A stretch of 63,764 nt of DNA, filler included, from Neolecta irregularis DAH-3 (taxonomy: Eukaryota), in assembly GCA_001929475.1 (NCBI GenBank). It is 6 parts of 6 records of this genome, joined end to end, with 100 filler letters (N's around TTAATTAATTAA, not from the genome) between each part and the next. Parts side by side here need not be neighbours in the genome. Positions count along the whole stretch, not along the records: positions 17,889 to 43,956 come from LXFE01000288.1; 5 more parts are not named here. The stretch is one strand, 5' to 3'. Under the pieces are notes generated by a model. The model made no database searches. It saw nothing but the letters and a program-made list of their open reading frames with translations, and had not been told where the DNA came from. Below are positions 1-63,764 of the stretch, in pieces. Made by a program: the position numbers and the translations under genes. Each line of letters opens with the position of its first letter. The first letter of the stretch is position 1.

Positions 1-731
1 CAGGACGCCGCTGCAGACCGCGATAGTATCGACGACGAGCTCGAACCCGAAGACCAGGTCAAAAAAGCGAAGCAACACCAAATGTGCCAGTCCTCGCTCT
101 GCTTCCGCCCGCCTCACCAGAGTTTCATAGATCGTTTAGCATACCCTCGCAAATCACGCTCTCCACAGACCGCCTGCTCCTTCATCTCGAAACAGCCCTC
201 TTGTCGCCCTCAAGCTTCACCGAATACAAATCTCCGATTATCGGTTCAATCCCTCAGGTTTCTGCGTTTCTTGATAACAACCGAAGGCATTCCTAAACTT
301 TAGGCCAATCCAAAACTGTAGAAATTACAACCTTTTTTCTTTATACTGACGTGCTACTGCAGGTACAGCTTCAAATTCTAACTTCTTTTATATTGAGATC
401 GTCTGCTATTTCAACGATCTTGACGGACCTGTGGAAGGACGAGCGTTTTTGTGACAAGTCTGCTTTTGGTCTGGGGAGCGGGTTATAGCGCTTGCTTGTG
501 GCACAGGGTGGGGTGGGCCAGGACGATGTTGAGGCTGCGGACCTTGATAGACCTGGACTCGCAGGTGGAGGCGCCGAAGGAGGAGTCGCCGGACCAGCTC
601 CGGGTAACCCTACAGACGATGACGACGAGGACTGTAGCGCGCAGGGTGCATGTGTGGGCGCCCTGGATGCCGGCAGAGAGGGCGCCGCCGACAGCTCCGC
701 AACGATTTGGAGATCGACAGTGCTGATGTAG
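1..731 (+). CDS. Unidentified multi-exon gene fragment; continues the gene whose 5' end is at 7623-7859
   Basis: Bases 1-126 duplicate 7733-7859. Plausible GT-AG introns link short open exons (SFSIPSQITLSTDRLLLHLETALL...). No family recognised and the 3' end is uncertain. Confidence 0.35.
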
Positions 732-841
732 AGCGTCATGTGGCATAGGTGGTATAATGCATTCCCGGCTCGAGTAAAAGGGCCTACTGGCTGATCGAGT
801 GAATTTTCTTTCCAGATTTCGAATGAGCGANNNNNNNNNNT

Positions 842-3321
842 CTATTTTATCGGCATTTTGACGACGCCGGCATCATCCGCGTTATCCGTGACCAATTTTT
901 GATAATCTTTAATGGTACCATCGAATTTCGAAACACAATCATCTATACCGTAAATAATATAAAGGAAAGAGCGGGTACTAGAACATAACCATAATTGGTT
1001 ACACACGGACGCGAGGAAAGTGACGTCATGAGAAACGAGGATTACACCGCCTGTGAAAGTCCTACATGCATCCATTAGTGCATCCATGGCATCCATATCT
1101 AAATGATTTGTCGGTTCATCTAAAACGCTGGAAAAAAAAATTAGCCGCGATGGCAGAAGGAGGAGGTACAGAATATGAGGGTTAAGTAATCCCAGACAAG
1201 CAAATGCCACACGAGACTTTTGACCACCTGAAAGTGTACTCATTTGTTGTAATCCAAGCATGCCCGAAATACCTAACCCCGTCAATCCTGGAAAAATGGG
1301 TGGCGCGGGTAAATACCGAAATTCCCGAGATGTTTTCTGTATTCTTCTTCATTTTTGCCGGGCCATCGTTTACTCATAAATGTCACTGCGCTTACACTTA
1401 GATCTAGCGAGTCTACATGATGTTGAGCAAAATAAGCGATTCGTAAACGCGGATGTCTGGATACCCTTGAAGATTACTAACCCTAAACTAATACTAGGGG
1501 GGTACAAGCCAGATGAAGGTTCAAGCATCTCAGTTAACAATTTCAATAATGTAGTTTTTCCAGATCCGTTGGGTCCAATTACCCCGATTCTTGAATCCAT
1601 TTGAACGTCGATATCGACTTTTTTCAAGATTATTTGGTGGGGGGAATATCCAAAAGTGACATTACTCATTTGTAAAATAGGCATACTTATTTTTTCTGCA
1701 TCGGGGAATTTAAATGTTGTCAAGATTTTACGTTCCGGTGGTTCTAATATTGGTAATTTTTCCAATTTTTTAATTCGGCTTTGGGCTTCGCTTGATTTAG
1801 CGGCGTTGTATCTGAATTTATCAATAAATTGTTGGAGATGCTTTCGATATCCCATTTGGGCTTCATATTCTCTAATAGCTTGTCTTGTTCGTTCTTCTTT
1901 TGTGGCGTAGAATTGGGAAAAGTTGCCCTTGTACGCATCGAGACGTTCGCTGTGCTGGTATATAATATCTGTCACTGTTTCATTGAGGAAATCTCGATCG
2001 TGAGAGACTACCAAGACGGTACTTTTATATGTTTGGAGGTATTTCGCCAAAAAGGCAATAGATGGGACGTCCAACATGTTTGAAGGTTCGTCAAGGAGTA
2101 AGAGATCTGGATTGCAAAAGAGGGCTCGAGCTAGTGCTAGACGCATTCTCCAACCGCCGGAAAAGCTCCTGGTTGGATTTGTTTGTTTTTCTTGAGAGAA
2201 TCCGAGGCCAGCGAGGATACTGGCTGCCCTGCTTTCCGCACCATCGCTGTCCATTTCGGCAAGTTTATTTTGTATATCCACGAGTCGCGAATCCAGATCT
2301 TGATGTTCGCGTACAAGAGAGGATGGAGCCGAGGCTGGATCTGCGAGTAGTGGATCGAGTTCTGATAAGCGATTGTTGGTTTTCTATGGATCAAGGGGGG
2401 AAAACGAGACATTATACGGATTGTTCGAGCAAGAGATGTTTTCTCCAGACGTCTGCATCTAGGACTGCTTGAATTGCTAGAGTATCGTCGCCAGAGAGTT
2501 CTTGCTCGACGTGGAGGATGGAAATATGAGTTGGAACGGCGAGTTCTCGACGACTGAGAGCTCGAAGGAGAGTTGATTTGCCAATACCGTTTCGACCGAC
2601 CAGACCGTATCTGCGTCCGTATGCGAGGGTGAGGCTTTGTAAGTTTTAGAGTGGAAGGAACATACGAGGCTTCAGTGAGGATTTTCAAGCCGACAAAGCT
2701 CAGATCGATCGACTCGAGTTTGATGTCTTTGCTTATTCCCTGGCCCGAGTTGCCGAGTTGGAGGGGATTGACGGCCATGTAAAACTCTTCATATGATTTT
2801 TGCGGGTCCAAGAGCTTTGAGGCCTGGTAGTCTGCCTTTATTGTTTTCTTTTCGAGCTTTGTAGCGATCTTGCGTTCGGCCTTTTCTAGCTTTCTGCGAT
2901 CGACCTTTGACTCTACGCGCCGTCCAGTGAGGGCGTCGAGGTCGATGGGGCCCGTGACGAGGGCGAGGGCGGACGAGAGATGGTGCTGGGCGCCGACATG
3001 GACAGTGGAGTCGAGGCGGGTGAGGGTGTTGTGGGGGGTGTGAGCGGCAAGGCGAGCGAGCAGGCGGGATTGCAGGCTGGTGCAGAGGGACTGGACTGCG
3101 TGTGGATCGCCGCCGGCGTCGAGGAGGATGGCCGCGACGTCTGCGAGAGCCTCGGCGACGGAATGCTCGTCGGCGGTGGCGGAGGGGTCGTCGATGTAGC
3201 CTCGATTAGCGAGACCGAGAGCAGAAATACCGGCAGTGTAGTCGACGAAGAGGGGGTCGATGTTGGGCAGTGCCGTGGAAATTGTGTGCACCGTGGACGT
3301 GGAAATGTGTGCTGTGGACAT
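842..3321 (-). CDS. GCN20: ABCF-family ATPase Gcn20/ABCF3 (multi-exon)
   Basis: Two ABC domains with no TM segments: GRNGIGKS, FSGGWRMRLALARALF, LLLDEPSN; then GPNGSGKTT, LSGGQKSRVAFA, LDEPTNHLD. The N-terminal ESKVDRRKLEKAERKI...YEEFYMAVNPL segment is typical of Gcn20. ATG (MSTAH) at 3321. Confidence 0.92.
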
Positions 3322-3515
3322 GGATGGGTGGTGGATATGGATGGGTGGTGGATATGGATGGGTGGTGGATATGGATGGTGGATAAGAGATTTTTTTCAGC
3401 GATGGATGATAGGATACAGACGTACAGACGATGGAATACAGAAGATAGAATACAACAGAAGATAGAATACAGACTACAGAATACTGAATACTGAAGACAG
3501 AACACCGAATACCGA
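3316..3515. repeat. Short tandem repeats in the GCN20/SSK2 divergent promoter
   Basis: About 3.5 copies of 17-bp GGATATGGATGGGTGGT (3316-3383), then degenerate AGAATAC-like repeats (3433-3515). Confidence 0.8.
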
Positions 3516-3533
3516 TACAAACACCACACCACC

Positions 3534-6500
3534 ATGTCGGACGACTCCCCGAAGCCCTTTGACTCATCTCCCGGATACGAATGGCGATCCAACGGCCCGT
3601 CCTTTGCCTCGTCGCCCGCCCGCGAACTCGCGCCCGGCATCGAAGGCAACGGCGGATACTTTCAGCCCCGCTGCGCCTATGCCCCACTGCGCCATCCGCC
3701 GCCCGCTGCTCCTTCTGCTATTGCTGCGACCGCTCCTGCCGCGCGCTCCTTCAACGACCGCTACCGCGCGCAGCAGGACGCCTATGTCGCAAAGACGCAA
3801 AAGGACCAGGAGGACTACGAGCGCTACCATCAGAACAGCAACAACGACGGCGGCGTCAACTCGGATAGCGGCGGCGAGTCGCCCGCCCTCGACATCTTCC
3901 GAGCCCGCCTGCACTGCGGCCACGACGCAGACACCCTCGACCTGCTCGACAGCATCGACCCCTCCCAGGTCGCCCTGGACAATCCCGAAACCCGCAACCG
4001 CCTCGACTGGCAGCTCATGCTCACCTCCGTCCTCACCGGCTCAGTCATGACCGCCGAGAAACACCGCCTCTCGGGCACAAACGAGAAAGACATAAAATCC
4101 CGCGCAGAGGTCATGGACGAGGTCTGGCTCGGCATCAGAGCAAAGGCATTCAAAAAACCCCTCGACGAACACAAGCAGTATATCGCGGACGCCCGCCTCC
4201 AAATAGACCCCATCCTCGAAAAGATAATCACCTTCCAGGTCACCGACGACCCCTCGACTTCCCCCTCACAGCAAATAGAAAATCTCCTCCAGCAAATTGA
4301 GCGCTGCGAACGCCTCTACCCAAACCTCGCCGCCCTAAGAAAAACCCACCCAAAAAGCACCTCCAATCTCTTTGAATACAAATACGCTGCCCTCATCACT
4401 TGGTCCACAGTCACAAAATCAATACAAACACAGTTCCAAGTCCTCAAAAGCTGGGTCGAAAACGACGATCTCGATGTCGCAAGATCCACAAACACCTCTT
4501 CCGGAATCGAAGACTCGAGTTCTTTCATCCTCAGAGTCTTGAAAGAAAACGGCCTCGGAAGAACTTTTGAAAAGAAAACACTAGCCGTATTAAACAAATT
4601 AATCGAAAAAGCTAAACGCGAAATGATTGCAAACGCCCAAGCATGGAAAGAAATGAATCTCCCCACCTATCTAGACGACCTCTTACGCCTCGTCAATTTC
4701 CCTACAAAACTCATCGAAGAAGCCCTCCAAATGCGTTTAAAATACGCCAAAAAACCAGCTGCAGATAGAGTCGATAAAGTAGATCAACTCATCAGCGATT
4801 TTCGACTTTCAATTAACCTGGCCATTCGTATTAAACGCGAATACACCGAAATTCTAAGTCCACAGCCTGGTTGGGATTTACCGCCTTGCATCGATGAAAA
4901 TTTTGATCAAGTCGTTTGCGATATCATTGCATTCTATTTTCATCTCATCGGCCTTCAAATCAGCACCGGAGGAAGCCCGGGATTAAATAAAGAAGACAAT
5001 TCCGTTACATTTAGAGACGTTGAATTGCTTGAAGTCGAATGGGCATTCATGAGAGATGAAGTTTGTCCCGTCATTGGTGGTGCATCGGCCCTTGCCGCTG
5101 ACAACTTTTGGTGAGCATTGCAAATTCTAATTCTAACTCTAGTCAACTCACTAGTGCCATATTCAGTCGAATGGCACAGTATATCAAATCTTCGTTTCCC
5201 GGTCACGCTGCATTGAGTCAAGATCATGATACAATTGTCACTGAAATGGCAAAGGGTGATTTCGCAAAGGAACAGTCCAGGTTATTGGATAATATCCGTT
5301 CTCGGTGCCGGAAACTTCTTTCATTTACAAAAAGACTCACGCCCGGGTTGGAAAATGCTCTTGAAGGGACTATACATAATCTCCCGGCATTTATTGAAGT
5401 CCTTCAAGAATCTGGTCATTTTTTAGCATATACGGCATCAGTTGAACAGGATCACGTTTATATCATTGCAGACTCGGCATTAATTCATGAGACCTCTCGC
5501 ATTTCCAAAATTGTTCAATCCAGTTTTGTGGTAAATGAACCACGGGAACAAAGTGAAGACTATACACCGTACGTCTTTCTTTTAGCCCCTGTTGAATATT
5601 TCAATTGGACGGGACTAGTCATGGACGTTGATTTAAATCTTACAACGGACACTGTTCCTGAGGTTAAATGGGGAGATTTCAGATTAATAACGGAAACAGC
5701 TGAAGGGTGTCATAAAAAAATCATGAATGCAAAAAGAAGAGTCCTTGACTTTGCCGAAAATCTCGTTTCCTTCAAACCTGAAAAAAGAGCAAATAATCAA
5801 AAAATTCAACAACATTTACAAAAAACAAAGAAACAAATCTATCGGTTTTCAACTTGTATTATTGATTGTGTTAAAGTTGTTCGAGAACGAGCGCAGGGAC
5901 GGAATTGTCAGGAATTAGTTCAGAATTTTTTTACTTTTGCCGCGGATTTAGGACAAGATAAACGGACTGTTCGAATGATGCAACCTGTTCATCGTCTATC
6001 CCACCATCAGAAATTAATTCGGCTTGCAATTTGGTGGGTTAATTTCATTGTTTCAGATTGTGTTTCTACTGATCGGAGAACCTTTCGGTGGGCGGTAGCT
6101 GCCTTGGAATTTGCAGTAACAATGACACGAGGAAATAACGTGTTGACTATCACAGAAGAAGAATTCACTACACTACGAATTCACGTGGGCGATTGTATGG
6201 CTTTACTTGTCTCGCATTTCGATATCATGGGCGCTCGGTCGCATTTAGCTCAACAGGAAGAAGACGCCAGATTGGCTGGTTTGAAAAAAAGTGGTGTCTT
6301 ACGCGTAGCTCCTAATATCTCGCAAGAATTAGAAGATGACCTTGCCCTAGAAAAATTAAGAGCAAGTGTCCTTGAAAAATTAGCAGCTATCGACGATAAA
6401 CGAAAATTACAACAACAGTCTCAACATATGGTTGGAAAAGTCCTTGATGATACCGTCTCCGAGAACCGTTCATTAATGCAACTAGCGTCTTCTTTATCAA

Positions 6501-7491
6501 ATATTACAATGAGATGGCAACAAGATCGATTTATAGGCTGTGGAACATTCGGCGACGTGTACGCTGCTATAAATCTCGACTCGGGCGATTTAATGGCCGT
6601 CAAAGAAATCAGAATGCAAGATCCTCAAACAATGAAAAATAAAATTCGAGTTATTCGTGATGAGATGCGTGCTTTGGAAACACTTGATCATCCTAATATC
6701 GTACAATACTACGGTATCGAAGTTCATCGTGACAAGGTTTATATATTTATGGAATATTGTGTTGGTGGTTCTTTGTCTAGGCTCTTGGAACATGGACGAA
6801 TTGAAGATGAAACTGTATTGCAGGTCTACGCCTTACAAATGCTTGAAGGAATAGCGTATCTTCATGACCGTCGGATCGTTCATCGGGATTTAAAACCGGA
6901 AAGTAAGTTTTCTGTTGGGTATTGTTGAACTATAGATATACTTCTTGATCATGCTGGTCTCATCAAATTCGTTGATTTTGGAGCCGCGAAAATGCTGGCT
7001 CGTCAAGGTAAGACTAGAACTGGGGAAAATGACGCTACGGCTAGGACTAGACTTGGTAGTATGACTGGAACGCCAATGTACATGTCTCCCGAAGGTATCC
7101 TGTTGCTCACTTTACCTACTAACAAGATAGCCATCACCGGGGGGAATACAGGTCGTCTGGGAGCAATGGATATATGGTCAGTCGGTTGCTGCTTAACGGA
7201 AATGGCAACAGGAAAACGTCCTTGGCCAAATATGGACAATGAATGGGCTGTATGGTTCAACTTTTTCTTTCAGACTAACAATAGATCATGTATCAAATCG
7301 CTGCTGGTCAGAAACCTACTTTTCCACGGCCCGAGGAATTGAGTGTCGCTGGTCGAAGATTTATAGCTCGATGTCTGGAACCAAATGCTGATAAACGACC
7401 CTCCGCCGCGGAACTCTTGACAGACCCTTGGATCATGATTATCAGGGATATGAATGGTCTTTGCGATCCTCAAACGCCTGATACAACTTAA
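3534..7491 (+). CDS. SSK2: Stress-activated MAP kinase kinase kinase, Ssk2/Wis4/Win1 family (multi-exon)
   Basis: RLDWQLMLTSVLTG and FRWAVAALEFA/SHFDIMGAR regulatory motifs. Kinase domain has IGCGTFGDVY, MAVKEIR, HRDLKPE, DFGAAK and GTPMYMSPE. Confidence 0.93.
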
Positions 7492-7622
7492 AAATAATCT
7501 GTTTATTCTGGGCTAGTTTGGAGTTATTTTTCTTTAGGCATTAAGCTAAGTGGCTATTCTCTCTTTGTATCTTCTGAGATAATATATGTGTTCATTGTTG
7601 CTTATTAGTAACACAACCTGGA

Positions 7623-7859
7623 ATGTCACACAAAATCCAGCTCACCGACGGTTCCGCCCAAAAGTGCTGCACGACGCAAAATCCCAGTTTGCTACTGCCT
7701 CCCATGACGGCCATGCTGATCGCAAATTCTTCCAGGACGCCGCTGCAGACCGCGATAGTATCGACGACGAGCTCGAACCCGAAGACCAGGTCAAAAAAAG
7801 CGAAGCAACACCAAATGTGCCAGTCCTCGCTCTGCTTCCGCCCGCCTCACCAGAGTTTC
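7623..7859 (+). CDS. 5' part of an unidentified gene, truncated by a gap
   Basis: ATG at 7623, then an acidic stretch (FFQDAAADRDSIDDELEPED). The sequence continues at window position 1. Confidence 0.35.
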
Positions 7860-7959
7860 NNNNNNNNNNNNNNNNNNNNNNNNNNNNNNNNNNNNNNNNN
7901 NNNTTAATTAATTAANNNNNNNNNNNNNNNNNNNNNNNNNNNNNNNNNNNNNNNNNNNN
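7860..7959. other. Scaffold gap with artificial TTAATTAATTAA linker (also at 17789-17888, 43957-44056, 50460-50559, 58026-58125; plain 10-N gap at 831-840)
   Basis: Identical 100-bp N-blocks with a central linker that has stops in all six frames. Confidence 0.97.
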
Positions 7960-8036
7960 TGGTTTAATGTCGTGTCTCACAAGCACCTTGTTCCTAGCCA
8001 CACCACGTGATGTATATTATTACATGATGTATATTA

Positions 8037-8832
8037 TTACATCACCTCTCCTATATCAAGAATCCGAGATTCCGCCCGTTGCAGCAACCGCTCGCTCTTC
8101 CGCTGAATCAACAGCCACATATCATACACAGCCCTATTCATAAGCAATGTTTAATAATACCCTCGTACTTGAATGCCCCTACAATACAGTAGGTCATAAT
8201 TCCCCCTCCCGCTCCAGCCACAAATATATACCCCCCATTCCGGCGACGTATCGCAATCCCATTCATTCCAAGCCGGATAGGTGAGTCCTGTCCATACGTC
8301 GTCAACGAACAGATTAGCCCAAATGTAAGTGTCCCCATAAAAAAATGGTCAGTGTTTGGCCGCAATGCTTCCTTCCATGAATGCATCCGCCCAACACGGT
8401 AAAACTCAATCTTGGGGTACCAGTCCATCAAATAGCAACACATCCTCGCACACACTCCCCCGGTGTAGACAAGAAGTAAACATGAAAGCATCGTTAAAGT
8501 AGCCTGCGTAGCTCCACTGTCAGTCCAATAAAGTACTACAAATTACTCGTGGATGTGACATATCTTGCCAGAGATGTCCTCGAATAGTTGTACCGGTAGT
8601 GGCACTGGTCGCACGAAAAGAAACTCGCGTGCTTTGGAGACTGGTGTCTCCATTCGTCAAGACATTTGACGTGGATCCACTGCCTGTCAGAAACAATACG
8701 ATAACAAACAACCTTCATCGTCCCGGAACATCTGCACGGCGAAAACAGACGCCCTAGTTGTGCAAATTCTTCTGCGCCAGCCAAACAGACCCTGCAGGTG
8801 GGCGACGCATCCATGTGGTGTGGTTCCATCAT
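8037..8832 (-). CDS. RING-CH (RINGv/MARCH-like) membrane E3 ubiquitin ligase (multi-exon)
   Basis: CRVC...FSPCRCSGTMK|WIHVKCLDEWR...CDQCHYRY C4HC3 motif followed by hydrophobic segments. Last exon AVYDMWLLIQRKSERLLQRAESRILDIGEVM*. Start is 8832, 8829 or 8814. Confidence 0.85.
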
Positions 8833-8841
8833 CTCACCTCC

Positions 8842-10108
8842 ATGCAACGACGCACAAAACACACAGACCGCTTCATACCCACAGTCTCTCCAACCCGCAA
8901 ACTCTATCTCTCCTCTCCACTAGACACGCTTCTCTGCGCAGCAATAGGCATAGACAAACCTTCTACAATCTTGACCTATCGCAACAAACTAGCACGAACA
9001 GAGCGTCCTATACAATCCAAACCTCTTCGATGCATACACCCCGAACCCGTCCGCGTACTCGACGCCCCAAACCTCCAAGACGATTTTTACTCGTCCTTAC
9101 TCTCATGGAGTATCGCTGGTGAACTAGCAGTTGCTCTAGAAGACCAAGTATATATTTGGCACTCGGGTATCCACTTCTCCCTCGCTCACCATCCAACAAC
9201 CCCCAGGCCGAAGCGCAAAACTCATTCAAGAGTGTTTCTCCGAAATTGTGTCTTGGGTTGCCTTCTCCAAAACAAGACAAAGTGTCCTTGCCATCGCCCG
9301 TGTTTCGGTAAATAAATACCCCGCTCCACCGCTTATCACAGGGTCTCCTTCAAATTTGGGACCATATGCTTTATTCTCCCCTGGTTCAAGTTACTGTTCC
9401 TCAAGGTATCGGTGCTCTTGCCTGGAAACCAGATTCAGACACCTTGCTAATTGGAACTTGTTCAGGCGATCTACTTTTATACCACCTGAACCTCGATTTA
9501 AAAACATTTACTCTATCCTCGCAAATATTACATTGTCATTCACAGCAAATCTGTGGAGTCGAATGGAGTTGCGATGGCTTGCAGTATGCGGCTGGTGGAA
9601 ATGACAGTCTGGTTACATGCTTCGACCTCGCTTCTTTTCAAGCAAAATATTCATGGATACATGAAGCAGCTGTAAAAGCCCTCTCCTTTTCACCCTGGCA
9701 AAAAAGTCTTTTAGCAACAGGTATCATTTACATCCATATCGTCTAATTTGAGGCGGAGGCAGTTCAGATAAAAGTATTCGTGTTCTTCATACATTTACAG
9801 GTCAATTGCTGTATAAAGTATCAGTAGATGCCCAGGTAACCAGTCTTCTATGGAGTCCTTGTCGAAAAGAATTGTTAGCCACATACGGCTATGCCCTCTC
9901 CCAAAAAACTAGCAGAATCGAATTATTCGCGTACCCGCAAATGAATCCTATTTGGAGCACCTCTATTCAGACTGGTCATCGCACACTTGGAGCAGTGGAA
10001 AGTGAAGGTTTGGTAGCTGTTTCCTCGAGCGATGAAATGATTCGCTTTTATAGAATTTGGGAAGGAAAAAGAAAACCTAAAGTGGAATGGACCTGCGAAA
10101 TTAGATAA
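8842..10108 (+). CDS. Cdc20/Fizzy-family APC/C activator, Ama1-like (multi-exon WD40)
   Basis: C-box DRFIP near the N-terminus, RVLDAPNLQDDFYSSLLSWS, AAGGND, AAVKALSFSPW, and a C-terminal IR tail (CEIR*). Confidence 0.88.
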
Positions 10109-10121
10109 CATTATATTTAAT

Positions 10122-11413
10122 CTATATAGAATCAACTTGCATTTCATCATTGGTCAAGTTTCTACCTCGGTTTATTTGTACCGCTGTATCTTGACCTCCT
10201 GAAACGATACCAATTTCCTTCCAATCAACACAAAATACTTGACCCCATCCAGTTTCTCGTTTAATAGAATACAGTGACCCTGTCGGAGCTCGAACGTCCC
10301 ATATTTTACACGTGGAATCAAGTGAACTACTAACGAGCATATACCCACTTTCCGGACTTGCCGATAATCCAGAAATCATATTAATGTGCCCTGACAATGT
10401 ATGTGTTGCTATACTTGCACTCCGAGGATCGTGTAGAAATATCGACCGGGTACTGGTTCCAGTAGCTACTAGATTCAATGTCGAAAGATATGACAGACAG
10501 AGAAGCGGGGAAGGCGTTTGCGTCAATTGTGTTTGTTGAGAGGTGGTGATATCCCAGGTACGTAACGTATGATCCCACGAACATGAATAAATTATCGAAG
10601 AATCGCAACTGAATTTGATGCCGGAAATTGGCCCAGAATGTCCTTGTAACAAGTCTAGTGGCTCCTAGGTAAATTAGAAAAAGAAGAGGGTAACAAGGTA
10701 CCCTTTGAATCATCGATTTCGATTCATATTCCGTCGAAATGCCCCAGACGCGGACCATTCCATCCGCACACGCTGAAATCACCTTCTCATCGATAGAATC
10801 AATATCCTCAATAGGTCCTTTATGACCCACCAGTTCTAAACGACAACTAGTCGTCTCCCACACCCGGATACTACGATCCATCGAAGCAGTCAAATACACA
10901 CCATCTAAAATCTTCACAGCTTTAATAGGCCTGTTGTGACCTTTAAATGTACACACTACATTCCCTGAAAAATCCCATAGTCGGGCAATGTTATCGTACG
11001 ATCCCGTCAAGATATGTTGTCCTGATACATGGACACTCGATACCCAATCATCATGCAAATAACTCGAATGAAATAAAGGCGGAATTATCGATTTAACGTA
11101 TTCGAGGGAAATCACGGATTCCTACATGTATTAAAAAAAGAATTCAAGGTTGACAAACGGTGGAAAGACCTTTGGCAGTTAAATAATTTGCCAAAGACAT
11201 TTTTAAAAGTTCTCCATCGATTAGGAATTCAAATGGTATCGGTGTTTCTAAATATTAGTGTTATGCAAAAAGAATCATGTAACCAGAAGCCAATAAATGA
11301 TTCACTACTTCGCTGAGACCATACCTTTTGAGTTCAAGTGGAACGAGTATCGGTACTTGATCGACTTTGAGGTCTGCATGTCTTGTGGTGAATTTAACTT
11401 GAACTTGAGCCAT
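10122..11413 (-). CDS. YTM1: Ribosome biogenesis WD40 protein Ytm1/WDR12
   Basis: N-terminal NLE domain (QVQVKFTT...LKRYGLSEVVNHLL), then LEYVKSIIPP...HDDWVSSV and WD repeats. Confidence 0.92.
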
Positions 11414-11753
11414 ATAATTGATTATAATATTTTGGCGGTTTGAGCAAAAGTGCCCGCAAAACAAGCACGTGCTAGATTCGACACCACCTACACTGATACA
11501 ATATTCATCTATTCCAAAGAGCTTGAAAGGAAGAGCGTAAAGACAAAACACACAATCCGGTTGAGCCAATTAAACAATACACCAAAGCAACCGCAACATG
11601 CCTCGCCGCTCAATATGAAAGAAAATCAAACGAGTGACAAGTCATAGCAGAGAAATAACCAAAGAACGACTGATATCTTCAAACTTGTCTCGTTGTTTCT
11701 ATATTTTTCCTGAATCTCCCAGCCCCTGTTTAAAAAGAAACACGAAATAACAG

Positions 11754-13908
11754 TTACTCGGGACTTGGCAAGCCAATCACAGATGCTCGCTCGACTTTGC
11801 GATGTTGACATGAAACCGAATAGCCCGATTCATGCGGAGGCGTAGGCCAGATATTCTTCGCGAGCGGCTCTTCAGAGGTGGTTTGCAGAGATTTTCGATA
11901 AATGCTACTTCGAGAAGCCTCTACACGGCCGTCATCATATCGCGAGCGACGGTTTTCACTACAATAGCTTCTTCGACCAACTGCATGCTCTTCCGACTCA
12001 AGTCGACGCATTGCTCGCGCAGCGTTTAATAATGCGTCTTCAAGTAGTTCATCCTCTTCATCAGGAATCTCATATTTACGAGAAATTCGTTGGCGGCCAC
12101 GTACTGAGGGTGTCGAGTAGTCAGTTCCTTTGGTATTTTCCGTGCCGCTACGATCGGATGAAGTCATGTCGTCAAATGCAGAATTACTGCCTCGGCTGTC
12201 TCCCTCCTCCAATCTGTCATCGATCTGATCAATCGAGTGCCCGGTTCTTAACCGCCGGGCTTTTTTCCTTAGATGAGAAAAAAATCCAGCATGGGTCGAT
12301 TCAGTTGGCGTGTTTCTATTGCTTCCATCGCTTAATTGTCTCGCGACTTTTCTCGTTCCTTTTGAATCAATATCCAATATGGATTTCGCTTTGGTAACAT
12401 GGTTGTATAGCGTTGGATCCCGACTAGTTCCGCTAGAAGGATTCACCTCAGCATTGACACTGTCTGCTAGTGGCGATATTGGTTTTATACTTGGTAGGAT
12501 CGATTGCGGGATGACTGGGGCGTTTGCTCCTGAATGCCAGCTTTGTCGATTCTCCAGGGTGTGCTCTCTGGCGTTTCCGTTCCGTGTTCGGAACCAACCT
12601 TTACCCGAATCACCGCTTTTACTTTGTCTACGATTTTGTTTTTGAAACGGGTCCAGGCTCGCACGGCGCGAGAAGAGGGGACTAGGGCTTCGCTTGACGC
12701 TGTTGGCTGGACTTGGCAATCTACCGAGGTCACGAAAATAGTCATGCTCTAGGCACTGCGTGGTGGTTGGGCGAGCGCGAGGATCCCACATCAAACACAA
12801 ACCGATGAGTGCTGCTAAGCTTGACGGCCATGGCGAAGGCAGGACCGTATCTATCTGTTGAGGGGAGATCTGCATTTCAGCGAAATAATCCCCAGCACCA
12901 CTTACAACAGGAAACCTGAATCCAAGAGATGCAGCAAGCCTGGCTCCTTCCCTCCACTTTCCACCTCCGAATTTTCGACCGTCACGACCAAACCATTGCC
13001 CAGGCGTTCCCATCATCTCACAAACTCGCCAGATTTGGTCAACCTCATTCTGACCTGGGAAAAGCGGGCGAAGTGTACATAGCTCAACAGCCATAGCGCC
13101 CATTGCCCAGATGTCTACGGGGGCAGAGTACTCAGTTGCACGCAACAGAACTTCTGGAGCTCTGTACCATCGTGTGCTCACATAAGTCGTGTAAGGAGGT
13201 CGTGACTTTAGTTCTCGAGCCAGTCCAAAGTCTGCAAGCTTGATGATAAAGTTCCTTGTTTTGGGATTCGAGAAACGGGCGGCGGCAGTTGGTGGTGGAA
13301 ATGACATACTACCAGGTGGTATAGTAGATACGAGGATGTTTTCCGGTTTGATGTCTCTATGGAAGTAATTGTTGAGATGAATATGCTCGAGACCGGAAAG
13401 TATTTGATGCCTAACAGTCAGTCGCAAAGATTGAGCAGGCATACAAGATATTTTGGACAATGAACTGATCAAAAGGTTTGCTTTCCCGAGACTTCATTAG
13501 CTGATACAAATTTCCTTCTAGATTTTCCATAACGAGATGTAACTTTCTTTCTCTCGGGTCGAGAAACGTTTCCATGAGTGGTACGATGTTTTCGTGTTGG
13601 GGTAGATTACGCAGGAACTGGGTTTGTTAACAAAAATAGTACGTAGGCGTCTCGGAACCTGAACTTCCCGCAATCTTAAGCAGTCCGAGAAGTTGTCAAA
13701 CGGCTTCTTCATCGTTTTGATAGCAACCTAGAGTTTGATGGGAATCGGGCTCTAAGGGAAACAGGCATACCAGTTCTCTGCCTCCCCTGACTCTGGCAAT
13801 CGAAACACTACCAAACGACCCATCTCCGATCTCGCTGAGGACGTGGTACTTTTGTTCCAGGCTTCCAATCGTGTCTTCTGTGGGGGTAAGCGGGCTGGTG
13901 GAAGTCAT
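11754..13908 (-). CDS. IME2: Ime2/MAK/Pit1-Mde3 family Ser/Thr kinase (multi-exon)
   Basis: IGDGSFGSV, FHRDIKPENIL, LADFGLARE, TxY loop PPYTTYVSTRWYRAPEVLL and a long disordered C-tail. Confidence 0.88.
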
Positions 13909-14294
13909 TGTTGGTGGTCAGGGAGTTCCTTCACGTTATCCAGACGGAACCGACCAGGTGTGAGAGTTGGGATGAGTGTTTGGCTGATCGTCGTAGGGGG
14001 TATCTGGGTTCCAAAGACGTTTCTTTGCACAAACGACGCTGCAGCACAGCGGCTGGAAGCAGGCAAAAGGCAAGGAACAGTATTGGAAGGGGGAAAGGTT
14101 ATCGCACAAAGGACGGGCAGGTAGACCGCCGAACACAGACTTTAACAACCGGGGTTTGCTGGCCAGTCCTTGTTGGGCTAGCCTGAACTCCCGTTGTATG
14201 CGTAGTTGCGCATTGTATTGCACATCCACCACACTTGGACTATATGCCTATTCCTGTATCCGAGTAGACTGCTGTAGTCCAGCGGGAGTATTCC

Positions 14295-15046
14295 ATGAAA
14301 CACTCCACTTCCATCAGCACAGGCGCTGCCACCCATGCCAACAGCAGCACCAGGGCCCCTACACGTATCATCACCTTCCGTGCTCTCTGACCAAAGATCT
14401 GCCCTGCAAATTCTGCAGTCGCAGGCTGCCGGCCGACCAGTTCTCCCAAAACCAGCTACTTAAATACGAAAACGCCAAAAGTTCCTTGACTTGCTTGGGC
14501 TAGCTTACGCACAGTATATGGACCTGCAAAGAGACCTGGTAGAGAAATGGCATTGAGGTTAGTATGTTCCTTCTTTCTAGACTGGAAAACTTCTTGATTC
14601 GACCCATTTTTGAGATACAACTGAGGCTGCAGATGTAAAGGATGTACTCCAAAAACAAATACGCATTTAACTTGCTCTCGATGTCACAAACATCTTCCGC
14701 TTGATCGATTCGCAAAAGCCCAGCGACGAAACGCCGATCACGCGGCATAACCCTCAAATTGTCAGATTTCTGACTTCGCAGCGATGTCATCGATGTGTCG
14801 CACAAGCAAATGATGAATCTGGGTCAGAAGACTTCAGCCAGGAGAACGATTCGGATGTGCTCATCGATGACATGAGAGTTACCCTCAATAAACTCTCAAT
14901 CAGCTCCAACGAGACAGGAGACGAAACTGCTAAGAATAGCACATCCAAGTCAGATGTCAAAAATGATCCCAAAAAAGTTAAGGAGGAAGAGGCACCAATA
15001 TATTACCAAATTGTTGCTTACTTACTAGTGGGACGACTTCTTGTGA
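14295..15046 (+). CDS. stc1: Stc1-domain tandem zinc-finger protein (links RNAi to heterochromatin)
   Basis: Spliced reading gives CKFC...FSQNQL...CKGCTPKTNTHLTCSRCHKHLPLDRFAKAQRRNADHA|RCHRCV plus an acidic tail, matching the S. pombe Stc1 architecture. The 3' end is 15046 if a last GC-AG intron is used, otherwise 15099. Confidence 0.8.
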
Positions 15047-15176
15047 ATTCACGATGGTTGTGTCCAGCTTGCCTTGGTGAAAATCTTGTGAAGACATAAT
15101 TAAGGTAAGCGGATGCTTCAGGCTTATCCGCGACCAAAGTATACATATAATTAATCAAAGTGAGTCCTCAACCTGC

Positions 15177-15590
15177 TCAAAGATTCACAAGCTTGTCTAC
15201 TGCTAAGCCACAAATCATGGAGAGCCCTTCATTGTTAATCCAGTACCTGGTTTTTGCCTGGTATCTCTGATAGTGTTGAGATTTATACTCATCCTTACCA
15301 ATCTCCTGCTTATTAGGAATGGGATCCTGTGGGAATTGTAAATAGTGCTGGTACTGATTGTATTTTAGTTCATCAAAAAGGATTGGGTTCATTGAATTGG
15401 CCACATAGTTCTCAAGGTACTGCTCAAATGCTTTAATAGTCTTGTTTGTGAATAGTGTTGCTGGTTCTCTTAGAGGTGGATCACAGATAACAGGCATCTC
15501 CGTGGGTATATTCAAAGCGGTGGAGTGGTAGTGGTGGCGCTGGTTATTTCCCTTTACGTTTCGCGCGATTTGACATTTCGCGCGGAACAT
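15177..15590 (-). pseudogene. Probable transposon-derived ORF fragment (resembles the N-terminal region of fungal integrase-like proteins)
   Basis: Intronless truncated ORF (FEQYLENY...KYNQYQHYL...RYQAKTRYW) in a repeat-rich interval. No catalytic domain is visible. Confidence 0.3.
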
Positions 15591-15616
15591 GTGTCATTGA
15601 TATATCCCCAACACTG

Positions 15617-16014
15617 GGAATCAGGGAGGAGTGATAGTGACGTTGAGAAACTGATCCCACAGTCACAATCCCGTCTCCTTCCTGGGTTGCTATTATAACA
15701 TAGCGTGGTGCCGGGATGTGTTCCCAAACAGTGAGAGGGAGTGTGGAGTCTAGTGGGCAGGCAGAGAGGGAGGTTGCAGCAGCAGTGGATACAATTGCAA
15801 CCATGAGCGCTCTTCTGGCCGCTGCAGCGGAGATAACGGGTGAGGAGTGTGGGGCAGGGTTAGGAGGGCGGGTGATAATGGGCGAGAGGGTATGTCTTCA
15901 TGTGTATCTGACAGAGAACTATTGAATGTGGACATGGTGTGTGTGGTTTGTTGTTTGCTTGGAATTGGGGAAGAATACTATTTTCTCAACGTCACTATCA
16001 CTCCTTCTGATTCC
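15617..16014. repeat. ~34-bp inverted repeat pair enclosing ~330 bp
   Basis: GGAATCAGGGAGGAGTGATAGTGACGTTGAGAAA (15617-15650) versus the reverse complement of 15982-16014, GGAATCAGAAGGAGTGATAGTGACGTTGAGAAA. Confidence 0.85.
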
Positions 16015-16211
16015 TCACCTGCTTCTGGCTCCACGAAGTTTTCACTGGCTGCTTGCCCTTGTCTTCTTCGGGGCTGAAACTTTCCGCCAAACCAGGACAT
16101 TCCCTCAATGAATGAAGGTATAAAATCCAACATGTCGAAGACCATTCTTCAGCATCTCTCTGAAGTCTGGCGATGTTTCAAAGCCAATGTTCCCTGGCAT
16201 GTTCCTGGTCT

Positions 16212-16356
16212 TCCAAATTCGAATAAGACCAGGTTTATTATACTAGCCTAAGTGACTGAACTTAGCTAGGTAATGAACGCCTTATAATACAAATTAAAAT
16301 ACCGCAATATTATTGCAAGCCTAATGGTAAGCTCTTCCGGAAGGTATATGCTTACA
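16212..16356 (+). mobile_element. Degenerate copy of hairpin-containing short solo-LTR family A
   Basis: Shares AATAAGACCAGG, the CTAGCCTAAG...CTTAG(G)CTAGGTA hairpin, CCGCAATATT and a ...CTTACA end with the copies at 24483, 24871, 52472 and 63522. Confidence 0.7.
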
Positions 16357-16801
16357 AACGGGATCCTCAACGGGGTGGCCATTCTGCAGGCATGCCGAGC
16401 AGGAGCAGCTGAGAGTGCTCCTACGGGCGGGGAGCGCGGGTGGTAATCGATAACCCCATATTTGCGAGCTCTTGGAAGCCTGTCATCACGACATTATCCA
16501 ATGTATTTACCTCTGCTACCGATGATGCCATTTTTCATCGAGTTAATCGTCGAGGGAGTGGAATGACAGCAGAAGCTGGCGATCCCAGTTGTAAGCGGGT
16601 GTCTGGAGGGGTTAGCTGGCCGCCATGGCTGCCATGGAGTAGATGTTATTTGTATGGAAGGCAGGAAATAGTCAATACTCAAAATTGACAATAATTGAAT
16701 TACAATATTATTGTTGAGTTACATCCTTTACATGTGGCATTAGCTTTGCGTAATGACCCCAATATCTGAAAGAGTCGTGCTGAATCTTGGCTCCTAAAAC
16801 A

Positions 16802-17218
16802 TCAGATGACTTTTAAATCCCAACTAACCCTAATCTTCCTGATCCTGTAGTACGCGGTCGCATAGAAAGCCCGGTGTTCATCTTCATCTTCGTCTTCATG
16901 TTCCATTGGCGTAAGGTTCACAACCGATCTTTCATTAAATAGATAGCATTGCTCGTCTATTTCAAGATCATCTTCACCATAATGATGTTCAACGAGAAGG
17001 AAAGAACCACACGAAAGGTCCTTGAAGCAGTGCTCAGCACACCCTGCAGCCAATTGGCTCTTCGTGTCAATGCTATTGAGAGGGATAATTTGAGACGAAG
17101 GCAAGAGTTGGGGATCTATTTCGAAGCGCCTGATATTCGTATCAAAAAATTTGTCAAGATACAACGTTGCAAAGGAAAGCTTTCCACACAAGGCGATGAA
17201 CAATAAGATCGACAACGT
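16802..17218 (-). CDS. Small secreted Cys protein with a PAN/apple-like motif; no in-frame ATG (possible pseudogene)
   Basis: Hydrophobic signal-like N-terminus and CAEHCFKDLSCGSF...QCYLF. The frame opens at GCC-ACG-TTG, with a stop upstream. Confidence 0.5.
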   Translation of the reverse strand, partial: TLSILLFIALCGKLSFATLYLDKFFDTNIRRFEIDPQLLPSSQIIPLNSIDTKSQLAAGCAEHCFKDLSCGSFLLVEHHYGEDDLEIDEQCYLFNERSVVNLTPMEHEDEDEDEHRAFYATAYYRIRKIRVSWDLKVI

Positions 17219-17531
17219 GGCTCGCGATAAATTGAAACTAGCCTCCCTGGAACAGGAAGTAATTTAGTAGACAACAAACGGAATTGGAAGAGGTAGGGGT
17301 GGGGAAACTCTGGAAGTGGCAGATTACCCAGCAGCATGCTAGCCTTCTCGGAATAGGTAATTTGGGAGAGGAGAATCGGAAAAGGAAGGTGGTACGCCTG
17401 TATCTTCTGGGCCAGCCAGATCAGGGAGGTTGATGGCGATTAGTGAAGTTGGGGAGGAGGGAGACTGGTTGGGCCGATTTGAAGAGAATCCTCTGATCTT
17501 GGTGACCGTGCCACATGTGGATAATCTATAA

Positions 17532-17648
17532 GCCTTGCCCAGAAAAAAGCCCATCCTGGCCCATGGGCTAGTCCAGAAAAAAGCCCATCGGCTGGGTCAA
17601 ACCCTCAAAAAAGCCCATGGGTTGGGCTTTGGCCCATCCCCGACACTA
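17532..17648 (-). mobile_element. hAT-like DNA transposon/MITE terminus with subterminal repeats
   Basis: Repeated AAAAAAGCCCAT/GCCCAT motifs ending in CCCGACACTA (TAGTGTCGGG on the minus strand). Confidence 0.55.
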
Positions 17649-17740
17649 CCTGTGTTTCACTTTCAGACTATACAATAATACTTATATGAGACATATATGT
17701 CTTAGACAATATAATAAGTCTGAGACAATATAGTAAGTCC

Positions 17741-17775
17741 CAGTGTTCCTAATCGACTAGACCGACCAAGTCACA
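17741..17775 (+). mobile_element. Terminus of a second DNA element (CAGTGTTCCTAA...), related copy at 63700
   Basis: CAGTGTTCCTAATCGACTAGACC versus CAGCGTTCCTAACCGACTGGACC at 63700. Confidence 0.5.
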
Positions 17776-17888
17776 TGGTGCTATTGCANNNNNNNNNNNN
17801 NNNNNNNNNNNNNNNNNNNNNNNNNNNNNNNNTTAATTAATTAANNNNNNNNNNNNNNNNNNNNNNNNNNNNNNNNNNNNNNNNNNNN

Positions 17889-18155
17889 CACCGCCGCCAC
17901 GCTCGCATGGTCCGTCTGCAGCAGCGGCCCCGCGAGCCGCCGCAGAAAGCCGCCGCGGCACCGCCCCGCCCCTGCCGTCAGCACAGCCACACACCCCCCC
18001 GCCTACCCGCGCCCGAAAACTCCACCTGCGCCACCCGCACAGGCACCGCCGCCGTCTGCAAGAGCTACCAGTCAGCCGGGCCGCGTGCCGCCTACAATAT
18101 CGCTCAGGTCGCTCGGCGCGTCGCGAGGCGCGTCGCTCGCATCAGTCGAAGCCAT
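17889..18155 (-). CDS. SAM50: 5' part of Sam50 (mitochondrial SAM complex), truncated by a gap
   Basis: Spliced: MASTDASDAPRDAPSDLSDI|LLQTAAVPVRVAQVEFSG|AGRCRGGFLRRLAGPLL. This resembles the Sam50 POTRA start (PVxVxxVxxxGAxxTRxxFLxxxxxPLL). Two short introns with CTGAC branch sites. Confidence 0.6.
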
Positions 18156-18196
18156 GTGTGGGTAGTCTGTAATTCATGCCTTGCAGTCCGATCCCG

Positions 18197-18408
18197 CACG
18201 TGACTCGATATTGACACTAATATCAATATACTCGCTCCCACGTGACTCGATATAATATCAATATACTCGCTCCCACGTGACTCGATATAATATCAATATA
18301 CTCGCTCCCACGTGACCTGATATAATATCAATATACTCGCTCCCACGTGACCTGATATAATATCAATATTACTCGCTCCCACGTGACTCGATATAATATC
18401 AATATTAC
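18197..18408. repeat. 35-bp minisatellite, 6 copies, each with CACGTGAC, filling the SAM50/TAH18 divergent promoter
   Basis: Unit CACGTGACTCGATATAATATCAATATACTCGCTCC with minor variants; ends about 12 bp before the TAH18 ATG. Confidence 0.95.
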
Positions 18409-18420
18409 CCTCATATTACC

Positions 18421-20321
18421 ATGACCCGCTCCCTTTTGATCTTGTACGGTTCAGAGACCGGCAATGCCCAGGACTGCGCAGAGACCGTCTTCAGAATCGC
18501 CCGCAGACTTGGATGCGACGCGAGACTGTCCGCCATGGACCGCTATCCCTTTGTACCACGTCTGTCGCCTCCATTGACCCCAGATCCGCATCGTCGACGA
18601 GAACCTAGTCGTGTTTGTAGCCTCCACCACCGGCCAGGGCGCAGTGCCCGCCAACATGAAGGCACCATGCTCGTCGACCATCCTGATCCTAGAAATTCTG
18701 GTCCTTGTTGCTCCGCAGCAACCTCCCCGCCGACCTGCTGCATGCCTTGAAATTCGCCATCTTTGGCCTCGGCGACTCCAATTATACAAAGTACGCACTG
18801 CCGTTCCATCTTACATCTAGTTTTAATTCTGCCGCACGGAAGCTGGAACAGCGATTGTCCCAATTGGGTGCCCAAAGCATCCTCCCTCGTGGAGAAGGAG
18901 ACGATCAGCATCCACACGGGTTGGCTGTTTTTGATCATTCTGACTCTAGAGTTGATGGTGGTTTTGTTCCCTGGTTGGATAAATTAAAGGCTTTTATCCA
19001 TCCCGACACCCCCATACCCGACGCCCTACCACCCGACGCCATACTCCCTCCTATTCATTCCATTTCTGTTCATTCTGATTCCATCATGGGATTGCATTCT
19101 GATTCCATCATGGGATTGCAATCTGATTCCATCATGGGATTGCATTCTGATTCCATCATGGGATTGCATTCACTCGATTCACATTCAATGGAGGGATCGA
19201 TTCCAGTAGTGGTTGTACAAAATATGCGAATCACCGCAAAAGACCATTGGCAAGATGTTCGTCACATCATTTTCAAATCTCATCCGCTCGACTTTGACCC
19301 TGGAGACGTCGCCGTGATTTACCCGCTAAATCCACCCCCAGACGTCTCGCTCTTTTGTCAACTGCAACGCTACAATGCGACAACAATGGTTTCAGTCTCG
19401 TCCTACCCCCATCCAATACCCCTGCACCACTTGATCGCCTGCCATCTCGATATTCACAGCATCCCGCGTCGCTCCTTCTTCAATCTAGCCTCCTATTTCA
19501 CTACAAATCCAACCCACCAGCAAAAACTCGTCCAACTATCCTCCCCTGAAAATTCAGACGACCTCTACGACTATACCTCTCGCCCCCGAAGAACCATTCT
19601 CGAAGTCCTTGCAGACTTTCCCGATATTCGTATTCCCCTGGAATATCTGCTAGACGTGATCCCCCCCCTCCACCCGCGCCACTTTTCAATCGCAAATTCC
19701 ACAGAAAAAACAGAAATTCATCTGGCTGCTGCCATCGTTCGCTACAAAACTATCTTGTGGAAGGAGCGATGGGGCGTGTGTTCGCGATACCTCGACTCGC
19801 TGATAATAGGTACCTGCCACACAACCAGACTGACTCTAGGTACCACAATATCCATCGACATCGAGAAATCTTGGGTTAAATTACCGGATTCAAAGACTCC
19901 AATGGTTCTCATCGGTCCCGGAACAGGCATCGCTCCAATGCGCTCACTAATTCAATCTCGATCGCAAAATCCAGCAGCAGAAACTATCCTCTTCTTCGGC
20001 TGCCGTAACAAGGAAAAAGACTTTTTGTTTCGCGACGAATGGAAGTACCACAACGTTGTCCTATTTCCTGCATTCTCCAGAGACCAAAAGAATAAAGAAT
20101 ACGTGCAACACGTAATTACTCGACAACACCAATTAATTCGAGATATCGTTCGGCGTGGCGCATGGGTGTTTATTTCAGGGTATCCCTTCTTACACATGTA
20201 TCTTATCGATAGGAGTTCGGGGAAAATGCCACAGGCCGTTCAAGCTTGTCTGTTGGATATTCTAGGGCCTGCTGATTATTCTACTTTGGCAAAGCAGAGA
20301 TTGGTGATGGAGACATGGTGA
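18421..20321 (+). CDS. TAH18: NADPH-dependent diflavin oxidoreductase Tah18/NDOR1 (multi-exon)
   Basis: ILYGSETGNAQD, STTGQG, FGLGDS, HWQDVRH, RHFSIA, IGPGTGIAPMRS, FFGCR, AFSRD and C-terminal ETW*. Confidence 0.95.
19071..19170 (+). repeat. 24-bp in-frame tandem repeat (HSDSIMGL x4) in the Tah18 FMN-FAD linker
   Basis: CATTCTGATTCCATCATGGGATTG repeated four times. Confidence 0.95.
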
Positions 20322-20329
20322 TCTTCCGT

Positions 20330-20525
20330 TTGGACATGCCAACGTAGATACTATAACTACGTATATTGAATATTAGGTGAAAGCCTAGCCAGCTACTGGG
20401 CGCTAATATACAGATTTGCCAATGTGCTGCTACCATCCTGCCTACCCCCTTCTTGTTGGTGGCGATGCTTGTGACTGGCCCGACTGGGGTGCTCCCTGTG
20501 CTCCTTTCGATGATTGGGCTTGGGA
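20330..20525 (+). repeat. Dispersed repeat family B (LTR-like), copy 1
   Basis: Shares TATATTGAATATTAGGTGAAAGCCTAGCCAGCTACTGGGC, GGCCCGACTGGG and GATGATTGGGC with 24164-24468. Confidence 0.85.
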
Positions 20526-20732
20526 TTGCGAAAGACTTCTCAGGAGACTTGGTTGATCCAATCAAAGACAACTACATATTAAGCCTAGGCTCCAAATATC
20601 GCCTCCTTCTATATGGGTCGCAAAAGAATACTGTAGAACAAAGGCACGTGGAGATGTTATCATTACGCTATGAGCTATAAGGATTACGCGTCTGCCTTGA
20701 AAAGTCTAACCACTGCCTACAACACAATCAAC

Positions 20733-20946
20733 ATGATTTCACTATTATACTTTATAGCACATCCAATTGCTTCCCTGCTTGGTTTCAAAATTACTGGAGT
20801 CGCAGCAGGTCCAGGATATCAATTTTTAATATTCTAATCAAGTAGGCTCTGTGGCGGCAACTATCCAATCCATTTGTTATGGAGGATTCGTCCCTGCTGG
20901 ATCTTTTTTCGCCATATTGCAGAGTTTTGGAGCACTGTTGGTTTAG
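20733..20946 (+). CDS. 58-aa IFI6/IFI27 (ISG12)-like hydrophobic protein, two exons
   Basis: MISLLYFIAHPIASLLGFKITGVAAG|SVAATIQSICYGGFVPAGSFFAILQSFGALLV*. GT-AG intron 20809-20845 with a CTAAT branch site. Matches the GFxxxGVAAGSxAA...GGxVxAGSxxAxLQSxGA pattern. Confidence 0.82.
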
Positions 20947-21313
20947 AGTTACAAACAGAAATGTACTGAGATTGATGACTAATCGTGTCTTGTGCTTACT
21001 CCCGAATGGAAAGCATCCACACTATCTGCCATCTTCAAACTTTATTATTCACTCACTACGATAAATCCCCATATCTAGTCATTCTAGTATACTCTTGCTT
21101 AATACAAACCTTCCACTCTTTTCACTTGTGGTAGATTATCAGCCAGGAAACGCTGCATCATATTCATCCTCGTGATGGATAAGGTTCCTTCGACGATTAC
21201 ATGCGTCTTGCACTGATATTCAGTGCCGGCCCAAGCAAACTTTTCGAGAACGGGCCCGACTGCATAATAGATTTACTCCAAATAAAACACAAAATTAAAT
21301 CAACGTATCCTTA

Positions 21314-23600
21314 TTAGTCACACGAAGACATCTTTTGGTAAAATTCCTTCACTTTTGGATCAACACAAACCATATCATCTCGAAATCCTTTAATTTCCAG
21401 TCCATCTTCACTTTTCACTCGAGAAAGCCCAACGTAGATTAGACCTGCCGCGTTTCTCCAAGTTTGATCAAAATCAACCTTGAGACAATCCAATGTCATA
21501 CCCTGTGCTGTCGTTGTCAACACAAAACAATAAGAAGAGTACATTTATGCGTTGTCAATGCCCATGCTAGAGATAACGGCATTTGAATGACTAAAACTTG
21601 AAGCTGTGAGGAGACTTGCATGGTCCATATATTCGGTAAGACGACCATCTAGAAAAAGTCTAGATGATGAAAAGCAAGAGATGTGATACCTGTTGACCGT
21701 TTCGAAACAAAACTATAGGGACATATCTGATATCATTCTCGGACAAATAATTCGCAATCCTCTTTTGATCTTCCTTTTTCAGACCTTGCAAGTGCAGAAT
21801 ACTCCATTCTTCAAATCCACTATCCAGTCAATACAATTAGAGAGGAAAAGTGGCACATGACAACTCCTCTTGAGCCGTTAACCAGGTCTTTTGTCTTATT
21901 TGTAAGAAGAACAACCTGTGAATCCTCTTTCAGTTGAACCTCTTTTTCAATCCCACAGGATTTCTCAACGTATTTTTTATATGCGGTTTGTTGATTTGCT
22001 TTACATTGTCAGCTCTCAATATTTTGAGATACATACCATACACGATTGCATTAATATCGTACTGAAACTCTGTCGAACGATTGAATGTGTGGCATTCCCC
22101 GGGAAGTAGATTAAATTCGTAGAAATTGTGGTTGCTAACCTTTTCGCGGGTTGGATATAGGTGTGTTACCTGATATTTAGTTAATTGATGACCGGAGTAA
22201 AGGATACTGCAATAGAACCAAATATTGATTTATCAAGCGGACGGGAACATCGGCGAAGCAAATTCGTTACCTGTGGAGTGATTTCTCCATATCGAATTGA
22301 ATTAAGGACATTCTGAAAGGCTCCTGATTCCTGACGAAAGTTCTGATAACATGAGAAGAAACTTGTCTAAGAAAATCACCGTTACGAGGTCAAACATCTT
22401 GAAATTTCCTTTAGCCCAAGCCGAAGAATTAAACGCGTAGCTAGATCTGTGAAAAGGGTAGATAAGCTCCCAACAGGAATCGGCAATAAAATCTTCGGTC
22501 TGGTTGTCCGAAACAACAGGACCTGACAGTCCTAATTCATTAGCCAGATAATTAAACAGTTCGTACCGCAGTCTGGACAAGTCGACTTTGTGATCTAACA
22601 TTTATCATTTTTTATTCGCCAGCAAAAAGGACATACGACTGGAGCAAGTTGGAAGAAATCTCCACTTACAATCATTTGAATACCACCTGAAATGTCGATG
22701 ACAGCCATCAAAGACAAACATACCAAACGGTTCATCTCTTCGCCTGACTGCTCGGAAAATATAATCAATGCAGTTGAAGAGAGTATCGCTGATCATGCTA
22801 ATCTCATCCAATATCAAACAATCCAACTTTCTCAACATGGTCTTTTTTTCTCTCTTCATAGAGTGCAGAATATTCTCAAACGTGTCGTTCGCAAAACCGA
22901 TTCCAATTGCTGAATGTAGCGTTACTCCACCAATGTGTAATGCTGAAATTCCAGTCGAGGCAGCGATTAGATGATTTTTATTCATCGTTTGAAGATAGCG
23001 GATAACTTCTTTTAACAAGAAAGATTTTCCGGTTCCTGCTGCACCTGTAAAAAAGATATTATGCCCTGTGATAAGATGTTTGAGAGCATGGGCTTGTTCG
23101 TGAGACAGGCCACTCGGTATAGAGTATTCAGGAACGGCCTCATTGTAGGCATTGGTGGTCTCTGCCTCGTTGGGGGCATTGATGGTCGCTGCCTCTAGCA
23201 TCTGAGAGCGGTACGATTTGATCGGTGCTGAGCAAAGTCTCAAAGATTTTGTCGGAGACCTGCCTGCGCTCCGTCTGGTCGTACTGACTTGTTCAAGCCC
23301 TTTTCCATGATCATCCAGAGATGATGCTTGTCTATTTGTCGAGAGGTTCTGGCTCCATTTCCCTCCAGCTCTGTGAATTACATTCTTGGATAATTCGCTT
23401 GAAGGTTAAAGATATTCAAAGTCAACAGTAGCAGGGCACCAAGCTGTAGAAAATCCCTTTCGTCCAATGATCGCATTGTATGACGTTTTTCTCACTTCAC
23501 TACTTGGTCTCACATATCGAAACCGATAAATTACTTCACGACTGCGGACAGTCTTCCTAGTACGGAGATACGAGCGAAACACAGCGGATTGCCAGTTACT
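21314..23600 (-). CDS. Pif1-family 5'-3' DNA helicase paralog 1 (multi-exon; start uncertain)
   Basis: GAAGTGKS, ASTGISALHIGGVTLHS, LILDEISMIS, GGIQMIVSGDFFQLAPV, YAF, LVNGSRGVV, QMPLSLAWALTTHK|AQGMTLD and GLIYVGLSRVK. Confidence 0.9.
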
Positions 23601-24163
23601 GGCAAGTATTTAGATCTAGCTGATTTGACAAGAATTCTTTGTTTGGTTTTCGTTCTCGGGGTCGAAATGTGGTTAGATGGAAAAAATGTCCCTCCTTCAA
23701 TCAGCGATAATCTAATTTCCCTATTCTCTGTCAAATTACAAAATTAAACTACGAGAATCTCAATTATCCATATCCTCAAGTCACATTAATCAATTAATCA
23801 TGGACACATCATTTTCATCCACTCAAGAATTATGAGAAATGTCGACAGGTTAGGAATTATTCCAAGTGGCACAGAAACTGTCAAAAAGCATAAAAGAATC
23901 GGTCCACATTAGAAGAGTATTTTGGATATTTGTACGATTCGTTTATTTTCCGGCATAGCCACGCCGGGATTTGAGAAAGATTAGTACATTAAAATCTTAC
24001 ATCTGAGCAATGAAATATATATCTCTGCTATTCTTGCTTTCAATGAAGAGCAATGCACCCGACTGATTCAGCGTGAACTTTCTAGCTTCACAGGTGGCGA
24101 GACTTTGTCAAAGGTAATGCCTTATCCAGCCCACAATAAAATGAAATCTGCGTTTTACATACT

Positions 24164-24468
24164 TGTCAGCACACGACCTGGGGTTGGGTACTGATGTGGA
24201 CTTGGATTGGATATGCCGACGTAGATACTGTATATTGAATATTAGGTGAAAGCCTAGCCAGCTACTGGGCATTATATACAAATTCGCCATATGGGCTGCT
24301 GCAGTCATCTGCCTCCCTGCCTTCCTGTTGCCTTGCAGGGTGGCGATGCCTTTGACCGGCCCGACTGGGATGAGCTGCGGCCCTTGCTGCTCTCTGTGCT
24401 CCTTCCGATGATTGGGCGGTGGCAAGCTGGTGGGAGTTGCGACGATGGGGTAAAGTTGTGTCCCCACA
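24164..24468 (+). mobile_element. Repeat family B copy 2, probable solo LTR (TGT...ACA)
   Basis: Begins TGTCAGCACAC and ends GTGTCCCCACA; the core is homologous to 20330-20525. The TSD is imperfect (ATACT/ATATG). Confidence 0.6.
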
Positions 24469-24482
24469 ATATGTATTATATA

Positions 24483-24672
24483 TGTAAGGATATACCCAGT
24501 CGGTATACCTTACAAATACAGTAATCAGGCGTTGTAGGAATAAGTAGCGGAGTTTATAGTTATACCTAGCCTAAGTTACAATACTTAGGCTAGGTGTCCC
24601 TCTACGGAGTTACAACACTTAGGCTAGAAATATATCCTGGTATTATTTGTAACTTCTGGCGTTAAGCTTACA
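24483..24672 (-). mobile_element. 190-bp solo LTR (family A) with a 5-bp TSD and internal hairpin
   Basis: TGTAAG...CTTACA termini flanked by ATATA on both sides (24478-24482, 24673-24677). Perfect 13-bp stem ACCTAGCCTAAGT/ACTTAGGCTAGGT at 24564-24595. Confidence 0.82.
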
Positions 24673-24870
24673 ATATATCTGCTCTAGTATCGCATATGGT
24701 ATATTGGTAGAAAGCAGTACTGTATTCATGTCTAACAGTCTAGGTGGGAATAGCTAGAGGAAACAACTCGACCAAAAAGGCTAGCAAGAAGCTGCTCTGG
24801 CCCCGTAGTGTTGCATCAACACAAATGCGAACCTTGTCAAGCTGCTTTCTCTTTGATTGGACGATGGATC

Positions 24871-25024
24871 TGTAAGTTTTGATACTCCGAAGTACAAATA
24901 AGACCAGGATTATAGTACTTGCCTAAGTGTTGTATCTTAGGCTAGGTATTCTAGTTACATCATGTTTATATCCGGCCATAAAGACCGCAATATTTGCCGT
25001 GTACCTGAAGGGTACATTCTTACA
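24871..25024 (+). mobile_element. Solo LTR family A copy
   Basis: TGTAAG...CTTACA termini; TACAAATAAGACCAGG and GCCTAAG...CTTAGGCTAGGTA core. TSD degenerate. Confidence 0.72.
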
Positions 25025-25170
25025 GATTTTTCCTGGACTGATCGCAATAGAGCATGTCAAGCAAGGATACTTGATGCACTAAAAAGTGAAACGCCAAATA
25101 GCCTGGGGTAGTGTCAACTGGCTTTCCCATTCTTAAAGCACTAAGAGACATTTATCACCTACACTTGAAG

Positions 25171-26253
25171 ATGATCAGGATGTTTCTCCATCCGTCCCGA
25201 GTACTCCCGGTTCTAATCCTTCTTGCGCTGGTCTGGAGTTGCAGCATGTTAATCCGGATATCATCGCGGTCTGGTCTGCCCCTGGCCCTCACATATCCCC
25301 CTGCTTCAAGGCCACGGTTCCACCTCTTGATTCCAATAAGTAGCCCTAATCTCGCCTTCTGTCGTTGTCTGAAGACCGCCTTAATAAATGGCTACTCGCC
25401 CGTGCTCATAAACTGGATGCAAGACTCTGGAAGCGAGATAAAAAACAAGTTGGCAAAGATCACCGGTGTGGGAAACTACATTTCGAAACACATTGAAAAC
25501 GATTCCGATCTCATATTGACAACGGACGGGTTCGATGTGTGGTTTCAGCAATCTTTCGAGGTGGTCATCGAATACTATTACAGTAAACCAGATCGTCAAA
25601 TTGTCTTTGGAAGCGATAAATTATGCTATCCGTATATCGAAGGTCCGATGTGCGATGAAGTCCCCAAAAGTCCAATGCCCTCAGACGTCTATGGTTCAAA
25701 TCTAGACACGGATCACATTTATACGCGCCCAAGATGGCTCAATGCCGGTGTCATTCTCGGAACGCGAAAGTACTTGAACCCGTTGTATCAAGAGGCGTTG
25801 AGGAAAAAGATTGACATGGAGAAGGCTGATCAGAAGGTATTTACGGAATTATATCATTCTGGAAAATGGGGGATCAACTTGGATTTCTGGAGTGAACTGA
25901 CATTTTCCCTTGGATGGTCTGTACACGAGGCTGTGCAGATGCCAGATTATTATTATTCCGTACGAAGCGAAGATGTTGTCTTGGGTCGTTTAAAGATTCC
26001 TCGCCGTCCACTGGTCTGGAGTTTGCTTACCGGGACTTGCCCGCCAATAGTTCATTTCCCCGGAGACTCCAGAGAAAAGTTCTATACCATGTGGTACCCA
26101 AGCTGGGTTGGTAAGTTTGATAAAAAGATTACTGAACAGATTGCACAACAAAAGATTTCCACTGATGACGGAAAGTTTGTGACTTTTGAGTCGATTTGTG
26201 GACAGATTGAAAGGGACACTTGGGCTGCGGACCAATTGCGCGATTCTTCCTGA
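25171..26253 (+). CDS. Intronless type II membrane glycosyltransferase-like protein (PLOD-GT-like)
   Basis: N-terminal TM anchor; TDGFDVWFQ (DxxD), IVFGSDKLCYP, RWLNAGVILG, ADQKVF, LDFWSELT and PPIVHFPG. Confidence 0.75.
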   Translation: MIRMFLHPSRVLPVLILLALVWSCSMLIRISSRSGLPLALTYPPASRPRFHLLIPISSPNLAFCRCLKTALINGYSPVLINWMQDSGSEIKNKLAKITGVGNYISKHIENDSDLILTTDGFDVWFQQSFEVVIEYYYSKPDRQIVFGSDKLCYPYIEGPMCDEVPKSPMPSDVYGSNLDTDHIYTRPRWLNAGVILGTRKYLNPLYQEALRKKIDMEKADQKVFTELYHSGKWGINLDFWSELTFSLGWSVHEAVQMPDYYYSVRSEDVVLGRLKIPRRPLVWSLLTGTCPPIVHFPGDSREKFYTMWYPSWVGKFDKKITEQIAQQKISTDDGKFVTFESICGQIERDTWAADQLRDSS

Positions 26254-27002
26254 ACGACGCGGACTCATAGCATTGAATGCTACACAAGGGGGTCAACGGG
26301 AACTCTTTTACTTTATGGCAACGATCCTATCTCGAATTCAATGATATGTCTCAACCCTTGGCTTCCTGAAAATTTAACCATGACTGGGTGGGTATTATTG
26401 TGGTCGCTAGTAGCCATTTTAGTAGATAATTGTGATGTGCTGCATGGCTCTGCAGGTAGATTCCCGTTGGTGATTTCTCTCCCAGGGTTCATACCCTGGT
26501 CGCAGTAGCGTAGGCTTCGCTCGCACAGCTCCTGTTGTCCGGTGGGTTACCACGAGGGTCAAATTCCACTGAGAAACGTAAGCAAATAGTAAATATGAGT
26601 GGATAAGTTTGGTAGAATTTATTCTAGAAGTCGAAATGGTGGAAATCTGACAGTCTTAAAAAATAACCAAAGGTCTTTGGTGATTAATATCCCTCCAAAA
26701 GACAACAATCATTGGTCTACCGGTACGACAATTTCGGTTCAATTTGTAAATTTGATCATCCTCTGCAGATAGTGTCATCTGAAATACCAGCTGATTAGCG
26801 CACAATCATCAAGACGCCAACATGGCGTGTCGAGTCGTGAAAGTCTTCTTGAGCATCTATTTACAAGTTTTAAGAACCAAATTTTCAACCACTTGCCACT
26901 CCTGAAACTGACAGGCTAAGAAAACATCCTAGAGCAGTCGATCCTAGAGCAGTAGAGGCTTCATTGACCGTACCTTGAGGCTTGAATTTTGGGCATTTCT
27001 TT

Positions 27003-29336
27003 ATGACGAAAGGCCGGAAGAAAACCCATTATGTGGTCATCGGTGGACCAAACGAGGGCATATTCACCGACTGGTATGAAACTTTGGCATTCTTAAAGTG
27101 ACGATCAAGGCCCTCTTGCAAGAAAGCATATGAAGGATTTGTAGGGGCGAGAAATAAGGGGTTCTTCTCGGAATGGGAAGCCAGAGCATTTCTGAGCGAA
27201 CACGGAAGAAAATTCACAGACATCCATGCACCGAATTCGAAAAAGCGGAAGATAGAAGAGCCGCCATCTTGCAACCCTGATGAAAACAGCCTGGGACGCA
27301 GAGACCCTTATTGTCCTTCGAAAATTACCGCCGTGCCGCCAGAAAAAGACATCTCACCAATAATCTCACCTTATTTCTCGCCCTTCCCGAGGGAAACGCC
27401 TAAGAAAGAGCATTCAGAAGGATCAAGCATCACTACTCTCCGACCATCTTATTCACCATCCCAGAAAATACTCATGAAAACCGACCTTTCCGGCTCCGAC
27501 TCTGACCGCTCTAAGATAGAGTTTGATCCTTTGCCAGCTTGTTCTCCTGAGCAACTCGATGCTCTCAGTTACGTTGTTTCAGGTCATAACACTTTCATTA
27601 CAGGACCGGCTGGCACCGGAAAATCCTTCCTTCTTGAAGAAATCCAACGTTATTTTCAAATATGTCACAGGCAATTTTTGAGCATGGCCTCAACAGGAAT
27701 TGCCGCATTACAGATTGGCGGAAGTACTCTTCATTCTGCTATGAGAATCGGAACTGTAGAGGAAGGGTTTGAATATACTTTGAAAAGAATAGGGAAAGAT
27801 AAGCGGAAAGAGATCAAGAACCTAGATTGTTTGATTTTGGACGAGGTTAGCATGATCAGCGAAATGGTACTGAATTGCGTCGATTTTGTGTTGAAGAGCA
27901 TTCGAAAGAGCGCAAAACCTTTCGGTACATCTCTTTCAGTCCTGGCTGTAATGATATTAGGTGGAATACAAATGGTTGTATGCGGCGACTTCTTCCAGTT
28001 AGGACCTGTGGTATATATGATTTGCATCTTAATTTCTAAACAAATCAGTCAAAGAGAGCTTATTGTCCAAACTGTGGTATTATGAATTGGACATCACCAG
28101 GTGAAGGAATACTAACATATAGGAATGTCTGGGCCTATACAATGTAGTCCCCATTCCAATATAACTTGCATCAACTCGAGTTGCCGGACGGAATATCCTT
28201 CGATAGCCAGATATGCGTTTGAGGCTACCTCGTGGAGCCAATGCAATTTCAAAGTAATTCAGTTGAAAAAGGTTGCGAAATATTCGAATATAGTTCACCA
28301 TTAAGGTTTTTCGTCAAAATTCGGATGTCTTCGCTGATTACTTGAATCACATTCGCCTTGGAAAAGTAACATCGGATGTTTTAGCCTTGATAAGCCGATG
28401 TTCAAGGCCACTTGATACTTCAAAATTAAATGATATTGAAGTATAACCTAACCAGACGCTCACTAAAATCATAGCCAACTCGGCTTTTTCCCACTCGCGA
28501 CAAAGCTGCACAGTACAACTACTCTCATTTCGAAAATTTGATGGGGAAATCATATGTGTACCACATAAAAACAGACTTTCAATATAAAAATAACGACGTG
28601 CCTATAATACGTGTGGAATTTAGTTATCTCTTCACTGACTCTAAATAGGAGAGAAGGTTACTGCGTATCATAAATATGTCGAAAACACCTGCGCCGTAGA
28701 ACGTTGTGTTCAGCTGAAAAAGGAGGCACAGGTTGTTCTCGTTGCCAATATATCAAAAGATCTCGTTAATGGATCGAGGGGCATTGTGATGCATGATTTC
28801 CCGTCATTTCAAATCTTACAAGCGCAGAAGTTTCATAAAATGGGGAGAGGAAATGCTTGACATATGTCGAAAAGACGCTAAAACGCAAATCCGAAACTTT
28901 CTTCTTGAGAATCAAATTAAAAAGGTGCCAAAAGTTCGGTTTGCAGATGGTAGAGAAGTATGCCAGATTTTCTTTTTTGTTAATGACAATTCAGCATGTG
29001 ATTTTACCACACGTATGGAATCTCCGCGTTACCAGTAAACTTCGAGTTTACGTTTGTCAAATCCCGCTAATTCTCGCATGGGCCTTAACGACACATAAAG
29101 GTAAGCATCAATGTTGTGTTTCCTCTTTTAATGATCTTTAAGCTCAAGGAATGACACTTGATTTCTTGTGTATCGATTTCGCGGATACTTGGAAAAACGC
29201 CGCGGGATTAGTTTATGTAGCCATGTCAAGAGCGAAAAATGAGGAAGGAATGGAGATTTGTGGATTTAGGAAAGATATGGTTTGTGCAAATAAAAGAGTT
29301 GAAAAGTTTTACGAGGGTCTCGTTGGCGATGCATGA
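27003..29336 (+). CDS. Pif1-family helicase paralog 2 with an N-terminal RNase H1-type hybrid-binding domain (multi-exon)
   Basis: ATG 27003; intron 27074-27109 joins in frame to ORF 27333. N-terminus HYVVIGGPNEGIFTDW|PSCKKAYEGFVGARNKGFFSEWEARAFL. Helicase motifs GPAGTGKS, LILDEVSMIS, GDFFQLGPV, VFRQ, LVNGSRG, QIPLILAWALTTHK|AQGMTLD and GLVYVAMSRAK. Confidence 0.9.
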
Positions 29337-29855
29337 TGACGTAGAATCTCGTGCGGCATAATGATTGATTCGCTGTCTGGGTTTATTTATTTAACCTTGA
29401 TCTGGGGTAAATTTTGCATATTTTTATTCATGTCATGCTAAACATTTCTCTCTATTGTCAGCGTGTTCAATAGTCAAGACCCTCAAAACGATCCGACCTG
29501 ATTCAGAGATTGTCTTCTCGCTCTCTTTCGACTGGCTCCAGTCAGTTCTTCAAGGACAATCAAATGAGTATTCAGCCAGGTACAACAAGTTTAACTATCT
29601 GACCACCACTCAGTTCGCAGTGTTTTTCAATTTCCTTCTTTGTAAGTGCTCGTTTCTCTTTGTGAGTGCTCGTTTCGGGGAATTAATCTCATTCAGTTCG
29701 AAAACAAATATCGTCTGCAACGGAAGAAACGGAAATTGCTTTCAATAGGTCATTAATATAATTATCAATATTTGCGATTTCATAAAGCTAGAGATAAGGT
29801 TGAATACAGAAATACCAACCTATAATGAAGAAAATATACGCTTGATTTGGTTTTG

Positions 29856-30949
29856 CTACTCGATCAGGACTCCACAACAGATCGACGTGGCAATTTCTAT
29901 CATAGCTTCATTAACTTCCCGTCCACGACGAACATCCATACTAACATAAATGAAAACCCTCTTTAAGTTTTGGCGCTCAACGCTTTCAACAACCCTGGTT
30001 TCCACAGTCGTTGGCAATTCTAGCCGAAAGATACCTTCTTCACGAGCCATCTCGAGGGTTAGCTTATAGCAAGTCACTGCAATTTCGAAAAGAGAAGATA
30101 AGTCATGATCCGCGATATCAAAATAAGGAAGACAGGAAGCTATATCCAAGCAGATTTGATTGAGGGCACTATGTTGAGCTTCTGGAATATCCATAAAAAT
30201 CATGTCTGCAAATATATTAGATCGCCATTTCCAAGCTGCGTGAGCATCGGCTAAAATGATCAGTTCAGTAAGGCAGAAACGGATAAAACACATTTGCATT
30301 TCGCTTCATACATTCTTCGGAGAGGGTACGTTCCATCCCACAACTTTCCCTCTGCAAAATAATTAAAGACATGGGAAATCAATTGATCGGTGATATATCG
30401 TCGAACCACAATTTGTTGTAAGCGCGGACTAATCTGAACGTCTGTAACAGCGATACTTTTTGAGACGGTTGTGTGCATCCAAGCTGTAAATTCCTTTCGT
30501 ACAGGAATATATTTCTTCAAGGCAGTTGTTTGACCTTCTTCAGTATAGTAACGAAAAGTCCACGCGCGAATTGATTCAGTCAATTCGTTGAATGCGTCAA
30601 TGTAATGCTGGTCAGACTGTTTGTCTCCCCCATCGAGGGAAGATGGTTTTCGAGAGGCATTGCGCGTAGGAAGGGACTTTTGATCTACAAGGCCTTCAGG
30701 CGGTGATGGGTATCCTCGACGCATATTCCGAGCGCTATTTCGACGGTCTTTGACTGAGACGATTGTTCGGTTGATAGAAGAACGTGGGGATGAGTCCGAG
30801 AATTCGGGGTAACTACCTACTAGAGAGGGCGATCGGGTTGTTTTTCGGTTAATTGAAATTGTAGGTTCAGAATGGGGAGTAGGGATAGGAAAACCGCCTC
30901 CAAGTTCAATAGTTTCTCGTCGCGGGGAAAAGAGACGAAGGATTCCCAT
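29856..30949 (-). CDS. Hypothetical protein (two exons)
   Basis: 229-aa ORF from ATG, joined through a short intron (~30250-30295) to a second open frame. Ser/Pro-rich N-terminus and helical C-terminus; family not recognised. Confidence 0.7.
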
Positions 30950-32072
30950 AATGTTGACCTAGTTGGTGTTTTTAAATTATAGGGTTGCAGTATGTTTGGT
31001 CACCCCCAAATAGAAGTGTTTGACAAAACCTAGATGCGAAAAGAATTATGTATGGCCGGCTGTTTTTGGAACTAGGTAGATAAAACAGTCGATCATCGGT
31101 GATCTTTGATGCTCGTGAACCGCAGGAGGCTCAACGATTTGAAATCACTTTCGCGATCGAACGATGAGATACTCCACAACTACGATCCTATTAAAGGGTA
31201 ATTGTTGTTTTGACGGAGTATTGAATTTGCCGAGGGTGGTTTGTCATCTCGGCCCTGAGCTTGGGGCGATTTAGAGAAAAAGGGTCAATCCTGTCGTTCA
31301 CAAATTAATTGGAGGTCAAAGGTTTAGTGAATGGGCTGGAACATGCAAATCGAAATAAGCAAATGTCACAGAAACATCTCAACGACGATCACCTAGATAT
31401 GCAAGGAAAGATCTAAAATGTCTTTTGTCAGTGCAATATGAAAATAAAAGCTATCTAGCTAGGAATTCTGATACAAGGAGCAATTTGAGTTTCATAATCT
31501 TTATTTGCTGTACAACTATTTGCAATACCCAAATGTGTTGAGTATTCCTCATTTGAAAGGTTGTGTTGCATCCTATTATGCAATCGGCAATGAAATCAAG
31601 TTTGAAGTCTTTGAGAAAAGAAAAATTGCTATTTCTACCCATTCTATTTATTCATATTCTTTTAGAGCAGTCTCTAGATAAATTAATCTCTGCTGCGAAT
31701 CACAAAATTATCTTTTCGCTGGGTTTACCTGATGTAGAGCATGCCTCGCTAATTGTACCCCGCGTTAGAGCCCTTAATTGTAGTATATTTCTCAAATATA
31801 TGATCCCTATCGCTCTCAGCTGTATTTTTGTTTATGTCTTTGTAGATAGAATTTCTCCAGGTTTGTTCTTGCCTTGTGTCATTTACCAAGACTGATGTCC
31901 AACTGGCGAGAACATGTTCTTCCGTGAAACGTTCCGATATAAGAAAAATAGCCTCTTATATATTCTCATTTTGATCCGCAAGGGATCTTCGCCCTTGGGT
32001 TAAAAATCTATTCAAGGCGTCTGTGTACCTTACGTAATCTGTATAATACCGATTGACTTCCGACAACACCCG

Positions 32073-33461
32073 ATGGTTTTCGCGAGACCACAATCAAGCT
32101 TATTTGACCCATCTTCCAGTATGACAACTGTTACTTTATCAAACTCCAAGCCTCCCTCACCTGTACAGCTTCCTCAAGAGGGCAAGACGAGTATTCCGGC
32201 CTACGCAAAACTTGAATTTCAGAAACCGTCGTCCCTTCCACCAATCTTCATACAAACCCTCCAGGCGCTTCTCGGGAGGAAAGTCACTGCTGCAGACCAT
32301 GTTGATGTTCATCTGGGTCATCAGAAGAACATATCGCGGCATCACGCTCGCTTGTTTTATAATTTTGCGACGGGTAACTTTGAGATACTAGTACTAGGGA
32401 AAAATGGAATTTGGGTGGACGGGAGTTTTTACGGAACGGGGATGAACAGAGAACTTCGTCACGGGTATAATTTAATACATTAACAAGATTAAATTCGCAG
32501 GTCCAAGATTACGATTGGGGATACATCGTTTTGCTTTTTCTTACCAAACATGCCGATTCCTCCCACCAGTAATGAATGCGACGATCGCAACTCTGCAGAT
32601 GAAGAACAAAATGTTACAACAGAACCAGAATCACCGACATCTCCAAACTCTAAGAAGCGCAAGCTCAAACGCTCACAGTCTATAGAAAAATTAAAATTGC
32701 CGGAAGAGTTATCGTTGACACCAGAGTCTACAAAGCCCGCTATTTCCGCACAGAAACCACCTCAATCGTATGCTCAATTGATTCTTGAAATATTGAGCAC
32801 GAACCCTGAGGAGAAATTTACGTTGCCTCAGATATACCGGATGATTGCTGAGCGATACCCGTATTATGCAGAGAACAATGGTTGGCAATCAAGCATCCGT
32901 CATAATTTGTCTGGTAACAAGCTATTTAAGAAGATTCCCCGAGAAGATCACGAACCTGGGAAGGGAGCATTCTGGAGTCTCGATCGGGAGGAATTTGAAC
33001 GTGAACGAATCAAAAAGGAAGAAAAGCTTGCAGCGAGTTTGAATTTGAAGAAACGGACCAGCAATTCGCCTGATCGATGTCCTGCTAAACGGAAAAAGAA
33101 CGAAGAAGAGATTGTTAAGAGAGAAGATGTCTCGGAGGATGATAGTACAGTACGTCAAGCAACACCACATACCTTGGACATTTCCAAGACACCTCCAATA
33201 GTTCTTGATGAATCAGGAAAACTTGCATTAAATCAACTATTTTTCAGGGCGATTATGGGCGAATCAAAGGCGGATCCTCAAGGTAGTTTTAAATCGGTTC
33301 TTTGCTGATGAATAGCGATTAATGCAATTCGGTTGCTTCAGAACCATATTAATACGCAGCTTGGCCCTGCAGCCAATGATCCAAAGAATGCCGTTGCGAT
33401 TGCGAATGCACTTGCTATAGCTCTTGCACAACAAATTATACGGTCAAGGAAAGCAGGATAG
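32073..33461 (+). CDS. FHL1: FHA plus forkhead transcription factor Fhl1
   Basis: FHA AYAKLEF...IQTLQALLGRK...ISRHHARLFYNF...GKNG; forkhead KPPQSYAQLI...WQSSIRHNLS...PGKGAFW; last exon LLQNHINTQLGPAANDPKNAVAIANAL. Confidence 0.85.
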
Positions 33462-33698
33462 CAGTCTATGTTTTTGTTTTTGTGTTTTACTGGCGTTATC
33501 GGGGTTGGGAGGGATGTGTGGAGGGGATGATTGGCATTAGATGAAGCATTTCCACGCCATGTGTTTGTAAGTAGGATTTGAGAGAGTAATGCTGTTGAAT
33601 TTGCCCTGGCGATGACCGTGTGGCGTTCCAACCTCACTCCGCTTTAAATACTTGCCGCTCTTGCCTCTTCTCAGCGACTCTCTCTCGGTCCCCGGTCG

Positions 33699-35993
33699 AT
33701 GGCAGCAGCGGACCAGCCAGGCGAGTCTCCGGGACTGCGGTCCAAGATCCGGCGCGCGCTCCGCAGACGGCGCAGCAGGCCGGACGGGGTGGAAGATGAC
33801 CGGTTGATGGACATGGAGGACAGCGAGGCTGAAGCAGAAGAAGCAGCAATCGCAGTAGCAGCAGTCGCAGTCGCAGCAGTCGCAGCAGCACAGGCCGCAG
33901 GAGCAGGAGCAGGAGCTGGAGCTGGAGATGCGCTTGGGAGCACGGCCGAGTATGGCGCCGCTAGTGCGCGTGCAGAGATTGATTCGCAGCGCGACCCCGG
34001 TCCGGGCAGCGACCCTGATCCCGACTGCCTCTCCGTCAAACAGCTCCATGCTCTCTGCTGTTGGGTCTCTCACTGCGACTTCGCTGGCCGCACCGCCGCA
34101 CAGCCCCGCCCGCCCGCGCGCAAGCACCGATCCCGATGCGGCACCAGCCCCCGGCAGCAGCGCGGCATCGCCCTTTGCCAGCAAAATCGATCTCGCGCTC
34201 GCACTGCCCAGCCGGCGGCCCAGCACCGCAGACAGCTCGATCAAGGCCACCGGCTTCGCGGTCGCCACCGCAAAGCGCAACAGGGAATTCCACGCCATGT
34301 TTAGAAGCGTCCCTCCAGAAGACTACCTCATCGAAGGTGCCCTCTGCCCCAGCACCTGCCTGTCTCACCCCCGCAGATTACGGCTGCGCCCTCCAGAGAG
34401 AGATCCTCGTCCACGGCAGAATGTACGTCTCAGAGGGCCATATCTGCTTCAATTCAAACATCTTTGGATGGGTGACTAATGTATCTGCCAAGCACATCCA
34501 CCCCCGCTAATACCCCAGCTCGTCATCGCATTCTCCGAAATCGTCGCCATCGACAAGAAATCAACAGCCGTCATCTTCCCAAACGCTATCACTATAACCA
34601 CTCTGCAGCAGAATCGCGTATTGTCCGTTTTGGATATTTATTTGCTAAATTTAGCACATTTTTGCTTCCTTTATATCCAGAGACACTACGTATGACTTGA
34701 TTATCAAGATCTGGAGAATATCGCATCCCGGCTCGGGATACCCTCGTTTAGTGCTCAATGACTCTGACTTATCAGACGATGAATCAGACGATGAAGATTC
34801 TGATTCTCTTTCCGATTTCAAAAATGCGCAAAGCGACGTTATATCAGATACTAGTGCCTCAAAAATTCTCACCCCACGGCCTACAAAAAGCTCGCAGCCT
34901 CCTTTGACAAAATCTACGTCCAAGGATCAAAGTGCTGCCGCACAGCCTGTGGACTCGGGCACGCCCTCGGCAATTCCATCAGAACATGAACCCACAGAAT
35001 GCATCGATGAACATTTTGAAAAGAGTCTAATCGACTATATCATCCCTGCTAGTATGGATAAAGTATGGAATCTAATGTTTGGAGATAACACATCCTTTAT
35101 GGAAACATTTCTCCTAGTCAATCAAAAAAATACAGGTATCTTATCCTTGCCATCTCTTTTAACATAGACCTCGAAATATCTGGTTTCTCAGGCTCAAAAA
35201 CTCGTTCATATATCTTTGTAAAACATCTGTCTGCAAGCATCGGGCCCAAGCAAACAAAGTGCAACACCACCGACACAATTGAACAATTTAGTCCCCAAAC
35301 TATATCATTAGTTAGCGTAACGCAAACCCCCGATGTCCCTAACGGCAGCTCATTTTCCATAAAGACGAAATATTGCTTTTCTTGGGCCGAGAAAAATCAA
35401 ACGAGACTGAAATCAAGTTATTTCGTTGAATGGAATAAGAGTTCATGGCTAAAAGGTTTGAATTCACTTTTCCTTTGATTAAATACAAAGGACCAATTGA
35501 GAAGGGTGTAAATGAAGGACAAATAGCATATTCAAAAGACCTTTTAGAGGCTTTGAAGAAAGAATTTGAAGCACCCAGTAAAAGGAAGAGAAAAGTCAAG
35601 AGTGAAGATGCTTTTGGAGATACCTTGCAAACTCGTGCACAAAAATCTCTTTCCGAAGGAACAGAATCGAGATCTTGGACTGATTTATTCCTGAATTTTC
35701 CTTCCTCTTTACTCTCAACTTCAGGAATCATCATGCTGATGTTGCTCTTCGTCGTCGTTTTCCTCATACGCATCGAACGATCGTTATCGATTATCGGAAA
35801 ATCAGGCAGTTTTGAAGAAAATTGGAAAATCCAAGAACGTGAACTTTGGAATTGGCTTGATTCACGAGGCCTTGAAGGATCTGGAAAACCTGTTATTTTA
35901 CTAGATGAAAGTATGAAAAGGCGCGAAATAGCAGCTGCTATTAAAAGTCTGGAAAAACGTCTCGATGAATTAAAACGGAGACAGGAATTATAA
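33699..35993 (+). CDS. GRAM plus VASt (StART-like) membrane contact-site sterol transporter, Lam/Ltc family
   Basis: [76 protein letters not shown] and a C-terminal TM helix. Confidence 0.88.
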
Positions 35994-36262
35994 TTTGGGA
36001 AAAAGCTTTCTGATGGTTGGAATTGATATTTGGTCGCTCTACTTTCGTTTTTATTATTATTTTTGCATTCTTGTTTTGAGGATTGTCCTAAAGTATGATT
36101 GAACAGCATTGTTATCTTTTAGATCAGTTTTGGTTTAGACTGAGATATTCCATTTTGGGTCTATTTTGGCCTGTTTTGTGGCCGAGTGCTCTTGCACCGT
36201 GACGAATTGAGTGACCTCGAAGCTGTCAAAAGCAAGATACTGCACCCATCTTTGGGCACGAG

Positions 36263-37643
36263 ATGCCTCATATCATCATTATTGGCTCTGGTATCTCGGG
36301 ATTTCGTGCCTCTCAAATTCTTTTGCAACAGGGATATCAAGTTACCATAATCGAAGCTCAAGATCGTATCGGAGGCAGATGTTTTACCGGAAACTTGTGG
36401 GGTGTCGATCTTGATTTTGGTACTCCGTGTGGCCTTTGTACGTTAACAACAAGGAGCAAGCTGGCTCCATGGGACTCTGGGCAATCCCATTTATTCAATT
36501 GCAAAGAGCCTCGGTTCCCAAATGCGCTATACTGATCACTCTACCTTGATTGATTTTGATGGACAGAAACTGAGCAGAAAACAAATCGATGAAATCGAAT
36601 CTAGATCGTGGATTAATGAAGGTGTGCAATATTCCAAACTATACCGTGAAAGAATTCCAGAGTCGGCCTCGTTTGCAGACTTTATATTCAAAAAGATTGA
36701 AAACTTGGATAAACCAGATGATATAAAACGACAATATCGAGTGTTTGCCAGAGTCTGTGAAAGTTTCAGCGGTGCTGAACTCGAATTCTTGAGCATGAAA
36801 AATTATTACCTGGAGGAGGAGTTGCCCGTACGTTTCCCTTTTATTTTCTATTTTTATTTTTCTGTAGCATTTGATGATGTGGTAAAGGGAGGCACGCCGT
36901 ATCTTGCATCAACATTTAAACCGATACTCGAGGAAATCGCCTCATCTTCGCTAGAGAAAGCCACAATCAAGCTGGATGAACAAGTCCTCTCAATATCGAC
37001 AACGGACACACCAACAGTGATAACAGATAAATCCTCATATACTGCCGACGCTATACTCTGTACCGTATCCCTAGGCGTCCTCAAATCCCAAATAATTAAC
37101 TTTTCTCCACCGCTTCCCGAAGTAATTACCCGGGCTATCACGAGTTTAGGATTCGGAATCCTTAACAAACATTTCATCAAAGTATCAAGACGGTTTTGGC
37201 AAGACGAACAAGATTGGATATCGTTTCTACCATTTGATGAACAGGGATATTTAGTAAATATGTTGACTCATATAACGGAACCGATATTAATCGCCTATTC
37301 AACAACTCGCTTAAACACTTTTCTTCAAAACTCTTCAACGGACATTATTGCGTTCTTTCAAGGATACATTGAATCCATCGATTCCAATGTCCTGGTCGAG
37401 GATGTATATTCCACGAAATGGAATTTAGATCCATTCGTACGGGGTGGATACACCCATATTCGAATAGGAAGTTCAGAAGCGGATATAGATGCTTTTATTG
37501 GTGGAAACCAGGGATTATGGTTTGCGGGTGAACATGTCGGCAGTGGATCACAATTTGCGACAATACATGGGGCTTATCTAAGTGGCCAACAGGCCGCTGG
37601 AGACATTATCGCTTGTCTCAAAGGACCTGGAAATGTTTTTTAA
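36263..37643 (+). CDS. Flavin-containing amine/polyamine oxidase (Fms1/PAO-like)
   Basis: IIIGSGISG, EAQDRIGGR, DFG|ASWLHG, CTVSLGVLK, WNLDPFVRGGY and FAGEH...TIHGAYLSGQQAA. Confidence 0.9.
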
Positions 37644-38291
37644 CATAGCTGCGTCACACGCAGGATGTAGCTTAAGGTTTATAGGGAGTTCGTAGTTGTA
37701 GTAGAGCTGTAGTAGATTGGTTGGTTGTTGGTGAGCACATGATATTGGGCTTCCGGATCTTTGGAGATCTGTATCAGAAGAATTGTAATATGATTGGCCG
37801 CTATGTGAGAAAACGGGCCTCCTTTTATAGCCATTGCTGGCAAGGAGGCCCTACAGGTCTATGTGGGTTATGGTTAGAGACAATATCGAGACAGGGTGGC
37901 GGGTCAGAGAGCGCTATCGCTGGCAACTGTGGCCTCTTGACTTCCTAAGTAAGAGAACTATTATAGTAATCGAAATAAGCTAATACTGAGAGAAGAGATG
38001 GAGGCTTAGTGCATGCATTCTTTTTGCAGAATTATTCTAGGTTTTAGTGACGACTAGAAATTTGAAATTTACAATCATTAGTCTCCTAGAAGCAGTAATA
38101 TAATGATTTGATGGAGGATCCCCAATTTTTCAGAATGAATTGTAATTCTTTTTGGCCGGAACCGCTTCCTTGCTGCGGGACAGAAAAGACGTATGACTTC
38201 ACGCGCCGGAGGTCATAAACCAAAATTGACTCACTCGTGACGCCGATTACCTATTAATTAATGCTCAACCTTACTCTCATAATAATCACGG

Positions 38292-41200
38292 ATGTCCCTT
38301 GCAGATATTCAAAAATTGAAGACCATAGCCTCTGATTATGATGATGCGCTGATATTTTATCTTAATGGGACCCGTATCGAATTGGAGAATGCCGATCCTG
38401 AAGCCACGCTACTCGAATACCTTAGAGGGATTGGTCTTACTGGTACCAAGTTGGGATGTGCAGAGGGCGGTTGCGGTATCAACATGAGAGTCGAGGTATT
38501 ATATACTGATTGTAGGGGCATGTACCGTCTTAGTATCGAGTTGGGATGCAAGTTTGGGGAAACTTTGGTGCGCAACCGTATGTCGTTTCCGACAAACTGA
38601 TCAATAGTCATATATCTGTAAACGCGTGCCTGGCACCTTTAGTATCAGGTTCAACATTCCAGAATATCCATTTACGTCTAGTTGACGGAAAACATGTTAT
38701 CACCGTCGAAGGAATAGGAAATTCATCTGATCCCCATCCCGTGCAGGAACGACTAGCCAAGATGCATGGATCTCAATGCGGGTTTTGTACGCCAGGAATC
38801 GTGAGTAAAGCCCTTGTTCTCCGATAAACCTCACAATCAGTGAGCCTGTATGCTCTCCTGCGAAACAGTTATAATCCTACGGAAGAAGAGATCGAAGGAT
38901 GTCTTGACGGAAATTTATGCCGATGTACTGGTTATCGACCCATTCTAGATGCAGCCAGAACCGTAACCTAGCCATATGGCTTCCTTTGTTTGACGCTTCA
39001 GTTTATCAATAAGTCGAAGGAATCGGAATGTCATCATATGACTCAGAATAGCTTCCACAAAAATTGTGAAAAGGAAGAGCAATCACCCGTATCATCGGAT
39101 CCTTCAACCGAATCAACATCCATAGATATTCCTAACGGCCAAAGAACCGGTTGTGGCAAAAAAGATTGCTGTAAACTAAATTTGAAACAACCATCCACCG
39201 ATGTATACGCACAACCATCTTTCAAGTCGTACGACCCATCCACAGAACTAATATTTCCGCCAGCTCTCAAAAAGTTTCCTCTACGTCCCCTATCGTTTGG
39301 AAACAAACGCAAACAATGGTTTAGACCCGTGACTCTCCATCAGCTGCTTCAACTGAAAGCAACTATTCCTAGCGCTAAGCTCACTAGTGGAAGTTCCGAG
39401 ATCCAGATCGAAATCAAGTTCAAAGCGATGCGGTATGCAGTATCAATATATATTGGAGACATTCCCGAACTCCGGGCATGGAAATACTATGATGAATTCC
39501 TGGAGATCGGCGGAAACATTTCGCTCTCGACTTTCGAACATGTTCTTAAAGGTGCAACTCAGCATTACAAGCCCGAATATTGTGAACCGTTCACTGCCCT
39601 ACTCCACCAACTTAGGTATTTTTCAGGACAGCAAATCCGGAACGTAGCCACTCCTGCTGGAAATATTGCAACTGCATCGCCTATATCGGATCTCAATCCG
39701 GTTTTCGTGGCTACGAACAGTATTTTGACGTCGACTACGTTGCTTTCGACGAATTCTCTGAAGATGACAGAGTTCTTCAAAGGTTACCGAACGACCGCTC
39801 TCGCTCCCGGAGCGGTTATTTCAAGCATTCGCATCCCTATTTCTCGTAGCCGAGAATTTGTGCGCGCTTATAAACAAGCAAAGAGGAGGGACGACGATAT
39901 TGCTATTGTCAATACGGGAATGAGAGTCCGATTATCGGAAAAGAATATTGTTGAAGAAATATCTTTGGCCTATGGAGGCATGGGACCAACTACCATGCAA
40001 GCTAGAAACGCAATGGCATCGCTCCTGAGTAAACGATGGGGAGATGAAGATGTCCTTCAAAAGGCGTACGACGGCCTGGAGCAAGACTTTCCCTTAAGCT
40101 TTGGGGTTCCTGGAGGAATGTCAGTCTACAGAAAGGCTCTTGCATTAAGTTTCTTCTTTCGGTTCTGGTGTGATGTCGCGAAATCCGTCGGATTGTATGA
40201 ATGGGATAACGACGGAATTGACGAAATCGAACGAGAGATTTCAAAGGGTTCTGCTGATTTGCCAAGCCCATAGTCCGTTGATTTAGACTCGTGGAATGCT
40301 GACGTACGATAGCGAGAACGAAATTGTAGGAAGAGGAGATCCCCATATTGCAGCGTTGCAACAGTCAACTGGAGAAGCTCAGTACACAGACGATATTCCC
40401 AGATTGTGGAATGAGCTTTACGGTGCTATCGTTATGAGCACAAAGGCTCATGCAAAGATCTTGAGGTTTGAATGATCAGTAGAAGGTCTCATCGCCTAGT
40501 GTTGAGTATCAATCGGCTCTCGAACTTCCCGGCGTTAAGGCTTGGATTGACAAAAATGATCTACCTGATGCGCAAAGCAATTGGTGGGGGGCGCCTAATT
40601 GCGATGAAGTATTTTTCGCTGAAGATGAGGTAATCCCTACAGACAATTATTATTAAAAACAAGGTTTTCTGCGCTGGTCAACCCATCGGTCTTGTTCTCG
40701 CCGATACTCAAGCACAAGCCCAGGATGCAGCTCGAGCTGTGAAAATCGTATACGAAGATCTTCCAGCGATATTTACGATTGAAGAAGCAATCGAGAAGGA
40801 GAGTTTTTTCCCACACTATCGATTCATTAGAAGAGGAGCACAAATAAACGAAGCTCTTGCGAAGTCTGACATCGTTATTGAAGGAGTATCCAGGATGGGC
40901 GGCCAGGAGCACTTCTATCTAGAAACGCAAGTTAGCCTAGTTGTTCCTGGGCCTGAGGATGGTGAGATGCATGTCTATGCAAGCACTCAAAATCCGACCG
41001 AGACGTCGTTTTCTTTCCTTACCGAACTAACAAGTCAGGCAAACTTTCGTCTCACAAGTCACTAACACTCCTGCCAACAGAATCGTTTGCCATGTTAGGA
41101 GGCTTGGCGGCGGATTTGGCGGAAAGGAAACGAGGTCGATACAATTATCCTCCATTCTTGCCGTTGCCGCAAAGAAGCTGAAAAGACCTGTCCGTTGTAT

Positions 41201-43031
41201 GCTTAACCGTGATGAAGATGCAATTATGTCTGGGCAAAGACATCCGTTCCTGGCTAGGTGGAAAGTTGGTGTAAGCAAAGAAGGCAAACTCTTGGCACTG
41301 GACGCTGATGTATTATTCAAATCTGAACGACAGAATTAACAGAATAGGTATTTAATAACGGTGGTTGGTCGCAAGACCTCAGTGGAGCTGTTTTGGAGAG
41401 AGCACTGAGCCATATTGACAATTGTTATTGGATTCCAAATGTCGATGTGAGAGGACGCATAGCTAAGACTAACATACATTCGAATACAGCTTTCAGAGGT
41501 AATTGCCTAAAACCATGGAAATTACTAATCATGAAGGATTTGGTGGGCCTCAGGGAATGTTTATTACAGAATGTTTCATGAGCGATATTGCAGATAGGAT
41601 TGGGGTCAGTGTAGACAAGTTACGGGTACGCTCCTCTAGTCTCGTGCATAGCCTAAGTACCAGGAAATTAATCTCTATGAGGAGGGCCAAAAGCACCAAT
41701 TCCATCCTGCCGATAAATGTTGATCTTTAGAACGCATTATAATCAGGTCCTTGAAGATTGGCATGTGCCAATCATGTATCAGCAGATGAAAGAAGAAGTC
41801 AATTATGAAGCCCGACGAAACTCTGTTGATAAATTCAATCGAAGTCACAGGTATAAGAAACGCGGAATAAGCCTGGTGTTTTTGCTCCTTTTGAATTGTT
41901 TCTGACTGAAAGATCCCCACTAAATTCGGCATCTCCTTCACTGCACTTTTTCTCAATCAAGCTGGAGCGCTAGTTCATATATACCACGACGGATCGATTC
42001 TAGTCTCCCATGGCGGAACTGAAATGGGTCAAGGTCTACATACCAAAATGTGTATGATAGCAGCTCAAGAACTGAACGTCCCACTCGATCAAATTCATAT
42101 TTCTGAGACTTCTACTGATAAAGTCGCGAATACATCGTCAACTGCTGCCTCTGCCTCAAGTGATTTGAATGGAATGGCAATAAAAAACGCTTGCGACCAG
42201 ATTAACGAGCGGTTGAAGCCCTATCGAGAACGGCTTGGACCAGAAGCCACGATGAAAGCACTTGCACAAGCGGCCTATTTTGATCGCGTCAATCTTTCTG
42301 CTAACGGGCATATGCATTTTTTAATTGATCGCGTTAACATATAGCTTTTACAAAACGCCAGACATCGGTTATTCGTGGGGAGATTCAAATGCCAAGCCCA
42401 TGTTTTTCTATTTCACCCAAGGCGTTGCTTTTTGTGAGGTTGAAATAGACGCTCTCACAGGAGATTTTACGGTGTTAGATATGAATATCAAAATGGGAAT
42501 AATTCACCAATTTAAGAGCTCATCTAATTCAACAGGATATCGGTCGAACAATCAACTCGTCAATTGATCGAGGTCAAATTGAAGGTGCAGTTGTCCAGGG
42601 TATCGGTCTCTTTACAATGGAAGAATCTTTATGGCTTAACCGAACCGGAAATTTGTTCACGACTGGTCCTGGGAACTACAAAATTCCAGGCTGCAGAGAC
42701 GTACCACAGAATTTACATATAAGCTTTCTGAAGGACGTACCGTGGAAGAATCTACGTACAATACAAAGATCGAAGGGTGTTGGTGAACCTCCACTTTTCC
42801 TCGGAAGGTAAAGTGATACGAAGAGCACCCTTCCTGATACATAGTACTGTGTTCTTCGCTTTGCGAGATGCTATTCAGTCGGCTCGCCATGATAACGGCC
42901 TCTCCGATCGCTTAGTATTGTTCTCTCCAGCAACTCCAGAAAGAATCCGCTTAGCTTGTGCTGACAAGATCCTCCAAAGAGTAGACATCGTAGCATTGGA
43001 GGGTGAAAGCAATTGGTTCATCTCACCGTAG
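38292..43031 (+). CDS. hxA: Xanthine dehydrogenase (2Fe-2S, FAD and Moco domains; many short introns)
   Basis: [85 protein letters not shown] and [12 protein letters not shown]. Confidence 0.96.
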
Positions 43032-43100
43032 TTCATTAGAAAATAAAACATGAGAAATAAATTTTACACAGATAGAAAAAGACAAATTCGAAATTTTCTT

Positions 43101-43956
43101 CTAATCACTTAGCCAACCATCATCGTCTTCATCGTCTTCGTCGTCACTGCTGCCCTCGTCACTTGTGTCGTTAGTGACTTTAGATTCAACCACGTCGCCA
43201 TTAACTTTTTCAGATTCAACCGCCTTATCATCCACTTGCTCCTTCACAGACTGCCTGCGAGCCGTCATAGACTGTCTACGAGCCGTCATAATGGAATGCA
43301 TGTCGGGAAGTTCTTCCTTGGGAAGTTTACTTTTTATTGAGGCTGTGTTTAAGGATGGGACCAATTTTGGGCGGACAGAAGTAGAATTATCCTGCTGTTT
43401 GTTGGGAGATTGTGGGAGAGGCTTAACTTCGGCTGTTTTGATAGGCTCCGGCTCGTCCACCCAATCGGTATCACTTTTTAATTTCTTTTTACTTTCCTGT
43501 TCCTCGCCTAGTCCGTCAAAAATCTTGCCGAGTGGGTTCTTAACGATGTTATGTCGGGATGATGTAGCAATCGGAACTTCTCGACCATTGCTCATTCTCT
43601 TTGCTGTTTCTATGATCATTTCTAAGGTATCCTGTTTTTGGGGTGGAATTTTCCATGACGATGGTAATTTGAAGTCTGGCAAAGAAGACGGAGGGGGAGG
43701 AGGATTAGTCGGATCCTGGTTGCTCTTATCGGTTTGAACAGACTGGTGCTGGTTCAGAAACTCATCAGTCATTACTTGTTGGCTCCCACTCCTCGTTATT
43801 AAATTTAAGGAGCTCGCTGGCTCGGTTTGTTCTGTTTTTTGGGAAATTACTTTTAAATTGGTCTTATGATTGAATCCTCGTATTTGAGAAAGTAAGTCGA
43901 TATTCTGGGGTCGCAGATTTGGGGTCGAATCGCTTGTATCCTTGAGCTCTCCTTCG
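43101..43956 (-). CDS. 3' part of a low-complexity protein, truncated by a gap
   Basis: Open frame running to the gap, Pro/Ser-rich, with an acidic C-terminus DDEDDEDDDGWLSD*. Confidence 0.65.
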
Positions 43957-44056
43957 NNNNNNNNNNNNNNNNNNNNNNNNNNNNNNNNNNNNNNNNNNNN
44001 TTAATTAATTAANNNNNNNNNNNNNNNNNNNNNNNNNNNNNNNNNNNNNNNNNNNN

Positions 44057-45029
44057 CGCCACCGCGCCCGCAGACCCCGCGCGCCACGCCGCCGCCGCTG
44101 CCGCCGCCCGCCGCTCCGTGCTGCTCGACATCGCAAGCCTGCAGGTCCAGATCGGCATCCCCGACAAGCCCCGCAACTCGTACGCGCAGCTCATCACCTA
44201 CGCCATCGCCACCTCCGAGCACAAGCGCATGACCCTCAGCGACCTGTACCAGTGGTGCATCGACAGCTTCCCCTTCTTCAAAAACAGCCCCCGCCAGGGC
44301 TGGAAAAACTCCCTCCGCCACAACCTGTCCCTCAACAAGACCTTCATGAAGATCCCCCGCCCCGTCAACGAGAGCGGCAAGGGCAGCTACTGGGTCCTCA
44401 ACCCAGAAGCCCTGCAGCACGGCCTCATGTCCACTAGCCAGTCGCGCGCCCGCCAGCGCAGCAAGAGCGCAAACGCCGCCTCCAGAGAACAGATCCGCGC
44501 CAGAGATGCCGCCGTCACCGCCGCAAACGAAGGCGCCTCCAGACGCGCTAGCTCCCTTCTCGAAGCCCCGCAGGTCAAAAGGTACGCCCCTCTGCTCCCC
44601 GTCTTGTTGATCCGCAGACAACACACCGCGCTGGCGCCGCAATCTCCATTGTCGTTCCGCCCGCTTCCCTTCACACACGATCCCGCAGCGCAGTTTCCCG
44701 TCTTCAGAGACCAAATGTACCTTCCTCCCCCGCCCCCCCACCTCCCCCAGTCCAGCCCCTTTCCACATCTGCCTCATCACCAAATGAGGCCGCTCCCCCC
44801 TTCTCCCCAAAGGCAAAGTCGCTTTCCCCATTTCGAGAGTGACGCCCAACCCCCCGATTTGTGGAATTTTCGCTCAGACCAGCTTGCTCCCCTCCCCTCC
44901 TCCCAGTGGCAGCCCCCCCAAATCCCAGACCTCCACCCACAATGGGCCGTACAGGACCAGCGCGTTGGTGACGAGACTGGCAATTCTCCCTGCGGTGGAG
45001 GAGACGACGACGACGACGGCGGCCAGTAA
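44057..45029 (+). CDS. Forkhead transcription factor (Sep1/Hcm1-like), 5' truncated by a gap
   Basis: [14 protein letters not shown]...LSDLYQW...[32 protein letters not shown]. Confidence 0.88.
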
Positions 45030-45623
45030 AGACGAGAGGTGCGGTCTGTAACCCTAACCCACGCTCCCGTGTGGTTCTCTTCATTCTTTTGTTTGGATTT
45101 TTGTGTGTCCTGGGTTGTACGTAGCTTGCTTCTTCTTCGTTAACTATCATGTATGGTCCAACGTAAGTAAAAATGGGTAGGTAGGAGGAAAGGAAAACCG
45201 GAGCTTCTAATTTGTTAAATAGCCGTTTTACTCGCCTGTTTTCTTCTCTTTGTTTTTTGTCTTTTTCTTTGTCTCAGCATTGCATATTTATTCACCACGC
45301 TGTGCAAATATCTAGTCCAGGCGTTATCCAGACTTATTCCTCCTCTTTCAACGGGCAAACGGAAACGCGTACAATTCCCTTTCAACGTGGAAACGGATAC
45401 CGAAACGTACCGTTTTATAAATACCCAAAATACATCCATTAACCCCCGCGCGCACCCAAAAATCTCTTTTAAAATAAAAAATAAAATAAAAATTTGTTCA
45501 TTCTTTGGTGATGGAGGTTGAATTGTTTCGAGGGTTATCCAGATCCTATCTTTGTTTGTCTAAAATACGCCGCAACAAAGTAACTGATATAACAAAGTTT
45601 GTAAATCTGCTATATTGTGTTGT

Positions 45624-45734
45624 ATATTCTCTCACTACCTGTGTTGTAAATCTGCATATTCTCTCACTCCTGTGTTGTAAATCTGCATATTCTCTCACTC
45701 CTGTGTTGTAAATCTGCATATTCTCTCACTACCT
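45624..45734. repeat. 31-bp minisatellite, ~3.5 copies
   Basis: Unit TATTCTCTCACTCCTGTGTTGTAAATCTGCA. Confidence 0.92.
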
Positions 45735-45737
45735 AAA

Positions 45738-46120
45738 ATGACAACCCGTAATTCAAATACTGTCCTTGATAACTGGAAATAATAGCTTAGATATCGAAAA
45801 TCATAATCTCATTTGAATAATTGCAAGTATTTTATCTGATGAATATCTAGATAAGCTCCGGGGTATACCTGATAAAGAATTAAAGATAATAAAGCAAGGT
45901 TTATACCAAACTCTTTAATATTCAATTGGTTTAAGAGTTCCAATAGAATATGTCGAACTTTTAGCTTAAAAGGGGTATATAAAATATAAAATTCAATAAG
46001 TATTAGTTCTAATATTATATAAAGAGATTAATTATATAACGAGATTAATTATATAGAGTAGGAATAATTCTTGATAAAGATGTATTTAAATAAATCAATT
46101 CCTAATTACTAGGTACTAGT
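45738..46120 (+). pseudogene. AT-rich decayed ORF/transposon relic
   Basis: Strongly AT/TpA-rich. One frame reads as protein interrupted by TGA/TAA codons. Confidence 0.4.
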
Positions 46121-46216
46121 TCGAGACGGGACACGCTAGAAGACTGGCAGGCAAGTAGAAAGGTATTTTTATTTTCTCAATATATTATATCGTGTTGGGA
46201 GGGGTTATCCCAACCT

Positions 46217-47829
46217 ATGTTCAACCGCAAACGATCCCGTTCTCCTTCCCTAACCAATATTCGCCAGAAATCTTTACAAGACGCAGAATTAACTCGGCAG
46301 TGGGTTGCCGGCGAAGACGACTTTGTTCTTAAACAGTCTCGAAAACGTGCTGAAATTCGTGTTCGAGAGAATAGGGCGAAACCAATTGATCTCCTCGCAA
46401 TCCAGTTGCGATTAATTGACATCAACCGCGAGCCTGAAGTTGATGATGAATTAGAGAATGTGGAGTATGAAATTTTGGATCCGGTAGAGGTTATTGAGGG
46501 CCTGAGCTTCAACGAACTTTCATCCTTGAAGGAGGAAGTTATTGAGCAAAACAAACTGGAAAGGGTGAAGGTGAATCTCGCCTTTTGGAAAGTATGTATT
46601 TTTTAACCATTTGGGACTTATTGTAGTGTGTGCTATCCATCTGCGAAGACATTCTTTCGCGCGCAACGAGTGATCAAAGAGCAGCTCGTGCTGTGAACAA
46701 TGTCGCCTCGGATATTACTCGATTATTTTCCACAAAGAGTCTCACTGAATTAGGAAAGGTGGAAAATCAAATAGAAGAAAAACTGAGGAGCAATGAGCCG
46801 ATTGATGTTGACTACTGGGAACAGTTACTTAAGCATCTTCGCGTTTGGAAAGCCAAGGCAAAATTACGTGAATTGTACAATATGATTAGTCGTAATCGAA
46901 TGGAAGAAGTTCGAAGGCGCCAAAGAAATGAAGGCCGAAGAGTTCAGGAGGAGTTTCGCCGAGAGATTTCAAAGGCAAAGCTGCAAAAACCGATAACGGT
47001 ATTCAAGGATATGGATCCAGCTCCTGTCGCCGATCCTGGAATCTTTACAATTACCTCAGAGGCGGATCATGCTGGACGGATCGTACGCCGTTGTTGGTAT
47101 TAGAACTGAGATCTTAGGCTTTTTTGCGATCAAAACACGCAAAAAATCAATTCATTCCCAAGAAAAATCCCGTTCAGGCAATTAATGCCAACTTGACGGG
47201 CCTTGCGAAATCAGTTCTCACTTCCGAAGAAGAATTCTCTAGGCAAACGCAAGCTCTCATTATTAAGGAATCTGAAAATATTGGCAATGAAGAAAACGAA
47301 GAAGAAACTTTTAGCACAGAAGCAGATATACCAATTAATACACCTGATTGGGCAGATAAATATCGACCTCGAAAACCTCGTTATTTCAATCGTGTTCAAC
47401 TGGGATTCGAATGGAACAAGTATAATCAAACTCACTACGATGCAGATAATCCTCCGCCAAAGGTGACTATTCTGCTATTTTCCTGGTTCACCATCAGGTC
47501 GTCCAAGGGTACAAATTTAACATTTTCTACCCAGATCTTCTTGATCCTTCCAAAGCTCCAACCTATCGTATTGAACGAGACTCGAAAAAACCAAAGGGCG
47601 GTTTTCGCATTGAAGACGAAACCTGCGTATTACGATTTATAGCCGGTCCTCCGTATCAGGACATCGCTTTTCGGATCGTGGATAATGATTGGGATTACAG
47701 TAGCAAGCGAGACCGCGGTTTCAAGTGTGCATTTGAGAAAGGAGTTTTACAGTTGCATTTTCATTTTAAAAGAGTATTCTCCTTCATGATTGGTTTTCTG
47801 ACAACGAAAAGATCTTTTATCGCAAGTAA
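46217..47829 (+). CDS. cay1: Cactin (spliceosome-associated; S. pombe Cay1) (multi-exon)
   Basis: EDDFVLKQSRKRAEIRVRENRAKPIDLL, DVDYWEQLL, KYRPRKPRYFNRV..GFEWNKYNQTHYD.DNPPPK|VVQGYKFNIFYPDL and AGPPYQDIAFRIV; ends IFYRK*. Confidence 0.94.
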
Positions 47830-48416
47830 CGCCTTATTGCTCAGAATACGAGGATGGAGGGAATGTACTTTTAGAAGTTTACTGTGGATAAAAGCGTTCA
47901 TTCGATAAATTGGCGCTGGAATTCAGGGATGATACAGGTCGATGAGTACGGCAGATTGCCCTTTCCAGTCTACTGTATGAGAGTTGACGTTGCCTATCAG
48001 TCAGTATGATGTGTGTAGCATATCACCTGGTTTTCTACTGCTAGAAATATTCATCACTGTTCAAGGATCCAGATGACCTGATTCATCCGTTAGGTGTTGA
48101 CTTTTAATAGATCATGCTCAGTGCGAATCTGCTCTTCTGCAAACCTCCAACCTGTTCAGCTTTCACAACCACACCCCACATGTTTACTCTTCCACTAACG
48201 ATCATTCCCATGTGAATGTTATAATCTATTTTTGAGTGAATATCTAAGATATATTGTGGGTTTTGGAAGAAATATATTTGTTATCTTACTTGGTACAACC
48301 TGGTAAATTTTCGCAAAAGGAGTATTTCAAATCGTATGACAGGCTTTCATCCGTTTTTAAACAAAAGGAGCTGCTGACTAGTGAAGAAAACTTTATTCCA
48401 TCATAATAATAAATAA

Positions 48417-49420
48417 TCAAGCCTGCTTACCCTCCATCCGCCTCGTAACAAATCCTTCTGCAACCACTCCTGTAGCAAGTGCAATTGCTTCTTCAAACCA
48501 AACTTCGCATCCTTCCTGAGTGATCCAATCCTTTGGAAACGCTTGGCTTTTGGTAGAAATTTCGGTTCCGTAATTATCTTTCAAGTACACCACAAACAAT
48601 AATTCACTACTGTTGACAAATGTCGAGATTATACTTATATTTAGAGTGGATTGATTGGGTATAATAACACTCTGTAATATTTAGCATAAATACCCAGAGG
48701 GCCATACTTTGGAGAGTAATAATGCTTCATCAATTCCATTGACCGGAGTACCGCCACCAGGCGATCCCTCAGCTTTGGTTACACTCAAGCGAACACTAAT
48801 TTCATTCATAACCTGTCGGTCAGTACCTTTCGATATTAGAGGACCTTTTCGAAAATACTATAAACAACTTTCTCGCAGTCTACCCCGTCGACATCCCACC
48901 ATACCTTAACATTTAGAGCTTCAAGATCGGAAATTGGGGGAGCAATGGTATTGATTACATCTTTCAGGGTGTTTCTAATTTGTGGGGCATTGGCCTCAAT
49001 AGCTGCTGTCGCACTGTTTAATAACCCCGAAAAACTCCATAAATTTTTAACCTCCTTTTGAATCGTCGTCGGTGGAGAGGCACGGAGATCGCGAGGAGTA
49101 TTAGGTCGGCTGGGTGTTCTTATTTCTTCGCTAAATCTGCTCGGTGTCTTGGTAGATGCAGTAGCATCAAGCTGTTTGTATCTGATACCGGCAGTATGTT
49201 TTGGACTAGCACTGCGCGGCGTTTCGCGACGCGGAGTCTGTGGACGAGAAGTAGGCTTTGAAAGTTCGTCGAGGAAGCCAAGGACGTCGGCTTCAGTCTC
49301 ACCAAGGCCAGCGCCAGATTCGTCTTTGGTTTCTGGAACTACGCCAGTTTGAGCGTCAATATCAAGTTGCTCGAGCAAAGAAAGTACATCTTGCTCGCTT
49401 TTTGGAGGATTGGACGTCAT
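48417..49420 (-). CDS. MTC1: Mtc1 (maintenance of telomere capping 1)-like protein (multi-exon)
   Basis: EADVLGFLDEL, VINTIAPPISDLEAL, VYSIFEKV, TKSQAFP..W and WFEEAIALATGVVAEGFVTRRM. Confidence 0.8.
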
Positions 49421-50169
49421 TGGCGAAATCACCAGGCTTGAGTTTGGGTCACACCTAACCCCATCTACATCATCAAGTCTCGGCAATATACATGCCGAGC
49501 AGAAAATAGGCCAAGTTATTCCCAATGACATCCAGTCTTATCTGCTTCTTGAATACCATGAGGAGGATTTGTTGTTTCAAACTCTAAACTAAGCTTCTCC
49601 GTCACATGTATAAAGAGCTACATGCTATAAGGAGATCCAAGGAGGTAGACATGTAAGCATATCAGCTGAGAGGTTCAATATATTATGATACATTTACCCT
49701 CCTTTCTTTTCCTTTTTATTTTCTTCTTTTAGCTCACCGCTGATTGTGAATGCGTTCTTTAACGTAACCCTAACCCTTTATTCAAGCTATTTGACATCTT
49801 TTTATAGCTATAGTTCTGTGAGCCTTGTACTTGGGTGTCATTAAGGATGGTGGTGAAGCAGCCTGATCACCGCAACGTCATTGCCCAGCACTGCAAAGAA
49901 AATGCGAGCTTTCACTTACACAACACATGGTTCTCCTGCTTCTGTACTCCATCCGACCATCCTGCACCTTCTTCGCCGACAGCAACTCAGGTTCTAGCTA
50001 AAGTAAGGGTTAGGAGATGGTTTCGGGATTGTCTTTCCTTTCGCCAGTAGTGAAGCTGTTTCCCTCTGCCACTTCTCGATATGATATTGCACAAATGAAT
50101 CAATTGGGCCATGTAGTTGGATTGAAGAACCTTATCAGGTCATTGGCAACTCCTTGAGGTATATAAAAT

Positions 50170-50300
50170 CTATCTTGTAGTAGTTCAACAACTGTTCTTT
50201 TCTGCTTGCCTAACAATAATGTTATAGGGCCATCATTGCCAATTCGGTGGCCCTCAACATCAAGTGCAAGATGTTTGATAGCACTGATTGTAGCTGCAGT
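50170..50300 (-). pseudogene. Possible fragment of a DEDD 3'-5' exonuclease (EXD1-like ExoI motif)
   Basis: Minus frame reads AIKHLALDVEGHRIGNDGPITLL; no intact downstream domain. Confidence 0.3.
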
Positions 50301-50559
50301 CTATTTACACCTATGTTGATGGCACCACTTGCATAGAACACAGACTTTTTGTTCCCCATTCACTGCTGAATATGGTAGCCATACTTTCAAATAAAGCTGG
50401 GTTAAGCGAGGCGAGTTTTGACAGGGCGGCGAGTGGGTGCAGGCACGGCCGGGATGAAGNNNNNNNNNNNNNNNNNNNNNNNNNNNNNNNNNNNNNNNNN
50501 NNNTTAATTAATTAANNNNNNNNNNNNNNNNNNNNNNNNNNNNNNNNNNNNNNNNNNNN

Positions 50560-50767
50560 AGCCGCCGAGGGGATCATTTGGTTTCCATTCGGTAACCTTT
50601 AGTAACTTCTTTTTATCTTCATCGTCAGGCAATCGACTGGGATAATGGATGATATCATCCACAGAGTCATAAATGTACCAAGTTGCATGCTTGATAGGAT
50701 CGTAGTCAGAACAGTCTACCAGTCGGAAGAGTAAACCGACAAATAGGCAAAGAATATCAAGTTGCAT
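50560..50767 (-). CDS. 5' part of a secreted protein, truncated by a gap
   Basis: ATG followed by a signal-peptide-like MQLDILCLFVGLLFRLVDCS. Confidence 0.55.
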
Positions 50768-50971
50768 AAGAGTATTCGGCTCGACAGATATATTGTAGAA
50801 AAACCTAAGAATGTGTTTAGGAACAGTTCAACGATAGAATTTTGCGATCGTGAAAATTTCTGTCATTTTATACCCACAACATTTAAATGAATGTCATTTG
50901 TAATTCTACTGGTTTCATCTAATATGTCTCGGCCATCATATTAAGTCTTATCATATTATCTCACTGAGAAA

Positions 50972-51100
50972 TACAGTAGAACCTGGTTATAATGAGTTTG
51001 GCGTTCAGGGGTTTGAATTCGTTATACAGTCGACCCTGCTTATAACGAATCTGCCGTTCAAGACTCAAGAGTGTTGAATTCGTTATAAGGCGGATTCGTT
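50972..51100 (+). mobile_element. Two tandem/nested Tc1/pogo-like TIR starts
   Basis: TA-CAGTAGAACCTGGTTATAA (50972) and TA-CAGTCGACCCTGCTTATAACGA (51025), each followed by GAATTCGTTATA. Confidence 0.6.
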
Positions 51101-51388
51101 CTGTCATGATAGAAAAATAGAAAACAAACAGGATCCAATCCAATCCAATCAAATCAAAATGAATCAGAGAAAAATATAACTTGATTCAGTCTCAAATCAT
51201 CTCTGGGTAGCTGTCAGAGCAAGTCTCTGTCCTAATCCAGGGCTTCCATGGATCTCTTGCGTTCACGATCATCAACATCTATCCCTGGCCTCAGTTCTAT
51301 CATTTCGGTATAATATTTCAAGATATATCTATATCAATACAAATTTAACTAACCCTCTATTTCAAACACTCATGTCATGGTATTGAAG

Positions 51389-52400
51389 TCAAGACTCTTT
51401 ATATAGAGTATGCCCTTTACTATTGTGTTTTTCATTTAGCTTGGTTTTCCGAATGCCATGTTCAATCGACTTTCGCTGAGAGCGATTAAACGGAGTGAAG
51501 TAATTCTCAACCACTTCGAGTTTGGACCCCGGACACAGGCGAATGGATACTTCTTCGTCATCATCATCTTGTGATTCGTTTGTTAAAGTAATAGGTTGAG
51601 GCGGGATGATTTTCACGTCATCTTCAACTGCAACTGCGCCAACGCCTTTCAGTCCTGCGATTCCGTATCCCATGGCACCTAGTATCGCTCTGATCTTTGA
51701 CCCTATCAAGCCGGTAGGATATTTCTCTGGTAGCTTCATTATTTCATTTGCATCCAGGATAGGATTCATCAAATAGTCAGCCTTCTTGTCTTCGATATGA
51801 GGGGATGCAGAGCGATCGCTGGGCCATCATATAAATTTGTATTGAAAACCACATTTCCTTTCTTCGTCGTTGCAGAGTGGAAATCAACTGCTATCTGGAG
51901 GGGAAATGGCTTTTCAGCCTTTCTAGTGTTGTACCAATGTTCGGCTTCATTTCCCCAACGATTGCTTAGAATCCTTCTTACATCAGTTGTTGTATCCAAT
52001 TATCTCCCATCTTAAACTTGAGGAATTTGCCGTCCGGACTGTCATAATGTTGAGAGCTTAATACTTTATTACTTTCCACCTCTACCGTAGTCTGGGAAAA
52101 AGGAGGCACTAAGAAAGAATCTTCAGATATTTCTTTTTTGTCATCCTAGGGCCATAAACGGTTGAAGCCAAGAGTGTGTATCATTTCATGCATCAGGAAT
52201 GCAATGTTATGTTCATCATTATCGGGCTGCGTTAATGTCAGCGTACTTTGACAAGTCGAACATACGTTGTTCCAATGATAACGTGGATTGAGAATTATGA
52301 AATTATCATATTCCATAAAAGGTGCTTGCAATGATTCGTATTCCCCCGGGAGAAACATATTCTTCACAAGCGGCTGAGGATAGTACCTGAATCGTAAGAA
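51389..52400 (-). pseudogene. Disrupted zincin metalloprotease, leishmanolysin/GP63 (M8)-like
   Basis: HEMIHTLGF, a later His region and a Met-turn-like LMNP...IRAILGAMGY, split over several frames by a stop and frameshifts. Confidence 0.6.
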
Positions 52401-52471
52401 ATTTGGGATTTTGCAATGCAGTACAACCTTATTTCATTTCCGATGTCGGTTAAATCGGCGCTGAGGTTAGT

Positions 52472-52586
52472 CCATACCTTGCCAAATATGTATACTTAGG
52501 CTAGGTATGTTCCCTTGTAGGAAGTACCTATACTTCGGCTAATTATAACACTTGGTCTTATTTTACTTTGGAGCGAATAGCTTACA
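52472..52586 (-). mobile_element. Degenerate solo LTR family A copy
   Basis: Minus strand TGTAAG...AAATAAGACCA...TACCTAGCCTAAGTA. Confidence 0.65.
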
Positions 52587-52843
52587 GTTGTCCTCTAGGT
52601 TTAGAATCCATGGGACACTGTACAAGATTACTGGGGGCCCTGATCTACATCTCCTGCTTCACTAAGCTGAATATTGAACTCCATATGAAATTTCAATGTA
52701 GAGTGAGCACAGGAGACAGTAGAGTACTTTGAAGTAAAATAACTCAAACCGAAATCCAATACGGTAGAGTTTACGATAAATAATAACATACTTAGAACCT
52801 TGCACGATGCAGACAAAGACACCGTGCTAATTACGCCTCCTCC

Positions 52844-55800
52844 TTACAACTCATTAGATAGACAGGCCTCTACACAAAAATTGATATAGTCCCGCTTACT
52901 AGCCAAATTGCATCCAAACCGTTTCTCCAATTCATCCTTTACCTGCTTCATAGTGACTGTCATAAGATCGGCTGTCGCGAGAATTTTGCGAATCTGGGCA
53001 AGAATAGCTTCATCAGGGGGAATCGTCTTCTGCTGTGTTTCCCCTGCAAAAGGTGGCATCAACATGGGATGCATTTCCATTTCCGATGCGGGACGTGATA
53101 AGCGAGATTCCGGTGCAACACGAGGCATTCCAAGAAGATCTCCCGAAGAATGGTACCGACTATCCCGCGCAGTCTCATAAGGTGAATTTCGCATTGGGGA
53201 CTGACGGACTGGATCGATACCACCTTGTGTACCTGCTGTAAGCTGGTATCAAAAATGACACATACCACCCCATTCAGATTGTGTGGGTGCCCAAATAGAT
53301 GAACCAGCTCTTGTATTTCCAGAAATGTCACTCCCAGCAACGGGCTCATCCTGGTATATTTCCGATTCATAGTCTTGCCATTTCCTTCGAGGGATAGATC
53401 TGGGATCAAATTTTCCTTCGTCAGTGATAATTTTCTTTTTCCCCTTTTCTCCAGAAATGACGCGAGTGTTACCCCTGACCATATTAGACAAACGGTAAAA
53501 GAGGTAGATACCAAGTGAAATCATCCATTTTCCAAAAGGAATACAGTGGAAGCGCCAAACTGTAAATAGGAATAGCCAGGATGTACAATAACAAGTAAAA
53601 CAACATTTCCCATTTTCGACGAAGAATGAAAATAACGCCTTGCAACCCGTAAATGGCAGCGAGAAGGATCAGCGAAGTCAAGGGAATGCTTGATGAATCC
53701 ACTGAAATCAGGTAAATCATATAACCGAGATAGCCCATCGTAACAGGTTGAATAATAGTACTCATAAGATCCACGAGAACAATAGTCCGGAGACTGAAGC
53801 ATGCAAATCCACAAAGTGTGCTAACCGAAACAAGTTCAACGAGATTGTGAATAGTAGAATTAATCCAGCGACGTCGTTGAGAAAGAAAGACACTCCATAA
53901 CTCGGGCCCGACAGTTTTCGCTTTAGCTTCTCTGATGAATTTTGTTTTGTAAGAGGGGTGAACTTTGAGAAGTAATGTTGTCAAATACCGATCTTCTCCG
54001 AGATGCAAGAGATTCTTGAGATGTAGTGTGTCGACACGAATTTCCGCATAAGCTTCAACAACAGATTTACTAACGAATAAAGGCTTGCCCGTATCTGCGC
54101 TGCGAACTCGGTACATGGTAAAACATCCAGGTAGACAAGTAACACTACCAAATAGACTCTCAAAGGCTTTAGCCATATTATGCGAAATGTAGTATTCGTA
54201 AACTTGAATCATGGTGACAGCTGTTCTCTTTGCATTCGCAAGTTCTGTTTCTCCACAGAGACCAATGATTCGTGTATCATATACGCAATGAGATAACATT
54301 TTAGCAACACTATCCGGCGCAACAACCGTGTCGGCATCAATTCCAAAGACGAATTCATAAAACACCGGGTCGACTCCAATGACATTTCGAATCTGATGGT
54401 ACAGTTCGAGTTCAAGAGGGGTAAGAGGATCATTGTAATGAATTCTGCAAAGAAACCGCATCAAAATCATCTGCGAGTCACGTTTTCCGCGATTCCCGGG
54501 CCGAACAACCTTTGACAATTAGCGTGGGTGGTAGCGTGGGGAAAAGGTGGATATATACCTCTGATGGTTTTCCTGTTTTTACGACAACCACAAATGGCAC
54601 GACGTGGCCCGATACTTCATACAGACCGGAATACACTTTTCCCATATTATGTTGTTTTAATCCTTCTCCAAGGGAATCGAAACTAAGCGGTTCGGGGTCC
54701 ATAGACTGAGATACTCCAAGAATGTCCAAGACGATAGTCGGCGTAGGACGATCGTTTCCCGCCCCGATAATCATTCCGTCACATACAATGAACAATAGTT
54801 TCCGCTTATCATCGTATTTAGTTCGAGCAAGCGAATCGATAGACCCTTTTAACGAGTCCTCGTCTTCAGTATAACATGGCAAAAACGAAATAAAGAATTT
54901 CTCCAATTTCTCTGGATTTTCACTACGAGTGAACTGCAAGGCGGCCAGGAATTTTACAGCGATGATTGAGACGAGGGCAATTGATATGGCGAGGAGAAAG
55001 TATCTTGAAAACATGCACTGTGGGGAATTCCGGTTATCCACTTTTCCGATGAGGAAGATGTTTAATAGACACACCATCATTCGTTTTTTAAGGTCGGCGT
55101 CAATAGGGAGATTTTCAAAGAGTTTTGTATTATCGTGACCGGCTCGTTGTTGGAATAAATCAACGACAGTCGAATCCATAAAACTCAATGCTGAAGACGA
55201 CGGTAGCGATTCTCCAGGTTTAACTAGAAATTTAGCGTTTCCAGAGATATATTCAGTTAAATCAAAGACGTTATCGTTGATTATGGCTAGGGAATTCTGC
55301 TTGTTTGCTAGGGTTTGGACGTATGAGCGAGTATAGCCCATATGACCGACACGATAGTTTGATCTGAGCATGATCATTTGCTCATAGTACCAATCTGGCT
55401 GCGACAAATTGGTAAACACTCGAAAGTCATGGTATTTTGCATTCGTATCAGTAGAAGAGGTGGTATCGAGAGTAACTGATTCATCAACTGTTCCATCCAC
55501 ACCATTACACAGGGCTGATATCTGTATGGGAAAGATGGGAGTAGCGTCTCTGCCTCCGTATGAAAGGACGCTTTTCTGAGCAACAATAGACGGGTAATGA
55601 GTTGGAGCAAATTGTGACTACATGTAAGCATCCCCACTATACTCTGGATATTTCATACCAAATCGAATACCTCCCCTCTAATCGCAACAAGAGCATGCTT
55701 TGGAGTAGTCACAAAGGAGCGGGCAGCAAGTTCTTCCGTGCTGTACACATACTGTCTCGGACAAATCAAATTTCCAAAAACAGCAATGAAGAAGACACAA

Positions 55801-58025
55801 ACACCACACGCAAACCAAATAAGCATGTTGATGAACAGTTTCTCACGCCAAGCCATACGCACGTCTTTCCGTTTAAGTCTACCAAGACGCACGAGTAAGA
55901 AATCAGGAATCCAAAAGGTGAATAAATAAGCGAAAAATACCCATCGTTTACGACTTGACGAAATGGGTATTTCTTCACTGACTTCCTTGTCGTTTTTTTC
56001 GGCAGTTTGGGCTTCCATTACTACTTTTGAATCAAAGTGCCGAAACATGTTTATCGCGGAGGCAGAGGCGCCTGCTTGGGAATAGAATTGCAGGTCTGAT
56101 GCACTTGGAGTTTGAGTGTAAGATGGCGAATCGTTATAATTTCCATAGGCTTGGGTGTCGACTAGTTTCTCCGAGGTGCTTGAACGAGAATGGGCGGAAA
56201 GGAGGTTATGGCGACTTTCAGAGGGAATTATTGGTCGAGATGCCATAGGTTCGAATAAACTACCGCGAGAGGCAGATGGCGACGGTGTATCTAACTGGGC
56301 CGTTCTATAACCAGCAAGTCGGTCTTCTAAATGAGACCACGCAGGTTCGCTTAAAAAGACACTTGTGGAAGCAACTAGTGCATCTGTTGCCGAAAAACCC
56401 ATTTCTTCAACAAAAGAGGAGATTTGGATGCGATCGGTCTCCAAGTCTTGTGAGCTTTCCATAGACAGGTATAGTTCGAGAAACTCTACAATGGGAATAA
56501 CAGTAGTATGTTTGTTTTGTGACAATTGGGTCGCCAGATTGACGATGTTGTAATACTCTAATTGCGATCGAATGCAGTTTGTATCGAACTGATTGGCCAT
56601 TCTTCGGTCGTTGGGTTTTAGACAGATGACAAAGTAAGTTTGCATCATCTCTAGTCCGTCGACGAGGGTGTTCATCGCCGTTCGGAATTGTCCGGCAAGA
56701 CCCGAGACTATCCGCGGATCGGCATCCGCGGGTTGTTTCATGGAAGGCTGTCGCATGGGTCCGGCAGAGACTTGGGCCTGAAGGATTGTGTTTTTACTTT
56801 TAGGATGCATTTCGGTGGCAATCGCCGAGGATCTGAAAAGTTGGGCGATAAAGGGGTTATGCGTACAAGTCAGCGCGCTGTCTTGAGATGCCTCCCCGCC
56901 AAAAATGGTCTATTGTTAGCGATGGACGATGATAGAGATACCATGAAATCGCCCGAGATGACATCACTGTTTTGGTCCAAGATGCCATCTGCGCTGTACT
57001 CTATGTCGCCGACGTAGTGGCGAACGGTAAAGGTCATTTGATGGTTGTTGCGATTAGAAGGCATGGCGCAAGAAAGCTTGGGGTTCTTTTCGAAGCGCTT
57101 AGACAAACTCTCTATAAAAGTTCGATCGGTCTTGCCTCTGCTGATTTTGGCTGTTTGGGAGTCAAGGATTGTGATGATGCCGTTTGAGGGTTTTGAGAGG
57201 GTTTTGACGGTATCTGCATTGTCTATAAACTCAAAGGAGGGGTAACTGATGCCTTCTGATTCGTAGAGGGCGGCTGGTCTTTTGAACATTATGGTGACAA
57301 AGAGGTTGTTTAGCTGTTCGTTTGCGGTGTTTACGAGGAGCTGTGAGAGGACTGTGTCTTCGTAGAGGGAGGCGTGCTGGAAACCGGGAAAGTCTACAAA
57401 GCCGATGATGTTGCTCTGGTCTTCGTCCTTGCAGAGGCGCAGATTGATGGCTTCGACGATCCAGCTGAAGAGGAGGGAATACAACGCGCGGGCGAGTTCG
57501 TCGCAATGGTCGCGGGCCTGGGAGGCGTCGAGCATCAGGGAGACGCGTTCTCGGCCAATCATTTTAGTCTTGTAGCTGAGCGCAGTTTCGAGGGTCTGCG
57601 GGGGTATGCCGAGGAAGAGGGCGACTGTTTGGAGGACATTGTGGTTCTTTATGAGGACGTGGTGGTCTGACTTTCCCTGGTAGAACTCGAGCTGGCCGAG
57701 ATGGAGGATGGCGGCCAAGACCTGGCAGATCTGGGCGGTGTCTTCTTTGAGGATGCCGACTCTGCGAAAGGCAGACTTGAGGAGGGCGAAGCCCTGCTCG
57801 TCGTCGATGCCGGCGTGTCTCTGGGTGGGGTGGCCGAGGTAGCGATAGCGGGCGTTGTCGTCGAACACGAGATGGGCCTTTTCGGGGGCGGAGGTGCCGG
57901 CGAGGAGGTAGTAGAAGACGTGGAAGTTGCGCTCGCCGGTGGGGACTCTGGCGACGCGGGACTTTTCGAGCAGATAGTCCATGAAGCGGCAGCCGATGGC
58001 CTGGGCGGCGCTGGTGAACTGGACC
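52844..58025 (-). CDS. Chitin synthase with myosin motor domain (class V/VII, CsmA-like), 5' truncated by a gap
   Basis: Myosin head ([35 protein letters not shown]), cyt-b5-like region, GT2 motifs (TCLPGCF, LGEDRYL, QRRRW), TM helices and C-terminal DEK_C. Confidence 0.95.
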
Positions 58026-58754
58026 NNNNNNNNNNNNNNNNNNNNNNNNNNNNNNNNNNNNNNNNNNNNTTAATTAATTAANNNNNNNNNNNNNNNNNNN
58101 NNNNNNNNNNNNNNNNNNNNNNNNNCCCCCCCCCCCGTTTGGATGAGCGACTTGACGAGGTAGAGTGTTATCCCGGATATATAATGGCCAGTTTATTGTC
58201 ACCAGCATTAAATACCAGCCAAATCCGCTGTGGACAACCAGGCAAGGATATTAGATACTACTATATTTGCATGACGTTGATCTTGTGGTGCGATCATTCG
58301 AGGCTGAGCGAGCGCCGCTAGCCGCGATTATTTTCCCGCAGGTTTTCGGGTTCCAAGACGCGGAATACTCGTTCACGTCACTTTAATGTTATTGCTTGCT
58401 TCAGATAGATTCAGAGACATTTGTGAGACAGGCAGACCAAGACATCCACTTTTGTTTTTCAGATAGTTCACCCATACACCGCACAGGGTAATCTTGCATG
58501 GCACAACATATATGGATCCACGCCTACCACATCGTCATCTCCAGCACCAAAACGTTCTAGTCACGGCAAGTACAGGCGACCGTTGAGGCTGTGTTGGCTG
58601 CTAGTTTTCATTCCAGAGAATCCCATCGCTGACTCGCCTCCCCCTTTTCCAAATCCTGTCTACATCTTCTTTCACCTCTACCGCCACCTCGGATGAGTAT
58701 TTGAACATTACTTCCACGTCCATCCTTGCACTTTTTCTTTCGCGGCATTGGCAC

Positions 58755-61700
58755 ATGGCCACCGGTTCGCCAACAGGTCGTCGACGGGCTCCTACCATCA
58801 ATATCGATAATACGGTACTTTTCTGCTGGTCCTACGCTTATTGCACTAGAATCTGAATTTCGGCGAGTCTCCTTCCGACGGCCAAGATATTCGGACAGAT
58901 GAAAACCCATATCTCTCGGTTCCAGTCAAACGTCATCTTTCCTCCAGCCGTTCACGCACATCAAGCGAGGGGCTTCATTCACTTGATGGAAGCACAATCC
59001 ACGGAGGAACCTATGAAGCTCCGAATCTAGAGACAGACGACACCAACCCATCTTCTCCATTTGCATTCACTCCAAAACAGTTGACAAAGTTAACTGATCC
59101 CAAAAGCACAGAAGTGCTCAGGATAATGGGCGGAGTCGAGGGGCTATGTCTCGGTCTGCGAACAGACAGGAAGGCTGGGTTGAGCATTGACGAACTTTAT
59201 CTCGATGGAAAGGTGACATTGAAACAACTTTCAGACCCGGAATTCCTCAAGCGCCATGTCACCACCATAGGCCAAACTGAGCCGCGCATTGGCCTTCAAG
59301 GACGTTCATCAACTATTCGAACTGCGGGTGGGACACAGCAGACGTATCCTGACAGACTCCGCTACCTGGGCATAAACGTTCTCCCAGAAAAACCCATCAA
59401 AAGTCTATTCGTGCTAATGTGGATTGCACTTCAAGACAAAGTTATGATTCTGTTGAGTATCGCAGCTATAGTCTCTCTTTCCTTGGGTTTATATCAAACA
59501 TTTGGACAACCTGCTAAGCGCGACTTGAACGGCAACATGGAGCCAAAAGTTGACTGGTATGTCTGATCTAATCCGTTCATCATTCAATCTGCCTAGGGTA
59601 GAAGGTATTGCTATCATCGTTGCCATCACTATTGTTGTCATGGTGGGTGCGCTAAATGACTATCAAAAGGAGCGGCAATTCGTCAAGCTTAACAAGAAGG
59701 CAATCACATATCTTTTATGCAATCGCACTGACTAGATAGAAAGAAGACCGTCACGTCAATGTCATTCGATCAGGCTCTACTCGACAAATTTCTGTCTATG
59801 ATTTGCTTGTCGGAGATCTCGTTCATTTGGAACCCGGAGATATTATTCCTGTGGACGGGGTCCTTGTTAGTGGTCACAATATCAAATGTGACGAGTCAGC
59901 AACTACCGGAGAGTCTGATTCACTCAAGAAACTACCCGCCGATGAATGTCTTGCTACACCGAGAAATGCAGAGGGATTTAGCAGGAAATACGATTGTCTC
60001 ATCATCTCCGGGAGCAAGGTTGAGGATGGTACCGGGACTTTTATCGTCACCAACGTTGGTCAAAACAGCTTTTTTGGAAAAACAATGATGGGCACGTCAC
60101 TTTTTATCGTCGACTAATATCTAGGTCTCAGAACTGAACCTGAAGACACTCCTCTTCAAGTCAAACTTAATCGAGTTGCCGAATCTATCGCCAAAATGGG
60201 TGGCTCGTAATTACCCCTGCAGGTGACTTGTTAACATCCAGGGCTGCTCTGCTACTCTTCGTCGTCTTGTTCATTCGATTCCTCACTACACTGCCCAATA
60301 GCACCCAAACTAATTCAGAAAAAGGTCAAAACTTTTTGCAAATCCTTATAGTCTCGATCACTGTTGTCGTTGTTGCCGTTCCTGAAGGTCTGCCACTGGC
60401 TGTTACGCTCGCTCTTGCTTTTGCCACTACGCGAATGCTGAAAGATAATAATTTGGTCCGTGTTCTTCGTGCATGTGAAACTATGGGAAACGCTACCACA
60501 ATCTGCAGTGACAAGACAGGAACCTTGACACAAAATAAAATGTGCATTGTACGCGGCGTCATCGGTATAGCAAGTAAATTCAGAGTTCCTCCGCAAGACG
60601 TTTCCGAAGAAAAAAAGTCCTTTGAACATGACGACCAAGTGCTCATCAGTGACTTTATGAAAAGACTATCACCGGCAGTGCAGGAAATTCTGCTCTCTAG
60701 TATTTCCCTCAACTCCACTGCCTTTGAGGGAATGGACAAGGGGGAAAAAGCATTCATCGGCTCAAAAACAGAAACCGCTCTTTTAGAAATGGCACGGATC
60801 TACCTCGGAATGGGAAATCCAGAAATCGATCGGGGAAACGCTCAATTTGTGCAGTATATTCCATTTACTTCGGAACGCAAGTCTATGGAAATCGTTGTCA
60901 AGCTCTCGAGTCGCAAGTATCGTCTTTTTGTCAAAGGTGCTTCGGAAATCTTATTGGCTATGTGCTCCAATATTATCGCGGAACCCCTTGGGGATGAGAT
61001 TATCACTCGACCACTCACTGAAAGAGATATAGAATCGCTGATACTTACCATTGATAACTATGCGAATCAAAGTCTGCGGACTATAGGTCTTTGCTGGAAA
61101 GACTTTGACAGCTGGCCTCCAAGAGGATACCGATTATCTCCAGATGATCGCTCTCAGGTTCTTCCCGCTGATCTCCTCAAGGACTTGAACTTTTTGTCCA
61201 TCGTCGGAATTATGGATCCTCTCCGTCCAGGCGTTGGCAAGGCCGTAGCCGACTGCGTTCGAGCTGGAGTCTTTGTTAGAATGGTGACTGGAGATAATGT
61301 CGTTACAGCTAAAGCAATTGCTACAGAATGTGGAATTCTCACTCAAGGTGGAATGGTCTTGGAAGGCCCAAAATTTCGAGCAATGTCCGACTATGAGAAG
61401 ATACGTATACTTCCTCGTCTTCAAGTTCTCGCTCGTTCGAGTCCAGAAGATAAAAGGATCCTTGTGAAACTCCTTAAAGATCAGAACGAGACTGTTGCAG
61501 TGACAGGGGATGGAACAAACGATGGACCTGCTCTGAAAACCGCTGATGTTGGATTTTCAATGGGAATTGCTGGAACAGAGGTAGCCAAGGAGGCTTCATC
61601 AATCATTTTGATGGATGACAATTTCTCGTCAATTGTGAAGGCTATTCTTTGGGGTAGATGTGTGAATGATTCTGTTAAAAAGTTCCTGCAGGTAAACTTT

Positions 61701-62952
61701 GTCGACCAAAGCGCATTCTAATGGGCTCTAGTTTCAGCTGACAGTTAACATTACTGCTGTTCTGCTAACTTTTGTCTCGGCTGTTGCGAGTAGTGACGAA
61801 TCATCAGTTCTTACAGCTGTGCAGTTGCTTTGGGTTAATCTCATTATGGATACATTCGCTGCCCTCGCTCTTGCTACTGATCCACCAACTGAAAAATTAC
61901 TCGACCGCAAGCCCGATTCAAAAACCGCAGGTCTGATTTCATTCACAATGTGGAAGATGATTATTGGTCAAGCTATCTACCAACTTGTTGTTACATTTAT
62001 CCTCAATTTTGAGGGAAATGATATTCTCGGTTACAATTCGGCAAGCGAGCAAGACGGCCTTAGAACAGTTGTTTTCAACACATTTGTGTGGTGTCAGATT
62101 TTCAACGAATTCAATAATCGACGGCTGGATAACGGACTCAATATCTTCGAGGGCATCCACCGCAATTTCTTCTTCATTGTCATTACATTCCTTATGATTG
62201 CTGGTCAATTTCTTATCATCTTCGTCGGTGGAAGTGCTTTTCAAGTTCACCAGCTTGATGGTATTCAATGGATTATATCAATCGTTCTGGGTGCTCTTTC
62301 TATCCCTGTTGGTATTGTCCTTCGCCTTATACCCGACAAGTTTATTGCCAAATTCATCCCCGACAAGATTATGCGCCCTACACCTCCTTACCAAGAACAG
62401 CTTCCTCACTGGAATCACGCTATTGATAACGTTCGAGATGAATTATTGTTTATGAAAGCAATTAGAAGTCGAGGAAGGTACGGCGGGCTCGGAATTAGGA
62501 AAAACATTCGAAGACTCATGCCTGGCTCCCCGAAACCCAGTATGTCGAAGGAAGATACGGCTCCTCACACTCCGAGCATGCCTCCATCCCCAATGCTGTC
62601 TAGTCCCGGCTCATCGCATCGAAGAGGCCGAAGTCGTTCAAATAGCATCTTGTCCGCTGCTGTTGCGGCTCCTATGTTGATGGCCTCATCTATTGGTGCT
62701 GGTTGGACACCAGACCCTCTCAATAATCAACCTCTAGATTCTCCGCAGAGCATTCTCCCATCATCATCCATGCCTCCGAGTCCCAGCTCTCTAACTGCTA
62801 TCAGCGGAGTTTCAAATGGCAATACCCAGACTGATCACCCATCGCTCAGAGATCGCTTAACAGTAGGCCATTATCATTCTCGGAAAAATAGCCATGGAAG
62901 TATTCCCGAAGATCGAGCAGGAACAATGGGGCGTGATGAGCGGAGAAAATAG
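58755..62952 (+). CDS. PMC1: Vacuolar/PMCA-type P2B Ca2+-ATPase (multi-exon)
   Basis: First exon MATGSPTGRRRAPTINIDNT; SPFAFTPKQL, DESATTGESD, VPEGLPLAVT, CSDKTGTLT, MVTGDN, GDGTNDGPAL and QLLWVNLIMDT. Confidence 0.95.
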
Positions 62953-63521
62953 CATTGCATCTTGTATTTTTGCATGGGTTTGCTTTTTTCAGCAGATTAA
63001 ATTATATTTGGGTCTCAAGCATCTTGTAATGCCCGATTCTTTCATTGGGCGGTTTTATCGAGGAATTAGCTGTGTCGTGGACGTTTTCTTTTCCCTTTCC
63101 TGGGTCTTCTATATTTATTAATAAGGGAATCTCCCTATGCAAAATACTATTATGCTTATTGCATCTGGTTGCCTTTACGTCTTCACTAGTGTATAGTCTT
63201 GATTAATCAAGTATAACGATGAGTGCATTCTCTTTCAACCCGTAACAGGGCTATCGATTCTAATTAAATCATGGTCCATTCGGTTTCAGAGCTGTAGTTT
63301 GGTACACATCCTTAAGCTTGAGACTTTGTTTCTATTAGGTTAGAGATGTCAAACTCGATGGATGCCGGTTTATAAATCTGTTCTCATTGGGTGGATAAAA
63401 GGCAAAGTTACAAAATTGAACCGGCCGAAATAGAATTCCCTAAAAGCTGACAGACACAGGGTTATATAAACGACTGATCGAAGCTAGTAGTTAGATTGCT
63501 GTTATCTAAACATACTGGTTC

Positions 63522-63694
63522 GGTAAGCTTAACGCCGTTACAAATAAGACCAGGTATTATTTCTAGCCTAAGTGTTGTAACTCAGGCTAGGTATAACTAC
63601 ATACTCCGCTTCTTATGCTTGGCCCTTAATCGCCGCAATATTATCCAACACCTGGCTACTGTATTGGTAAGATACGCCGGTTAGGTATAAGGAC
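63522..63694 (+). mobile_element. Solo LTR family A copy
   Basis: GTAAGCTTAACGCC...TACAAATAAGACCAGG...CTAGCCTAAGTGTTGTAACTCAGGCTAGGTATAACTA closely matches the reverse complement of 24483-24672. Confidence 0.78.
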
Positions 63695-63699
63695 AGGTT

Positions 63700-63764
63700 C
63701 AGCGTTCCTAACCGACTGGACCAAATAGACCGTCCAAGTAGACTAGACCAGACCGGCAATAATT
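63700..63764 (+). mobile_element. DNA element terminus related to 17741
   Basis: CAGCGTTCCTAACCGACTGGACC followed by GACC/AGAC subterminal repeats. Confidence 0.45.

What the first reader, a model, noticed from the sequence alone, without database searches (positions are those of the whole stretch)
27003..27200. Pif1 helicase fused to an RNase H1/caulimovirus P6-type RNA:DNA hybrid-binding domain
Seen: removing a 36-nt GT-AG intron (27074-27109, which contains an in-frame TGA) gives MTKGRKKTHYVVIGGPNEGIFTDWPSCKKAYEGFVGARNKGFFSEWEARAFLSEHG, continuous with the helicase ORF via an NLS-like SKKRK and a Ser/Pro linker. Established: YxVxxGxxxGIxxxWxxCxxxxxGFxGAxxKxFxxxxEAxAFL is the hybrid-binding domain (Cauli_VI) of RNase H1 and CaMV P6. 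Pif1 helicases unwind RNA:DNA hybrids well, but yeast Pif1/Rrm3/Pfh1 lack this domain. Inference: an R-loop- or retroelement-intermediate-targeted helicase; I know of no characterised fungal example. The neighbouring paralog shows no clear such domain, which suggests gain or loss after duplication.
Basis: partly seen in the sequence, partly recalled or inferred. Interest (0 to 1): 0.8.

Follow-up and report, generated by a model that had tools for sequence, protein, structure and literature searches.

The report
Hybrid-binding domain fused to PIF1 helicase
A fungal (Neolecta-type) gene really does join an RNase H1-style RNA:DNA-hybrid-binding domain to a complete PIF1 DNA helicase, but the same fusion is already present in many fungi, algae and protists and is simply unstudied.

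Summary
Removing the 36-nt GT-AG intron 27074-27109 gives an N-terminal domain that matches Pfam Cauli_VI/RNase H1 N-terminal domain over the whole profile (41.5 bits, cut-off 21). It aligns without gaps to the yeast and human RNase H1 hybrid-binding domains and folds onto 3BSU.

It continues through an NLS-bearing Ser/Pro linker into a PIF1 helicase. I rebuilt that helicase as 11 exons, 651 aa, with ten introns of 34-46 nt and all helicase motifs intact.

A GenBank protein named for Neolecta irregularis DAH-3 uses the same first intron and already carries both Pfam domains. It is cut short at 356 aa.

The novelty claim fails. The fusion occurs in Orbiliomycetes, Agaricomycetes, Cryptococcus, Puccinia, green algae, a stramenopile and a heterolobosean. 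A 2018 preprint mentions RNase H1-like motifs on amoebal PIF1s.

No transcript or biochemistry exists. Two hybrid-contact positions differ from human RNase H1. Targeting of the helicase to hybrids is the most likely mechanism but is inferred. The neighbouring paralog has at most a decayed remnant of the domain.

The parts
27003..27073 (+). Exon 1: start codon and the first 23 2/3 codons, covering strands beta1-beta2 of the hybrid-binding domain up to the split Trp24 codon.
   Evidence: Identical to the N-terminus of GenBank-derived P0118.
27074..27109 (+). Intron 1: 36 nt, GT...AG, phase 2, with an in-frame TGA at 27099-27101.
   Evidence: The same intron is removed in P0118. The gene's other nine introns are 34-46 nt.
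27024..27197 (+). RNase H1-type hybrid-binding domain (residues 8-53, interrupted by intron 1). W24 lies at 27072-27110, N39 at 27153-27155, K40 at 27156-27158, G41 at 27159-27161.
   Evidence: Pfam PF01693 at 41.5 bits. Matches to 1QHK and 3BSU by sequence. AF2 beta-beta-alpha-beta-alpha model with pLDDT 80. Foldseek top hits are 3BSU chains, TM 0.82-0.87. Coordinates.
27204..27533 (+). Linker, residues 56-165: 35% Ser+Pro+Thr, with a basic KKRK at 27240-27251 that looks like a nuclear localisation signal.
   Evidence: The NLS reading is an inference from the motif only.
27110..29336 (+). - Exons 2-11 of the PIF1 helicase: 27110-27924, 27961-28010, 28049-28076, 28123-28271, 28306-28440, 28475-28610, 28649-28785, 28823-28957, 28995-29100, 29143-29336 (stop included).
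- Motifs: Walker A 27603-27626, Walker B 27840-27854, motif III 27984-28007, IV 28306-28317, V 29076-29150, VI 29214-29231.
   Evidence: Gene model. PF05970 at 103.8-106.3 bits on the first half. 72 of 76 family-conserved columns kept. Collinear with P0119. Coordinates.
28064..28184 (+). Cys-rich insert (five Cys, C-x2-C then three more; residues 318-342) between helicase motifs III and IV. It is interrupted by intron 4 (28077-28122) and is probably a zinc ribbon.
   Evidence: Inserts with C-x2-C and 3-7 Cys at the same place occur in Orbiliomycete and Microbotryomycete relatives. Those rows group with the window protein. Zinc binding is inferred.
21320..23513 (-). Divergently oriented paralogous PIF1 gene. 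Its N-terminal region (about 23513-23300, with a 42-nt intron at 23439-23398) is at most a decayed remnant of the hybrid-binding domain. No in-frame ATG was seen upstream.
   Evidence: tblastn; frames; DNA. No Pfam hit on the N-terminal region. P0119 is its intron-free orthologue from another source. Weak in-register similarity.

Best explanation
**What it is.** Bases 27003-29336 (+) hold one nuclear gene of a Neolecta-type ascomycete. It has eleven exons and encodes a 651-aa protein with three parts:
- an N-terminal RNase H1-type hybrid-binding domain (HBD, residues about 8-53);
- a roughly 110-residue flexible Ser/Pro-rich linker with a KKRK nuclear signal;
- a complete PIF1-family SF1B helicase. 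It belongs to a fungal subfamily that carries a Cys-rich (probably zinc-ribbon) insert between motifs III and IV.

**Most likely mechanism (inferred).**
- The HBD sits in the minor groove of RNA:DNA duplexes, as in RNase H1.
- This holds the helicase at R-loops, RNA primers or similar hybrids.
- The tethered PIF1 motor loads on adjacent single-stranded DNA, moves 5'->3' and strips the RNA.
- The hybrid is therefore removed without a nuclease.

**How common it is.** The fusion is not peculiar to this organism. It recurs across fungi and other eukaryotes.

**Shown here:** the domain identities, the gene structure, the intact motifs and the wide distribution.
**Inferred:** hybrid binding, nuclear location and the division of labour between the parts.
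For: **The HBD**
- PF01693 at 41.5 bits over the whole profile, and 33.1 bits even with the intron read through.
- Gapless alignment to the yeast (1QHK, E 2.4e-4) and human (3BSU, E 3.8e-4) HBDs.
- AF2 model with pLDDT 80.1 and beta-beta-alpha-beta-alpha order.
- The five best Foldseek hits are 3BSU chains (TM by target 0.82-0.87, rmsd 1.0-1.3 A, prob 1.00), then 1QHK. The next hit has prob 0.21 or less.
- W24 and K40 correspond to human W43 and K59. These are part of the reported binding surface, and W43A abolishes binding (passage in PMC6846478).
- All six columns invariant in 11 HBD-PIF1 proteins are kept: Y10, V12, G15, W24, F42, A48.

**The helicase**
- PF05970 at 103.8-106.3 bits.
- Motifs I, Ia and II-VI were found, and 72 of 76 columns conserved at 90% or more in 18 relatives are identical.

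**One gene**
- Continuous frame from domain to helicase.
- The same first intron is used in a GenBank model.
- Ten introns of 34-46 nt.

**A host gene**
- The neighbours are a GT_PLOD-like glycosyltransferase and an FHA-Forkhead factor.
- No long repeats flank it.

**Selection for the combination**
- 9 of 115 longer hits and 4 of 120 listed near-length hits carry PF01693 with PF05970.
- 33 of the best 150 cluster representatives carry an HBD.
- 9 of 10 named examples were confirmed by Pfam.

**PIF1 and R-loops**
- PIF1 helicases are listed among R-loop-resolving helicases (passages in PMC10641170).
Against: - **No transcript.** No RNA run could be listed, so the exon 1-exon 2 junction rests on homology and on gene models.
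- **No biochemistry** exists for any HBD-PIF1 protein that I could find.
- **Two contact positions differ.** The positions of human F58 and K60 are Asn39 and Gly41. K60A lowers affinity about 10-fold, and deleting F58-K60 abolishes binding.
  - The lysine is not kept at the K60 position in any of the 11 aligned HBD-PIF1 proteins.
  - The window's Asn at the aromatic position is unusual. Nine of the other ten have Tyr or Phe there and one has His.
- **Foldseek E-values** (6e-3 and above) are weak in absolute terms because the domain is tiny.
- **A paralog does without it.** The paralog has let the domain decay, so the helicase can evidently be kept without it.
- **The GenBank model is truncated.** It stops at 356 aa. 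The full-length reading rests on my own splicing.
Confidence: 0.6

Rival explanations
1. The N-terminal domain has the HBD fold but here works as a general double-stranded RNA or nucleic-acid binding module, or as a protein-contact module. It would not be hybrid-specific, so the protein would not be a dedicated R-loop helicase.
For: - Asn39 and Gly41 replace the aromatic and the second lysine of the human contact triad.
- Loss of K60, or of the F58-K60 segment, weakens or abolishes hybrid binding in human RNase H1.
- The same Pfam family includes the caulimovirus P6 domain (family name). From recall, RNase H1 HBDs also bind dsRNA.
Against: - Trp24 and Lys40 are kept, as are all six columns invariant among 11 HBD-PIF1 proteins.
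- The repeated pairing of this domain with a helicase family reported to resolve R-loops fits hybrid targeting better than a generic role.
Confidence: 0.2
2. The domain in this copy is a decaying leftover with no function, as in the neighbouring paralog. The protein would act as a plain PIF1-like helicase.
For: - The paralog's N-terminus no longer matches Pfam.
- The window's domain scores lower (41.5 bits) than those of its relatives, which score 46-77 bits.
- It has the unusual Asn39.
Against: - It still matches the whole profile at twice the gathering score.
- It keeps every invariant column.
- It folds confidently with an 11-sequence alignment.
- It has an intact start codon and splice sites.
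Confidence: 0.1
3. The gene is a domesticated or active part of a mobile element or virus (a Helitron-type helicase or a giant-virus HBD-PIF1 gene), not a genome-maintenance gene of the host.
For: - PIF1-like helicases with Helitron_like_N appear among distant hits.
- A PF01693 gene captured by a Pleurotus helitron is described in PMC4289320 (passages).
- Earlier notes of this scan report HBD-PIF1-UNG fusions in giant viruses (unchecked leads).
Against: - No Helitron_like_N or transposase domain in the protein or in the neighbours.
- No flanking direct or long inverted repeats.
- Ten host-type micro-introns.
- The two paralogs have diverged to 48% identity or less.
- The paralog has an orthologue in another source.
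Confidence: 0.05
4. Exon 1 is not part of the helicase mRNA. The domain halves would lie next to each other by chance or as a pseudo-exon, and translation would start at an internal Met.
For: - No RNA evidence is available.
- The next in-frame Met inside the long exon lies before the helicase core (sequence reading).
Against: - Neither half of the domain alone is a domain. Only the spliced product matches the full Pfam profile.
- The intron has the same size and signals as nine others in the gene.
- Relatives in at least ten named genera have the same N-terminal arrangement, beginning within a few residues of Met1.
Confidence: 0.05

Closest known systems
HBD-PIF1 proteins of Orbiliomycetes (P0012 Orbilia blumenaviensis, P0007 Drechslerella dactyloides, P0019 Orbilia oligospora, P0031 Arthrobotrys flagrans, P0033 Arthrobotrys megalospora)
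   Same: - N-terminal PF01693 domain starting a few residues after Met1, then a linker, then a PIF1 helicase.
- A Cys-rich insert (C-x2-C, 4-5 Cys) between motifs III and IV.
- They fall in the same starred 20-row set as the window protein (SH-aLRT 96).
   Different: - Only 27-31% identical over 92-93% of the query for P0012, P0019 and P0033.
- About 200 residues longer, with an 88-89-residue insert against 60 here.
- Tyr-Lys at the human F58-K59 positions, where the window has Asn-Lys.
- None is characterised.
RNase H1 hybrid-binding domain (human, PDB 3BSU; S. cerevisiae, PDB 1QHK)
   Same: - Same Pfam family and fold, with a gapless 44-46-residue alignment.
- Trp and the first Lys of the binding surface are kept.
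   Different: - Here the domain is attached to a helicase instead of an RNase H nuclease.
- Asn39 and Gly41 stand in place of human F58 and K60.
- No mitochondrial presequence precedes it (sequence reading).
Canonical fungal PIF1 helicases (S. cerevisiae Pif1/Rrm3, S. pombe Pfh1), represented in my tree by rows that sources name PIF1 or PIF1/RRM3 (P0059, P0089, P0076)
   Same: - PF05970 helicase core with all motifs.
- PIF1 helicases are reported to suppress R-loops.
   Different: - The window protein falls outside that group, with the Cys-insert subfamily.
It was not tested here.
- The reference yeast sequences themselves were not in the tree.
HBD-PIF1 proteins of Basidiomycota and non-fungal eukaryotes (Volvariella, Abortiporus, Mycena, Termitomyces, Lyophyllum, Cryptococcus spp., Puccinia striiformis, Triparma, Pseudoscourfieldia, Mesostigma, Acrasis)
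   Same: PF01693 plus PF05970 in one protein. Both domains were confirmed by Pfam in 9 of 10 named proteins.
   Different: - They have no Cys-rich insert.
- The Agaricomycete proteins sit in the canonical-PIF1 part of the tree.
- Mesostigma has two HBDs.
- Acrasis and P0254 carry the HBD at the C-terminus.
Amoebozoan PIF1 helicases with 'RNase H1-like RNA binding' accessory motifs
   Same: The same pairing was noted bioinformatically. Andis et al., bioRxiv 10.1101/163188, cite an 'amoeboid work' as their reference 14 (passages read).
   Different: I could not find or read the cited work. It concerns a different eukaryotic supergroup, and no experiments are reported in the passage.

Membership tests
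RNase H1 N-terminal / hybrid-binding domain (Pfam PF01693, Cauli_VI) | Profile match above the curated gathering score over the whole domain | tested here: met
   41.5 bits against a cut-off of 21, E 1.6e-10, profile positions 3-44 of 44. 33.1 bits with the intron read through.
RNase H1 N-terminal / hybrid-binding domain (Pfam PF01693, Cauli_VI) | Three-stranded sheet with two helices (beta-beta-alpha-beta-alpha) that superposes on solved HBDs | tested here: met
   AF2 model with pLDDT 80.1 and elements E9-13, E19-21, H24-31, E38-42, H45-55. 3BSU chains match at TM 0.82-0.87 and rmsd 1.0-1.3 A; 1QHK is next.
RNase H1 N-terminal / hybrid-binding domain (Pfam PF01693, Cauli_VI) | Binding-surface residues corresponding to human W43, K59 and K60 (and F58) | tested here: inconclusive
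   W24 and K40 are kept. N39 stands for F58 and G41 for K60. The residues' roles come from a passage in PMC6846478.
RNase H1 N-terminal / hybrid-binding domain (Pfam PF01693, Cauli_VI) | Preferential binding of RNA:DNA hybrids | not testable with these tools
   Needs purified protein.
PIF1 family SF1B helicase (Pfam PF05970) | Profile match above the gathering score | tested here: met
   103.8 bits and 106.3 bits against a cut-off of 25.9, on the first half of the helicase.
PIF1 family SF1B helicase (Pfam PF05970) | Intact helicase motifs I, Ia and II-VI in one reading frame after splicing | tested here: met
   All seven patterns were found in the 651-aa model. 72 of 76 columns conserved at 90% or more in 18 relatives are identical.
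PIF1 family SF1B helicase (Pfam PF05970) | SH3-like 2B domain (PF21530) | tested here: inconclusive
   The spliced C-terminal half could not be handed to Pfam. The paralog's orthologue P0119 scores 17.3 bits, below the cut-off of 23.9.
PIF1 family SF1B helicase (Pfam PF05970) | ATP-dependent 5'->3' unwinding | not testable with these tools
   Needs an enzyme assay.
Canonical fungal Pif1/Rrm3/Pfh1 orthologue group | Groups with fungal proteins named PIF1 or PIF1/RRM3 in a helicase-core tree | tested here: not met
   - IQ-TREE quick, 52 rows by 514 columns. The window, P0119 and P0241 (SH-aLRT 100) lie in a 20-row set (96) with the 14 Cys-insert rows.
- That set is apart from P0059, P0089 and P0076.
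- Caveats: no bootstrap, no yeast reference sequences, and the root is not inferred.
Helitron-type PIF1-like helicase | Helitron_like_N / Rep domain in the same protein or locus | tested here: not met
   No PF14214 hit in the protein. The neighbouring ORFs are GT_PLOD, FHA and Forkhead. No flanking repeats.

The most novel reading that the evidence does not exclude
- HBD-PIF1 helicases may be an old, pan-eukaryotic way of clearing RNA:DNA hybrids without a nuclease. They would work alongside RNase H1 and have been lost from budding yeast, fission yeast and animals, which would explain why nobody has studied them.
- On this reading Neolecta keeps a specialised fungal version with an extra zinc-ribbon insert.
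- After duplication, one copy kept hybrid targeting and the other gave it up (subfunctionalisation).
Probability: 0.3. Interest if true: 0.6.

Novelty: new member of a known kind. Interest (0 to 1): 0.35.

Why it matters
- **For the R-loop field.** A reader domain for RNA:DNA hybrids wired directly to a helicase family that removes RNA from DNA is a ready-made prediction: a non-degradative hybrid remover. The architecture is widespread and untested, so one biochemical study of any member would annotate hundreds of genes.
- **For this window.** The practical gain is a corrected gene model. The gene encodes a complete 651-aa helicase rather than the truncated 356-aa database entry.
- **For evolution.** The gene belongs to a Cys-insert PIF1 subfamily distinct from canonical PIF1.
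- **Limit.** The fusion itself is not a new discovery.

Tried and rejected
- **Whole genome.** None is held for this window. I could not check copy number or look for a canonical PIF1 in the same organism.
- **RNA runs.** No RNA holder was listed.
- **Earlier findings.** Look-ups by place and by sequence returned nothing. One look-up was rejected for a bad character and repeated with corrected words.
- **Paralog N-terminus.**
  - No Pfam family at E up to 10.
  - No match to my local HBD HMM at E up to 1.
  - hhalign against the HBD alignment gave only P 0.0023 and probability 12.5% over 33 in-register columns.
  - Local alignment score was 36, reached by 9 of 2000 shuffles.
  - Single-sequence AF2 gave pLDDT 63 and pTM 0.29, all-helical and not HBD-like. 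This is uninformative at that confidence.
  - I therefore call it at most a decayed remnant.
- **A failed alignment.** A first attempt to add the spliced model to alignment A1 with --keeplength dropped its middle part. I discarded it and redid it by full realignment.
- **Tree placement.** The 182-row FastTree put the window clade elsewhere with weak support (66). I relied on the smaller IQ-TREE run instead.
- **An alternative intron.** I considered a 25- or 28-nt intron after the LVNGSRG motif. I rejected it for the 37-nt intron 28786-28822, which gives a gapless match to P0119.
- **Literature.**
  - 'Cauli_VI' with 'PIF1': 0 papers.
  - 'hybrid binding domain' with 'Pif1' and 'RNase H1': 8 reviews or papers, listing only, none about a fusion.
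  - 'PF01693' with 'helicase': 1 paper, on Pleurotus helitrons, not a PIF1 fusion.
  - The amoebal study cited by Andis et al. was not found.
  - The Neolecta genome paper and any supplements were not read. They may hold RNA support for gene models.
Full report
**1. The observation**

- The window has an ATG at 27003, the first in its open frame.
- Bases 27074-27109 start GT, end AG, are 36 nt long and contain an in-frame TGA at 27099-27101.
- Read straight through with X at the stop, the first 67 residues already match Pfam PF01693 (Cauli_VI, 'Ribonuclease H1 N-terminal domain') at 33.1 bits, E 6.4e-8, against a gathering score of 21. The match is 26.7 bits in the longer read-through.
- With the intron removed, as in stored protein P0118, the match is 41.5 bits, E 1.6e-10. 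It covers profile positions 3-44 of 44.
- A search of PDB sequences with the first 60 residues found 7 distinct sequences at E up to 1. The best were the S. cerevisiae RNase H1 N-terminal domain 1QHK (E 2.4e-4) and the human RNase H1 hybrid-binding domain 3BSU (E 3.8e-4). Both aligned without gaps over 44-46 residues.
- An AlphaFold2 model built with an 11-sequence alignment has mean pLDDT 80.1 and the element order beta-beta-alpha-beta-alpha.
- By Foldseek its five best PDB matches are chains of 3BSU (TM by target 0.82-0.87, rmsd 1.0-1.3 A, probability 1.00), followed by 1QHK. All later hits have probability 0.21 or less. The E-values (6e-3 and above) are modest, as expected for a 45-residue domain.

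**2. The gene**

- The 36-nt intron is not an oddity. To restore conserved PIF1 motifs, nine further GT-AG introns of 34-46 nt must be removed.
- This gives 11 exons, 27003-29336, and a 651-residue product (coordinates).
- The model aligns collinearly, end to end, with P0119. P0119 is a 594-aa relative encoded without interruption on a 1993-nt contig, so it is probably transcript-derived.
- That alignment also settled the one ambiguous junction, in favour of the 37-nt intron 28786-28822.
- The model has Walker A, motif Ia, Walker B and motifs III-VI. It is identical at 72 of 76 columns conserved at 90% or more among 18 relatives.
- Between the domain and the helicase lie about 110 residues with 35% Ser+Pro+Thr and a KKRK at residues 68-71. 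Reading KKRK as a nuclear signal is an inference.
- Between motifs III and IV there is a 60-residue segment with six Cys, five of them at residues 318-342, beginning C-x2-C.

**3. Whose gene it is**

- The best database hit is a GenBank protein named 'ATP-dependent DNA helicase PIF1 [Neolecta irregularis DAH-3]' (P0118, 356 aa).
- It is identical to my model over the first 296 residues, so it uses the same first intron.
- It then keeps the in-frame intron 27925-27960 and reads into intron 28077-28122. It ends after a 22-residue foreign tail.
- The window is therefore from this species or a very near relative.
- The fusion is already in the database with both Pfam domains precomputed, but the deposited model lacks helicase motifs IV-VI.

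**4. Surroundings**

- A paralogous PIF1 gene lies on the other strand at about 21320-23513.
- The genes nearby are ordinary host genes:
  - a GT_PLOD-like glycosyltransferase (25102-26253), which lies between the two helicase genes;
  - an FHA-Forkhead factor (32004-33308), downstream of the focal gene.
- No direct repeats and no long inverted repeats flank the helicase genes.
- No Helitron Rep domain is present. A mobile-element origin is therefore unlikely.

**5. The paralog's N-terminus**

- It gives no Pfam match at E up to 10 and no match to my local HBD model.
- It does show weak similarity in the right register:
  - local score 36, reached by 9 of 2000 shuffles;
  - hhalign P 0.0023 with probability only 12.5%.
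- Its 42-nt intron (23439-23398) splits the codon that aligns with Trp24, in the same phase.
- A single-sequence fold was of low confidence and not HBD-like, so it is uninformative.
- I read this as decay of an ancestral domain, not as a gain in the focal copy. This is suggestive only.
- No in-frame ATG precedes the remnant in the window.

**6. How common the architecture is**

- Among 115 longer homologues (633-2000 aa, E 1e-5 or better), 9 carry PF01693 with PF05970:
  - five Orbiliomycete proteins;
  - Mesostigma;
  - three proteins from uncultured sources.
- Among the 120 listed near-length hits, 4 do: P0118, Termitomyces, Lyophyllum and one uncultured.
- A profile of 12 family members searched against 1.84 billion cluster representatives found 102,867 proteins at E 0.001 or better.
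- Of the best 150, 33 have an HBD by my local model:
  - three of these are weak or partial (P0021, P0039, P0274);
  - two have the domain at the C-terminus (P0254, P0370).
- The profile included the HBD, so this list is enriched for it.
- Names retrieved for 20 of these representatives include:
  - Volvariella volvacea, Abortiporus biennis and Mycena citricolor;
  - two Cryptococcus species and Puccinia striiformis;
  - Triparma strigata, Pseudoscourfieldia marina, a Picozoa fragment and Acrasis kona.
- Pfam confirmed both domains in 9 of 10 named proteins. The tenth, from Pycnococcus, lacked the HBD.

**7. Placement in the family**

- I built an IQ-TREE (quick, LG+G4) tree of 52 rows that I chose, on 514 columns. 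Neither the HBD nor the Cys insert contributes columns.
- The window protein joins P0119 and P0241 (SH-aLRT 100).
- That group lies in a 20-row set (SH-aLRT 96) with all 14 rows that carry the Cys-rich insert:
  - the Orbiliomycete group, where the three named proteins carry an HBD and two unnamed rows do not;
  - Microbotryomycetes, without an HBD.
- This set is apart from rows that sources name PIF1 or PIF1/RRM3. The Agaricomycete HBD-PIF1 proteins group with those canonical rows.
- HBD-bearing rows therefore occur in several separate parts of the tree. The C-terminal cases show at least one independent fusion.
- Whether the rest reflect one old fusion with many losses or repeated fusions is not resolved.
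- Caveats:
  - there is no bootstrap and no root;
  - the yeast and human reference sequences are absent;
  - 'HBD-less' rows may simply have truncated gene models.

**8. Mechanism**

- *Shown:* an HBD of the RNase H1 type, a flexible linker and an apparently active PIF1 motor in one polypeptide.
- *From papers:*
  - Trp43, Lys59 and Lys60 form the binding surface of the human HBD. W43A abolishes hybrid binding, and K59A or K60A lower it about 10-fold (passage in PMC6846478). The W43/K59/K60 triple mutant is used as a binding-dead control (Methods passage in PMC8677849).
  - PIF1 helicases are listed among R-loop resolvers (passages in PMC10641170).
- *From recall:* PIF1 moves 5'->3' on DNA and displaces RNA efficiently.
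- *Inferred:* the HBD holds the motor at RNA:DNA hybrids (R-loops, primers, possibly telomeric hybrids) and the helicase strips the RNA.
- *Against a strong version of this:* the window keeps Trp24 and Lys40 but has Asn39 and Gly41 at the positions of human F58 and K60.
  - The lysine is not kept at the K60 position in any of the 11 aligned HBD-PIF1 proteins.
  - Asn at the aromatic position is unusual. Nine of the other ten have Tyr or Phe there and one has His.
  - Affinity or specificity may therefore be reduced.

**9. Literature**

- I found no paper on this fusion in fungi:
  - 'Cauli_VI' with 'PIF1' gave 0 papers;
  - 'PF01693' with 'helicase' gave one paper, about a helitron-captured PF01693 gene in Pleurotus, not a PIF1 fusion;
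  - the 8 papers holding 'hybrid binding domain', 'Pif1' and 'RNase H1' were seen as a listing only, and none concerns a fusion by title or abstract start.
- Andis et al. (bioRxiv 10.1101/163188; passages read) state that an amoebal study found PIF1 helicases with 'RNase H1-like RNA binding' accessory motifs. So the pairing has been noted before. I could not find that study.
- Earlier notes of this scan report HBD-PIF1-UNG fusions in giant viruses. These are unchecked leads. In one search I did see PIF1 proteins carrying a uracil-DNA glycosylase family (P0028, P0049, P0071), but without PF01693 in their precomputed lists.

**10. Verdict**

- The sequence observation and domain assignment are right, and the gene model can be extended to a complete helicase.
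- The mechanistic idea is reasonable but untested.
- The claim of rarity is wrong. This is one more member, and a rather divergent one, of a widespread, catalogued but uncharacterised architecture.
- Interest is moderate. It lies in the class as a whole, not in this locus.

Noticed in passing
window 27925-27960 and 28077-28122: The GenBank-derived model P0118 keeps the in-frame 36-nt intron 27925-27960, adding 12 extra residues inside motif III's approach. It also misses intron 28077-28122, so it ends at 356 aa without motifs IV-VI. The locus supports a 651-aa product.
   Followed up: yes
window 28064-28184; relatives P0012, P0007, P0033, P0003, P0004, P0120, P0342: A Cys-rich, probably zinc-ribbon insert lies between helicase motifs III and IV. 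It marks a fungal PIF1 subfamily (Orbiliomycetes, Microbotryomycetes, Neolecta) that groups apart from canonical PIF1. Its role is unknown.
   Followed up: partly
window 23398-23530 (- strand): The paralog's remnant N-terminal region has no in-frame ATG. The nearby ATG, just upstream of the remnant's first codon, is out of frame and is followed at once by TGA. Either an upstream exon supplies the start or this end of the gene is degenerating.
   Followed up: partly
P0370 (Acrasis kona) residues 576-619; P0254 residues 739-783: Two PIF1 helicases carry the hybrid-binding domain at the C-terminus instead of the N-terminus (77.4 bits in P0370). This shows that the two modules were joined more than once.
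   Followed up: partly
P0016 and P0020 (uncultured eukaryote contigs): These are HBD-PIF1 proteins that also carry a G-patch (PF01585) between the HBD and the helicase. P0016's first 55 residues closely resemble the window's N-terminus.
   Followed up: no
window 24562-24949: Two overlapping inverted-repeat pairs (27-32 nt arms, 85-91% complementary, about 300 nt apart) lie in the spacer between the paralog and the glycosyltransferase gene. They may be a small foldback or MITE-like element.
   Followed up: no
window 32004-33308 (+): An FHA domain ORF and a Forkhead domain ORF lie in adjacent frames. They are probably one FHA-Forkhead transcription factor gene split by a short intron.
   Followed up: no
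window 33537-34479: A GC-richer, low-complexity stretch where long ORFs are open on both strands and in several frames (Ala/Leu/Gln/Cys runs). It looks like simple-repeat coding or non-coding sequence.
   Followed up: no
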